NCBI GenBank assembly: GCA_051362555.1
Contig: CM120640.1
Location: forward strand, 21,948,001 to 22,012,000
Direction of reading: 5' to 3'
Length of the DNA: 64,000 nucleotides
Origin: Lingula anatina
Taxonomy: Eukaryota > Animalia > Brachiopoda
In this document: positions 1-64,000 of the stretch, piece by piece
How the letters are laid out: every line of letters starts with the position of its first letter
Position numbering within the stretch: the first letter of the stretch is position 1
Made by a program: the position numbers and the translations under genes
Notes under the pieces: model-generated
Databases searched by the model: none
What the model was told of the DNA's origin: nothing
The model's input: the letters and a program-made list of their open reading frames with translations, nothing else

Positions 1-1421
1 CTGTCAGACCGAGATACGAGGCCCGGGCCTTGTCCCCATCGCTTCCGCGCTATACACCCGGGAGCTATCGGGAGAGGCAGGGAAGCCAATACCGCCACAC
101 CAGCCCACCTCGCGTCGCCTCCAAGGTGTAAGATTCACCTCTGTTGACGGCGTCTTTCAAAAATGAAAAGAGTAAAAGAAGTACAAAATGGTGCTGACAG
201 ACCTAGTCGCGTAACATTGCCGAGCTCTTCGAAATACGGCTACGTTCAACTCTTGAGGAGGGACTGTAAAAATAACATAACCAGGTACTACAGATCCTGT
301 CGTGTGCAGTAGGAATGTTTTAGTCCCAGAAGAAATGAAACTTGTGTGCCCCATTGGTGTCTGGAACTGAGCGGCGGTGTGGTCATGGGGGGACAGGCTA
401 GGTTCACGGGAACAAATCACAAACGGGCCGCTGTCTGCCACACAAAAGTTTCGTTCTTGCTCACCACGAGGTAGTCGACTGTCATTGAAACAATTCCTGG
501 ATCCAGGACTAATATTCCCTTTTTAACCATGTTGTTAGCCCAGCGCATCTTCTCTCCTGTTCCTTTCAACCTGAAGTTAATGACAATCGCCTACTCTCGT
601 CCTGGGCCGGTTAAGGGTTTGTGTGCGGTCGAGAAAAGGGACTTTTTGTGGACGTGTCCTAAAACAGATGAGAAACACAGGTGGCGTTACTTGGACATAA
701 GGAAGTGCCAATTTTACATATGCGTAACCAGAACATTTTAACCCTCAATGTAAGCTTATAGACAAAGAGTGCTCATTTGTTACGATGCAGTAGTCCGTCA
801 ATTGAATTATACAAATTTGTACCAACAAGTTGCATATATCAGTCCGTTTTATAAACTTTGATACAAGTCGTGTACATTTTCCGTACCTGAGTTGTTTGTG
901 GTTATACAATTTGTATCTATGAAATTATCAAATATACAATCAATGCTGAAGTTTGGATCCAAAAATCAGTGAATAAAAACCGGTTGGCCAACAAATTTGA
1001 TGTCTTTTATTATTCCTTTCAAAGAATTGTGGATAACTTATGGGCAGCATTTTAGTTTTATCTGAATGTAGAAGGAAGAGAATTTATGGACAATTTATCA
1101 AAAACACAGACTTGTCCTAGATAGGACGGCGTCTCTGAGATCGATTTCCGCCTTCGAATTCAAATCGAAACAGGTACATCCAGTCATTAAGAAAAAGTAG
1201 ATCATTCGCTGGCTGAAAATAAATATATAGATGTTATAAAAAGATGAAAAGGTCAAATTGTCATAACAGAATAATCCGCTATGAATGTGGATGAAACATC
1301 ACAGGTTTGTGAAATTGACGAGCGTGTATTTATATTGTTCTAAGGCAATTGTTCCAATATCGTTCTAAGATACCAGTATTATATCCCCGCTCAGTTTTCA
1401 TCACTACCTCACAGGTAGGAG

Positions 1422-1426
<5 letters not shown>

Positions 1427-1457
<31 letters not shown>
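1427..1457. repeat. (AT)n microsatellite
   Basis: Perfect dinucleotide run. A second run lies at about 4657-4680. Confidence 0.9.
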
Positions 1458-1458
<1 letters not shown>

Positions 1459-2484
1459 TGCAAGGGACACCTGGTCGTGTTCTTCGTGGCAAATTTGGAG
1501 ATAGATTAAGTTACTTGGAAGGCCTGATATATCCGTGAGCTGCTCTGCTCAACGATCACATCCAGCTAACATGTGGATCAGCTAACACAATGGACACAGC
1601 TGAACAACAAGTGAAGTGATGACCTTTACTCTTCTCGGAAACGAATTATAAAACGTGGAAGCTAACAAAGTGAAATTCATCGGAGGCGGAAATGTAGCTA
1701 TCAAGTTGTTAACAAATCAGGCTTAATAAGTAAGAAGCTTGTTTACCATCGGATTAATAAAAACGAAGATATTTGGAAAATTGATATCAAATTAGTTTCC
1801 CAGTGAGGAAATTAATACTCCATTGCACAATGAACTAATCTCAATGACGTATATAACGTGTATAACTTCCGAACCACATTTTGAGACTAGCTTTGGAAAC
1901 ATTAACGGAAGTGAGAATCACTGAAAAAAGAACGTAAGGAACCAGAATGTAAGGCAAAGAGAAAAACAGCGTTGATTTTACCTCTAGTCTCACGATGAAA
2001 GACCGCTCATGATGACAACTTATTAACTTTTAAAATCAGATTTATACGCAAATTTTACATGTGAATACAATGCACATGGAATCTTGTCTTATTAACATCA
2101 TATGACAACAAATACTACATGTAACACACAATGTACGTACGTCACACAACAAATGACAAACATGAAAAATTAAAAAAGCAGAAAAATAAACAGAAACACG
2201 TTTTGAAAATGCCAATTGTAAATCCTCGTTACGTTGGCGGCATTACAATATTGTCCTGTTTACTCCCAATTCTGCAACAAAGCTCATCTATCTTTCAATA
2301 TCGACCTCTTCAATCAAACCAATAAGCTTAGCTGATAGATAAAATGTGGAAATTAACCCAGAGAGCGATGGCTAGTAGACGGATGTGACGTGCCCGTGTG
2401 ATTCCACTGCTAGCTGCAAAGAAGACAGCACGTATCACTTTAACTCTGACTGATTAACACTATATTAAGGATCCAGCTAGAAAG

Positions 2485-5400
2485 ATGCTGATTGAAATCG
2501 AATGTGAAGTAAGTCAACTAATTCTGTTTTTAAAATTGCGTGTCTATCACGTATTGATTAAATGACATGATTTTGTTTTATTGGTATTGTTTAATGTAAA
2601 GCGTTTTCAAAACCGTCTTTGATCTTCCTTTTGTTCGAAAGCCACTGGCCATGGTTTACAACGTAATACGCCATCTTGAACCTGATGATGACTTCCAGAG
2701 GAAGGGGACAGGTATGACAATGAAGAAAGAATAACATCGTATTTTTTACAAAAGAAATGATGTTTTTGTGGAATCCCTATTTGTTGGGCCCTGGATCAGT
2801 GCAACCTGTTCAGCGAATTAAATAATGGTAGGCCTATAGAATTGTTGTTGTTGTTGCAATTGTGTATGTGTTCCAGGAGTTGCCGCAATATATTATAATA
2901 AGCAGACATCAGTCCCCACGCAGGTGGAAACAATATTGATTTCTCCAACCTTGGCTTAGATCGTATTATAATAAATAGTATTATCTTTATTTTCAGCCTG
3001 TTATTTACTATGCCTATGTGTTGGAGTTCATTTATACACGGTCAGCATGGCCATAAAAAGGTTACCATAACCAAAAACAAACTCATTAAAATAGGTTACA
3101 GAAAATGGCAATCGCTGCGCCTCTGTAAACTGTCAATATCAAACATCATAACTTGAATAAGACTTATACAAGGATTTGTGTTTGTCGTTTAGGGTTTCCT
3201 CTTTTATATTAATTGGACATTATATTTAGTATGATGGTCGTGACGTCATTGTTTTAAAAATTCTTTCTTACTTTGATGGATTTTGCAATAAATCCAACCG
3301 CCTTGGTTTACAGAAAATGAACGACTTGCAATATGCGTACTAGAGGAATAACAGAGGTGATATTGCTGATTCTATATCCGAGATTAAAAAGCATTTGGCA
3401 TTTGGCCAAAAACATTACCAGAAGATAAAACAGCTTTAATAACGAGAACATGTCAGTATTTGACATACCGCTTGTTGCGAATGCCAATCATCAATATTAC
3501 CTACTCATACGTCTGGTAGGCGTACCCTTTCACAGCGCTCTGTCATGTACATGTACCTATTACTAATTCTAATGTGCAAAATTATTTTAAGTTTTTGAAT
3601 TTTTACAAAGACACTAAATGAAAGCATATCGAAACGTTCACGTTTACCTATTCATTTATTCATCTTCATTTCTTCATTATCTCATTCATCCGTGAACCTA
3701 TAAAGGTGACGGGCCTAAATCTGATATCTTAAGCACCGTGTGTTCTTCTCACAGAGCCAGCTGATGGACATCATCAAGTCCAGTGGGAACACCTTGGTAG
3801 TGGTGGACTTCTATGCCACTTGGTGTGGCCCATGCCGTGTGATCGGTCCCTTCCTAGAGGTAAACACATTACAGTATTGGTGTATTCTTTCCACGTTACC
3901 GGTGAAAGACTATGTCACGACTTGGTCAATGTACAGGCCAATACACCCCTTTTTGCCTGCTGTCGCAGAATAGAATTTATGATGCACGTGAAACGCTCCC
4001 CGGCCCTGAACAAGGTTCAGTGCGCAACGGTACCAACTCTTTTGTACAGAAAGGAGTGACATTTAACTTGAAGTTAAAGCCGTTATTCGTATCTTCTTGC
4101 TTTTACTGCATACTGAAGTAATATCTTCGAACGATAATTTGGGTTTTTAATCCCTATAAAATTGGTTAATGGCCTACCACTAGTCATGAATCATTGACCA
4201 TATATGGTGTTTGACTGCACATTGAATCTGAATTCCACGAATATATAATCAAACACTTAAATACATGTATTTTACTTTCCAGATATATGAACATTTCTGT
4301 TTATGTTTCAGAAACTCGAACAAGAGTTTCCACATGTAAAGTTTGTCAAGGTGGACGTCGACGAGTATGGGGTGAGTATGTCTGTAAAACTAATTTCGAA
4401 ACGGCAATAAAAAAGAGAGCAGCTTTCTCGTGCACCAGTGATTTTCAAAATAATGATACTTATAACTAGAAATATATTACACCTCGTACAGGTATGACCA
4501 AGTCAGCACCAATAACGAGCTCATTAAAATCGATTTACAGCCAACAAGAATATTTGAACTAAGCCCAAGCTACGACACTGCAGGAACCATTATAGCTACT
4601 TGGCAGAACCACAGGGGTCAATACTGCCCTTATCTTCAAACACCTTTAAACTGCGTATATATATATATATATATATATATCTGTCAAGCATTGTGAATCG
4701 AACTTTTTTGTATCCTTATCTCCACCTCCGTGGTTTCAGAAGAGCATGTATTGGGACTTCACACTTTTGTCGTACATTAGACCTTAAAATAACCCCTTAA
4801 ATTGTTCCACAAGATAGGTGTCATTGGCCGTCTATTATAAGGCTATATTAATATTTTCTAGGAATTTGCTGAGCAAGAAGGCATCGAGGTGATGCCAACG
4901 TTGTATTTCTATAAGAAAGGCAAGAAGGTAAGTTAAGTAAGTCTGTTCAATTTCCCAGGGACGACGGCATAAAGTATCGTTTATACTAAATGATGGAAGT
5001 GCTGTTATTAGTTTTGAGGTTACAAGCTTACGAGTACTCATCCCTTTTAATCAACAGAGAATAAACGCATCTTCTACTTATCGAATGTCAACAGATAGCA
5101 CAAAGCCGAATCATTGACGCGAATTTTTCCAGGCAACAACTAATGGTTAATCGCATTTTCGATACAATCCTCTTATATACCATTGTCAGTTCATTAAAGC
5201 ATTTTCCACATGTTGCTTTTAATCTTCTTTCTGTATACCGCTTTCTGCGTAGTCTCGGCTATCGATGGTTTCAATTTTTAGAATATTAAAGTTTAAATAT
5301 TTAAACATACCATGCCATCATAACATATCAGCGTCCCCCGTGCCTTTCTCAAGGACCGTCTCTTAAAAACGAATTTCCTGAAAACGGTCCCGAAAACGGT

Positions 5401-6076
5401 GATGTGATGTTTGTGTTTGAGGAAGTTCAATATTGGGACAAGTCATCAAAGGTACCACGACTGGGAAAATGCAAATACAAAATACCAATATTGTTACTAG
5501 ATATATGGTATAAGTTCTAGCAATGTAAAAAAATAAAAGAAGGATCTCACAGACATTCAAAATGTCATAAACTTTTTATGGGATCGAAACACGCAGAAAA
5601 TTTCTGATTCCATTGCTACTGTAATTTAGCCCCCTTTACACTGGACGGCGTCCTTTCTGCCTCCCTTGCGCGACCATGAAACTGGCATCGCTGTGGTCGT
5701 AGAAAGGAGGCACAAGCATAGCATCATTTTGCTTGCAAAATGAATACTCAATGGTTAGCCTGCTGGCCTGCTAAAGGGGGCTTAATTACAGTAGCTATGG
5801 AATAAGGTTTTTTTTTTTTTTTTACTCTCAAACGGCGTCGTACTACGGGACACATAAAGGACGCCGTCCAACGTAAAGGGGACTTTACTGGGTGCAAGCA
5901 ATTGCTCCAGTAATAATAATAATAATTGACGTTTTGAAAGTCTTTCTTTGTGTAAAGCTCATAAGGCCATCTTATTCTTATGCTCTATGTTACTTATATT
6001 TCAGGTAGACGAAATGGCCGGGGCTAACCGTGACAAATTACGAGAGTTAGTAACGAAATACGCTGCTGGGAAGTAA
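2485..6076 (+). CDS. TXN: Cytosolic thioredoxin, 5 coding exons, 108 aa
   Basis: Exons 2485-2508, 3755-3859, 4312-4371, 4862-4927, 6005-6076, all GT-AG and phase 0. Spliced protein: [108 protein letters not shown]. It has the WCGPC active site, KVDVD and the MPT cis-Pro motif. Confidence 0.95.
5607..5884. mobile_element. Nested inverted-repeat (Harbinger-like MITE) remnant in thioredoxin intron 4
   Basis: AGCCCCCTTTACACTGGACGGCGTCCTTT (5628-5656) pairs with AAAGGACGCCGTCCAACGTAAAGGGGACT (5856-5884). 5607-5638 also pairs with 5772-5803. Confidence 0.6.
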
Positions 6077-7000
6077 AATGACATACATTTTGCACGGCAA
6101 TCTCCGGACAGGAATACCTCGACAATACTTGCGTTATTCTTACCGTGGCAAGTTTTATTTCATAATTCCACATTAAAGGCATTCCAGAAATAAGGGCCCA
6201 AACAAGATTCAGTAACCAAAAGAGCTCACTTACTTGTTTGCTGTCATATCTGATTAACTGTGTTGGCACAGAAACGATGCCATCTGAGTGATGACAATTA
6301 TTCCCTACTGAAATTTTCGCTGGGCAGAAAATTGTCGAGAATTAGCCAGATACATATCTGTGAATATCTAGTATTAAAAAATCAAACTGTAGCCCTAGTA
6401 AAAAAAGTATAGAAACGCTATGTTTTGAAATTTTGAAAATGTGTCGTACTTTGTATATAAGTAAATTTAGTTAGAAAAATATGTACCTGTTCCATGAAAT
6501 AACATCCATAATAGTAATTTCAGTTTTTCTTAGAATGAATGTTTTCATACAAGTATACTATTACACGTATACATTTTATGTTGTTATTCTGGTTTGACTG
6601 TATTCAAAGATTCTTTTATGGCCAAAAAACAGCCTTTCTGTATTCAAACAGTCATCAACATCATTATATTTGTATAATTTTACGTTAACATGAATCTGCA
6701 TGTCTGTAAATGTCAGATTTATAAATATCATCTTTTATTTCCCACATCTGTCCTATCCACATAACCTGTATACACTATTGCAAGATTATAAATAATGATC
6801 GAATAAATAGAAAAATATCAATAAACATCAATAAGGCATCAAAATAATTTAAAACATAAAATTAATATGTAGATGCCTAATACAAATAAACCTACTAGTA
6901 TATAAGAAAAATAAAAGAAATGTCAAAATTGAGGCAAAAATTAAAATAAAATAAAACAAAACAGTAATAATAATGAAAATTAAGTTTGTTACCAATAATT

Positions 7001-10000
7001 CTAAAGTGTGTTATCAATATTTGATGCATCAGACTTAAGACTATTTAAAAGCTGGAGTCTATCCTTTGGTAATGTTGAAAAGTAAGTTTTCTGTTCTTCT
7101 GAATATCTATTTTCAACAGGAATAATGTCCCTAAAGCTCCAGTCCTGCCAGTGAAAATTATATCTTTCTAGTAATTCTTTTTTCAATTCATCTGTTGGAA
7201 CCACATCTGGAGGTTCTTTTCTCTGCAGATCACTGCACAGAACATCCTTGAAAATTAGCACTCCTCGAATTGCAAACCATCCACCATACTTGGGGTGCAC
7301 ACTGACTCCAAAGATTTTCTGAAATATGAGATAATTTGCACAGTATATATTTTCACTTTAAAAACTGCTTTAGGGTATTTTCCAGGATTGGGGAAAGCAT
7401 TGGAAAATTGCACAATGAAAAAGACTCTTCTTATGGTATTTACATTAATTAGGGAAAATATAAATTTTAAACAAATGCTGGAAACAGAATCCCACAGTTT
7501 ATTAAAATCATATCAAGTAAAAATAACATTCAAAGATAAAACAACACAAGCCAGATGAAAAAAAATTCTAGTGATCCTAATCATCCCATATTGTATACCT
7601 TTTTCTCCTCCCATGGGTCAGTGGTCAGGTCTGACCTCTGGTAATACCTTGCTGCTCCAGCCACGTGGGCAGCCGTCTGGACAAGAACTTTGGGGCGCCT
7701 GGTTCCACCATGTAGCTCATAGTCATGGATGGAGATAACTTCATTCTCGGGAAATGCCTAAAATTCACACGTGACAAAACAATTAACACTGCCCATTTTC
7801 ATTATTCATTAGTGTGATGAGACTATAACCCAACTCCCATGGGCTTCCAGAGTCACTTACTAAAACTGTAGCAGGCTTGTGGCCAGAAAGAGCTTACATC
7901 AACTTTTGATTCAGAGCAGAGCTTTTCTGGTCAAAAGGTGGGGTTTTTCTTACTCCTTGAGCCCAACAAAGTATTTTAGTTCTGTTCACTGTTCAAACTG
8001 GTTCTTGATGGTTATTATTCCCCTTTTCATTCATTATGAGTTTTTGTTGAGATCAAGGTTGAAGGATCTACATACACTCATCCTCTTATTATATCCAGCA
8101 AACCAACATGACAGATGGCTGCAAATGTTTGCCAGGCAGTTTTACATTTCCTTAACCATGGCTGTCATTTGCAATGGTCCTCACATCACAAAGCAATATT
8201 CAATATGCTTGCAGAGTGCATGTTTCTCAGAATCGTTCACCATTGCTTTTAATGATGTAAAATCAATTAAGTAAAACTCAATTTAGTTTACACAAGTTAT
8301 TGGTGCAGCATTTAATCACTTAATTGCAGCTTAACACATTCAATAATGCTACAAGCATTAGCACATCAAATGAAGGCTGGAGAGTAATATCAACACTCAG
8401 TCAGCACAATCCGCTTCATATTAAACACACTTTGACTGCTTAATAAATCTAAGTGACGTATATTAATGGTGAATGCACGACTGCCAAAGTGTAGAACATG
8501 CATGTAATTTGGCAGTGAAAATATTGTACCCATTTTTCTAATTAATATACTGCTTTTGTCTAATATAGCTTGACCAGTGCCACCTATACCCACTAGCACT
8601 AAAATTATGAATAAGCACTTAATTGTGTAAGGGACATTAAACAGAATTTTCTCTGTCTGTGGCAGAGAGACCTAACCCCATTACACAGTTTTATCTAGGG
8701 AAAGGAAATAAACTGGGGATATGTACATGAGAATGATGCTCTGGAGATCCAACATTCCAATTCTATTGGTATTTTGTAGGATGTAGTGAAAAGAGCCCAA
8801 TTATTTTTTTTCTACAATAAATTTTTCATAATGTTTTCTTTCTTAATATCATGCAGTTTTACTGACTATAAGTCTTTCCATTTAGGATGTTGGCTATTTC
8901 TCTGCTTCAGATGCTTATCAAAGCTCTACTCCTTTCAATTAACACATTCTTCTTCTGTGTTGTAGGATGTGAAGGTGTGAAAAATTATGGAGATGACTCG
9001 ATGTTGGGGAGGGGGAAATAATAAGGAATATGCACTGGCCAAACCAAGTTTAAACAGTGCATTTCATTCTTAATTTAAATAATTTAGTTATAAATATGTG
9101 TGGCTATTCATTTCGAAAACTGCTTTCCGCTTTCTGCTTTCTTGACATCCACAATACATTTACCAAAGATGGCTTTGTTTTCACTTCATTACACAAGAAA
9201 ATGGCACATTATTTTTGTCTTGTGGTCTTGTATTGTGTATAATACAGATGATTCTATTTCCCGAATTAAATTGAGAGATGTTATGGTTGCTAACTTGATT
9301 GAGTGCTACAAATGTAAGAAGAGAAGGTAATGGTGACATTATACATAGGTACTAGTATGCTTCAGACAAACTTTTATTTAAGGAGTTTATTGTTTTTGGA
9401 GCTTGAATTAGGAAATGTAGGAAGCTTTGCAGGATAAAGCATGCCCATTGGGCATTTTCCAATGTGTGAGTAATATTTTTAATACATAGTGATAAGAAAG
9501 AAAATATAGAAAAGAATCAAAGCACAGACATTACAGATTTGCTCCTTGTTAATAATTGATCTATATTTATGTAAAAAAATTTTTTTTAAAGTCAATTCAA
9601 ATATTAAATTGCAGTAACCATTTCTGCATATGTAATATGAAGTAATATCAATAAACTAAACAAATATTTAAAAAAAAGAAAACATGACAACTAACCTCTT
9701 TTACTTTTGCAAAATAATGTTCAATGCACTCATCAATGGGGTCTTTGACTCCTAAACAGTCCCTCTTACAAATAAATGGCTTGAAAGCTTTTTCATACAT
9801 GGCTGGAGTACTAATGATCACAACAGCTAGGGTGTCCTCAGCATAGTCTAGGTAGAATATGGGTTTGATGTTCATATTATACCAGGCAATCTAAAGACAG
9901 AGAAAAAAGTATGTACATTATGAAATAAATGCATTATTGTTGTCTTAGTTCTAAAAATAATTAGTACGCTCTCTGTTGGATAAATAGATTTGTTGAGAAC

Positions 10001-10348
10001 AGGAACTTGTAACCCGTATCAAAAGTTGCATTTAAATCAACTGAAGTAAAAGAAAAATAATTAATGAAACAAAGAAAGAAAATAAATAAATAAATGAATT
10101 GTTTAATTTAATTCAAGCGAAAAACATTTTTATTGTTTCCTTATTTCATGCAATGCAATAGCAGGACCAAGTAAAGAATTAAGTCAATCCTCTTCTAAAA
10201 GGCAGAAATGTATGATTAACTAGGTAAACTTGTTTGACCAAATATTTGATTCAAATCACTGATCTACCTTAAAAGGATGTGATTCAAATCCGACTTCGTG
10301 AAGAATTCCAGCCACCTTTTGAAGACACGTTTTCCAGTCTGTCTCCAT
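7001..10348 (-). CDS. MMACHC: Cyanocobalamin reductase / alkylcobalamin dealkylase (cblC protein), 4 coding exons
   Basis: Exons 10348-10268, 9890-9696, 7757-7599, 7318-7001. Motifs GFESHPFKIAWYN, TLAVVIISTPAMYEKAF, DPIDEC, HDYELHGGTRRPKVLVQTAAHVAGAARYYQR, GVSVHPKYGGWFAIRGVLIF and YNFHWQDWSFRD match MMACHC. Confidence 0.95.
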
Positions 10349-10643
10349 ATTAGTTGATGTTTCTCGAAAACGAGATGGCGACCTTGCAGGAATTCCCTTC
10401 AGAAGGTCATACTGCCGAGTACTACTGTTTTCTGTGTCCTTTTTTTATAGAGATGTATATTATATAAATGTTAATTTTTAAGGTGATGCTTTAATGATAT
10501 GTTCCCATGTGACGAGAACTTTAAGAATTGAAAAATAGCGTAGTAAATAATAGCTAATGACCTGGAAAGTCACGTGGTCTGCTTTGGTATACGGAAAATC
10601 ATGTGACTCGGCAATTTTGTTGATAAACACTTGAAACGGCAAG
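10349..10643. promoter_or_regulatory. Probable bidirectional promoter shared by MMACHC and GILT, with E-box/CLEAR-like sites
   Basis: 295 bp separate the divergent ATGs. CATGTGAC at 10506-10513, GTCACGTGG at 10569-10577, TCATGTGAC at 10599-10607. Confidence 0.65.
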
Positions 10644-13593
10644 ATGCCTGTGCAAAATATAGCTGCGTTTTGCTTATTTGTCGCATTTACAGTTGTTAGT
10701 GGTTGCAACATACCTCCAAGTCAGTGGTGTAGTAGTGAGGAAGTTGCAAAAACTTGCCAGGTAACGTGTTTATTGTATTTGCTAGCAATATCATTTAACA
10801 ACAAAACATTAAGTACAGTACATGTGCTAGACCTAGCCTGTTACTGTAAGCTAGGGGCGTATCACAGATTAAGAAAACAGCACAAGTTTGTGTTATTCAA
10901 TAACTGAGCATAGTCATTCTTATAAAAATAATTAGCTCAAAAGTGAATGTAATTACATGTATTTGTCATATGTTAGAATTGCTTAATTCATGCAGTTACT
11001 GAGTACAGTTATACTTTTCTGTTTAACCCAAGCCGTTTAACCCAAGCAGTAACTGAGTACAGTTACTGAGTACAGTTATACTTTTCTGTTTAACCCAAGC
11101 CGTTTTCAAATTTTTACAGGTTTATCAACAGTGCAAAAATTACATACAAAATACTGCCAATGTATCAGTACCAGTGAATTTTACTCTGTATTATGAATCT
11201 CTGTGTCCTGACTGCAAGAATTTCTTCAAACAACAGCTGTACAAAGCCTTCAAATCTGTGGGTAGCATCATGAACCTGACCCTCATCCCATATGGAAATG
11301 CAAGGGTAGGATATTAAGTGGTAGCTTAATGATATGCTTGATAAAAAAAAAGGAAGAAAGACAAAGGCAGCTATTGTCACCCTCTAGTATGCATTGAATG
11401 TAATTATATATATATATATACTGGTATATATAGTATTTCAGATGATTATGAGTACATACATTGCAGTTACATGAACTGCCATAGCTGAATATCCTGGTTG
11501 AAATGAACTGGCCAGTAAGAAGAACAGTGTTGGAAGGCAAATAAGTGAACAAATTATGTGTATTGCAGGACAAAGTACATGAACCTGTCTGATGCTCAGT
11601 TGTGATGCATGTATCTTTCATAAATTATTCATGACAGAAGTCAGCTACAGTCTGCAGTTGGGTGTGCCAAGTTAGAAAGTGTGAAGTGTGAAGTTGAGAA
11701 GATGTCATTGTAAAGCTCTTTATCAGTCATTTCTTGGCAAAGTTTTATTTTCTTCATTTTTAAAAATCAAAACATGGCAACATCCCTCATTTTTTCTTGA
11801 ATATAAAGCATACTGTGTAATTTTTTCCAAACGATCTTGATATTATATACACACTCTCATTTTATTTAAGGAACAGAAAATAGGAGACCAATGGGTATTT
11901 GATTGCCAACATGGAAAACAAGAGTGCATTGGCAATGTAATTGAGGTAACATAAACTATATACACTATTTGAATTAACCTATTAAAATTAACTTTATTGT
12001 GTTTAGTTTCAAATGGGGCCAGCTGTAAGGTAACAAATTGATACTTATAGCATGCAGTGTAGGTTTAACAAATTAACATGTATAACTAATATGAAAATAC
12101 TTTCAAGTCAGACAAGAAACATTGTCCACATACCAGTACAAAAATGAAAGAATTATTAGTTGGGAAACATGAACAAAAAATGACTGACTTTTGAAGTATG
12201 ATAAGATGGCTAACATTATATTTATTTTTCCAGACCTGTGCAATAAGCATATTGGGAAATATAAGTGTTTACATGCCATTTATCTACTGTATTGAGCACT
12301 CTTCTGACAGCCAGCCAAGCAAATCTGCACAGAAGGTACAGTTGAGTGAAATGTTCATTAAATTTCCATATACTAAGCAAGTTGACCCCTTTTAATCTGT
12401 ATTACTGTCATTTAGAAATGTGGAGATAGGTAACTATGTAATGTTCCTGTGGTGTAGTAATACTTGAATGTGTGGTGCATAATTTTTGAACTACAAGTAA
12501 ATTAGTAGGTCAAGCTCTTTTTCATACACACTATGCCCTTCCACGTATATTATTATACTTATGTTATAACATGTACATATGTGAAATAATTAAAGATGCT
12601 CCAAGATAGTACAATTTTTGAGTTCTGTTCTTGTGTGTCTGTGATAAATGGATGACGTTTGTATTTCAGTGTGCTTCTCAATTTGGCATTGACCTTGCAC
12701 CGATTATGAAGTGTTCCACTAGCAAGATGGGCAATGATTTGGAACACCAGATGGCAGTCAAAACAGATGCTCTACGACCTCGGCATACATATGTACCTTG
12801 GGTTACTCTCAATGGGGTAGGTGTTAGACTGAAACATCACTTCATTAGTTGCAGTATATCATACAGCTAATAGTGCTATACAGTGTATATATTTTTCATA
12901 TGAATTGTCAAGGGAACATATTATTGTGTTAGCATGTGACATAATGGTGCTTAGAGATGAAAAGGTGTGCTGATGGGTGTGATGTTTTATAAGTTTGATG
13001 TGAATCTTTTTAACTTCAATAAACAGGTACATACCAAAGAAATCCAGTGGAAAGCTGAACATAATCTGATCCAGTTAATCTGTGAGACATATCAGGTAAT
13101 TCCATTTAATGTACCATCTGTTTTTCATAAATGTACACTTTCAGCATTACAGAGGTCTTTTTGAAACACTTAACATAGTGACAATATAAAGTAGGGTACA
13201 TTTTCATGCAGATGTAGAGCAAAATAATTATTTCTCACAAATGTGAAATGCTTGGACCGTATTGCTTACACATAGATAAATCTAAGAGGAGTTTGACATT
13301 TTTACATCCAGAGATGCAGAGCAATGCCTTTTTTCTTTTTAAAATCATTGTTCTCTTGCACACCTGTTTCACCCTATTACACAGTTTAACATCTGCTGCT
13401 GATTATCATGCATCTTTTTATATATTTGAAAACAACAAAAATGTTTTTTGTAAAAATTCTTATGGGTAAATTTTTTTATAATCAAATATTTGTTTCTTGC
13501 TTTTCCCTGTAGGGTGGTTCTAAACCTGTGGCATGTTCCAACTTGAAGACTTCAGGAAGATGCTACAAAATTGATAGCAAACCAGATGTTTAA
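10644..13593 (+). CDS. IFI30: Gamma-interferon-inducible lysosomal thiol reductase (GILT), 7 coding exons
   Basis: Exons 10644-10760, 11120-11305, 11871-11945, 12234-12335, 12670-12816, 13027-13095, 13513-13593. Signal peptide, saposin-A-like [24 protein letters not shown], active site [15 protein letters not shown], signature [16 protein letters not shown] and [11 protein letters not shown]. Confidence 0.95.
10992..11105. repeat. Local tandem duplication (~47 bp) in GILT intron 1
   Basis: CAGTTACTGAGTACAGTTATACTTTTCTGTTTAACCCAAGCCGTTT occurs twice, with partial units between. Confidence 0.9.
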
Positions 13594-15412
13594 AAGGAAA
13601 AGTTCCAAATATTTTCTCTCTTACAAGATCTCTTCATTTTATCCAAGTTGTCAGTTTTTATTGCCAATATTGTAAGGAAAAATAATTGTCTAACATCAGA
13701 ATTTCGCAGTGCATACAAAATTTATTATAGGAAAGAATTCCATATAAATTGGTACGCAAGCAGGTAGCAGAAACGAGCTTGCCTTGCTGTAAATCACTTT
13801 CCTGCATTTCAGAAAAAGTTGCATTTTAAAATGAAATGTCATTATGTTTTTTTAAGGATTTGAGATCTCATGTTCTTATATAATTTTAAAAATGATTTAT
13901 CATGTATGAAAGCTTTTATTACTTGGGTCGTAGAGCATCTAATTTGACTGCCATCTGGATATTTAGGATATATCAATCCATCCACCAGTAGCTGTTCATG
14001 GAATTGATCAAAAATCAGTTTTATGTCATAATGTCTGTTGGAGGTCATTTAAGAATTTCAGCCTGGAGGCCTGTCTTTCAATATTATATGCAATGACAAT
14101 AAACAAACACTGGTACATGAGGATTAATTACCATTTTATTGTTAAAATTAATTTTTTTGCAGGCTTCAATGATGCATTTCCATCCATTTTTGACTAGATG
14201 AGACAGTCTTATGCTGAACTATTGATAAGATGAAAAGTAATACTTTTCTCACATAACATAATGTAAAGAACCATTAAAAGTTTTGATTATGAAAAAAACT
14301 GAAACCCCTCGTTTCATGCAACATGTATTCTTACAAAAAAATATAATAATAATAAAATAATAATAATAATAATTATAAATAAATAAAATAAAAAAATTTT
14401 GCAATTTTCTTCTTATTTGGCTGTATTTATCATTATGTTATTGTTTGGAAACATGGAGCAATCTAAAGTTTAAGACTTGAGATTTTGGGCATCTTTCAGC
14501 CTTGTAGCATTTTCATTTGGTTAGCACTTTAAATCTGATGCCTTGTGTAACATGACACATTGATCATTACTCTTTATCTTTATTTTCATAATAATTATGA
14601 AATTATTATAATTTCCCAATGTTGTAATGGATTTTTTCTCTCTTAGAAAAATCCAAAGAAAAAGAAAACATACATATGTTCTGAGTACATTATTTTAATT
14701 TCAGTACATATGAAATGGTACAAAACTTCAAACCATAACAGCACCAACATTTTACCATTGAAATAATAACTTGATAGAAATTTTGGGCAGTAATAACATT
14801 TGCAACTACCTTAGTCTTCTACGCTCCTGCCATAAATTTCATACACATACCCATACATTATCACAGATAAAAAAAATATGTATAACTTACAATTATTTGT
14901 GTCTTTTTTATTCCAATAATCTCAATTTTTCATATAGTATTTTCTATGTAAAATAGAAAATCCTGTACTTCTGGGCTTCTCCTGCTGTTTAACTCGCAAA
15001 AAAAAATGACTTTGCCTTATATCAAGCACTACATGATCGACTTTTTAAACTTTCATATTATGCGAAAGATAACCTTGGTGCCCTATTGGAGATATATAAA
15101 TGCTTACACTATGCCTTGCAACATGAAACTGCATCTAATCCAAAAAAATTCACATAATACATAGAAATGTCCATGTTTTTTCCTAAATGTATTCAAATTG
15201 CACATTGTGGACTAGGTTCCTAAATAATTGAAGAATCAATAGTATGATGTTCTGAAAAAATTGCCTTATTTGGATTAAATGTGACATTACATAAGTTACC
15301 TTAATGAAACAGTTATTCATATTCAGTAAATAAAAAATATTCTAGTAAGAATTGTAAATGTGGCAAAATCCTTATAAATATTAAATATGGCAAAAAATTC
15401 ATCAAAATTCTC

Positions 15413-18400
15413 CTAACGATGCTTTTTAGCATCATCTTTGACTTTCCACAGCATCAGCTCCAGGCATGCCATTGCATCCTCTTTGCTGTCATGACCTCCA
15501 ACTGAAACAGACATCTCAAGTTTGAAATTTATAGCTTTCATAAAAGTTAAAATCCCATTGACCCAAATTGTGAAAAACTCCTTCAGTTTTTAAGATTTCA
15601 ACAAATGTTTTGTATGATGATGATGATGAAGACCGATTTCATGTTTTACAAAAATCACTTATACAGTAAATATTCAATACACATACAATTACTTCTATAA
15701 GCTTTTAGAACAGTCAGTTTTAGAACAGTCTTACCATCATCCTGTATTATTTTCTGCATATATTCCACCATGAGAGTCTTGAGTGCTCTCTTATAAGGTG
15801 GCCCCATCTTGTGAGGGAACACTACTGAGGTGTCCACCACTGTGCTGTGAATCAGCTGCAAGTAGACATCAAAATGCAAAACTTTTATATCATTCATCAT
15901 TAAAACAGCTCCATAAGTCTGCTCTTCTTCTTGGGGTATAAATTTGATGGTGCGAATGCAAAAAATTCTAAATCTAGCTGTGAGGAGCATGTTAAAAGCT
16001 AAATCTTAGAACAAATTTGGGTTGCAAATCTGATCTGATCATTATATAACGTTACTACTTAACCAACTCCTCCTACCTTGAGTGAAATCAAATCACTCTC
16101 TAAACTGTGACCCATTAGTATAGTTTTATCACTGAACAAACTGAGGAGTACAGCCTGGACATCTCTGATGGTGGTCCTTACTCCCTTCAGATCTTCCTTC
16201 TTCAATCCACTGAACCTAAAGAACCAGTAAAATCCCTGTTAATTTTTACTTATCTTTCATAAAATCCAGTTTTTCTGTTTTAAACCAAAGTAAATTTTTC
16301 TAAAAATCTATCATTCATAATATGATTATAATTCGGTTGTTAAGATACATCTCCACAAAATTTAAAGAACAGCTCTTAAAATGCAGCTCCACAAATTCCA
16401 AAAAGTAAATCCCACCCAACATAAGCTATTACCTTGTGTTGCAGTCAATGACTGGTTTTTCAGGTTTGACTAAGGTTTCATATGCTGGCTTCATGGCTCC
16501 CCCTATCACTGTGACCCTGGCCAGTTCTATGCCTGCTGTGGTGTACACCTTAAACACACAGGTTAACAGCATCAAGTAATGCCACACTAATTTTTGGCCT
16601 TTGTTATAGATAATAAATTGCTCTAGCTACAGAACCTTACACAAAATGTAGACATAACAGGTAAAATATTATCGGTAAGCAATTTAATAAAATGTTTAAT
16701 TATAGATGTTTTGTGTAGTACATACCATTTCACAATCCAAAGCATAGACTCCATAATCTCCGTCCACAGGTGGAGAGCATGGGATAGTTCTCATAAACCC
16801 ACTGTTGTTTTCATATTTGTTTTGTTCATGCACATGGAGCTGAAAGTATTTTGTAAATTTCTTATTTAGGGAAGATGGATCTAAATATATTTGCATTTAA
16901 AAACTTCAAAGCCATTCATGTTTTGAAGTTGAGAGAAAAACTATGTCTTCAAAGTGTATTAATTTTTTTTCATCAAAGAATGTATAAATCACACCTAAAT
17001 TGTTGGTTTTGTGACATTAATACGCAATTAGTTAATCTAATTAATTAGATTTTTTCTATACCTTTGCCACTTGACACCCGGCGGCTCCCAAATCACCCTG
17101 ACAACAAGTATACCTGGTCTCTATGGCACCAGCAACTAAAACAATGGAGCCAACAAAGTGAAAAGTGTGTATATGAATGGTTTAAACTTATATCTTACAG
17201 ACTAAACATTTCAGTGTTTATCAGAAATATCATACAAAAAGTAAACAGTACGGAGAAAGTCTTCAATGTATGAATTCACATGTCATTGAGTGCATTATCC
17301 GAAAACTTAAATTCCTGATGTCAATGAAAAACGGCCAAAAGAGAGCGCGTTAATAGATGACAATGACCATACTTCTCTTCTTCCAAGCCTTGCCCCAGTG
17401 GTAGTTGCACTCCTCTTGTTTGCCATACATGCCATTGGGATACACAGGGAATCTCTTCCCACATCTGCAGCAGATGCGTTCATTTTCTTAAGACAAAAGG
17501 AAAATATAATTAATTTAATCCATAATGCAGTTTCATAAGTGCTATCTGATGTCAAAACAGGAGAAATAATGATAAAACGAGTCAAATGGATATTCTGAAC
17601 ATTCAAGTCTTCGCAATATTTCTTTTATCTCATTATTATTATTATCTTTTTTCTAAAAGTGGCAAATGCCTCTACTGACACGTATACATATATTCCAATT
17701 TATCTAATGTAAAAAGGAGCATGTATATTTTGAAAAAAAAAAAGAAAAAAAAAAAGCTTAGTCTTTTTTCTCACCTATTTTAGAAAATAGTTTACTCATG
17801 CTATCTTCTCTCAGCTTTATGACGGGTGTTCCTGCACATTCAGGGTTGAATCTTGGAAACCCATTGTCCACCAGCTGTTCCTCTGTCATGATATATGGGG
17901 TAAGCTTTTTGTACAGCCCTGCATCTAGGGACAAAATAAGATTCCAGTAGACCATAATCAGAGAAACATACCTTAAATTGAACAACATATTAAAGTTGAT
18001 TTTACCTAAACTTTGATTGCTACACAAAACTAATCAGCAGTTGAAAAAACACCTCCAAGCACTTCTGAATGATGTGTCAACAGCTGCTTGTTGGCCCAGA
18101 TACTTATTTACCTGTGAAATCTTTCTCATTCAACACCACTGGTCCACCAGACCTGTTCAGTGTAAAGCTAGTTTTGGCAGCCCTTGACCCTCCCAATACA
18201 GCCTCATGTGAAAACCCTTTGGGATGTTTATCAGGTGTTTGCGATGAAGTGCCAGGCTGGTGAAGGGTGACCTCTGACCTCAGACGCTTCACTGCATTTA
18301 CAGCTACATTTAGGTATACAGTCCTGTTGGAACTGCGCTTGTATACAGCCTTCTCCTCTTCAAGACCCTGTGGATGAAAAAATATGCTTTATGTGACAAA

Positions 18401-18789
18401 CAAGCCTTAAAATCAAAAAAGTTATAACTGATCCAATACAAAATAATATAGGCTTTTATTTTGACGTGCAACTAATAAATACATACAATTTAAGAATTTT
18501 CTACACAAAATACCACCTCAAGTCACTTCAAAATGAACTGATTTGATTTTCCAATTTATTAATTAATACTTTATATAAACTTACACCAAACTAGGACAAC
18601 AAACCTACTGTGGGATAAAAAAACATATAGAAAACTTCTGACACACTTACTCTCTCATATGCATCTTTCTCAGTGTCATAAATTTTCAGACACTCATCAA
18701 TGATGAGATTCAGGTAGCGTTGTCTAACATTGACAGGAACTTTTGAACCATATTCAGATGGAATAGTTGGTCTCTTGCAGGTGACCTAG

Positions 18790-18849
<60 letters not shown>

Positions 18850-21800
18850 AAAATTATATCGCTTTTTGTTTTATTTTATTTACAGTTACGGTAAAGTGCC
18901 ATGAATTTCGAACGGCTCTTGAATTTCGAACGATCTTAAAATCGGCCGTCTGGAGTTTTTTCTGGACCATGAATTTCGGCCAGTAAGCAATTTTGCGCGA
19001 TCTTGATTTCGTGAATTTCGTACACCTTAAAATCGGCCACCGGGCTATTCTCGCGCTTATAAAGATCTAACAGTCGGCAATGTTGGCCTAGCGTACCTTT
19101 ACCTGAGTACTACGTGTGCAGCCCAAGGTGCAAGATAACGATCGGTACAGTTAGTTTAGGACGCTAAACAACATCGTCATATCCATTCATTCAGATAACA
19201 GGAGAATCTATTAAGAGTTGTACTGTCGGGCTGTTGTTTCTTTACCGCAGTATCCGGTGTCAGATAGCGATCGGTAGTTTTGCTGAGGCGCACAATAGCA
19301 TTGTTAACAGTAGAGACTTCAGTAATATTAAGAGCTGCAATAAAGATTACCACTATTGCTTTCTTGTCTCGCTCAGATCGTTCACGATCTCCCGCTGACG
19401 ATCTTCCGCTAATGAAGTCCCTTGAAATGTACAAATGAAATGAAAAATATTTTTAAAACCACTGACGTGCTCCGGCTGACGATCTTCCGTAAACGAAAGT
19501 CACTGAAAGAGTATGAGCTTTCTCGTTTCACTCGGATTGCGACGCTGACGATACGAAAATTGCGTTCTCGTCTCGCCCTTTGGCTTACGAAGTCTCTTTA
19601 ACAAATATGAAAATTGCCTCCTGGTCTCTCTAGGATTGCGAACGATCTCTCGCTGAAAATTTGAAATTTTCCTTTTTGTCAATCAGCTTTGTCAGTTGCC
19701 GTGCGTATGAAGGTCCGGAAGGTGTCCCCTTTCACAAATTGTTCACAAGTTTGCTTAGTGTTTTGTACCGCATGAAGGTCACTCTTGTCACTGCTGCATA
19801 CGGCGTGGAATGTGTATCTTAAAGTTCATAGAAACATTTTATTGTGTTTTGTAAGCTTTAGGAAGTAGTTTCGTTGTGACTGAATATCAGCGTACACTAC
19901 AAAGTAGTACCATTCATCTGTGACGCATCATAAAAGCTAGGTACGTCAAATTACTCTAAGAAAATTTCTTACAACGTCCAAGACAAGCCAAGACGTCATT
20001 AAAAAAGTCGCAAGCCGTCTAGCCGTCTTTGAAAATATAGGCCGTCCGGTGATGTCAGCGGCCGTCCAAATGACGGCTGGACGGTTCGCTGGGAAAAGCC
20101 TTGCTCATAAGGGTATATATATTTAACTAGGGGCTTACTGACATCACCCAGCTTACATGCGGGTGCATGCCTCCCAAAATTATATTAAAGGATAAAATTG
20201 TAATATATCTAAGTTTAATTGTTTGTAAATTTTGTAAAAATTGCCCATGCCACCCCGTTAGTTTGGAGGGTTAAGCTGGATCAAGTCTGTGTCAAAATTC
20301 TTTGAAGCTTTGCAGGAAAAATCAATCTTCCTTTGTTTCTCTGGCTCCTTGTTTAGCCCGATGATCATATTTATCTAGTGCCCCCAGGTCTGCTGGAGCA
20401 GCTCTTTGAAAATAACACACAGGTAGATTTTTATCTGAGATAAATATCGCGTTCGATACACTCAAGACAAAAGCTACCTGTGAGCTGAAGGGCACTTTAC
20501 CCTCTAATTAAGAGGTAAAGCAAGTTCCAGCTAGATGGACGATTAAGATCGGACTTCAGATGGTAACTAGTATTGTTTACCTCAGTTCTGTGAAAGCAAA
20601 CGAGAAGGGTGTCAGAACAATGGTGCATATATAAATTATACAGAGAATTTGTACATTCAGGTGACGTTAACTTATAATCGAAGGGGATTTTCGATAATAT
20701 TCCTTGAAAAGTACACTAGATTTATAGAGAATAATATCATGGTTGGCCAAAAAATTATATACGCACAGTGTATCCGTGCGTATGCCTGGTTACGCCCCTG
20801 TCGCAAACCAGCAAACCATATCCTGCTGACTACATGAAAATTGCCTTCTAGCATGGACAAAAAGTCCAAGCTTCTATGCTTGCTCGGATCGCTGACGATC
20901 TCTTGCTGACGAATATAGTAACGAAGTCCCTTGAACTAGTGTGGAAATTGGCTTATTGTCGCGCTCAGATCGCTCACTATCTCCCATTGACGATCTTCCA
21001 GTCCCTTAAACGAATATAAAAACTGCCTTTTCGGTTTACTCTAGATTACCTATCTCTCGCGTTTGTTTGAAGATGGTTTCAATGACAAAACGTGCATGCT
21101 TTTCAAATGCGTACATTGACGCAACTATGCGCCAGGAAATCAGTTGCTGCTGCTGGTCAAGATTGGGTTGCCTGAGCGAAAAAAAAAAACGGCCCTAAAG
21201 CCCCCCTCAAACCTAGTATATTTGATCGCAGACAACAATCAGCGGTCATCTTGGTCGCAGCGCACGACGGAGAGAGACCGTAATACAAAGTTCGGCTGCC
21301 GTGGCGAAGGCTACCTGTGCGCCGCACATACCGATCTGCGGTCGTAGTGGCCTCCCCGCACGGAGGAGAGGCCGTAGTGCAGAGGCCGGCTTCTGCAGGG
21401 AAGGCTACGTATGCGTCGGAGACACCGACACGCGAACGACGAGATGAGGACGCATTCGCGCGTAAAGCTCCGCCCGACTTTAACGGTAAAGGCAACGAAC
21501 CTGGTCGCGGAAGACACTTATCGCAGATGAAGGCTACCTGCACGTGTGCCATAGACACTGATCGGCTGTCGTCTCGGTTTCAGTGCACGGAAAGGAGCAA
21601 CGGTAACACTAAGCTACCATAGTAAAGGTAATCTGGCCGTGGCAGACGCTAATCGTCGGCCGTCTCTCCCTCCGTCCACTCCCGTTCTGAGCGCCAGGAT
21701 CGTTTTTGAAAAACGACACTAGTTTCTGGCTGCCAGAATCGCTTTTGAAAAACGACACTACTGATAACGATGTTTTGCGGCCCTAGACAACAGTACAACT

Positions 21801-24800
21801 CTATCTATGGGCCATACACAGTGATCGGGTGAAAGTACGTGTACACCTTTGGTCGCAATTACCGACACTCACACATCATACATTACGGTAACTTTAAATA
21901 GATCGTCGGGAGAAGATAATAGAAGGCCTAGCGACGAACAGACAACTTCCGGTCAAAATTGACAGAATTCCATGAAATTCGAACGTTTGGAAGTTCTGAG
22001 CACCTCCATTTCATGAATTTCGGCCAGAACGATCTTTTCCCAAATTTAATTATTTTCTACTGTTCGAAATTCATGGCACATTACCGTATAACTTATAAGT
22101 GCATGTTAGTGTGGATAAGATATCCATAAAACCTAATATTACTACCACCAATGAAAATGTTAACTTAATCACAGTTTCATAAGATACCTTGGTCGGCACT
22201 CTTGCGACTCTTTTTGCACCTTTTGGATTGGTGCTGATACATGTGGAGGCTGACTCTGTCTTTTTGGGTGTTGACTTGGGTCTTTTATTTTGAAGTAGAT
22301 TACTACCAGCTGCACTATGTGCAACTCTTTTTCCAGTTGGCTAAAGTTGGAAAAAAGATGTTATGTTAATGATTGTTGTTTCGTCATGATTAAGGTGAAA
22401 AAGGGCATTTTTCAACTTAAAAAAGATAAGGTCACTTTTTTTCCATCAATTATGTTACCAAGGACTTCATACCCTGGTGTTAATCAGTGGCAAAATCACA
22501 CCTAAAATACCAATCATAACGAAAAAGCAGTGAGAGGAAAAAAAAGAAAAAGTAGAAATCAAATATTTCCCTTTCTAAACTTTTCATAAATAAGACATAC
22601 AAACTTTCTCTTCAATCATTAGGACAAAATGGAAAAATACTTAACTTGTTTAAGACTCGATAAGAAAGATGTGTTGTAGAAAATTCTTACTTTGACTTGA
22701 GAATCTGACACAGATTTAGCTGCTGTGGCTGATGTAGAAGCTGCCGCCTCCTCTGCCTGCTTCTGAAGCTGCAGGAACCTGTTGTGCATCACTTGAGCTG
22801 GAGATGGACGGTAATAAGGCTTGGCTGATTCCTTGGCATGATTGGACTGTTAAAGAAAAGTGATAAAATTATTGTGTCAACATCATCAGTTACCAGTCTA
22901 TTTTCGTGTATTATATCTTTTAAGTATGTGGAAGTATTATGGTGTATCACATGATTTACACATGTTGTAAAATGTACAATACATTCTTTAAAGCAAATAC
23001 TTTAACTGTTCACATAACAGACAATGTAAGCAAGTCAAAAAATAGAATATCATAACCAACAAAAAATACATCTTGTACAAAACCAACCAACATTAAACAT
23101 AAAAAAATCAATCAAAATTGAATCAGAGCAGCTCTATGTATCAATTTTCACCAAAGGATACTGTCTTACCCTTTCAAGTCCTGCTTGGTGAGCCACTCTT
23201 TTTTTCCCTAGTGGATTTTCAATTTTTAATTTTTCTTCTCTTTTCTTTATAATACTGGCTTGAGTGAGCATGGACTGGAATTAAAGCACACCACAGTCAT
23301 AAGAAGGCACTGCTTCTATCATGTAGGAAAAATTACAATTACGATATGGCTAATAATTTTATGGAATCAAAGTCCATTGGTCAAACAAAGATTTATGAGT
23401 AGGAGAAAATCTTTTTTTTCTGTGGAAAATTGGATTTGGAAGAAAAATCCAGGATAGGACACAAAATATATTTATAATAGTTATAACTAAAATATTACAC
23501 AATGAAGGAGCCCAAAGACCTGGAAATTTATATTACAATATTAAACAATATCATCAAAACTTTTTTTACCTTTCTGTCCCCGTCAGTTTTTTGATTGTCA
23601 GCTTTAGATGCTTCATTATATATTTTCAAACATTCATCATATGGATCCTCGTCTGACAGGTCAATGTCATAAACATCTGGGACATCTACAAAATCAGCAT
23701 CATCTTCATCTTCACTATTAGCCTGGTCATTTTGATCAAATGTGTTATCTACTTTTTGTTTCACCTCATGTTTGTGCTGCCTATTTGTCTCTGATGTTTT
23801 GTCTTCGCCCACAGATGTGATCTCTGACACACTGACATCTGACAAAGACAAATCATCCTCACTGTCAGATCCAAAAAGAATGATTTTTGAGCTATCAGTG
23901 GATACAGTTCTCGACTTTGAATGCTTACTAGACTTGGCTTCAGAGCTGCAATCTTTACTAGTCTTCGAGTCTGAAGATGACTTTCGTTTCTTGTCAGCTG
24001 AATGGCTCTTACTTTTTGAAAGCTCAGAACCTTTGTCCATTTTATCTTTTGAACAAGATCCTAACTGGGATTTTGAATCACTTGAATGATGAGATGATGT
24101 TCCACTTGTTTTATTGTGATCTGACGAGTGATGCTTTTTGCTGGAACTTTTACTACTACTGCTTGAAGAACTGGATTTCACTTTAGTATCATCAGACTTA
24201 TCCTTTCTGCTTTTATCCTTGTGTGATTCTGAATGTTTACTGCTACTACCACTGCTGTTCTTTGACTTCGAACTAGAAGATTTTGATGAACTGCTTTTTT
24301 CAGATTTCTCTTTTGATGATGAATGCCTATGACTAGATTGTGAATGTTTATGACTTGATGAGGAGTGACTGTGACGTGAATGTTTGTTATCTGATGCATG
24401 ACCACTACTTCTGTGTGAATGTGAATGATGTGATGACTTTTGATCTCTCTGCTTTGAATTGGAAGAATCATTTTGAGAAGCTGCTGCTTTCTTGTCCAAG
24501 TCTTCAATAGGGTTTTCCAACTTGACGACAGGTTTCAAATCTTCAACTTGACAGTTTAGGCTATCTCCATTTCTCTCTGCGTTTTCACTCTTATCACCAC
24601 CCACAGTGTCAACATCTTCATGCTGCTGCACTTCCTCGGGTTTCACATTTTCTTCATTGATTGTGCCAGAAGTTTCATTTTCGAATTTCGAATTTTTTGG
24701 GGTTTCCTCAGTATTATTTACAGGTACTTCTTGAGCAGCATTCTGTAATCTTGATTTCTTTTCATTTAAATCTTTTGCATCTTTTGCATCACCTTTAATG

Positions 24801-26435
24801 TCATCTGGGCTTTTGTGCTCTTTTTGCTCAGAACTCTTTTCATCCCCATGATCATCTTCATCATCATCACTGAATTTTGCTTCGATATTTTCAAACTCTT
24901 GCAAGTCTCCATCAATGCAGATATCTGATTTAAACCGCTTTGAATTTATTTCAGTTACATCAAAATTTAAATTTCTCTTAGTCCCACTTGGGCTAACAGT
25001 CTTTTTATTACTGTATTCATAATTGGTTGAGGGGTCATATTCCAACTCTGGAGAACCACATTGGGACATATGTTGTAATTGTTTAATGGGTGTGGGGTTG
25101 TATTCCGGCACTTTGCTTTTCTTTGATGGTACATAACCGCCAGATTGGCTACCAGAGGATAGTGCAACATACTGCTTCTTTTGTTGTGGAACAGATATTT
25201 GTTTTCCAGTATATTTGTTCAGATCTTCCTTTTTGGTTGGGTGGTATTCAACCTTGCCAGATGGAGACACTGGAGAAGGCTTGTACCAGTCTATCTTGGG
25301 GTTAAGGTTGCTTTCAGCTGATGAATCTCTTTTGGTTGGTATGTAAGTACAATTTGCTGAAAGCAAATTATAAACATTATTCAAAAATCATTGCTAAACC
25401 AGCATTATCACATAATGAGTTTTGCTCACAACAACATGAGTTAATTATATGATGGTATGCATGCTTTGTAATCTACATGCAATAAGAAGCAGAGGGGGGA
25501 ATCAATTAAATCTAACCATGTAAAAAACAGTGCTTCTAAGAAGGTATGTTACAGATGTAAAACATTACTTGTTTTAATGCCCTCACTTGAAGAAGTTCGT
25601 TTTCTGTGCTGACTTCCATACAGTTTCTGCTGGTCCTGCTGAATTTCCTGCTGCACCTGCTTTATAGCATTTCCAACCAAATTAAGAAGTGAAGATTTTC
25701 TTGGCTGCTGGTTGCCATTGTGTACTTCTTTACTTGAGTCACCTGATAATCAGAGTTCATATAGTTTGATAAGAATGCTTAGAGGACCTGAGCAGGAGTA
25801 ATATAGTATCACTGAATAACCCATTTGACAAACATTCAGTGTGAAGCATGATGAACAAAAACAACTCAGGGTATGGACATAAAATAAAAATATTTAACTA
25901 TTGTACTGGGTAGCTCAAACAAACTCTATGGGGACTTTTGCTGAATGCAATCAGATTAACTACTTTATATGCTTCCTTGTTACCAATGCACTCATGTAAT
26001 CACCGGCTTTTCTATATGCACTTAATGCCAGGAAGTCGCATGTTAATCTGTTAATTGTAATTGCAATTAGGGGCAGTCTCTGCGGAATTAGTGCAAACTA
26101 ACTAGTACGTCAGTTTCATTGTGAAAGCACCCTTAATCTGTCCTATCATACTGCAAAGGCTAATTAACATTGAAGTGTTTGCAAGTTGGATGCAAAGGAA
26201 ATGCGCAGTATATATAACTTTGAAACTTTTGTGGATAATATAGGATCTTATGCATTTGTCTGCATCACACTCCACAAACATCGAACAGAACTATTTAACA
26301 GTAAAATGACTGCTTACCGTGTGGCAGGGAATCCTTGGTTTTTGTATGGCGAAAGTGACAGTACGGCCTCTCACACAAACCGCTGGAATAAAACGGGCAG
26401 TTCACCCCTTTGAAATAGCCTGACGAAGGAAACAT
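15413..26435 (-). CDS. REXO1: RNA exonuclease 1 homolog (Elongin-A-binding protein 1), DEDDh 3'-5' exonuclease, about 16 coding exons
   Basis: First exon 26435-26318 encodes [30 protein letters not shown]. Large S/K/H-rich exon 25356-23570. KRVAH repeats, [35 protein letters not shown]. Exonuclease motifs [25 protein letters not shown] and [11 protein letters not shown]. Stop TAG at 15415-15413. Confidence 0.93.
18791..18847. repeat. (AAT)n microsatellite
   Basis: About 19 perfect AAT units next to a REXO1 splice acceptor. Confidence 0.95.
18889..22086. mobile_element. 3.2-kb non-autonomous TIR DNA transposon (TA target, Tc1/mariner-pogo-like) in a REXO1 intron
   Basis: Left end TA|CGGTAAAGTGCCATGAATTTCGAAC and right end GTTCGAAATTCATGGCACATTACCG|TA form a ~25-bp TIR with one mismatch. 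Repeated subterminal (CAT)GAATTTCG motifs at both ends. No recognisable transposase ORF. Confidence 0.85.
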
Positions 26436-26737
26436 GTCAGGTTAAACAGTTTTAGATGGCAAAGGAAGGAAAATTTGCTGATACTAAGTCATATTTACTA
26501 ACAATGCGTATTTAATGCTCTCTTCAGCATTTCGTGTGCTCGCATAATCAAATCTCGTATAAAATCAGCTTGACGGGTTTTCGTCAATTAGTCAACTTTA
26601 TCAAAAGAAAAAAAAGTTAATTGAATGAATAGATAGCACTCAACATTATAATGATAAATAATGAGCCCAAACAAGGCAATGGACAATATCAAACAATAGA
26701 AATAGTATTTTCCCATGATTCCTTGCAGGTTAGAAAC
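26436..26737. promoter_or_regulatory. Probable bidirectional promoter between REXO1 and TUT4/7
   Basis: 302 bp separate the divergent ATGs. Central palindrome TTGACG-N6-CGTCAA at 26570-26587. Confidence 0.6.
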
Positions 26738-29700
26738 ATGGCGGAAGAAACAAGAGGCGGAACGTGAGTGCTGCTATGTTTACAATTTACTTTGTGTTGA
26801 AGTACAAGTAATTTGCTGTGAGGAGGGACACAGTGATCGAGGAAGCCGATGGGGCTTGCCAATAAACAAATTTTTGCATTTGCATATAAAAATGATGCAA
26901 GATAATCCTTAACTTCTGGGCCATCTATCATTTTAAATCTGAACAAATTTTTAAATGCAAATACATACTTTTTTTAACCTCGTCGACTGCCACCAAGAAA
27001 AAGAAGCGCTTTGAAAACTACGATGACAGTTGTCTTTGTTAGTTTTATTCTAGGCCACCGTTGCTAGTACAAAAGAAAAATGAGGACTATCACAATTTAC
27101 ATATCAAATATATTCCCAACCGGTTTAAATGAAAGTTTGGAGTACCATCCCAGGAATATTTAACAACGTTGTGATAAGAACTGCCCCTTCATATGAGCTT
27201 GATCATTAATTGGTACATAACCTCTGATGAAAAACAGCTGGTGGTAGGGGATGGATTTAAATATCTAAGGAATGCAACATGTAGCTAAGTACACTGTAGC
27301 ATTATTAGTGCCCTTCATGTGTTCATAGGTTTATTGGTCCTAATGTTCTTTCCAAAATTTCATTCTTACATAAGTTAAAATGCATTCTCTTTTAACAGTA
27401 TCAATAGTGTAAACCATTTCTGTTTGAATTATTCTGGTAGTCTTTACCAAGGTAACTTAATTAACTTACCAACAAACCATTGAACAGAAACATAAAAAAA
27501 GTTTAGGAACAGTAAACCCTTGAACAAATGGTCTTGGCCCAATTGATTTTGTAGTTATGTAATCTTTAGACTATTGAGCAGCAGAACTATGTTGTTCATC
27601 TTTAAGACAGGGTCAACATCGAAACAACTGTGATTTTCATCTGTTAAAATGGTAATTAACTTGATGAGAAGAATTGGATGGACCACTCCTGATATGCCAA
27701 CTATCACTCAACATGAACAGCAAATGTTTTTTTCTTGAGAACTTATAGAAGTCAATGTTTTGATTTATATCCCTGGTTGAGATTGAAAACTCATGATAGT
27801 CTGTATAGGGTTTCATGCAAACCATGCGTGCTGGGGTAGACTTAAATAAACTATCAATTTTCTTGACAAATGCAGTGTCAAGACTCATTGACTACTTTCC
27901 TTCAGCAGTAGAACATTGATTTTTCTTCCTCTTTTGTGTTTCAGAAATAAAAGGCCAAGTAACAGTTCTACCTGCAAAGAAATTGAAGATGGAATAAAAC
28001 AGATACTCTGTATAAACACACCAGTTACTGAAGATGACAAGAAACAGAGTGGTAACATATCAGTAGACAGTAAACACGGAGAGGATAACAAGACAAACTT
28101 TAGACAAGATAAAAAGAAAAAAGAAAAGAAGAAAAATGCCCAAAACATGGCTTGCATTACACAAGATGAACAGTCTTCTAAGTCAAAACAGAAAAAACAA
28201 AAGCTGAAGAAGAGCAAGCAAGTTGAAGGGGATGAACCTGAAAAAAATGCTAAATTGCCAGTTGAAGAAGTTAGTCAAAAGTCTTCCAAGTCTGAAAGAG
28301 TGCCTACTGCAGGTAGGAAACCTCTTGAGCATATGGAAATTATCTGTAATTCAGTTGAAGTAATTGTTTTTAAGCCTTCTTTTATAATGAGTTCATAACT
28401 GGATATGTCTATTAGTAGTCAGACAACACCCTTGTGTCCATCTGAAAACCTGTGTATCTTGCCCACTGATGTTTCACCTGACTGTTAGTAATTATGATGA
28501 GAGAGGAAAAGCCACAGCAAAACATGAATTAATACAGGAGAGCCACAGTGCCTGTTATGATTATTCTCTTTATTAATACCTACATTTTTTGATGTATTCT
28601 TTTCCCATGAGTAAATAAATCTGGAGATAAGACCAAGCATTGACCTCTCAATCAGGTGAAACATCAGTGGCTGGCAGAAGTCCATATGAGGAGCTGTTAG
28701 TTTGTTCTAAAACTCCCAACACAGGCTTCAAATTTCTGCCTCTTGTTCGAAATTAGGCTACACAGAAAACTTCAATATATCTGAATCTATAAATCTATAA
28801 AGGTTCACTTCTGGATATGCTTTATATTTGTTATTATCATTAGTGAAGAGTTTCAAAATAAATCATCTTTTAAAAATAAGTCTTTTAATTAACTTGATAA
28901 ATGAGAGAATACTTTTGTCACACATTACCTTGCATTCAAGAAATAGCTTGGAGAAAATGGGTCAAAGGAGGTGTGTTCAAACTTTTCTTGTTGAATTATT
29001 TAACCCAGTATACCCTTTGATTTGTATGAAAAAAAGCACTTCCAAGAAGTGACTGAAATTATCAAGCACATTGTATGTGCATCTCAAATAAGTATAAGTT
29101 TGAGTTCCACAACCTGTTCCACAAGTTATTGACTGTGTAGATGTGAAAACTATGATTTACACATTTTACAGTTTAACATATTGGTACTGTCGTAAGATAC
29201 ATTCATGCCAGGTATAACAGCACTAGATTGTCTATAAGACATTAATAAACCACCAATTTTGTTGTCTGAGGCCACTCTCAACTTAAAAACTACTTACAGA
29301 TAGTCTTTTGGGGTGCAGCTATTTGAAGGGTGAGCAGTTTGTTTTTCCAGTGATCATGTCAAAACCCTGAGCAGGTGGAAAAATACACTTGGTGTGGCTT
29401 GAGACAGTGCTTATGCTGGTGGATAGAAATGACGTTTGAAATAAATAATTAATGACAAACCCATGTGTTTATAACATTTTAGAGACAGAAGAGAGGCATC
29501 TTTGGGAAAGCAGTGATTTTGTAAAACCAAGCGAGGAGGAATTGAAAAAATTGGAACTAGAGCATATATTTCCCTTGAAAAAGGTAATCTTCTCATCTCC
29601 AGGTCTGCATTTTCATTAGAATGCAATGTAGTGAACTTTTTAACTGACATTCACATGAATAAGATGAGAAAAAGAAATAGATGAGACTGATATGGGGTAG

Positions 29701-32700
29701 TTTGAGTTTTGCATGTTGGTGTTAGTCACCTTAGGTACACTTTGAAATTAGGTTTGCAAAATTGTTATTCACAGATTTATATATTATTATGAACAGACAC
29801 TATGTGTCTGAACATTTTGTAAATAACTCCTTTGAATTAAATATCATTTTCAGACTATCTGTATTCTAAGAAAATGTATCAAAATTTCTTTGAGAAAATA
29901 GAAAAGAAATGTCACAGAATGGATGTGACTCTGACATTTCAATTTCTGGTTGCATTTTTTATTCTTCCATGCTGATATATACAGCTGTCCAGATGCAGGC
30001 CAGCTTTGTAATTTTCAAACCACTATCATATTGCATCCTTTTTAGCCTTCATTGTTCTCTCATTTGAGTTACCTTTGAAAATCATAAATATTCATTAACA
30101 GAATTGCTGAATTTCATGAAAGAACTTTAAACTTTAAGGTCTATTGTCTAATGTCTTATTAACAATAGAACAATGCCTGAAGTACTCTTTCTGAAGTAAT
30201 ACATAGAATGTGTGTAAATGCATAGAGTTGGCAACGTTACCCTGCTCTATATCTGAATGCATGTATGGAATGTATTAACTGGTCTATATAGATGCACATA
30301 TAAAAGCCTAACCTTGGTTTTGATGACATGTATGTAAAGAACCATGAGAAAATAATAGATGCTTTTCCCACATAGGTAATTTTATTTGAGTAGCATATAA
30401 TCTACCATTTTACAAGGAATTGAAGTAAAAATTCAGGTGCATGATTAACTACAAGAAAAAAATATGAAGAGTCATTAAAAACCCAAAAGATAAGTCTGTA
30501 GGATCAACTTTATTAGGTAGCTGGTGTTTGCAAATGTGGCTATCGTGCTCACAACGAGAATCGTGATTGTATTGCTGTTGTGGCATTGCTTATCAAGATA
30601 GTCTGCAAAAGTCCAAAGTTCAGGCCACAAAAAGTTAATCTGTAATTTATGCTGTTATTGCAGTATTGATGTATATCAGTGTACATTTTTAGAAGTTAGA
30701 TTATTTTAAAGGTTATGTATTTAAATGTATATTATGTTTCAGAAATCTGTACGGTTTCCTAAAGCCAGGTTTTTCTGCCGACTCTGCGAATATCATTGTG
30801 ACACTCTCCAGATATGTGCAAATCACGCAAAGGACAACAGACACAGAAGGCTTAAAGGGGTAAACCAAAGAGACTTGAAAAAAAATGTTGCAGGGGTTTA
30901 ATGAAATGTTTGAAAATGTCATACCTCTCTGTTTGAAAGAAGCATTATATGGAAGATTGAATTGTGGTAGAAAATGCAGATTTTTATGATAAATTATGTA
31001 TTGTTGTAGTCCGGCAGTCAGGTTAACTTACTGTTAAGGTAACTGCATGGGTGAAAGTTTTCAGGACGTGCCTGATTTCACAATTTTTGCGATGAGAAAT
31101 TGCTAGCACCATTTTCAGGATTTTTCTTTTTTACAACTTTCACCCATTAGAGAAAGTAGATAGTTGTTTCCTTTTTCATTTCTGATTTGAAAAAAAAAAA
31201 TAAAAAATAAAAAAAATAACCATTTATAGAGGTTTTTTGGTGTGAAATGGTTTCCAGAAATTATTTGCATTTAGATTAAAAATAATGCATACAGCTCTAG
31301 ATAGAAATGATTTGGATTAAAATTCAAGCTGATTAATTAATTTGTCCTCCCCTTTTTATGAAAAGCTGAAGGAATCTAATACCATGCTAAGGCACTTGGC
31401 TCCTCCTTCATCTGCACATCTACAAGCAGTGGACAAAGCTCTAAATAAAGTGCTAGAGAAACAGGCTTTGACACCACAAGATATACAGAAGAGGGAAAAT
31501 ATTACCAAGTCTCTGGAGGAAGTGATTCAAACAAAGTTACCTGGTGAGTTTATTTTACTTGTGCAGTCTAAATGTTTGATCATTATTTCCATTGTCAGGA
31601 ATAGCTGAATATGAAAGAATATTTAAGAATGATTAATGCTGCATGATAAGCCATTTAGAGAGTGCATTCTATAAAGTGTCTGTGGTAATTGAAAAGCACT
31701 TCTCATTTGTTATTAATTATTTTCCTATCACTGTATATTGAAAAGAACCTAAGGGTTTGCTTAATGAAATTTCCCGTACAAATAATTAGTTTTTCAATTC
31801 AGATGTGTATCTGCGTTTGTATGGCAGCTCAGTGAATGGATTTGGCTTGAAGTCAAGTGATTTGAACATCGATGTTGTTGTGGGCAGCAATGCTAATATT
31901 GCATATGTTTTAATGACAGCCTATGAACTACTTAAGGAAAGTCGTGAGTTCTTGATCATTCAAAATTTTTTGCATTTAAACTCCTGTGGTTGCTACTTAA
32001 GATAACACCTGAATTTTTTTTAAATAAAAAGGTCTTTAAGGTATATTTAATGTTATGTGTAATTTGTAGACCTTTAAGAATGGTGTAAAGCTGTGGAGAA
32101 ACCTTTTTCAAGTCAAATAGTTGGTTTTCTAATCTATTGTAGCACTGTTTAACCAGGCTGTGAGTGATTTTTCTGCCAAGATTCCTTCCATCTATGTCCC
32201 TATTGATGGAGAGACTGCTAGGTGCCAACTCACTGTTCATAATGAGCTTTCCTTTGAAACCAGCCAGCTACTCCAGCTCTATTCCAGAATAGATAATAGG
32301 GTTGGAAAACTTGGTATTTTGTTCAAATACTGGGCAAAGGTATGTACTTTATTAGTCTATCTATAGTGGGTTTACCTTATGCTTTAGCTTGTCTCTTGTT
32401 TTTTTAAGACAGAGCCCACATTTACTTTTCAATCATAAACTCTGGGCAGTGTGCACATAGCATAAAATGGGTATTTTTAGCAACCATTTCTTTTTATTAG
32501 GCAGCTGAAGGAAAAAAGCTTGCATGCTTAAGCAGGGAATGACACTTGGTTTTACAATATATGTCACTGTTGCTTCTACTTCAGTTGTGTAAAGCAGACC
32601 GTCAAGATGCAGGGTCCTTGCCATCATATGCATTCAGTTTGTTGACTGTGTTCTTCTTACAACAACACAACCCACCAGTGTTACCAGTTTTACAAGAAGT

Positions 32701-35700
32701 AGGTCAACATTTTTTTTAAGGCTTTCAAATTTGATCTGACTTATTCTTGCTTTATCTACATGAAAGGAAGAAGGATTTTTTCACACTGTGCCATCTATAG
32801 AAATTATCCTGACACCGAATTCATAAATGATGGCTGAGTAGTTTTCTGTCCTCTCCAAAGTTTTTGTCATCTTCAATTTCCAATTTGTAAAATTAAAAAC
32901 TTTTGAAGCATGATTAAATTGTAAAATTAATTCCCATGTTTCCATGCAGAGCAGCTTACATATTGCTTGTTAATGAATTGTTGTTAATGAATTTAATGAC
33001 AATAATTGAAAATATAAATTTGATGTGTGTTTTGTGAATGGAGGCTTCTTAGTTTGGTTTTGGTTGTATTTTGCTCGTTGTCTCTATTTTTCATTAAATG
33101 GATTTCATTCTGGGAAGTTTTTGAAAAAGAAAAATTGATTTAAAATACATAGTGATATGAATTCTTGTTGTGCTATGTATTGTTGTACAGGTTCTTCCAA
33201 AAGGATGCAAAGAAAGACCACAAAAGAAGATAGATGGCAAGAATTGTTGGTATTTTGAAGATGTAGACAATTTGGTACGCAGGGGTAGAGATTTTGTGAT
33301 AAAAATGATGTAAAGGCAAAAATGAAGAAAAAAGAAGATTAAATCAAAAATAATTTTGATTTTTCACTTCTATCTGCAAAACTGACAAATAAATACTATT
33401 ATTTATCAGGTTTTATGAGCAGACATTTGTTAAAATCGAAAGCTGGTTCACTAAACAAAAAAAATTTGAGGTTGATTTTTTAGCTTGTTCAGATATTAGC
33501 TATTAACATATCAACCCCTACAACATATTATCTACCTTAACAGGATATGTCAGAAGTATTCTTAATTCATTTTCAGTCAAGTGTATGGACCAGCAAGAAC
33601 ACCCAGTCCCTGGCAGAGCTCTGGTTGGAAATGCTCAAATTTTACAGCCTGAATTTTGACATAGGAAATTATGTAGTTTGTGTCAGACAGAAACAACTTG
33701 TCACTAGAGATGAGAAGAAGTGGTCAAGCAAGAAATTAGCCATAGAAGGTTTGTTTTAATTAATAAAACTACTTTGGTAATTGTCAGGCCTACCCATCTA
33801 CCAGACTCGGCACCTACGGATCCAGAATAAACCGGTATATCAGACCACACTACCCGTTTTCAAGGTGTGTGTCAGATCGCATTACAGAGTATCATTCCCC
33901 ATCACAAATTTTGTAAGCCTACCTGTCATTCGGGTATCGTGCCTCGTTTTTGTCAAGTAGGAGTCGTATGAATACAACAACATGGAAATCGGCAATCCTC
34001 GGCTCATTCCGCAAGCTCCATACTATTGTCGAGTGTGGAGACATCGGAGTAGTTCCGAGTGACAACATGGCGACAGATGACTCACTGAATCTCGTCCAGA
34101 AAATATTTAACCCCCGACAGAATATGCTTCCGCTATCAAAATTAGGTCTACTTTTCTAAATGAATATATAAGTTTGCAAGTTCTTATTTACAAAACATCA
34201 TTGGTTATGTTCGAACCTAAATTTTATGTTAAAAATTGCGGTATTGTCAGATTTTTAGCATAAACAGGGAAATTTGCAGCAGCGCATGAATCTAGATGAG
34301 ATGCACTACTTTCCAACCCCGCTTTAGACCACAGTGGAAGTGAAGAACAAAAGATTCAGACGTGGTGTAACTCGCATAACCGCACATCTCACATGAATGC
34401 GTTATAACCCGCTAATGGACCCATGGTCTAAATAAGATAGATCCCTTGTCAGCCAGGGTTATGTGACATCCACTCGTGCTTCGCACTCGTGTATGCCACA
34501 TAACCCTCGCTGACTCGGGGTCTATCTATTACTACGATCATCGCTATCACATCGCGCTCCAGGCAATGTGGTGGCTGATACTCTGTAATGCGATCTGACA
34601 CACACCTTGAAAACGGGTAGTGTGGTCATATATACCGGTTTATTCTGGATCAGTAGGTGCCCAGTCTGGTAGTTGGTTAGGCCTGATTGTATTCTTTGTA
34701 GAAAAGAAAACTTCATTTGGATAGTACAGTGACCAGTTGGAAGCTCTACAACCATAAATACCAAATATTAACATTTTGATACCTTATTATTTGTTTGTTT
34801 TTCTTATGATGATTTTTCTATCTCTAGACCCATTTTCTGTGAAGAGGAATGTTACAAGGTCAGTAAGCCACAGTCAAATATTCGAATACATCTATGACAG
34901 ACTGAGGGCTGCCTATAAGTACTTTGGAAGTCCACAATTCAAAGATGGAATCAAACCCAAAATGAACAGCTCTAAGGAAGGCAAGTCAAAAAATAAGATC
35001 TCAGAAAAAGGTAAGGAGTATGCAGTAACGAATGACTTAATTGGATTTATTTAAAAAGGATCCCTTACATTTTTCAGAATAATGCTTTGTTATAATTGCC
35101 AATAAGGTATGATTCAAAAGTTTTGAAATGTCATTTTTGTGTATGTCACAAAATGTGTTCTTATAAAAAACTGGAGATGATAAATCTTTACAACATATTA
35201 TATTGGAATAAGTTAAGTGTTTGGAATTAACTAGGGACTAGTATATGAACATTAACCCATTATGATAATGCACTTTAGGAAATTTAATATTTCTGTTCAT
35301 TTTTGATGACAGCATCTAGTTTTCTTATGTGCTGGGTCTTGTATTAGACAGAGGAATCGAATATTAAGATCGAAAAGTAACACACAGCTTTATTTAGCTG
35401 TAACAACCATAATAATATGTCAGCATTTATTTATGTAATGGAATTGATATCAAATTATCTGCTTCATTATTCCAGTGAGTCAACACCTTAAAACAGAAAA
35501 GCAGAATATCAGCACATATGCAGAAGAGGTAGTAGAGGAAATAGTGAGTGGTGCCATGCAAAAAGTTTCAGACTCTGATACTAGAGCACAGCAAATGCAG
35601 TATAAAGAACCGTATTCAGAACCTTCACAAATTGTGCACTGTGATTCTCTAGGGGAGTTTGCTGCAGGTTTGGTGCAATCTATTATTCAGGATGCCTTGA

Positions 35701-38700
35701 TGATACGTCACAAGGAATTCAAACTTTCCTCTAATGGTGAAAGGGACCATGGGTGTTTCACTGAGGATGTGAATGAAAAGAAAATGTCCCTAGGAACTTT
35801 AGAGAATGAGATTGGTAAAAATAAAACAAGTGACACCAATAGAAATTATACATACATTGAAAAGGAAAAAGGAAATGATGGAAGCAGGAATGAAAAGAAC
35901 ACAAGTGATGAGTTGAAACATAATCTAGATGCTCAGGGTGCTCTTGTAGGAAGCAAAGATCAAAAGTCTTCAGACAGAGAGTCAGAAAAACTAGATGTTG
36001 AAGATTACAACTATGTTTTCAGTGAAGAAACTCTAACAGATGGAAAGGTATACATATAAATTGTTTTGTATTTGACATGAAACATATAAATCAAAAAAGG
36101 ATATTCATAATTGCCACATAACTGGTAAAAATTCTAAGTAAGTTGCCAGCAGTGCTGTCAGTTAATAGCGAAAATAGGGAAGAATATTGCTTTTAATTTC
36201 TGTTTTGAATTTGATATTTTTCTCAATGCTGTTGTAGGGACCAGGAGTGATGTGTGCAATATGCCTTCAAGAGGGACATCTTAAACAACACTGTCCTGAG
36301 GAGACCCTACCTGAGCTCCAACCTCTTCCTCCTCTCACAAAACCTTACATCAAACTGCTGGACAGTGTACTTCAGCAGGTGCCTGGTAAGTGTGCTTACT
36401 TGAGTGGTAAAGAGATCAATTTTTAGATAATTTTTAATGAAGTTACTAAGTTTTTATTGGTTTTTATGCCATTTTGTGGAGTATTTCTTGCTTTCAACAG
36501 TTAAGGGTATTGTAGTAAAGAAAAAACTAATTATCGTGATAATGGGCATATATAAAATAAAGTTATGATGAAAAAATTCAGACTTGAAAGCATTTGTTTC
36601 ATGTCTTTGTTCTTGACCTTGCTTCAGATGACTTTGCACCCACAGACAGAGAAGTAAATGAAAGAAACCAAATCCTGAGGGAGTTGGAGGATTACATACG
36701 GGAGCAGTACCCCAATGCCAGGCTCCAACTCTTTGGCTCTTCCTGTAATGGCTTTGGGTTCCAGCATAGTGACCTCGACATCTGTATGACCTTTGTTAAT
36801 CACAAAACAGCAGAGGTAGGCTGGTGGATCTTTTTGCACTGTTTTAAATCAGTGGTATTTTTGTGTTTATATTTGTTTATATATGTATTAATGATGAAGA
36901 AAGCCTTAGTTATTGAAATATTCGATGTGAATATGACTCACTAAAAAACATTTAACCTTGCCTATCATGGTATTTATCAGTTTGTCATTTATATGAACTT
37001 CAGGGTATAAACTGTGTAGAAATCATTGAGGACTTGGCAAAGATCCTAAAGAAACACAGAGGCGTGTATAATGTTATCGCCATCACCACTGCCAAGGTCC
37101 CTATTGTCAAATTCAAGCACAGGAAGAGCCAGCTAGAGGCAGATATTAGTTTGTACAATACGTTGGTGAGTGGGTGTACTAGATACAGGGAAATTCATGA
37201 GCTTTGAAAATGATTTTGCATTTTCTGTCACAGCTGATATGAATAAATAAAAAGTCTTTGACTGTGTTGTAAATTTTTTATTTCGTAGACGTGCCTTTAA
37301 CACATAGATGTTGCTAAGTACCAATGAGAATAGGATTATATACTTTTTTTTCAAAATGACAAAGTGTGGTATTTTAAATGCTTGTTAAGTATGTAGACCA
37401 CATCTTGTTTAATTTATTTCAGGACAAGTAATGCTTTTTGATCATATTTTAACAGATAAAGAGAATTTAAACAAATTGCCCAGCTTTAAGATAGACTGTT
37501 CGCTGCTTGAACTAGCCATGCCAATAATGACTGGACTGGTAGCTGCTAAATCCTTGGTTTGAAAGGATGGCTGAATTCAAAGCCAAAACTTCAGCATATT
37601 TTAATTATCCCAGAGAAAAATACCATTTTCCCCTGGAAAATGTGTAAAGTAACTAATTTAAGTAAGAGTTTTTCGTGGGTAAAATGATACACTGTGTACT
37701 TTCAAGATAAAATTTTAATCAGCTTTAATTACTATGCAGGCCCAGCATAACACCCGGCTGCTGCAGCTGTACTCTGAGTTAGATGAAAGAGTGAAGATTA
37801 TTGGCTATGTCATGAAGGTCTTTGCAAAGGTATGGGACCTGCTGTTAACTCTGTGCCTCAGGCCACATCCAAAGCATGTTAGGCTTTTCATTTTTATTAC
37901 AAGTGTTACCTTTTCAGGGGCGGATTGAAACTGTCTTCTGGGTCTTCTGGAAGACGGTCAGATTTTCAAGTTTACATTGATGGGTATCAAATTTTTTCTG
38001 TGGGAAGACGGTCAAAAATAGAGGATGGATCAACAAAGATAATTTGGATGACTGTCAGAAAATATTTCTAGATCTGCCCCTGCTTTTTTTTATAAATGTA
38101 ACCAAAAGATGTATTGATTTTGGAACTAGCATTAACTAACTCTTCACAAAAAATTGTGGATTTCAAAGTTAAGTACCATTTGTTTTGTGAGACACAAAAC
38201 AAATGTTTGTTATGCGTATGATTTCATGATAAAAAATGTGTATGTGGCATTTTCTTTTAACTCTGTACTATGTGGTATTTAACTCTGTTAGGGTTGGTGG
38301 TGTATAGAATATAGTGTGTAATTCTAACTGTCTAGCAGGGGAAGCCTTTCATTGTCCTGTCATTGTTTCAGATCTGTGATATAGGTGATGCCAGCAGGGG
38401 GAGCCTCTCTTCCTATGCCTATGTCTTGATGGTCCTGTATTTTCTACAGCAAAGAAAGCCACCAGTCATACCTGTGCTGCAAGAGGTGGGGATCATGTGT
38501 GCATAAGAGTGAAAAAATCTTTACTTCAGAAATATTTTGTGTCTGTGTCGGCACTCTTTTGAGCATCTGTGGCTGCTTTCAGTTAGTTTGTAAAGATTTG
38601 GTAAATGTGGCATTAGTACTTTTTCTTCTTTGCTTAAACTACACTATATAACTTGGATATTGGAATTTAGACTTTGGATCCTATTTGAGCTCAGTAAAAT

Positions 38701-39162
38701 TTCATCTTTTTTCTCAGATGTATGATCCCAGTACCAGTAAGCCTGAGGTTATAGTGGATGGCTGTAATGCTTGGTTCTTCCAGAATGTCAGCCACAGAAC
38801 TTTGGTAGGTTTTGTGACAATTTTTAAAAGATATTGGCAGTTATTCTTGATATGCTATATTCCAGCATACATATAAAGGTTACCAGAGCAGACGGAATAT
38901 TTGTGGAGGAGTTTCATGTGCTGTTTTCAAGAGATACTAATGAAACTTCATATACTTGATCATACCATTTTTTTTTTTTTGTCAGTTCAAGTTTTACTTT
39001 AGAAAAGAATCCATCCCTAACTAAGGGGCACTCTAGGATATTGATAACAATAAATTCTAATAAACATTGAAGGCAGAAGCTGTTAAAACTAAGCATTTAA
39101 AGTCCTTAAAGTCCTTCATGCAGTTTTAACTTCCGTTTGACATAATCTTATAATTTAAAACC

Positions 39163-39197
<35 letters not shown>

Positions 39198-42100
39198 TGT
39201 ATGTATGTATGTATTTATGTATTATTTATTTATTTATTTTAATGAAATACCTACCCCCTATTTACTGTTTTTCATCCAGAGCCAGCATTGGTCCAGTGCA
39301 GGGCAGAACAGGGAGTCTGTGACAGAGCTCTGGATAGGACTGCTGAGGTTCTACACTGAGGAATTCAACTTTAGAGAGCATGTTATCAGCATCAGGCAGC
39401 TCAAACCTCTGACAAGGTTTGAGAAGATGTGGAATGGGACTTGTATTGCTATTGAAGGTATCTTTTTCATAGATGTTAATGGTTTTCAGTCAAGCCTTCA
39501 CCAAAAGACTCTAATTAAAATTACATATTAATAATGTCATTTATGTTAACTTTTAGAGGTTAAGTCTAATGAAAATGCATATAGATAATTGTGTTTTAAG
39601 TCAATTTGCATGTTTTGAATTGTACCGTTTGTTTTAGATCCCTTTGATCTGAGTCACAATCTAGGGGCTGGCTTGTCTAGGAAGAGTAAGTATTTCAACT
39701 TATTCTGAAGATATTAAGCTTGAATCTCAAAAGTTAAAAAAAATGTTTTGTCTTTCAATTTTATTTTGATTATGTAGAATAACAAAGAACATTCGTTTTC
39801 TGCAAAATTACATTATTTTGAACCTGGTTAGAACTTGTACATATAACTTTTTAGTGAATACCTTTATCCGGAAGGCATTAATCAATGGCCGAAGACACTT
39901 TGGAAAACCAGTTAAGGATATCCCACGTGCTTACAGATCAATACAGGTGAGAGCTATGAAATAATCCTTGTAAAGATGTAGAATTTGATATAAGATTTTT
40001 AACAGTATTGATACACTAATTTTGCAAATAAGCCTCTTTAAATACAACATAATTTAGAATTTTTAAAATGTTATTTTTAGGACTACTTTTTTGATGTTGA
40101 CTATCTGACTGATGGCCAACCACCCAATGATAGAGGATGTAGAGTGTGTGGGAAAATAGGACATTTCGCCAAAGAATGCCCCATAGTTGTCAATAGGAAA
40201 GAAAGGTATGATGTGTGTGTGTCAAGTTTTTCAGTTAAAGGATTTTTTTACCAATGTCTATACATGTGTTTTGAAGCAGCAGGGTGAGAGTGATATTATA
40301 GAAATGGTAGTATTTGATTACTGTTTGCCTCATGAAATAAGTTAATGTGGACTCTCATTAGTCCAAACAATTAAGGGAATCATAGCAGCATGCAGCCCAG
40401 CTGGTGGTACTCCTGACTGTCAGCAGTGCCAAAACTTGCATGCCTCATGCAGTGTAAATGAAGTGTATGTAATTGATGTTTATGTCACAGACTGTTTTAT
40501 GTACATTGAGCAGGGAACAGAGAGAGAGAAAAGAAAGCCAGGAAAGAAAAAAGAAAGCTGACAGAGAAGGGGAAGACGGATCTCATAGAAATGATCAGCA
40601 AAGAAATAACAACAATAACAGGAACAGGGGTGGGTGAATCTAGTTTTTCCATATCATTTCTTTTCAAGCGATACCAATTTTTTTCAAACCAGTAAAAACC
40701 ATTAATGACATATTTTCCCCACATGGATATTTGCTGTATGTCTGTTCTCTTCATACAAATGTATGTGTCATATTTTATACTAGATGGTATTATTTGGACA
40801 TTTTGTAATTGGGTTAGGCACATTGCATAAATTTTATTAATGCAGCTGTAAGATTGTGAATCGTTTCATTGTTAAATTGTAACCGAATTATAGTCACAAG
40901 GTATCCTGTTGGTATTTTTAGGTGGTTCTGCTCCAATTTCTATCCCAAGAGCAGGTCACTATCAAGGTCAGCAAAATACTCCTCCGACACAAAACTCACC
41001 TGGAGGACTTCTATTCTACAACTCTTCCATGATGCACTCACCTCCTAACCCGGTAATAAATTCATATAACTTTGACCGTTCTACATGTAGCACAGTGATA
41101 GATATGTTATATGAGCGACACTTTGGAAATGTAAAAACAAAAATAAAAAGATAAACATTAGAAAACAAAAATGCATTGTGACCCTAGTCACAATATAGGT
41201 TTACAGAGGTTATATATTGCTTCTCCACATGGCTTTGCTCTGTAACTCATGTATTATGTAACTGTTATCGTAATTTTACACTCAAGAAAGAAAAAAGAAG
41301 AGATGGTAAAAGAGGAAAATTCTATGTAACAGAGCTGTATTCTATGGTAGCTGACCATTTGATTATTACATTCTGACCTCAGATTATGTATTTAAAAATA
41401 TCAAGTTAAGATGCATATTTTATGTGAAGAATCTAATACTTTTATCCATTTCCATCTGTGAAGGCCTACAATCAGGTGCCCAGGCAAATCCATCAGTCTC
41501 CAGGTAGAGAGTTTTATAACCTCCCTCCGCAAGCACAGCAATTCCCACAGAACCAACAGTACCAGCAGCAGAGGAACCAGCGACATTATCATCAAGGTTC
41601 CCCACAGCAGCAGCACCAGCAGCACCAGCATGGAGTGGTACACCAACATCAACAGAATCCGTTCCAGCAAGCACACTGGTATCAGCAAAGACAGCAGTAT
41701 TTTATGGCACAGAGGCAACAGCAGCATGGACCACAGCAGCAGCAGCAGCAGCAGAAGTTACAGCCACAGAAGCAGGTAATATTAAATTCTAACAATGTCA
41801 CACCTCTCATGTATAACTTGCCATGTCATCAAAGAAGTGTAGTTTGGTCATGACTGCAGCATTCTGGATTAAATTGGGAGGGTGTTTTAAGTATATGCAT
41901 TATAGGTTGAATTTAAGTCGAAAGAATTAACATGAAATAAAACAATTAAATGTGTGTGTTTTTTTTCAGTATATGCTACCCACTCGTGGTACAGAACCAC
42001 CTCAGCAGAGTGGGAGAGCACAATCTTCTGACCCCAGACATATCTCCAGGGAGGACAATACTGGAAACTTAGGTCAGTCACTTCCTCATAGCATATTTAA

Positions 42101-42355
42101 GCATTGATATTAAAATGATTCCTAGTTAATCTTTGAAGAAATTTTTTACTGTAGCCAATAGGTGGGAACCGTGCTCATGTTTGCTGTTCTCCTCTTGCAG
42201 TGATTACTGCCCCTAATATCCGGTACAACCAACAGCAGCAGGTAACACGAGGCTGGCCTCAGGGGGGGAACCCCTGTGGACCCCAGGGAATTAACCCAGG
42301 GATGGTGCCTGGGAAGTCAGCACCTGTTGTACAAAGAATATTCAACAGGCGATAG
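26738..42355 (+). CDS. TUT4/7: Terminal uridylyltransferase 4/7-like (ZCCHC11/ZCCHC6 pro-ortholog), more than 20 coding exons
   Basis: Start ATGGCGGAAGAA in exon 26738-26763, phase-consistent with exon 27945-28312. C2H2 finger FCRLCEYHCDTLQICANHAKDNRH (30743-30859). Inactive NTase YGSSVNGFGLKSSDLNID (31803-31943). CCHC CAICLQEGHLKQHC (36238-36385). Active NTase LFGSSCNGFGFQHSDLDIC (36628-36815) plus ADISLYN (37004-37165). GSLSSYAY and IEDPFDLSHNLG. CCHC CRVCGKIGHFAKEC (40081-40205). Q-rich tail. Stop TAG at 42353-42355. Confidence 0.93.
31047..31147. mobile_element. Small MITE remnant with 13-bp TIR
   Basis: ATGGGTGAAAGTT ... AACTTTCACCCAT inside a TUT intron. Confidence 0.55.
33785..34685. 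mobile_element. 901-bp MITE with ~110-bp TIRs and ATTGT target-site duplication, in a TUT intron
   Basis: CAGGCCTACCCATCTACCAGACTCGGCACCTAC...GTCAGATCGCATTACAGAGTATCA is mirrored by TGATACTCTGTAATGCGATCTGAC...GTAGTTGGTTAGGCCTG. ATTGT flanks both ends (33780-33784 and 34686-34690). Confidence 0.9.
37915..38082. mobile_element. Degenerate hAT-like MITE
   Basis: Termini CAGGGGCGGAT... and ...AGATCTGCCCCTG. No clean 8-bp TSD remains. Confidence 0.55.
39168..39214. repeat. (ATGT)n microsatellite
   Basis: Tetranucleotide run. It creates the spurious MYVC ORF start. Confidence 0.95.
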
Positions 42356-43947
42356 CAGTGTCTGAAAGCATACTGCACTGTTTCTAGACTTCAAACATAA
42401 TCGTTTGAAAATGATTTTTATTTTTATTATTTTTATTATCATTTTTTATTTGTCAAACTCAGATTGGGACATTTTGAAAATTTTTTAGTGGATGCAGGTT
42501 TTGTATTCTTTGTATCGATATTTGTTGAAGAATGCATAGTTTGTATGTCTATACTTTTTAAGTTTCTTTAAACAAAAATTAAGAATTTAAAATAAATATA
42601 TTTTAGACATTTGTGCTTTCTTGAGATACGGATATCACCACAAAAATTGTAAATCACTTTTACATGATTGTTTAAGAAAACTTGACAATAAGATATATTT
42701 GTATGTTTTATAATTTAATTTATTATTTCTTTTAATGAAATATTTGGAGTGCTTTGAATGTGGTAAAAGAGAGTGATAATAAAATGTAATGTAAAAGTCA
42801 TCTTCCATTATTGTAAGATCTTCTGAAAAATGAAACGGAACAGTATTCATTCTAAGCAAGAGTACATTTTTCAGACCCAGTTCTAAATTATCTGAATTGC
42901 TCCTGTTCGCATTTTCATTTGTTCTTTTGCTTTCCCCAGCGAAGGTATTAACTTGGTTTAACTGTGTGGAACTTTATCTTTATAGGGAGCATCAAAAAGG
43001 GTGATGGAATTTGTTTTCATTTGTAAAATTATGAAATATGTAAACAAAATATGAAAAAGGACCAGTAATTTGTTTTTTTGACATTTATATGAAATGTGAT
43101 ATCAAAAGCAAAGTAAAAGGATTGGACTCATTTTGCACAACTCGCATAGCGAAAGAAAAACGCCTTATAATTGCCGTTAACTATATTTTAGAGTGCATTT
43201 ATCAAATGTTTACTTTTATTCCTATTTCTACAAAATTATTTAAAAGCTATACATTTGGTTATAATTGCACTTAAATATCAAGTATGTGTCGGCATTTTCA
43301 TATCCCGTTTGCTTATCAAAATGTGGCGGAAAATCCAACTTTAAATGTCAAATAAATGCATGAAGTCGAACAGCAAACCTCATATTTAGAGACCACTTCA
43401 ATCTTTTTAGGGTTTGAACTCCTCCAGAAATGCATAACAATAGAACTGAAATCTGGGTTTCTATTTTTATGGCACCTTATAAGAATAAAGAGAATGGCCT
43501 CATCCTAATCCGAATTTGATTCTTTGTCGTTGCACTTGCATGAGTCTAATGAAAAGCGCGGGGAACGAACACAAACAAGGATTATTTATGCACGCTATTA
43601 TGAAACAGGAATAACAGAGAGAGACAAAGCGTTATACTTCCCGTGCGGAATTTGTTATTCTAAAGACCTTTCAACCAAGAGAACGAGATATTATAAACGA
43701 ACTGAGGAAACGCTAATTTGGATTCAAGCTCCACACGACCATCGGGAGAAAGGTAAAAACAAATACTAGAGTGATTTGATGATTCTTATAGATGACTTAG
43801 ATAGTCGATTACATAGCATTGAACTAATCACTCAGTTACTATGCAGGTGCTTTTTATTAAGCTAGAACACGCACCAAAAACGAGGACTTTCTTGATAAAT
43901 TGTTTCCCCTCTTCCACCCCCTAATATAAACTGATCGTTGCTTGGTT

Positions 43948-43960
43948 GTCGCCAGGGAAC
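43948..43960. promoter_or_regulatory. Candidate RFX X-box upstream of the Tctex1-domain gene
   Basis: GTCGCCAGGGAAC resembles GTTGCCATGGCAAC. It lies ~170 bp upstream of a strong donor (AAG|GTAAGT at 44132/44133) that can splice to the acceptor at 45197 ahead of the CDS. Confidence 0.5.
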
Positions 43961-45216
43961 GCACATCCTAGGGTCAGGAACTACGAGACTGCTATCTTGT
44001 GACCAGGTAGACAGACACAACGTTATCATCTACCTGTCAATTTTCAGTAAAAATTGTGACAACACAGCCGGTTGATAGTGAGGCTGTCCTGTGTTCAACT
44101 AACAACGCTAAACGTCTTTAATTATTATTCAAGGTAAGTCCAAATGTGTTGGAGCGTATTTATGTAGCAGTGAGTTGTAGATGTATGAAATTCTGGAATC
44201 CGATCTAGCAGATTTAATTAAATATTTCTGACTATTGGGAGATGTAACGAGTCTAGACTGGGTTTTTAAACAGATATTAATATCAAGCACTTATCAGTGA
44301 AGGGACCGAGTAAGGCTTTACTGCACCTGGCCGTTAGATTGTGCCATCAAGATACAGGTACCACAAATAGCAAAATTGTTCATGCTGTGCCAAAAATGAA
44401 GTGAAAATGCCGTCGTCTTTGCCAGACTCTTCAAGTGCCTTGCATGTGAACACATAAATACACTTGGGCTAAAACTGCGTATCCATGACAGCGTGTATAC
44501 ATCCGTGGGGCTTGTCCTTTTATTACACTATGAAATTCGATTTCTACGGATTGTCTTTGGAACTGCGCGTTATCATAATATTTTCCCGGAGCTGATTACT
44601 ATTGTTAATTCACAAAATCGATCCATTTTAAGCACCAGACTTGTTCTGTATCTAATATAATTTGATATTTACTGACGGATTTTGTAAGTACTAGCTTTTG
44701 GGATTTTACAAAATACGATTACACACGTACCTTCATACGAAAAAAAATATGAAGCGTTTAAATGGAAATAGAAACGCATATTCTCTGTTTGGTGGTGCAA
44801 TTTGTAAGTCGTTGGGATGAAATAAGCCATCACAATGTACGATATTGATTGCTGTAAAAGTTATATGTCAAAACCAATCCCTGGGTACTTTGAATCAACA
44901 CTTCGAAGCCTTTACAACTAGTAATTAATCCGATTGTGATGAAGTGCGCAGTTTGTAGGTATATGATGATCGGAACTTCATCATACAGATGATACATTTT
45001 GACAATATTGAGATCAAGATCAAATGCTGTTGAAGATTACAGTGAAAATGTGGCCATCCGTGTCGTCTGTGTGTAATTAAAAAGAATGAGAGAGAGTGAG
45101 AGAATGTTAAGTGTCTAAAATTGACTGTAGGTCATATGAGTATATCATATACGCCCTACGTGTATCTATGACGTTATATCATTTATTTATTTTCTAGCCT
45201 TTGGACACCGAGCAAA

Positions 45217-45651
45217 ATGGCCAAGTTCTTAAATGCAGTCCAAGGCTTGATGTCCGCATCGACCCAGCGCAGTCAAGCGACAAAACAACCTACAGTAAAA
45301 TTTGAGAACACGTACAAAATGGAGCCCGATGATCAGTTTCCAGTAGGAAAGGCAAAGAATTTGATTAAAGAAATTCTGGAAGTCGGTTTACAAGATGTAG
45401 AATATAACGCCAAAACTTGCAATGGAAAAGCAAGAGAACTGGCACAACAGATAAAGAACAGAGTGAAAAAATTGGGATACTCAAGATTTAAGTTGGTATG
45501 TGCCGTCACTATTGGACAAGTTGATAAATCCTCTGTGGCGGTGGCTAGTCAATGTATCTGGAACGAAAAATATGACACATATGCAGAATATACTTTTAAA
45601 AATGCATCTTTATATGCCGTTGGGATCGTTTACGCCTTGTATTTTGAATAG
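45217..45651 (+). CDS. Tctex1-domain dynein light chain (TCTEX1D1/DYNLT5-like), single coding exon, 144 aa
   Basis: FENTYKMEP...IKNRVKKLGYSRFKLVCAVTIGQ...VASQCIWNEKYDTYAEYTFKNASLYAVGIVYALYFE is a typical Tctex-1 domain with a C-terminal YFE. Confidence 0.9.
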   Translation: MAKFLNAVQGLMSASTQRSQATKQPTVKFENTYKMEPDDQFPVGKAKNLIKEILEVGLQDVEYNAKTCNGKARELAQQIKNRVKKLGYSRFKLVCAVTIGQVDKSSVAVASQCIWNEKYDTYAEYTFKNASLYAVGIVYALYFE

Positions 45652-46839
45652 ATTTATGGCGAAATGTCTCAGCAATGAATCCGACAAATCAATGTAAAAA
45701 GACAATCGCAATCATACAGCAGGGACCACCAACTAATGCATCGGAAAGACGCTGAAATACGTGTGATAGTTTGAGAATTGTGATTTTAATGGAAGAATGG
45801 GGTATGTTTTTTGCGCGAAACCGTGCACAGACATTTTCTAGTAACTTGTATACCGATGTCTTCGTCAAATCAGTATTTGCCAATGATCCAGGTGCCAAGA
45901 ATGCAGGAGGTTAGACTTTCTTGTTATGCGGATGTAATGATGTGATCATTTTTTCATCGATATGATGCGTGGAATGTGAAGGAGATATGAAATACACGTA
46001 CATGTAAGATGTAAAACATTTCTTGGGTGAAACAAAACAAAACTATTCACTTTATGTATATCAATTTGCGCTTACACAATATAATATACATGTATTTATA
46101 TAAACTTTCTGACAGAGTATGCTGTTAAGAAAATCTTTATTTTGGTAAAAATGTTGTATATTTATGTCGTAAATCTGTCTGTTAATATCTGATGTTAGTT
46201 TTTGCAATTGATGACACACTTAGTCATTATGGCCATGAGATGTTGCACAAACCATTGTCCATTCGTATAACTTGTCTATACACCCTTTTGTCATGTTTTG
46301 CAAATACTATATCTATAGACTATAGTTGGGCACAATGAATGTGTTCAAGAACAATGTCTTTATCAATAAGAGTAGGCCTATTTTGTTTTACTTTGAGTCG
46401 TCTTTTTCACTTGGATTTCTCTTCCATATCTAACCGTGGTCGGTTTAATTTTTTCGTAATTCTATTCTGTGAATAAATGTTTTTAATGTCTTTCCCAGTG
46501 TTAAAACCAGATTCATTTATGGATTTAACACACATCATATGTTGTCACTGTCCCTGCGTGCACTCTGCTATGACCAAATCTATCTATTTAGGAAAAACAT
46601 TCAAATAAGTTTTTGGATATTGATATTTATATCCTTTTCATAAAAAATAAAAAATAAAATAGTGTAAAGCGTCTGATAACACGGTGACCTAAATTCGAGT
46701 GGCCTAAATGATCTATATCTATTTGTATTGAGCGCAACTCCCGAGGAACCCGGAAGCATTAGCCTTAATTAAAAGGAGCCTTGGCCTATATTGATATTTA
46801 AAAAAACCGTGCACAAATAAATATCTGGCATCTTTTAGT

Positions 46840-47028
46840 GAAAGTAAAATCAACATTCACAGGTCTAACGTTAAAAAAAAAGTTAAATAAAAAAAATTGA
46901 AAAAAAGAACTTGAATTAATTCTATGAGCGAAAGTAAAATTATTAACATTCATAGGTCTAACGTTTGGAAAATAAAAGGACGTTAAATAAAAAAAACTGA
47001 CAAAAGCACTTGAATTAATTCGATGAGC
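46840..47028. repeat. Imperfect tandem duplication (~90-100 bp unit)
   Basis: GAAAGTAAAAT..AACATTCA.AGGTCTAACGTT...ACTTGAATTAATTC.ATGAGC occurs twice. Confidence 0.8.
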
Positions 47029-47174
47029 TTTCTTTGAACTGCTACGGGGTTGAGCTCCCACGCCGAAAGTACGTTGAATACGGGAACCCAAGAGGACTGC
47101 CAGTACTGATAAAAACACAGCGGAGATCTTCAGCAAGGATGTGTTAGGTGCGACACATTGTTGTCAAGTATCAT

Positions 47175-47207
47175 TGACGTCATTCCACAAACAACATGGC
47201 GGACGAC
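47175..47207 (+). promoter_or_regulatory. CRE site and probable first exon (CAACATGGCG) of the membrane-protein gene
   Basis: TGACGTCA at 47175-47182. CAACATGGCGGACGAC|GTGAGT donor at 47207/47208. Acceptor AATAG at 47735. Confidence 0.5.
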
Positions 47208-47819
47208 GTGAGTGGTTTCTCTGGAATATCCAGAAATATTAACGTTGATAATCCATTTTTTAGCATTTGTTGTGATTAAGTAATCCGTTCAGTGGAAGTT
47301 TGAATGCCCATCTTTCAAATTATGTAATATGACATTATATCAAGACATTTGAATAATTATTGTGAGAGATAAAATTGACGGCTTCAAGAGCTGGGGTGAA
47401 ATTGGTCAGAGAGCTTAAAAATTTACCGTAAAAACATTTAAAATTTAGTTGAGAAATTTCCAAACTAATTGTCTCAGATAGCAGAAGATTTTAATGAAAG
47501 TAGTTCTACAGTTTCACATTATATTTGTCAAAAGTATTTAAAATCTAAATGTCTTGATTTCATTTTGTATTATTAGTGAATTTAGGGTCAGTCTACATGT
47601 AAATACTCGGGTACAGGGGTAATCGTATAATGTTAAATTAAATGTACATGCATAGTGGAAATTTATTTATTTTAATCAGTGTAGCTTACCATAACTTTAT
47701 TTTCAATTGATTGATTTTACTTTCCCACCAAATAGGTTTTTAAGACCTTCAAGAAAGAAAACTAGACAAAAGTCTTGTACCGAGTACATGTAGGCCTACG
47801 GATCAAGACAGCTAGGAGA

Positions 47820-50800
47820 ATGCCGTACAAGGGAGAAATTGTCCCTCTGTTACCAGATACTGCTATGAAAGGAGGGGAGCATGGAAGTGCTGGCTTCACC
47901 ACAACCATCAACATTCACAGTGATGATGAGATTTGGGAAGAAGAGGCAAACGAGGAAGATACTGTTCTCTTTGCTGATGGGAAACGGCGTGGAACATCTC
48001 TGATCTTGAATGATGCTGTGATAACATTGTTAGAATATGTGCAGATATTTGCCTTACTGCAGTCCTCAGCACTCAGGTGGGTGTGGCCAGAAACATGGCT
48101 GAAGTCAACATATTTTGTCTTCCTGTTCAATGGGGATATATGGGAGTTTATGAAGTTCCAAGGTAATGAAACCTACAAGAATGTGCAGGATTACTACACT
48201 CCTAGTGCCGACTTGACTATTGATTTCTGGAGCATCCTGCTAGGCTGGGGCTGTTTGATGTTTCTGCTCATTGTTACCTTCATTGTAATCTACATAGTAC
48301 TGAACTGTAAGAAGCACCCTTATATGCTGGTCAGAGTGGCCAGGCTCCAGAGGGTCTATATCCTCATACTGCAAATACTAGCCATTCCAGTGGGGGTGAC
48401 AATTGGCAAACTGTTCCACTACACTGACACATACAAAGTGGATGTGGACAACACACTGGATGCATTCAGTGGAATGCACTGGGCGTACATTGCCCCCGCA
48501 GCAGCATTTGCTCTAGTCTACTACCTGATCTTCCCTGCCTGGCTCATTCAGAAGACCAAGAGAGAGATTCTGACATCTAGTGCTGATCGCCATGAAGGTT
48601 ATTTACAGTTGAAGGAGACAGAGTATGTTCAGGGCCTTGATGTGCTGTGGATGGTCAGTGGGTTTCACATCTTCTCATCCTTCAAGAGAGTTTCAGTATA
48701 CTTCCGTCCTGCTCTCCATATCTGCAAGTTCATGTTGCTGGCTCTCTATGCTGGGCTGTACAGGTACCTGTTTTGGCAGGCTGTGGTTACTACATCAATT
48801 CTGTTTGGAATGCTGTTCTTCTTTGTGTTCTGGAGACCATACAGAGTGTCGGCATTTAATTTCATGCTTATCATGAGCTTCCTTTGCTTGATGTTTAACA
48901 GTCTGATAGGTGCCATGATTACATCCTTCACCCCAGCCACTCTCCAGTCGCCTTGGTTCACCCCCACCTATGTTCTTTACATGCTGATCATCATCAACGG
49001 ACTGTGGCTACTTTGTGTTATCGGGTTCTTGTTGTACTTGGGACTGAAGCAGTGTGGCAAGTGCCCTTGCTGTGGACAGGAACCACTGTGGCCCACAATG
49101 ACATCCCATGGGCTGGATAAACTAAGCCCACAAACTCGGAAATTCACCAGAGGAATCTTAACTGCTAGGCAGTTGATGGGTGAGTTCTGTAATACTGAAT
49201 TTTATTGGAAAGGATGTTTTATATCATATTTCAGAAACTTTAAAAATGGCTGTTAAAGAATAAATTTAAGAAAATTTTGTTACATCGGATGAAGTTATTG
49301 CTATACTCTTTATAATGACTACAATGTATATGATAATTAAGATTTCTCCAAAGAAAAATAGTTGCAAATGTTAACTATTTTTAATATTTATTTTTCAGAA
49401 AAATGTTTGTCAATGCCTCCAATCTTTGCACCAGCCCATGAATTATCTCGTCAAATCCAGATCATCAATGCTTACTGCAGAGAGGCGGAGTACTTAAGAG
49501 ACCCCATACATGCAACACTGTGGGACCTGCTGGATGAGTTGATAGAGGCACACTCCCAGGTGGCGCCTCATTCTGTGTTTGCTGGTATGTAAATGGAAGA
49601 ACCTCATGATGAGAACTCAAAATATATTGACTGAGAAAAAATTTTGTGTAAAAAATTATTATTTTGTCTACTAGGTGATATCCAGTGAATTTAAATATAG
49701 GCCAGTTTTAAAGTTGTTAAAATACTTTTTTAAAATGTTCATTAATGATTGAAGATAATGTAACATTCTGAAAATGGTGCTTTCTTTTTTTGAATGTAGA
49801 TAGTGTCAAGGGTTCCATTCGCCAGACAGCAGGAGAGCTGATGAAGATGATGCCAATGTTTGTACGGCGTTTGGCACAGAGAGAGTACGACTTCATCTTG
49901 TTGTCACCTCTGAAGAGGAGACTGCTGTTGAAGATGTATTGTCTTGGTAAGCTTAATGTTAAGAGATAAATTAAAATTATTTTAATCTCTTGTCTGATTA
50001 ACTAAGTAGAATTAAGCTACAATTAGTATGCCTGTTTTTTAATGTCGAGCCCAATTAAAAGGATTTGAATTATAAAAGATTCCATGCAGTGTCGGGTTTA
50101 AATATAAAAATTAATGTGTTTTCTTTTCATTAGGATTATTTCTAAATGGCCGCCAAGAAAAGATACAGAAGGATAGGTTGACTAGTCATCAAGCAAAGAG
50201 AATTTGGACAGATGCATCTGAGAAGAAAGATGTGCAAGGTAGGGCTATATGTTGTGAAGCAAAAAGAGAAAAGATGACAACTTGTGGGGCTTGTGATCAA
50301 CATACTTCTAATAACCATGAAAACAGAGAATTTCATGCATGATAAAAACACTTTTTCATCCAAATGTAGAGATATAAAATTCTGAGTTTGAAGTGACAAA
50401 GTTTGATAATGTTGATATATATTCTTCAATATGGTTTTATACAAGAAGGAAAAAAAATTAAAATGTAAAAAATGTTACAGAAATTTACTTATAATTTTTT
50501 CTTATTAAGTTGATGATGGTTACTACGAAGACATGTATCCAGAACGTCTCCTGGGCCCAGACAAAGAATATCGCCCTCAGACTGCCATATCCTTTGGTAA
50601 CATGAGCCTAGCTGAGCAAAATGATGAGGACTACATGAATCAAGTAGATAGCTGGACCAAAGAACACCCACTGTCTCGGCAAGGAAATGTGAACAGGGGA
50701 TTTGTAAGTATATAATTTGCTTATGGTTATAGAACTAACGGGCACATTTAATATGAGTATCTTTATTTTTGGCGAAAAAATTTAAGTAAAGGTACATGTA

Positions 50801-52274
50801 CATAAGAAGTGAAACCACAGACAGCCTTGTTTTTATGTATATATATATATATCATATACATAACTTTCATAGAAAATAATATCACAAAATATTATATGAT
50901 GATTGCATAAGAATATTAATTTATAGTAAATTTGACCTGTGGCTTTGTGTGTATATTTCAGCTGTCTGATAACTTGTCAGATATCCTTGGAGATGATGTT
51001 TCCTTGAATCTCTCTGAGATGTTAGATGGAGTCCCAAGCTTGTCCAGGTAGGTTTTGTCATATCAATCAGGCATGGAACTTGATATATTGAGAAATAGAG
51101 GTGTAAGTTAAATGTAAGTCATGCATTTGTAGATATAAGGCAAAATTTTAAAGACTTTAATATTACGGCATGTTCATTTTGTCTTCTATAATGTAAATGC
51201 ATTGTGTATAATTTTTAATTTTTACAAGGCGATACATGTACAAAAAGAGGAAAGGCATAATCAAGTGAGATATGTTTGCTTAGTTTTTCTTTTTTATCAA
51301 AATATACATCTTGGTGTTTTGATTGTGTTCAGGGTTGCTCTTAAATCTGGCTGAATTAAGTTCATTTTATGGATGCAATTTTATACAGTGTATGCATTTC
51401 ATACATGAAGTTAAAATTGCTTTGCTTGCACTTTATGTATTTGTTATTGTAGCAATACTTTTTTCTTTTCTGGCTTTACTTTTTTCTAAATATCACTTTC
51501 TTTATAAACCATTCAATGTTGATCAAAGACATTTTTACTATTAAAATTGCATTGTTTCACGAAAAAAGTTTTGGACAACACAAGAAAACAATACCATCTA
51601 CAAGTGAGCATGTGCATTTGCAAAAGAGGTACCTCATATTTGATCATTTTTGTGCAGTGTATTTCACCCTGTCCTCAGTCATTTAAGTGGTTAGTAAACA
51701 AACTCTTCTTTATGACAGAGCAGGGACAGCTAACACCCAAAGTGGGTCTGGTAGTACAGGTTCCAGACCCGGTAGTGCAGTGTCCAGACCTGGCAGTGGA
51801 GGGTCCAGACCCAGTGCAGCATCCAGACCTGGCAGTGGAGGGTCCAGACCCAGTGCAGCATCCAGGCCTGGCAGTGGAGGGTCCAGACCCAGTGCAGCAT
51901 CCAGACCTGGCAGTGCAGCGTCCAGGCCTGGCAGTGGAGGGTCCAGATCCAGCAGTGGGGTAACAGTAGGTGGGAGACCAGAGTTGGAAAGACAAGGCAG
52001 GCAAGGAGGCAGACCATCATCAGCCCAATCCAGACCAATGTCTCCCTTGGCCAGGCCAACATCAGCCCAATCAAGGCCGATATCTCCACTAGCAAGACCA
52101 CCTTCAGACCAGTCTAAACCAGTATCTCCTTTAGCTGGGCCATCACCCCCACAGCCTGCTGAACATACGCAGCCAGTTCCCAGTGAGTCAACAAGTCCCA
52201 CAGCAGAACAGCCAACTGACACCAGTGCAAAGTCTACGGAGAAAGACAGTCAAACTGCTCCTGACAGCAAATAA
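47820..52274 (+). CDS. Uncharacterised multi-pass membrane protein (about 9-10 hydrophobic segments) with Ser/Pro/Arg repeat C-terminal tail, 7 coding exons
   Basis: Phase-consistent exons 47820-49179, 49399-49584, 49800-49946, 50134-50238, 50510-50703, 50962-51047, 51719-52274. Many hydrophobic helices. Motifs YVQIFALLQ..WVWP and WRPYRVSAFN loosely resemble TRP-like/FLC transmembrane domains (inference only). Confidence 0.8.
51762..51956 (+). repeat. Coding minisatellite encoding (SRPGSGGSRPSAA)n
   Basis: 39-bp unit CCAGACCTGGCAGTGGAGGGTCCAGACCCAGTGCAGCAT, about 3 full copies plus partial 21-bp units. Confidence 0.9.
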
Positions 52275-52390
52275 AGATTCTACAGTTACACCATCAAAGC
52301 AGCCAACCACAGAAAAATGGAAGCTGTATTCCAACATGTAGAAACATGAGATGATGTTTTGAACTATCATGCTTTTCTGTCTGCTAAACA

Positions 52391-52521
52391 AGCTGTGTAA
52401 TTTGTACATGGAACATTTATTTGGAAAAGTGCTGTATTAAGATCATTGAAAAAGCTATCAGGTTTTTCTGTCAAGCTGTGTAATTTGTACATGGTACATT
52501 TATTTGGAAAAGTGCTGTATT
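52391..52521. repeat. Direct repeat (~48 bp) in the putative 3' UTR
   Basis: AAGCTGTGTAATTTGTACATGG.ACATTTATTTGGAAAAGTGCTGTATT occurs twice. Confidence 0.85.
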
Positions 52522-55500
52522 CAGATTTTTGAAGATTTTTTAAACATTTTTTCTAATTAATTTCCTCCCTTTATATTATTATTATTACCTTTCTACGAAT
52601 AGATTAAAATTTGTTTAAAAATATTCACATAATGATTGGATTAAGATGTACGTTGGTACTCTTTATTTTATTTGTCAGCTGGTCTGCAAATGAAGTAATC
52701 ATATATTTTCACTCATATTAGTTTTTACAACTGTGTCTGAATGTCAAGCAGAGGTTATATCAGTAGTTTGAAATTGGATGCACATGGAAATACCATTGCC
52801 ACAGAAACATTATTCCGTCCTTACATTTTTAACTAATATAGTTCATCTTGCTAAGATTAAAATGCAAATGACTATTTTAGATTTTGGTATATTTTTAATG
52901 TATGTTAATATTTACTATGTTAAATTGCTTTACATGGAATTCAACTTACCGAAAGAGGACTGTGATTTAAAAAATCTCTACTGTATAATATTGTCTAGCA
53001 TATTAAAATATATCCAGCAAAATGACAACTTTGGATATCAAACAGCTGTTAAGTTCTCTAGTGTGCAGTTTTTATAACAGAATTCATTCTATTTACACAC
53101 AGAGTCAAATATGCGTGTTATCTGTTACATTTTAATTAAAGTTTTATCAATTTATTCTTGTGATGTTAGAATTTTAAACCTCCGTCTGCTCATCACACAT
53201 TTCATTCACTACATCAGCTAGACATCTTTAACGGAATCTAGACAAGTTTTACAACATTGTTATCTATAATAAAAACAAAATAATCAAGATTACAGTAATC
53301 CAGTGTTCTGTCAGTCCTTGCATGACAACCTAAAGTAAATGCATCATGATGGTTTGAACACATCTAAAATGGTGTATCTTTGGTGCAATTTTAGTAGTTT
53401 TTACAATTATTCCCTAGGCCAACAAATCTCTCATGATAGGACGAAGAATTGGAATGCTGATCTGGTAATAATAACAACACAGACATGGGTGCAATACCAG
53501 CATTTATTTCCAATTTTGGGCATTCACATATGCACATCATAATGAGCTATAATTTGGTTGCATGGAACTCAAACACAAATGATGGAATGGAGATTATCAC
53601 AAGAAATTGGTGTGCCAGAAAGTAGCTAGCAACCAGCTTTTATCTCACATGCACTTGAATCCTTTTTATTATTTGATCAGCCTGGACTAGAATCCTACAC
53701 ATATCTCCAATTTTTGGTGATAATTCTCATTGCACATCTTGAACATTAAGTCGAAGTATACCATAAATTAACTGAATGCAATGTCCTATGCACTTTCCGA
53801 TAAACAAGTACAAGTTGATCTATCTAGGATGCCATCACCTTAGTACATTCACACATTAAATGTTACGAAATATCTAGTAACTGTCTAACAAGTTTTTCTA
53901 TTACCTATGAAGTATCTTTTTCATTAAAATCGACTTTGACTGTGCTTCATAAACGTACTGAGAGATGTTAATCTGAAGTTCAAGGGTGTACATTTCATAG
54001 TTCCCACTGGTCCTCTAGCAAAGGAAAAATTGTAAAACATAGCAAAAAAATCTAGCAAACAATACCATGCAATAAACTGGTTTAGTATGATGAACCATTA
54101 AACAATATCTGCACTTAAATATGGCAAAAATATCATGAAAAAGATACAAAATAAAAGACAGACTTACAAAAATTATAGCCGTTTTCCCCCATATTGTCTT
54201 GAACCCCCTTTGAGACATTTCCAATATACTTATTTAACAGTCAAGATTGACGTTTACAAATCCCCCCACCTTAGAGACAGCATTCTCTGTCCTGCTTCAG
54301 TGTCTAATAGGCCATAAAATAACACCATGGGGACTGGTTGGTGGGAGATAAGTGGTAAATGTGACTTTAAGGTTTGTAATTGTATTCTTTAAGTGGCAAG
54401 ATGGAATGTGATTAGATTTCAGAAACTCAAGGAAGCGGTGAATCTTGAAGATCTTTCTAAATGCAATATTCATGTCTGGCTGTGTGGAAGATCAATAAGC
54501 TCACAAGCAATGCAAACGGATGTGGAGAATGCTGCAAGCTTAAGGAAATCAATACTCTCTTCACAGTATACTGGGATCTCCAGAAATCATACTTTGTAAA
54601 ATTATCCTTGGCTATTTTTACAGAGAATTTATATATATCAGAAACCTTAATCAATATTTTTCTCCCATCAACATTATCATATAACAGGATTTCCATAACT
54701 CTCTTTAGTCTATAAATTAGTTAACTTATTAATAACACTGTTATCCGACACCTCCCTTTTTCTTCCAAAATGCAAAGCTTGGTCCAAAAACAGAAACCTC
54801 TGTCTTAAAAGTTTGTTTAAAGCTGTGGTGACATATTGACAAGATTATCTTCATCCTTTAAAAGAAAACTTCTACCTTAATTACATAAACTATAAACACT
54901 ATTATTATTCTAACAGAATGCATTACACAAAATGTCATAAAACTTCTTAATATATAGTCAGCTGTTGAAATGCCGCTAACTGGTTAGTGAAATATCCAAT
55001 TTCTTATTGTAAAACAACTGCAACTTGGGGATGCTCTAAAGGCATCTATTTATACCTACATGTAAAAATTGCACATATAAATCATTAAAGACTTTGCTTA
55101 CTTATCCCTTCACATACATGTAAGTATTAAAGCACCACACTTCTGAATTAATTGAATCCTCTCCCCATTCATCTTTCCAAATTGTCATGCCCATGTATCA
55201 TTTTGTGAATAGAACACAATGATCTAACAGGGAATATGACACAATGAACACAGCTGTATAATACAATTATTTCACCCCCACTTATACATTCTGTTAATGG
55301 TCATGTAGTTAAATGCAGCAAAATGTAGAAATGCAGCACAATTGAACAAAAGAGATACAATAAAGCCTCCTTACTTGACAGAAAAAAATCAATACTTCTG
55401 ATTTAACAAATAATTTCATATCTCACCAAAGGGATACTCTAGCAGCTGTCTAAATGCAAACCCAACTAAGACAAATCAACTTTAAAAAACAACAATGCCT

Positions 55501-56392
55501 AAATTATATTTCACAACCATAACAGTAAGTTTAAAAGCTGTGTGGAATTCTTGGACCATTGTACCCCAAGGAATGACATATGCCAAGCATAGAAGAGTAT
55601 GCCAAAAAGAGATTTATATAGATATAGATATAGTTATACTTAGATATATATATACAACAATGGGTGTACAAATAGTTTCAATATACTTGGTGGAATGTGC
55701 TTACTCTGGGGACAGGGATTTCTAACTCACGATACCTAGCATGGATTAATTTGCAAGTATGGTGTCCAATACATTTGAAAATAATAACACACACTACATT
55801 CTATAAAATTCTATCACCTGATATTCCACAAAACTAATGCTGATACAACATTTTAGGTACCAGAATAGCCAAGTAAATGAAGGGAGTTGTAATATGCCTC
55901 CGAATATTTGGGACAGGAATAAATTCACACGACCTGAAGACATAAGCACACTGGAATAATTGGTATTCATGTATTACGTTCATTTTCTTTTCTGAAAAAA
56001 TTTACTGACAACACTATACTGGTTAACATGAAATGGTTCAAATTTTCCCTTTTGCGATTAAATGATAATGATTACAATTGTCAGAATTAAAGACATATAT
56101 ATTTTTACTTTGATTGCACTTAATTGTGGCTAGAGGTACATGTGAGGGCAAGTTAATTTTTCTCAAATATATACAACACTGATTCTCTACCCTTCCCCCC
56201 AACCCACCTCTTGTCAACTTGAACTGCATTATATATTCCCAATTTTCATGTTAGCCCAATGAGTGAATATAAATAGTTCTCTATCTGTACAACTGTCCGT
56301 CCCAGTATATGAGAATTCTATCAACATAATCCCCATGGAGGCCATTCCTCTCCCTCCCACTGTATCTGCCTCTGCCCTGACCATATAGTTAT

Positions 56393-59283
56393 TCAGCACT
56401 GGCAATTGCTAGCCTGCTGGTTTGGTGTTTCTGTAAGTCTGGTGCCTCCTCTTTGGTTGCTGACAATTGTGGGGTCTGAATCCAGACTCTCAGACATTTT
56501 CTCGCAGATGATGTCTACTAGGCGCTCAAAGACTGCCTTCACATTTATGTTCTCCTTGGCAGATGTTTCAAAGAACTCCAGACCTAGAGGAAACAGAAGA
56601 AAAGTGTATCTTTATTGGAAATGATCATTCTTTCCAACCCAAAATGCTATGTAAAAACCAATGCTATGTAACAGCAAATCATGTTTATTCTCATAAAATT
56701 TAGGCTATCGGAACAATTTCTTTGATGGCACAAAGAATGATTTTACATCAAGAGCCTACATCGATATAGCTATAATGAATGTGAGATAGTTGTGTGAAAT
56801 CGTTGAGACAGCAGTCCAACAAATTACATTAGTATTGACAAAGCAGACAAACATTCTCAAATGACAGCAGATGAGCATATTTGAAGGATTTAACATGGGC
56901 TGAGGTTCAATAAATTGTAGCAGCACAGCAGGAGTAGAAAAACCATTGTTACAACAAAGGGAAATATCACAAGAAAAATTGGAGTTTGATTGAACATTGC
57001 AGCTGTTAGGTAGTCATTTACATAATACCATTTAGATGGAACAGGCAGCCATTCTTTCCTAGGGATATGTATACAACATGCAAAAACATAAAGGAACAGT
57101 GTAGGGAATGAACAACACTGTGACTGTCAGTTAGGCAGCATCTCCAGTAACTGAAAATAAACTAGGTTATCATACACCACAACAGAATGGTTTGGGTTAG
57201 TAATAAAACAAGAAAGAACACTTACCATACAGTACATACAACCAGTTAGTCCAAGCAGGGGTTCATAACAGTCACTTAAGTACGTTCATACTTATGTGCA
57301 AACTAAGTCTAAAGCAGTGCGGTGCATACATGCTAAGCCAGGCTACAGAGAACTATGTAAAAGGAATACCATACACCTAAGTCCACTGGGATTATTACAT
57401 TTCTAAGTAAAAAGGCAACATTTCTACACAGGCCCAGTGTAAGATATTTGTTTCCAAAGCACCCTAAAGTAGTGTAATAATGGAAACTTTAAATGTGGTT
57501 ATCAAGGGAGATGTTGCCTTTCTTGTTGGTCATACACAACATAGTCCATTAAACTGTTACAATATATATCATCAGCACTGAACAGTCAAACCTGTCTGAA
57601 TCGATTTAAATAACATCAACCTAAATGTCATGAGATTCTACCCAAAATAATTTGTTTACATAAATTGTGTGCTCTCAAAAAGGTTCAACAAGTGAAAAGT
57701 TACACCTCAAAAATTCAGACATTGTAACAGTTTAATGCATTGTCTGCATCCCATTGTTCCTGACCACTTTGGGATCCCAGTCACCTACCCAGCTGGTCAG
57801 CCAGCTGTTTGCCTCTCTCAGTGGACACTACCCTCTCATCCTCCAGGTCACATTTGTTGCCCACTAAGACCACCTGTGCATTATCCCAGGAATAGGTCTT
57901 GATTTGTGTCACCCTAGATTGAAGAGAGTTAAGATGTGAAACTAAAACAAAATCACACGCACGCCACACATGTGGGAGGAAAAGACCCTTGAAAATGCAC
58001 CACACCAGCACACACTACATTGTCTGTATGCACTAACCACCTGTCTAGAGCCATACCTAGGCGGTGTGCGAGCTGCATTCCTCGCTCAGTTGTGACCACA
58101 CGCTCCTCCTCTAGGTCGCTCTTATTGCCCACTAGGACAACTTGTGCGTTATCCCAAGAGTACATCTTTATTTGTGTGCACCTGGAATGAATAGTTGACA
58201 GCATATGCAGGAAGTTGGGTGCGTCATGACACTACGTCTATCAACCAAACCCAGAAGTGCAGGGGCAAGAGGAACAAAAATACATTTAGTTGCGCATAGG
58301 CAGCTATAGACTTAACTTGTTGACTTCCAATAATAAAAGGCAATAACATGAATTATATTTAAATCCACTTCCTGAATACACTTTGTGATATTCAATCTGT
58401 TTCCTTGCGAGAAAACCAATTTGGCTGTCAAGTAGTCTATGTGATTTATTGATGTGATTTTATTCCTCCCACTGCTGCTCACTGCTTCAAGTGCACTACT
58501 AACTCCACTACAGCATGCCGTGTGCTGCAGCTAGCAGGCTTGCAGAAGCCAGACTAACTATATGGGTAGAGTGGTGTGTTCATTCCTACCTAACTGGTCG
58601 GCAAGTTTTTGACCATGTTTTGTTGTGACATTGCGTTGGTCCTCAAGGTCACATTTGTTGCCAACCAAAATTACTGAAGTGTTAGGCCAGGCATGTGTTT
58701 TAATCTGTGTACACCTGTGTGTCCAACAAAGAAAGACATAATGAAACCAAGAACACAAAATCAAACTAACATAATGGGAATATTAAAGATGTAACACCTT
58801 GATAAAGTAAAGCTGTTAAAGTGTTTACTAACATAAATGATGTAAATGTACAAATTTCTCTTCAGAAAATGATGAAACAAGTAAAGCAATTGAAAAGCCA
58901 CTGCAAAAGAAATAATTATATATAATACTGCAATACTAGTAAATTTGTAAAACTTTGGTGCCACACAATTAACTTCATTTAAATCACTCTTTTATTATCA
59001 AAAGTCAAATTTACTTAAATTTATTATTAAGAAGACTTCCTTTATCAAAATTCTGTTACGACATAATTCAAAAATTCATATCCACTTTGTCAACATTAGT
59101 ATTACTAATATAATTAATTTTAAATACTGATAATTCATATCATAACTGCCATAGTCTATCTTACCAGTCTTGCACAGCATTAAAAGACTCCTCATTGGTG
59201 ACATCATACATGAGGATGAAGCCCATAGCACCTCTGTAGTATGCTGTGGTGATTGTCCTGTATCTCTCCTGGCCTGCTGTGTC
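56393..59283 (-). CDS. RAB3: Ras-related protein Rab-3, 3' coding part. First coding exon not found in the window, presumably beyond 64000.
   Basis: Exon 59283-59165 encodes [40 protein letters not shown]. One 125-nt alternative exon follows. Last exon 56583-56393 encodes [38 protein letters not shown]...SNCQC*, ending in a CXC prenylation motif. Confidence 0.95.
57789..57913 (-). CDS. RAB3: Rab3 alternative exon C (125 nt, canonical type)
   Basis: atctag|G GTG ACA CAA...CAG CTG G|gtaggt. Encodes [41 protein letters not shown]. Confidence 0.92.
58057..58181 (-). CDS. RAB3: Rab3 alternative exon B (125 nt)
   Basis: ttccag|G TGC ACA CAA...CGC CTA G|gtatgg. Encodes [41 protein letters not shown]. 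Confidence 0.88.
58590..58714 (-). CDS. RAB3: Rab3 alternative exon A (125 nt)
   Basis: acacag|G TGT ACA CAG...CAG TTA G|gtagga. Encodes [41 protein letters not shown]. Confidence 0.85.
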
Positions 59284-59513
59284 CTAAAATGATAGGGGAA
59301 GGGGTATGAATCAGGATAAAATTACAAGCACAAATTTGCATGCCTTTTCTTTAAACCTGATTCTCTCATGATCTGACACAAAAAATGGTTAGTATGAAAT
59401 ATCTTCATCATCATCATCATCACCATCATTCGCCTTTGGATGGAATGGCAGCAGCAACAAGTTCATAAAATGCAAAAATTAAAATAACTTAGTTGAAAAA
59501 CAAACATAATTAA

Positions 59514-59850
59514 AGGGATAATAACTCTTCGTATGAGATCTATATTTCACAATAAAAACATTGTGAATAACTCAAAGAAATATAATATATTCTGTTTTAC
59601 GACAAAAACAGCAGTTATAGCTATTATTCTGATATCTGAGCTTGTCTTCAGACAACGTGACCTCCATTGATGGCTATACTCTGTTATAATCTCTTAAGAG
59701 ATTTTAACAAAAAAATCAAACTTTTTAGAAAAAAACCAGGGACTAACTTTGAATGTAAAAATGGCTTTTTTAACCATTGGTAAGTATGGGAAAATTGCTG
59801 TTAACTTCAGGAAAATTCATTTTTGGCCAAAACGAAGAGTTATTATCCCT
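59514..59850. mobile_element. Kolobok-like MITE (TTAA TSD, 19-bp perfect TIR) in a Rab3 intron
   Basis: TTAA|AGGGATAATAACTCTTCGT ... ACGAAGAGTTATTATCCCT|TTAA. Confidence 0.8.
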
Positions 59851-61685
59851 TTAACATAATAAATCAAAGTTATTTTTTTGGGATTTCTTGGTGTGTCTCT
59901 TGGCCTGACAGAGTCTGAAATGCAGGGGTTATAAATATAGTTCTCACATATCTAGTCATTACACTTATGAACTATTTATAACATTGAGTTCACATGGGGA
60001 GTTCCTAAATAATGATCTCAAGTCATTACTTAATTCATGATCATCCTAGCAGTTTGACTACAAAAGTTTGAAGTAATTACAGAAGTTTAATGTAATAGGT
60101 TACAGCATGAGGTAATGCAGCCAACTTGCAATGTAACACAACACTCTACCCAAATGTAATGTTTTACAGCTCAGTTCCGAAAAAAAGTCAAAGGGTCACC
60201 AGTCTGAGAGTGGGGAAAAAACACCTACTTGTAGATAATAACTGGTGCTATTAAACGGGCACCATGTCAAACGTTTGTTTATCATTAGTGCAAAATAGTC
60301 CATCAAAGACAGCTTTGTTACTAAGAAACAGCTATGTCTTTTTATATCTTTCTGCTTCAATTTTCCTTTCAACCAAATATATGAGGATGTAATTATTTTC
60401 ATAAAAAGTTTTCCTTTAATAGTTAGCATCAATGGTAACCGTACCGTTCATATAGCCCCTTCAATTTATGTCCTATTTTAATACAACTTCTTTTAATGTC
60501 AAATTATTTTAAATATGTCTGATCTGTATCTTTCTCAAACAAAAACTAGCAACTATTCCACTGTCAATTATATCTTCCAGATTTTTATCATGATTTGAAA
60601 CACACTATAATGACAGCTAGGATAATTTAACACGTTTATCTTTAAATCAAGTCTGGATAACATCAGAAAGCCATATGACAACTCTATGATTGCTGGTTTT
60701 CATAGACTGTAACCTTAAAATGTGAAGACATTATCTAGACTGTGTGCATTAAGCGCCTCTTTAAATGAAGAAGCTTCATGATGCAACCATGGCAACTGTG
60801 TTAAATGTGATATTCAAATTCTTAATTGCACTTAAGACATCAATTTAGGATCTCCTTAAATAATTAAGAAACTCAATGTACATCACTTCTGAAGGAAATG
60901 CAGACTTGGAAGGAGAAAACCATGCTCCAGTAAAACAAGGACATATTTTAACTACAGAGAAAATCACTTGTTTCACAAAGGAAACTGATATGTATAGATG
61001 CATATTTAATACGCTTAAAAAATCAATATATAGGTAAAATAGAATTCTTGAAGAGATTACACCTTTTTGCATCATTATGAGAGAATACTTCATTTTTTTG
61101 TGGTGAAACAAGATAGACCCTACATTTTAAAGGACAGGAGGTGAAGCAGAACACTAATGGGTAGATCCAGATAACTTCAGCAAACCAGGGACACCAAATT
61201 AGGATGTCACTCACCCATTGTGTATTACAGGCTTTTTCTCCTATCTGATTAACCCAGGGGAAGATGAAGACTACAGACAAGATTTATTACACCCCTCAAA
61301 ACCATGCTTCTATAATATAGTGGGTGATAAAAACCTCTGGGGCTACTTTCACAGCATCATTCATGTGACAACACAAAGATAGTCACATGGAGAAGAATAC
61401 CATTGGACATACTTTAGTTACTACTTTTCATTTAAGAAAACCACCAAGAAAGAGGAATCTCAGCAACAGGAGTGAGTAAATACTGGATCAATTGAACTAA
61501 AATGATAAGGAATCTTAATATCTTGTGAGAGCTAAATTTAAATGTGGTTGTCCATGCTGCACAATATTCACATGGAAGAACTCACTGGAAAATGACTTGA
61601 GACTGAATGACCTTACCAGTTTCTGTTTCTCTATACTATGAAACCAAGCCACAAAAGTCACATGCTGTGACTTTTCAAGACAAAA

Positions 61686-64000
61686 ATGCGCTTCCACTTG
61701 AAGAAAGTTGTGAGGTTTGTCAGCCTGATTATTCTTCTATTTGTGCTGACCCAGCTGCTAAGTTATCAGGAGGAGGTTCTGTCACAGATTAATCCAACGA
61801 TAAATAAAAAAGAAAAAACACAATCCATTTCTGCAGAAAATCTAAACAATAATGACATTATCAATGCTAAGGAGAGATCACACTGCAAAGAACTTGAACC
61901 AATTAATCCTATGATAAGAGAGAGATTTATCTTCCAAAAGGTAAGCTCAAAACCAGACTACTTAGCTTTTTCTGCATTCTACAGTGATCAGCCAGGAGAT
62001 GCATACTTTCTAAGGATCATTGGAATAGGACGATATTTAAACAACAGGTTGGACAAGTCTGTGCCTTACCCACAGTACTGTCAACTGTGGTTCCAGAAGA
62101 AAGATGGAAACACCGTGAAGGTCTACAATGAAGTGGTGCCCACTGTGGTACAAATTATGCCAGAACAGAAGTCAAAAAAGTAAGTAAATTTTCTATTTGA
62201 ACATCTTAGTCCAAACTTTTATATCAATGTCAGTTTCCATTTTACACTTATAGCCAATGTAAAATGAACCAAATTTCAATGCGTGTGTTTCCAATTAAAT
62301 TGTACTAAGACTCTCTACATCTATATTGGACTTTATAGTTACCTATAACATAATGAAATAACATGATTTCAGTGCATGCTTATTAGCTGAAAAAGACCAA
62401 TTTACACATGATATGAGATACATAACTAAAATGCAGCACTACTAAATTATAATTAAAAATATTGCAACCCTTTATTATCATCCAGATACCCAAAAATGAG
62501 GTTTTTCCTGCATCTAATTATTTCATAATCCATCTATCTTTGTGCTGATTTAAAACAATAAAAATATAAAATATTGGCATTTATATTTGTCATTGCAATG
62601 TATAAGCATAGGCAACTAAAAGCTTTAAACTCAATTTAACATATGTCTATTTTGAGGTGAGATATCAATCGGTATGGGGCGTAACTTCCTCCCTGGACAA
62701 GATTTTATCACGAAAATTGGCAGAGTTGACCAGAAGTGTATAAGTTACAATCTCGTGCTGTTATTTTGGTTTAAATGTTTTTGTTAAGCCTCTAATTACA
62801 GATTTTCATCAAACAAAGGCTTTATTTTGCTTTATCAATGATAAAATGTGAACTAAGAATTTCAACAAAAATCAATGGCAGAGTTTAAGACTGCATTCCC
62901 ACATATTTTAGATCAATCTATCTCCGTGGGAACTCACTACATTACTGTCAGCTTAGCCGGCTTAAATGTCTGTCTCCCCTACTAAAATCTGTAAGGGGGT
63001 AATTAACTTCCGTGTGCACTCAGCTGACATCAATTTAGCTTGAACCCCCAGGGAGTTAGGTTGATCCAGATGGATTGATCTAAATCTGTGGGAATGCAGT
63101 CTTAGAGTACTTAATGGTATCATTAAATTGGCGTTAAAACAGTGATCGTGCTGCATAGGTAAAAGAGAAATATGAGAAACCAATTTTTCAGTCTTTATCC
63201 CAAAATCAAAAATATGACATCACCCTTAAGTTGACATATGTGCGAATGTTAATTAATTTAGTCACTGAACACTGAAGATTTATTTATTGCCCAAAAGAAT
63301 GTATGTAAGGTAGTAAATAAGGAGTTTTGGGTGAAGGATGACAGTATCCTTAATTAATTTAGTCACTGAACACTGAAGATATATCTTTTACCCTAAAGAA
63401 TGTATGTAAGGCAGTAAATAAGAAGTTTTGGGCAAAGGGTGACAATATCCTTAAAAATCATTTTATGAAATGTTTTTTCTAATCATGTGGTAAGTATTAT
63501 ATATATAAAATATAGACCAGGCTTTGACCACAGCTAGTTCATCTGTTAAATTGCCTCCTCAGAATAATGCAATTTCCTTCCACTAACATTAATCAACTCT
63601 GTTGGCAGCAGTTTTTAGATGAGGAAATGTTAACATCACAAATATCTGGAGTGAAACAAAAAGGAAATATTAACATCACAAGTATTTGGAGTGAAACAAA
63701 AATTTAAACCTAAAACCTGTTCACAAATTATCTAATGAGTTACATGTAGTGTTCATTTTGTAGATTTTCCAAAAAATCCAACTGATGACAATACATCTGA
63801 AAATAATTTCTGTATATTTTTCAGGTACCATCCCGTTCTTTACTTATGCTATGGCCCAAAGAATTACAAACTGAAAACAGTTCCATATGCTGTGTCTCTT
63901 GTGGACAGTAAATGCAAGAAGCCACTCAATTTCCTTAAGGTTGTCAATACCAAAGAAGAAGCAAAAGGAAAAACACAACTAGATTTCGGGGTTTGTGTCA
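61686..64000 (+). CDS. Type II membrane glycosyltransferase family 92 (DUF23/GALT-1-like), 5' part, running off the window
   Basis: Exon 61686-62179 has an N-terminal TM anchor, then LAFSAFYSD, LRIIGIG, YCQLWF and MPEQ. It splices in phase to 63825-64000+ (KYHPVLYLC...VPYAVSLVDSKCKKPLNFLKV...DFGVCV), a pattern typical of invertebrate GT92 N-terminal regions. Confidence 0.75.
63249..63454. repeat. Tandem duplication, 101-bp period
   Basis: TTAATTAATTTAGTCACTGAACACTGAAGAT...GACA.TATCC occurs twice. A further ~39-bp duplication lies at about 63630-63700. Confidence 0.85.

Follow-up and report, generated by a model that had tools for sequence, protein, structure and literature searches.

Three tandem homologous versions of one Rab3 exon in the brachiopod Lingula anatina

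Rab3 is a switch protein for neurotransmitter and secretion release, and is among the most conserved presynaptic proteins. Vertebrates possess several Rab3 proteins per animal (RAB3A-D; PDB 1zbd, 3rab, 8a4c, 6y7g and 2gf9), as the locus described here might, having acquired them by gene duplication and not by exon duplication. Exons that are homologous and mutually exclusive form a well-documented class, and a human catalogue (PMC8373072) places RAB6A, RAB37 and RAB28 among the genes with duplicated exons. A different exon is swapped in each, namely the switch II exon in RAB6A, the P-loop/switch I exon in RAB37 and a C-terminal exon in RAB28. The string "rab3" occurs at five places in the table of that catalogue, and both of the two places shown refer to RAB37; the excerpt of bioRxiv 2024.05.14.592021 contained nothing on RAB6A exons. 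For the three-exon cluster of Drosophila 14-3-3zeta, a downstream docking site is reported (PMC6071210). The known clusters (PMC8373072, PMC6071210) are old, lie in tandem, have exons of equal length and phase, contribute one exon per mRNA and combine a conserved core with variable surface residues. The Rab3 array shares these features and differs in belonging to another gene and, as far as seen, in being found in spiralians only.

The DNA analysed (the window) was a 64,000-nt stretch of the Lingula anatina genome, in which the Rab3 exons lie on the minus strand. The constitutive upstream exon (59165..59283; 119 nt, phase 2 out) carries the DTAGQE motif and runs from switch II to the start of helix alpha3. 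It is followed by alternative exon A (58590..58714), of THAW type, exon B (58057..58181), of KMYSW type, and exon C (57789..57913), the canonical TYSW type and the default. The last coding exon (56393..56583), delimited by sequence and RNA depth, contains the ETSAK motif, helix alpha5, a C-terminal CQC and the stop codon, and the 3' UTR extends below 56393. The first-pass annotation had placed, downstream of the DTAGQE exon and ahead of the last one, three paralogous exons of 125 nt each, bounded by AG and GT and free of stops; all of its coordinates and all of these properties proved correct. In equal length, phase and intact splice sites, A, B and C have the character of tandem homologous exons. 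They are separated by introns of 408 nt (A-B) and 143 nt (B-C), and a 52-nt AG-free stretch precedes the acceptor of exon A. Nucleotide identity is 74/125 between A and B, 77/125 between A and C and 91/125 between B and C, and A and B differ from C at 14 and 8 of 41 residues, respectively. A profile HMM built from 142 Rab3 exon peptides picked out three copies in the window, at 74-90 bits, with no further match above 3 bits; a motif scan found no 5' exons of the gene within the window. The Rab3 gene of Lingula anatina thus has three tandem homologous versions of one exon.

Among solved structures the best matches were nine Rab3 chains (E 1e-113 to 5e-94), followed by Rab8A (4e-66), so that Rab3 stood ahead of Rab8, Rab10 and Rab27; exon A alone matched only Rab3 chains at E<=1e-5. 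The exon A peptide was 100% identical to Rab-3 isoform X2 of Lingula anatina (XP_013381633.1). Given this identity and the structure matches, the window holds the 3' part of the brachiopod Rab3 gene. RefSeq isoform X1 has exon C and is otherwise identical to X2. Exon C is also present in isoform X4, and exon B was absent from X1, X2 and X4, the three records compared; RefSeq X-isoforms are automated models. No description of this exon array was found among the titles and abstract openings surveyed, and the passages covered in PMC9282427, PMC9741552 and bioRxiv 591974 did not mention it. The suggestion that such an array is undescribed for Rab3 therefore holds for the papers surveyed and fails for databases, since automated RefSeq isoforms already contain the exon types. 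What is new here is the read support for exon B, its sample-dependent use and the match of all three types in abalone.

It had been proposed that inclusion of zero, two or three copies breaks the reading frame and that only single-copy transcripts are productive. Translation of each combination bore this out: with one copy the frame ran for 144 residues and ended at the normal stop; without any, it ended 13 nt into the last exon; and with two or three, stops appeared 114-239 nt ahead of the last junction. Exclusivity would thus be enforced at least by the reading frame. Transcripts with double inclusions carry early stops and should be removed by nonsense-mediated decay, and the single gene could then yield up to three Rab3 proteins of the same length. 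The differences between B and C were, as claimed, largely synonymous (15 codons identical, 18 synonymous and 8 non-synonymous). Values of pN/pS, left uncorrected because synonymous sites were saturated, were 0.25/1.00 for A-B, 0.23/0.96 for A-C and 0.13/0.77 for B-C. With pN well below pS at saturated sites, the duplications appear to be old and the proteins constrained. The alternatives are also conserved between species under purifying selection, and the exon cluster is very likely functional.

Reads were taken from four of nine Lingula anatina RNA runs (X1, X2, X4 and X7, from three studies), with 6-25% of each run read and 34-248 reads placed per run. A joint was listed only if it was covered by at least 3 reads at 2 starts. 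In runs X1, X2, X4 and X7, respectively, upstream-to-C joints numbered 13, 9, 1 and 17 and C-to-last joints 6, 14, 3 and 15, so that exon C was joined on both sides in all four. Joints from the upstream exon to B numbered 0, 0, 2 and 5 (a row flagged "between: not known"), and B-to-last joints 0, 0, 0 and 16. All four joint types fell at the predicted bases after the cuts had been shifted as recorded. The listings for the four runs contained no joint between two alternatives (A-B, B-C or A-C) and none that skipped them all, at a low depth compatible with rare double inclusions. One of B or C is present per mature mRNA.

The use of B depended on the sample. Exon B accounted for about half of the joints in run X7 and was absent from X1 and X2; by distinct read starts the B:C ratio was 17:22 in X7 and 0:32 in X1 and X2 together (Fisher p 7e-6). 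Run X7 was also fixed for other bases at four 3' UTR positions (56210, 56211, 56255 and 56388; region 56210-56516), which runs X1, X2 and X4 lacked where these positions were covered. This suggests that X7 was drawn from another population carrying the same species name, and genotype could contribute to its use of B. Run X4, however, has the reference base at 56388 and includes B nonetheless, a point in favour of control by tissue or stage. In run X1 the 3' half of exon B was covered to a depth of up to 7 and the B-C intron to a depth of 2 (57912-58232), with no B joint at either end; this may reflect unspliced or intron-retaining RNA. Within the DTAGQE exon, reads from at least two other Rab paralogues cross-map at 59221-59256, which explains the apparent variants at 59230-59244.

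For exon A no joint was listed in the four runs at the fraction read. Depth over A was 1-3 in runs X2 and X7 and continued into the adjoining introns, and may be due to unspliced RNA. The junction mapping proposed earlier (upstream exon to A, B or C to last exon) thus succeeded on both sides for B and C and returned nothing for A. Likewise, of three isoforms predicted from one gene, single inclusion of B and C is seen in RNA, and A is represented by a RefSeq model and by conservation. Lingula might accordingly use only B and C, with A a recently silenced relic that is still used in molluscs, a reading suggested by the lack of a listed A joint in four runs from three studies. We regard it as very unlikely, because A retains an intact AG/GT pair, the AG-free stretch and an open frame, its pN is far below its pS, RefSeq models an A isoform for this species, and the RNA covers only 6-25% of each of four of nine runs.

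The reading preferred is that of an old three-exon Rab3 cluster in which B and C are spliced singly, A likely so too, and the resulting proteins likely differ in partner binding; taken together we hold this to be probable. Comparison with other animals was made through their Rab-3 records. Orthologues of the array, with the same exon types at the same position, are present in RefSeq and GenBank Rab-3 isoforms from Haliotis rufescens (X1-X3), from oysters, scallops, limpets and a chiton, and from Tubulanus, Lineus, Watersipora and Lingula. In Haliotis rufescens, X1 is of C type, X2 of B type and X3 of A type. Isoform pairs from the same species were identical outside the swapped exon in all ten cases checked (nine species). 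Named A-type records came from a chiton, limpets, abalones, caenogastropods, Gigantopelta, oysters and scallops and, beyond molluscs, from the nemertean Tubulanus and the bryozoan Watersipora, and were all lophotrochozoan; B-type exons were seen in Lineus and Watersipora. Among the 120 proteins listed of 452, 15 were of A type, 2 were fused A+C, 100 were of C type and 3 were other. No A- or B-type exon appeared among the arthropod, deuterostome and cnidarian rows, in which clustering at 90% hides isoforms. In all, 29 clusters were opened at that level, one of them deuterostome, with 13/13 members of C type. Neither Octopus nor the pulmonate isoforms compared had a typical A or B exon. One Logan record (P0161) holds an uninterrupted full-length A-type ORF, which would imply a spliced A mRNA in some animal.

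At the genomic level, contig L005 carries 125-nt AG/GT exons of type B and then C, in the same order as the window, and the interval from its upstream exon to B lacks an A. Single copies of the exon were found in 8-11 other Rab3 loci (L008, L010-L013, L015, L016 and others), several of them truncated, and the metagenome scan (13 of 64 parts) returned no locus with a THAW exon. Two bdelloid-like loci (L002, 10000-10382; L004, 10000-10377) have two 125-nt exons, KMYSW followed by TH[SC]W, an order that is the reverse of the A-before-B of Lingula, and Rotaria magnacalcarata records use either rotifer exon (P0302, P0312). In rotifers, Seison and an acanthocephalan it is a B-like exon that serves as the main one, which would fit a loss of C in these animals. 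Several gene models of snails and rotifers (P0004, P0005, P0062, P0064 and P0068) fuse two alternative exons by way of invented splice sites, and these are likely annotation errors caused by the exon cluster. Doubled segments in Ancylostoma, fish and human records (P0063, P0149-P0152) were rejected as exon clusters because the duplication extends to the flanking exons, and are put down to artefacts of gene models or cDNA. Separately, the corresponding exon of Physella acuta Rab-3 isoform X2 (P0190) is a strongly diverged alternative of 40 residues, in whose NKxD motif S replaces N; it may be an A exon that evolves rapidly in pulmonate snails and has altered nucleotide binding.

An exon tree was computed from 54 rows and 41 columns. 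One branch (83/72) set the 14 A rows apart and another (87/81) the six B rows, neither of them starred; the B side also included the main rotifer, Seison and acanthocephalan exon, and the assignment to B depends for the most part on a single Met. Topologies were compared by AU tests on 31 of the 54 rows, with identical and long-branch rows (e.g. Physella X2) omitted. These rejected a clade of Lingula A+B+C (p 0.0098), and with it a Lingula-only origin of the array, as well as a clade of Haliotis A+B+C (p 0.0006). A grouping of A with the downstream rotifer exon had a support of 77 and was neither shown nor rejected by the AU test. It could be argued that the duplications occurred independently in several lineages and that the shared motifs are convergent, since the A and B branches of so short an alignment are not starred and the bdelloid pair, in its other order, may be a separate event. 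This we consider highly improbable, given that species-wise clades are rejected for both Lingula and Haliotis and that the exon order agrees in Lingula (A-B-C), L005 (B-C) and the fused snail models P0004 and P0005 (A-C).

Lophotrochozoan phyla separated in the early Cambrian or earlier. The simplest reading of the sequence comparisons is that two duplications preceded this separation and were followed by losses; they would have taken place before brachiopods, molluscs, nemerteans and bryozoans parted. The triplication had first been taken as a property of this animal, which did not stand: the array is common to at least one gastropod and appears ancestral to lophotrochozoans. Mean pairwise identity was 65% among A rows, 75% among B rows and 98% among C rows (lophotrochozoan rows compared), and T-H-A-W, GNKCD and other core residues were invariant in all 14 A rows. 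We infer that C remained the almost invariant default and that B and A became minor alternatives restricted to certain tissues or stages.

The swapped exon encodes the end of alpha3, the alpha3-beta5 loop, the guanine-binding NKxD motif and alpha4, as assigned from PMC4552854 and general Rab knowledge. RAB6A/A' had been put forward as the precedent. The analogy holds, as human RAB6A/A', RAB37 and RAB28 are likewise Rab GTPases diversified by the swap of a duplicated exon, but the exon swapped in RAB6A is another one, and the Rab3 array, unlike all three, swaps alpha3-beta5/NKxD/alpha4 in three versions. A RAB6A/A'-type event for Rab3 was discarded because switch II is encoded by the constitutive exon upstream. 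All isoforms share switch I, switch II and the prenylated C-terminal tail, which lie outside the swapped exon, so all should bind GTP and the same membranes. The alpha3-beta5 loop is CDR2 of the effector pocket, WDN124-126 in fly Rab3 (PMC4552854), and the CDRs form a second rabphilin site, contacted by the SGAWFF motif of rabphilin (PMC9308819).

Exon A differs from C at 14 positions (fly numbering), including Y122H, S123A, D125P, A127T, Q128S, E141Q and E147K; its net charge is +1 as against -2, and the charge of alpha4 is reversed. In A-type exons Y-S-W-D is replaced by H-A-W-P/S, and H-A occupies the same two positions in Rab8A and Sec4, so that A resembles a Rab3 with a Rab8-like start of the loop. 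Exon B differs from C at 8 positions, including T121M, C136S, K150M, D154H and Q155R, and keeps WDN; it is likely a subtler variant with the WDN pocket retained. Vertebrate and fly chains in the alignments keep TYSWDN and none resembles A, and on these alignments the array does not appear to be a copy of the differences among vertebrate RAB3A-D. A single-sequence AlphaFold model of isoform A (mean pLDDT 40) was set aside. The chances are about even that A would bind effectors of the rabphilin/RIM type, or other regulators, with altered affinity.

The change in the loop could be of little consequence: fly WDN124-126AAA fully rescues the rab3 active-zone phenotype with no synaptic defect (PMC4552854), and in cnidarian Rab3 the CDR2 Asp is naturally replaced by S or A. 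On this basis the exons could be exclusive and A, perhaps also B, a low-level variant with no distinct partner preference, under selection for foldability only. Such an interpretation would suit the full function of the triple-alanine mutant at the fly synapse, the lack of a listed A joint in the four runs, the much faster divergence of A than of C, and the lineages that appear to keep a single exon. However, the A-specific H-A pair is invariant in 14/14 A rows from four phyla, which foldability does not demand, and B makes up about half of the joints in run X7; we judge the interpretation unlikely. A more far-reaching proposal is that of a pre-Cambrian spiralian switch, extending from rotifers to molluscs and brachiopods, with a Rab8/Sec4-like A form and a B form that are restricted to cell types and engage different effectors. 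This is tentative and on balance doubtful. If it were true, it would point to a split between cell types, e.g. neurons and gland or mantle cells, one gene would achieve through splicing the diversity that vertebrates reached with four, and molluscan synapse research over several decades would have dealt with only one of three Rab3 proteins.

The preferred reading of an old cluster with likely differences in partner binding has consequences of its own. The splicing arrangement itself is well known, and the isoforms are already present, unremarked, in automated annotations. Exon C, as the 98% identity indicates, belongs to a strongly conserved protein, and a three-way swap of the CDR2 loop within it amounts to a natural experiment on the debated role of CDR2 in effector choice. 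Studies of Rab3 in the neurons and secretory tissues of molluscs may have confounded its isoforms or overlooked some of them.

The basis of the exclusive splicing was sought in the introns. Steric exclusion by very short introns appears unlikely from their lengths of 408 and 143 nt and from the branch-like words near the acceptors. Long-range RNA pairing was scored for six intron pairs, and only the upstream-A intron with the C-to-last intron, both in AT-rich sequence, exceeded 25/25 shuffles. A weak candidate docking element lies in the C-to-last intron (57299..57327, minus strand) and could pair with 58016-57995 in the B-C intron or 58319-58303 in the A-B intron. This candidate was chosen post hoc, and 13/300 shuffles were as good by a summed statistic and 50/300 by a stricter one. 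In the other loci compared, which include no close relatives, 48/100 (L005), 24/100 (L002) and 87/100 (L004) shuffles were as good, and a 9-mer shared with L005 was at chance level (166/200). In contrast to the docking-selector clusters of 14-3-3zeta, Mhc and MRP1, pairing in the Rab3 array thus amounts to a weak candidate. A perfect 17-nt inverted repeat (57547-57563 and 57721-57737, 157 nt apart) begins approximately 50 nt downstream of the exon C donor. The long upstream intron contains a MITE-like pair of 23-nt inverted repeats 173 nt apart (62886-63104), and tandem duplications of 101 nt (63249-63450; 89% identical) and 40 nt (63622-63701).

Follow-up and report, generated by a model that had tools for sequence, protein, structure and literature searches.

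Tandem exons in the Rab3 gene of Lingula anatina and a candidate docking-site switch in its introns

The window, by which we mean the whole 64,000-nt stretch of Lingula anatina DNA that was analysed (GCA_051362555.1, contig CM120640.1, positions 21,948,001 to 22,012,000), carries on its minus strand the Rab3 gene that hosts the candidate RNA switch described here. The exons concerned, in window positions and transcript order, are:

59283-59165, minus strand: constitutive upstream exon U of Rab3 (DTAGQERY...AVQDW), from translation and from RNA depth and joints
58714-58590, minus strand: variable exon A, 125 nt, THAW type, from translation and identity to isoform X2
58181-58057, minus strand: variable exon B, 125 nt, MYSW type, from translation and from 7 U-B and 16 B-D junction reads
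57913-57789, minus strand: variable exon C, 125 nt, canonical TYSW type and the major form, from 46 U-C and 29 C-D junction reads
56583-56393, minus strand: coding part of the last exon, D, from translation and RNA joints

Once translated, exon A matches Lingula anatina Rab-3 isoform X2 at 100% identity, exon C is carried by isoforms X1 and X4, and solved Rab3 structures are the top structural matches. The introns measure 450 nt (U-A), 408 nt (A-B), 143 nt (B-C) and 1205 nt (C-D). Exons A, B and C are tandem homologs of equal length with AG/GT intact, and 74–91 of their 125 nt are identical. By translation, a full protein results when any one of the three is included alone, and an early stop results from every double or triple inclusion, as well as from skipping all three. 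The variable exons span the alpha3-beta5 loop of Rab3 including its WDN motif, and exon A has THAWPN in place of TYSWDN. In PMC4552854, the WDN of this loop is described in fly Rab3 as the second complementarity-determining region (CDR), and fly Rab3 with a mutated alpha3-beta5 loop shows no impairment at the neuromuscular junction. Elsewhere in the window, 51687-52271 on the plus strand holds an open frame with tandem SRPGS/SRPSA repeats, matched by a long open frame on the minus strand.

Splicing was followed in four of nine RNA runs, with 6–25% of each run's reads, and a joint was counted only if it had at least 3 reads. All 98 junction reads given above come from these four runs and show single inclusion of B (23 reads) or C (75 reads), and no joint for exon A, B-C or U-D was among those with at least 3 reads. 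Each of B and C was spliced in as the one and only variable exon; exon A, unobserved in the RNA, is annotated as isoform X2. The use of B differs between samples: it accounts for 0 of 39 junction reads in study P5 and for 21 of 53 in run X18, and at the D acceptor for 0/11 vs 16/31 (p 0.003). Many fixed differences separate run X18 from the window, and this between-study difference may have a cause in trans or in cis. RNA coverage within introns is too low for interpretation. Run X12 has an RNA depth of about 5 over 57957-58077, in the B-C intron, without B joints, which suggests that this intron is slowly removed or retained in precursors. Loose read ends at 59221 and 59256 resemble other Rab genes, as judged from their translation. 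We conclude that the three-exon Rab3 cluster is real, and it is a firmer result than the switch considered below.

Related exon types occur well beyond Lingula. Annotated proteins from Patella, Batillaria, Nucella and Tubulanus contain exons of the THAW type; alternatives of the MYSW type occur in Haliotis and Lineus. Bdelloid rotifer models (P0042-P0053) have two tandem exons, a MYSW exon and then a THSW/THCW exon with a very short intron between them, in the order opposite to that of Lingula. Two doubled proteins with near-identical repeats (P0156 and P0157) were excluded as alternative exons. A search of metagenome contigs for the A-type pattern returned a single distant locus of the THAW type, in which an A-type exon is followed by 2.3 kb of downstream intron with no other variable exon and no counterpart of the dock intron; this intron has no similarity to the Lingula A-B intron (162/300 and 90/100 shuffles as good). 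The B/C-type exon pattern had 0 matches in the genome contigs and viral contigs searched. In a weak tree of 33 selected rows of 41 residues, the THxW exons fall on one side of a branch (support only 80/76) and the MYSW exons are ungrouped. On these sequence comparisons an old A-type alternative is likely, and the three-exon cluster as a whole is probably old.

The initial annotation had proposed that a segment of the C-D intron serves as a docking site for which selectors behind exons A and B compete. On re-checking, the quoted sequences and coordinates of all pairings are correct, and the arrangement, with the dock behind the last variant and the selectors behind the upstream variants, matches the geometry of insect clusters with a downstream dock (PMC6071210). 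The elements are:

58497-58478, minus strand: claimed A selector, core 58490-58480, with chance-level energy; takes the dock in silico if B is blocked
58478-58255, minus strand: predicted stem in the A-B intron, 58472-58458 with 58279-58265, 15 bp, from its probability in folds
58319-58303, minus strand: second A-B intron element, complementary to dock positions 57311-57299, 13 bp, -19.5 kcal/mol extended, from folds
58035-57994, minus strand: selector region behind exon B, core 58006-57995, UG-rich, from complementarity and shuffle tests
57737-57547, minus strand: 17-bp perfect inverted repeat in the C-D intron, 57737-57721 with 57563-57547, predicted at a probability of 0.93-0.97
57330-57296, minus strand: candidate docking site in the C-D intron, 459 nt 3' of exon C, from complementarity and folds, with no listed substitution in runs X2 and X5

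The pairing behind exon B had been given as about 14 bp, and we recover it as 12 bp between 58006-57995 and 57327-57316 plus 2 bp after a bulge, with a predicted energy of -22.3 kcal/mol for the core and -32.6 kcal/mol when extended over 58035-57994. It is the best contiguous helix between the B-C and C-D introns, equalled by 24/400 dinucleotide shuffles, and a contiguous helix as good was found in 3/400 natural segments of the window. The helix has a probability of 0.94 in a nascent fragment (equalled by 2/37 shuffles) and of 0.93-0.95 over seven C-D intron lengths with exon C held open (equalled by 5/98 shuffles). Several test designs were tried, so the values near 5% are optimistic. In a loop-permissive scan, which allowed bulges and small loops and used approximate, self-devised loop energies, the best B site was beaten by 444/585 shuffles, and the dock site ranks second. 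Comparison of the pairing energies with shuffled introns, which the initial annotation had put forward as one test of its model, is mixed: B lies at about 5% in three tests, but it is at chance in the loop-permissive scan, and A is at chance by energy.

The fold results vary with the fragment ends and with whether exon pairing is allowed, and keeping the exons unpaired is an assumption of our analysis. When the exons are free to pair, the B helix has a probability of 0.00-0.67 over six folds and of 0.29 in the 2.6-kb fold. A 7-nt stretch of exon B (58101-58095, minus strand) matches the dock and takes it at 0.67 with exons free. The complementarity of a further 9-bp B helix (58033-58025 with 57330-57322) exists as described, at -12.7 kcal/mol, but its probability is 0.00 in every fold. 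It is also true that the G-U wobbles are available only on the transcribed strand (antisense energies -11.4 and -16.3), but this carries no evidential weight because any G-U-permitting search of this strand yields it. Taken as a prediction, the B helix is borderline above chance, and we would give its being functional an even chance.

The 11-bp A pairing was likewise found where it had been placed, between 58490-58480 and 57319-57309, at -14.2 kcal/mol, or -19.6 kcal/mol with the GUGCA extension. It is only fourth among the contiguous helices between the A-B and C-D introns, the best of which was matched by 332/400 shuffles and 274/400 natural segments, and in the loop-permissive scan the best A site, a different one from that claimed, was beaten by 47/585 shuffles. 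A joint A and B score at one site was reached by 25/400 shuffles for contiguous helices and by 140/585 in the loop-permissive scan, there at a different place. Among shuffled A-B introns, 0/12 and 7/53 (7/65 together) paired with the dock region equally well. The probability of the A helix is 0.000 in the 2.6-kb fold and 0.00-0.21 over six folds with exons free. As had been argued, the A and B helices exclude each other, in silico, by overlapping at 57319-57316 (57319-57314 with the bulged pair). In the fold with exons unpaired, B is favoured by 4.1 kcal/mol and forms at 0.96; once the B selector is blocked A forms at 0.64, and when A is forced B falls to 0.04.

The second A-B element (58319-58307) pairs with the 3' half of the dock as strongly as the claimed A selector does, and therefore such dock partners arise easily; this element is compatible with the B helix and so is no competitor. 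We regard the A helix as unproven; its predicted energy does not distinguish it from chance.

The most stable predicted features of these introns are the two local stems of 15 bp and 17 bp. The stem in the A-B intron has an energy of -25.3 kcal/mol with extension and adjoins the A selector on its 3' side; its probability lies at 0.85-0.99 except where the second A element is forced, and at 0.66-1.0 in other folds. A pyrimidine tract located 75-100 nt before the acceptor of exon B falls within this predicted stem. The part of the C-D intron that holds the 17-bp repeat is otherwise polymorphic, and the repeat might be either a bridging stem or the relic of a transposon. If formed as modelled, the two stems would shorten the loops between the selectors and the dock.

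Other arrangements were considered and set aside. A dock upstream of the cluster fares poorly, as runs X2 and X5 carry substitutions at 58993 and 59002 that disrupt a 20-bp helix between the U-A and A-B introns, and the best helix between the U-A and B-C introns reaches only -14.4 kcal/mol. Steric exclusion was rejected with A-B and B-C introns of 408 and 143 nt and a branch-point-like motif at 57932, near the C acceptor. An unconstrained suboptimal duplex search was uninformative.

Variation within the species was drawn from four DNA runs, with differences fully listed for two long contigs of run X2 and for the dock contig of run X5, 3/5 listed for the X5 selector contig, and a minority listed for run X10. 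Run X2 has 9 and 8 differences in its two contigs, none of them in the dock or either selector, and the 12 differences of the X5 dock contig also leave the dock intact, while two comparison helices of similar energy, described below, do carry variants. This lack of polymorphism is not significant (0/21 sites in 97/1858 nt, p 0.32; p 0.12 with the helper stems). The listed conspecific differences are few in 57745-58880 (3 substitutions) and 56584-57437 relative to the flanks 57438-57744 and 58881-59164, and these low-difference blocks may reflect either selection or haplotype structure. Run X11, from another organism, aligns to the window at exons only.

The dock segment could also matter in a different way: it lies inside a possible 117-nt cassette exon (57342-57226, minus strand) that contains a stop, and the B pairing might act by masking that exon instead of selecting B. 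Such an exon would have a pyrimidine-rich AG before 57342 and a GTAAGT donor after 57226, and its reading frame, continued from exon C, reaches a stop at codon 24 (...VLK). Against this, no junction read falls at either site, RNA depth there is at most 0.5, and conspecific indels lie inside the segment at 57228 and 57273-57281, so that we think it very improbable.

A more serious alternative is that the long-range helices are chance, with splice-site strength and RNA-binding proteins setting the choice and nonsense-mediated decay removing double inclusions. Two helices of similar energy between other intron pairs, at -24 to -25 kcal/mol (-23.9 and -25.1), are broken by natural variants, one by two substitutions and the other by a 6-nt deletion. 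The B-C intron is 64% G+T with 12.6 TG per 100 nt, a composition that favours wobble pairing and protein binding alike, and GCATG occurs at 58518, 57333 and 57081. We take CELF- or Rbfox-type factors to be candidate binders of the UG-rich B-C intron and of the nearby GCAUG motifs. The early stops in all double and triple inclusions fit the same account and could alone remove double inclusion, and the between-study difference in B use is not explained by a fixed helix alone, but it is equally compatible with a helix gated by protein. A chance origin also sits less well with the B helix lying at about 5% in three of four tests with dinucleotide content preserved, and with the in-silico hand-over from B to A at the same site. 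We judge it a substantial possibility, a little short of an even one.

The reading that we favour, and that the modelling leaves finely balanced between right and wrong, is that the B selector pairs with the dock through the 12-bp helix, so that C would be looped out and B chosen, and that the dock may also be contested by the A selector once the B selector is covered. The proposal of a dock and selectors choosing among A, B and C is borne out so far as B and C are spliced singly and the hand-over occurs in silico, but the energy of the A helix is at chance level, and the bare model would have B dominate, whereas most of the junction reads belong to C. Because of that prediction, early commitment or protein cover is needed. 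C would be the default, being nearest to the dock and having a cleaner acceptor; it would win if the splicing choice is committed before the dock is transcribed, and also if a protein covers the UG-rich B selector. Double inclusions, being frameshifted, would likely be removed by nonsense-mediated decay. The A step is weakly supported and accounts for about half of the weight of this explanation. The full three-way model of the initial annotation, counted within our favoured reading, is doubtful, and we regard as similarly unlikely its elaboration, in which a three-way dock switch, helped by the two intronic stems and gated by a factor specific to certain tissues, would select one of three old exon types.

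The nearest known system is the Drosophila 14-3-3zeta exon 5 cluster with its elements IE1, IE2 and IEa, as described in PMC4174434, PMC4691838 and PMC6071210. Both loci have three tandem homologous exons, with selectors behind the first two and one dock behind the last, and in both pairing loops out the downstream variants, which for Rab3 is a prediction. According to PMC4174434, the 14-3-3zeta elements show high conservation and represent copies of a single duplicated arm, whereas the Lingula selectors are predicted only, overlap on the dock by 4-6 nt and have no detectable homology, local alignment of the A-B and B-C introns being equalled by 70/300 and 253/300 shuffles. Likeness of the selector introns, the duplicated-arm feature of the model in PMC6071210, which is not strictly defining, is thus absent from Lingula Rab3; an old duplication could have had such likeness erased. 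The same paper reports competing structures for 4/11 Drosophila genes that have at least three such exons. On the modelling, a switch of the 14-3-3zeta type is plausible but unproven.

Long-range intronic pairing also biases the choice of tandem exons in the Mhc clusters, Dscam exons 4 and 9, srp, where pairing is bidirectional, and human ATE1, and auxiliary stems may shape the architecture in these genes (PMC6071210, PMC4691838 and PMC11802352). Those cases have experimental support and come from arthropods or mammals, in contrast to the prediction made here in a brachiopod. The docking-site mechanism itself is not new: both arthropods and mammals offer cases backed by experiment. Convergent cases are reportedly surveyed by Yue et al. 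2017. Among small GTPases, RAB6A/A' is another with tandem-exon substitution. In RAB37 a duplicated internal exon swaps a Rab surface patch, as in Lingula Rab3 (PMC8373072); Lingula Rab3 is unlike both in having three copies and in placing them at the alpha3-beta5 loop. Among the literature results examined, none dealt with Rab3 mutually exclusive exons, although the supplements of splicing surveys could list the cluster, and none described a switch of the docking-site kind for any brachiopod, mollusc or annelid.

The exon cluster alters the alpha3-beta5 loop of Rab3, and the competing switch is a reasonable and cheaply testable hypothesis rather than a result, for which a 2.6-kb minigene suffices. 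If true, it would extend the docking mechanism to lophotrochozoans, with three exon types rewriting the loop that sets effector specificity in the main synaptic-vesicle Rab. Should the pairing be kept in molluscs and nemerteans, which have the same exon types, the switch would exist outside arthropods and vertebrates and would be of early lophotrochozoan age.
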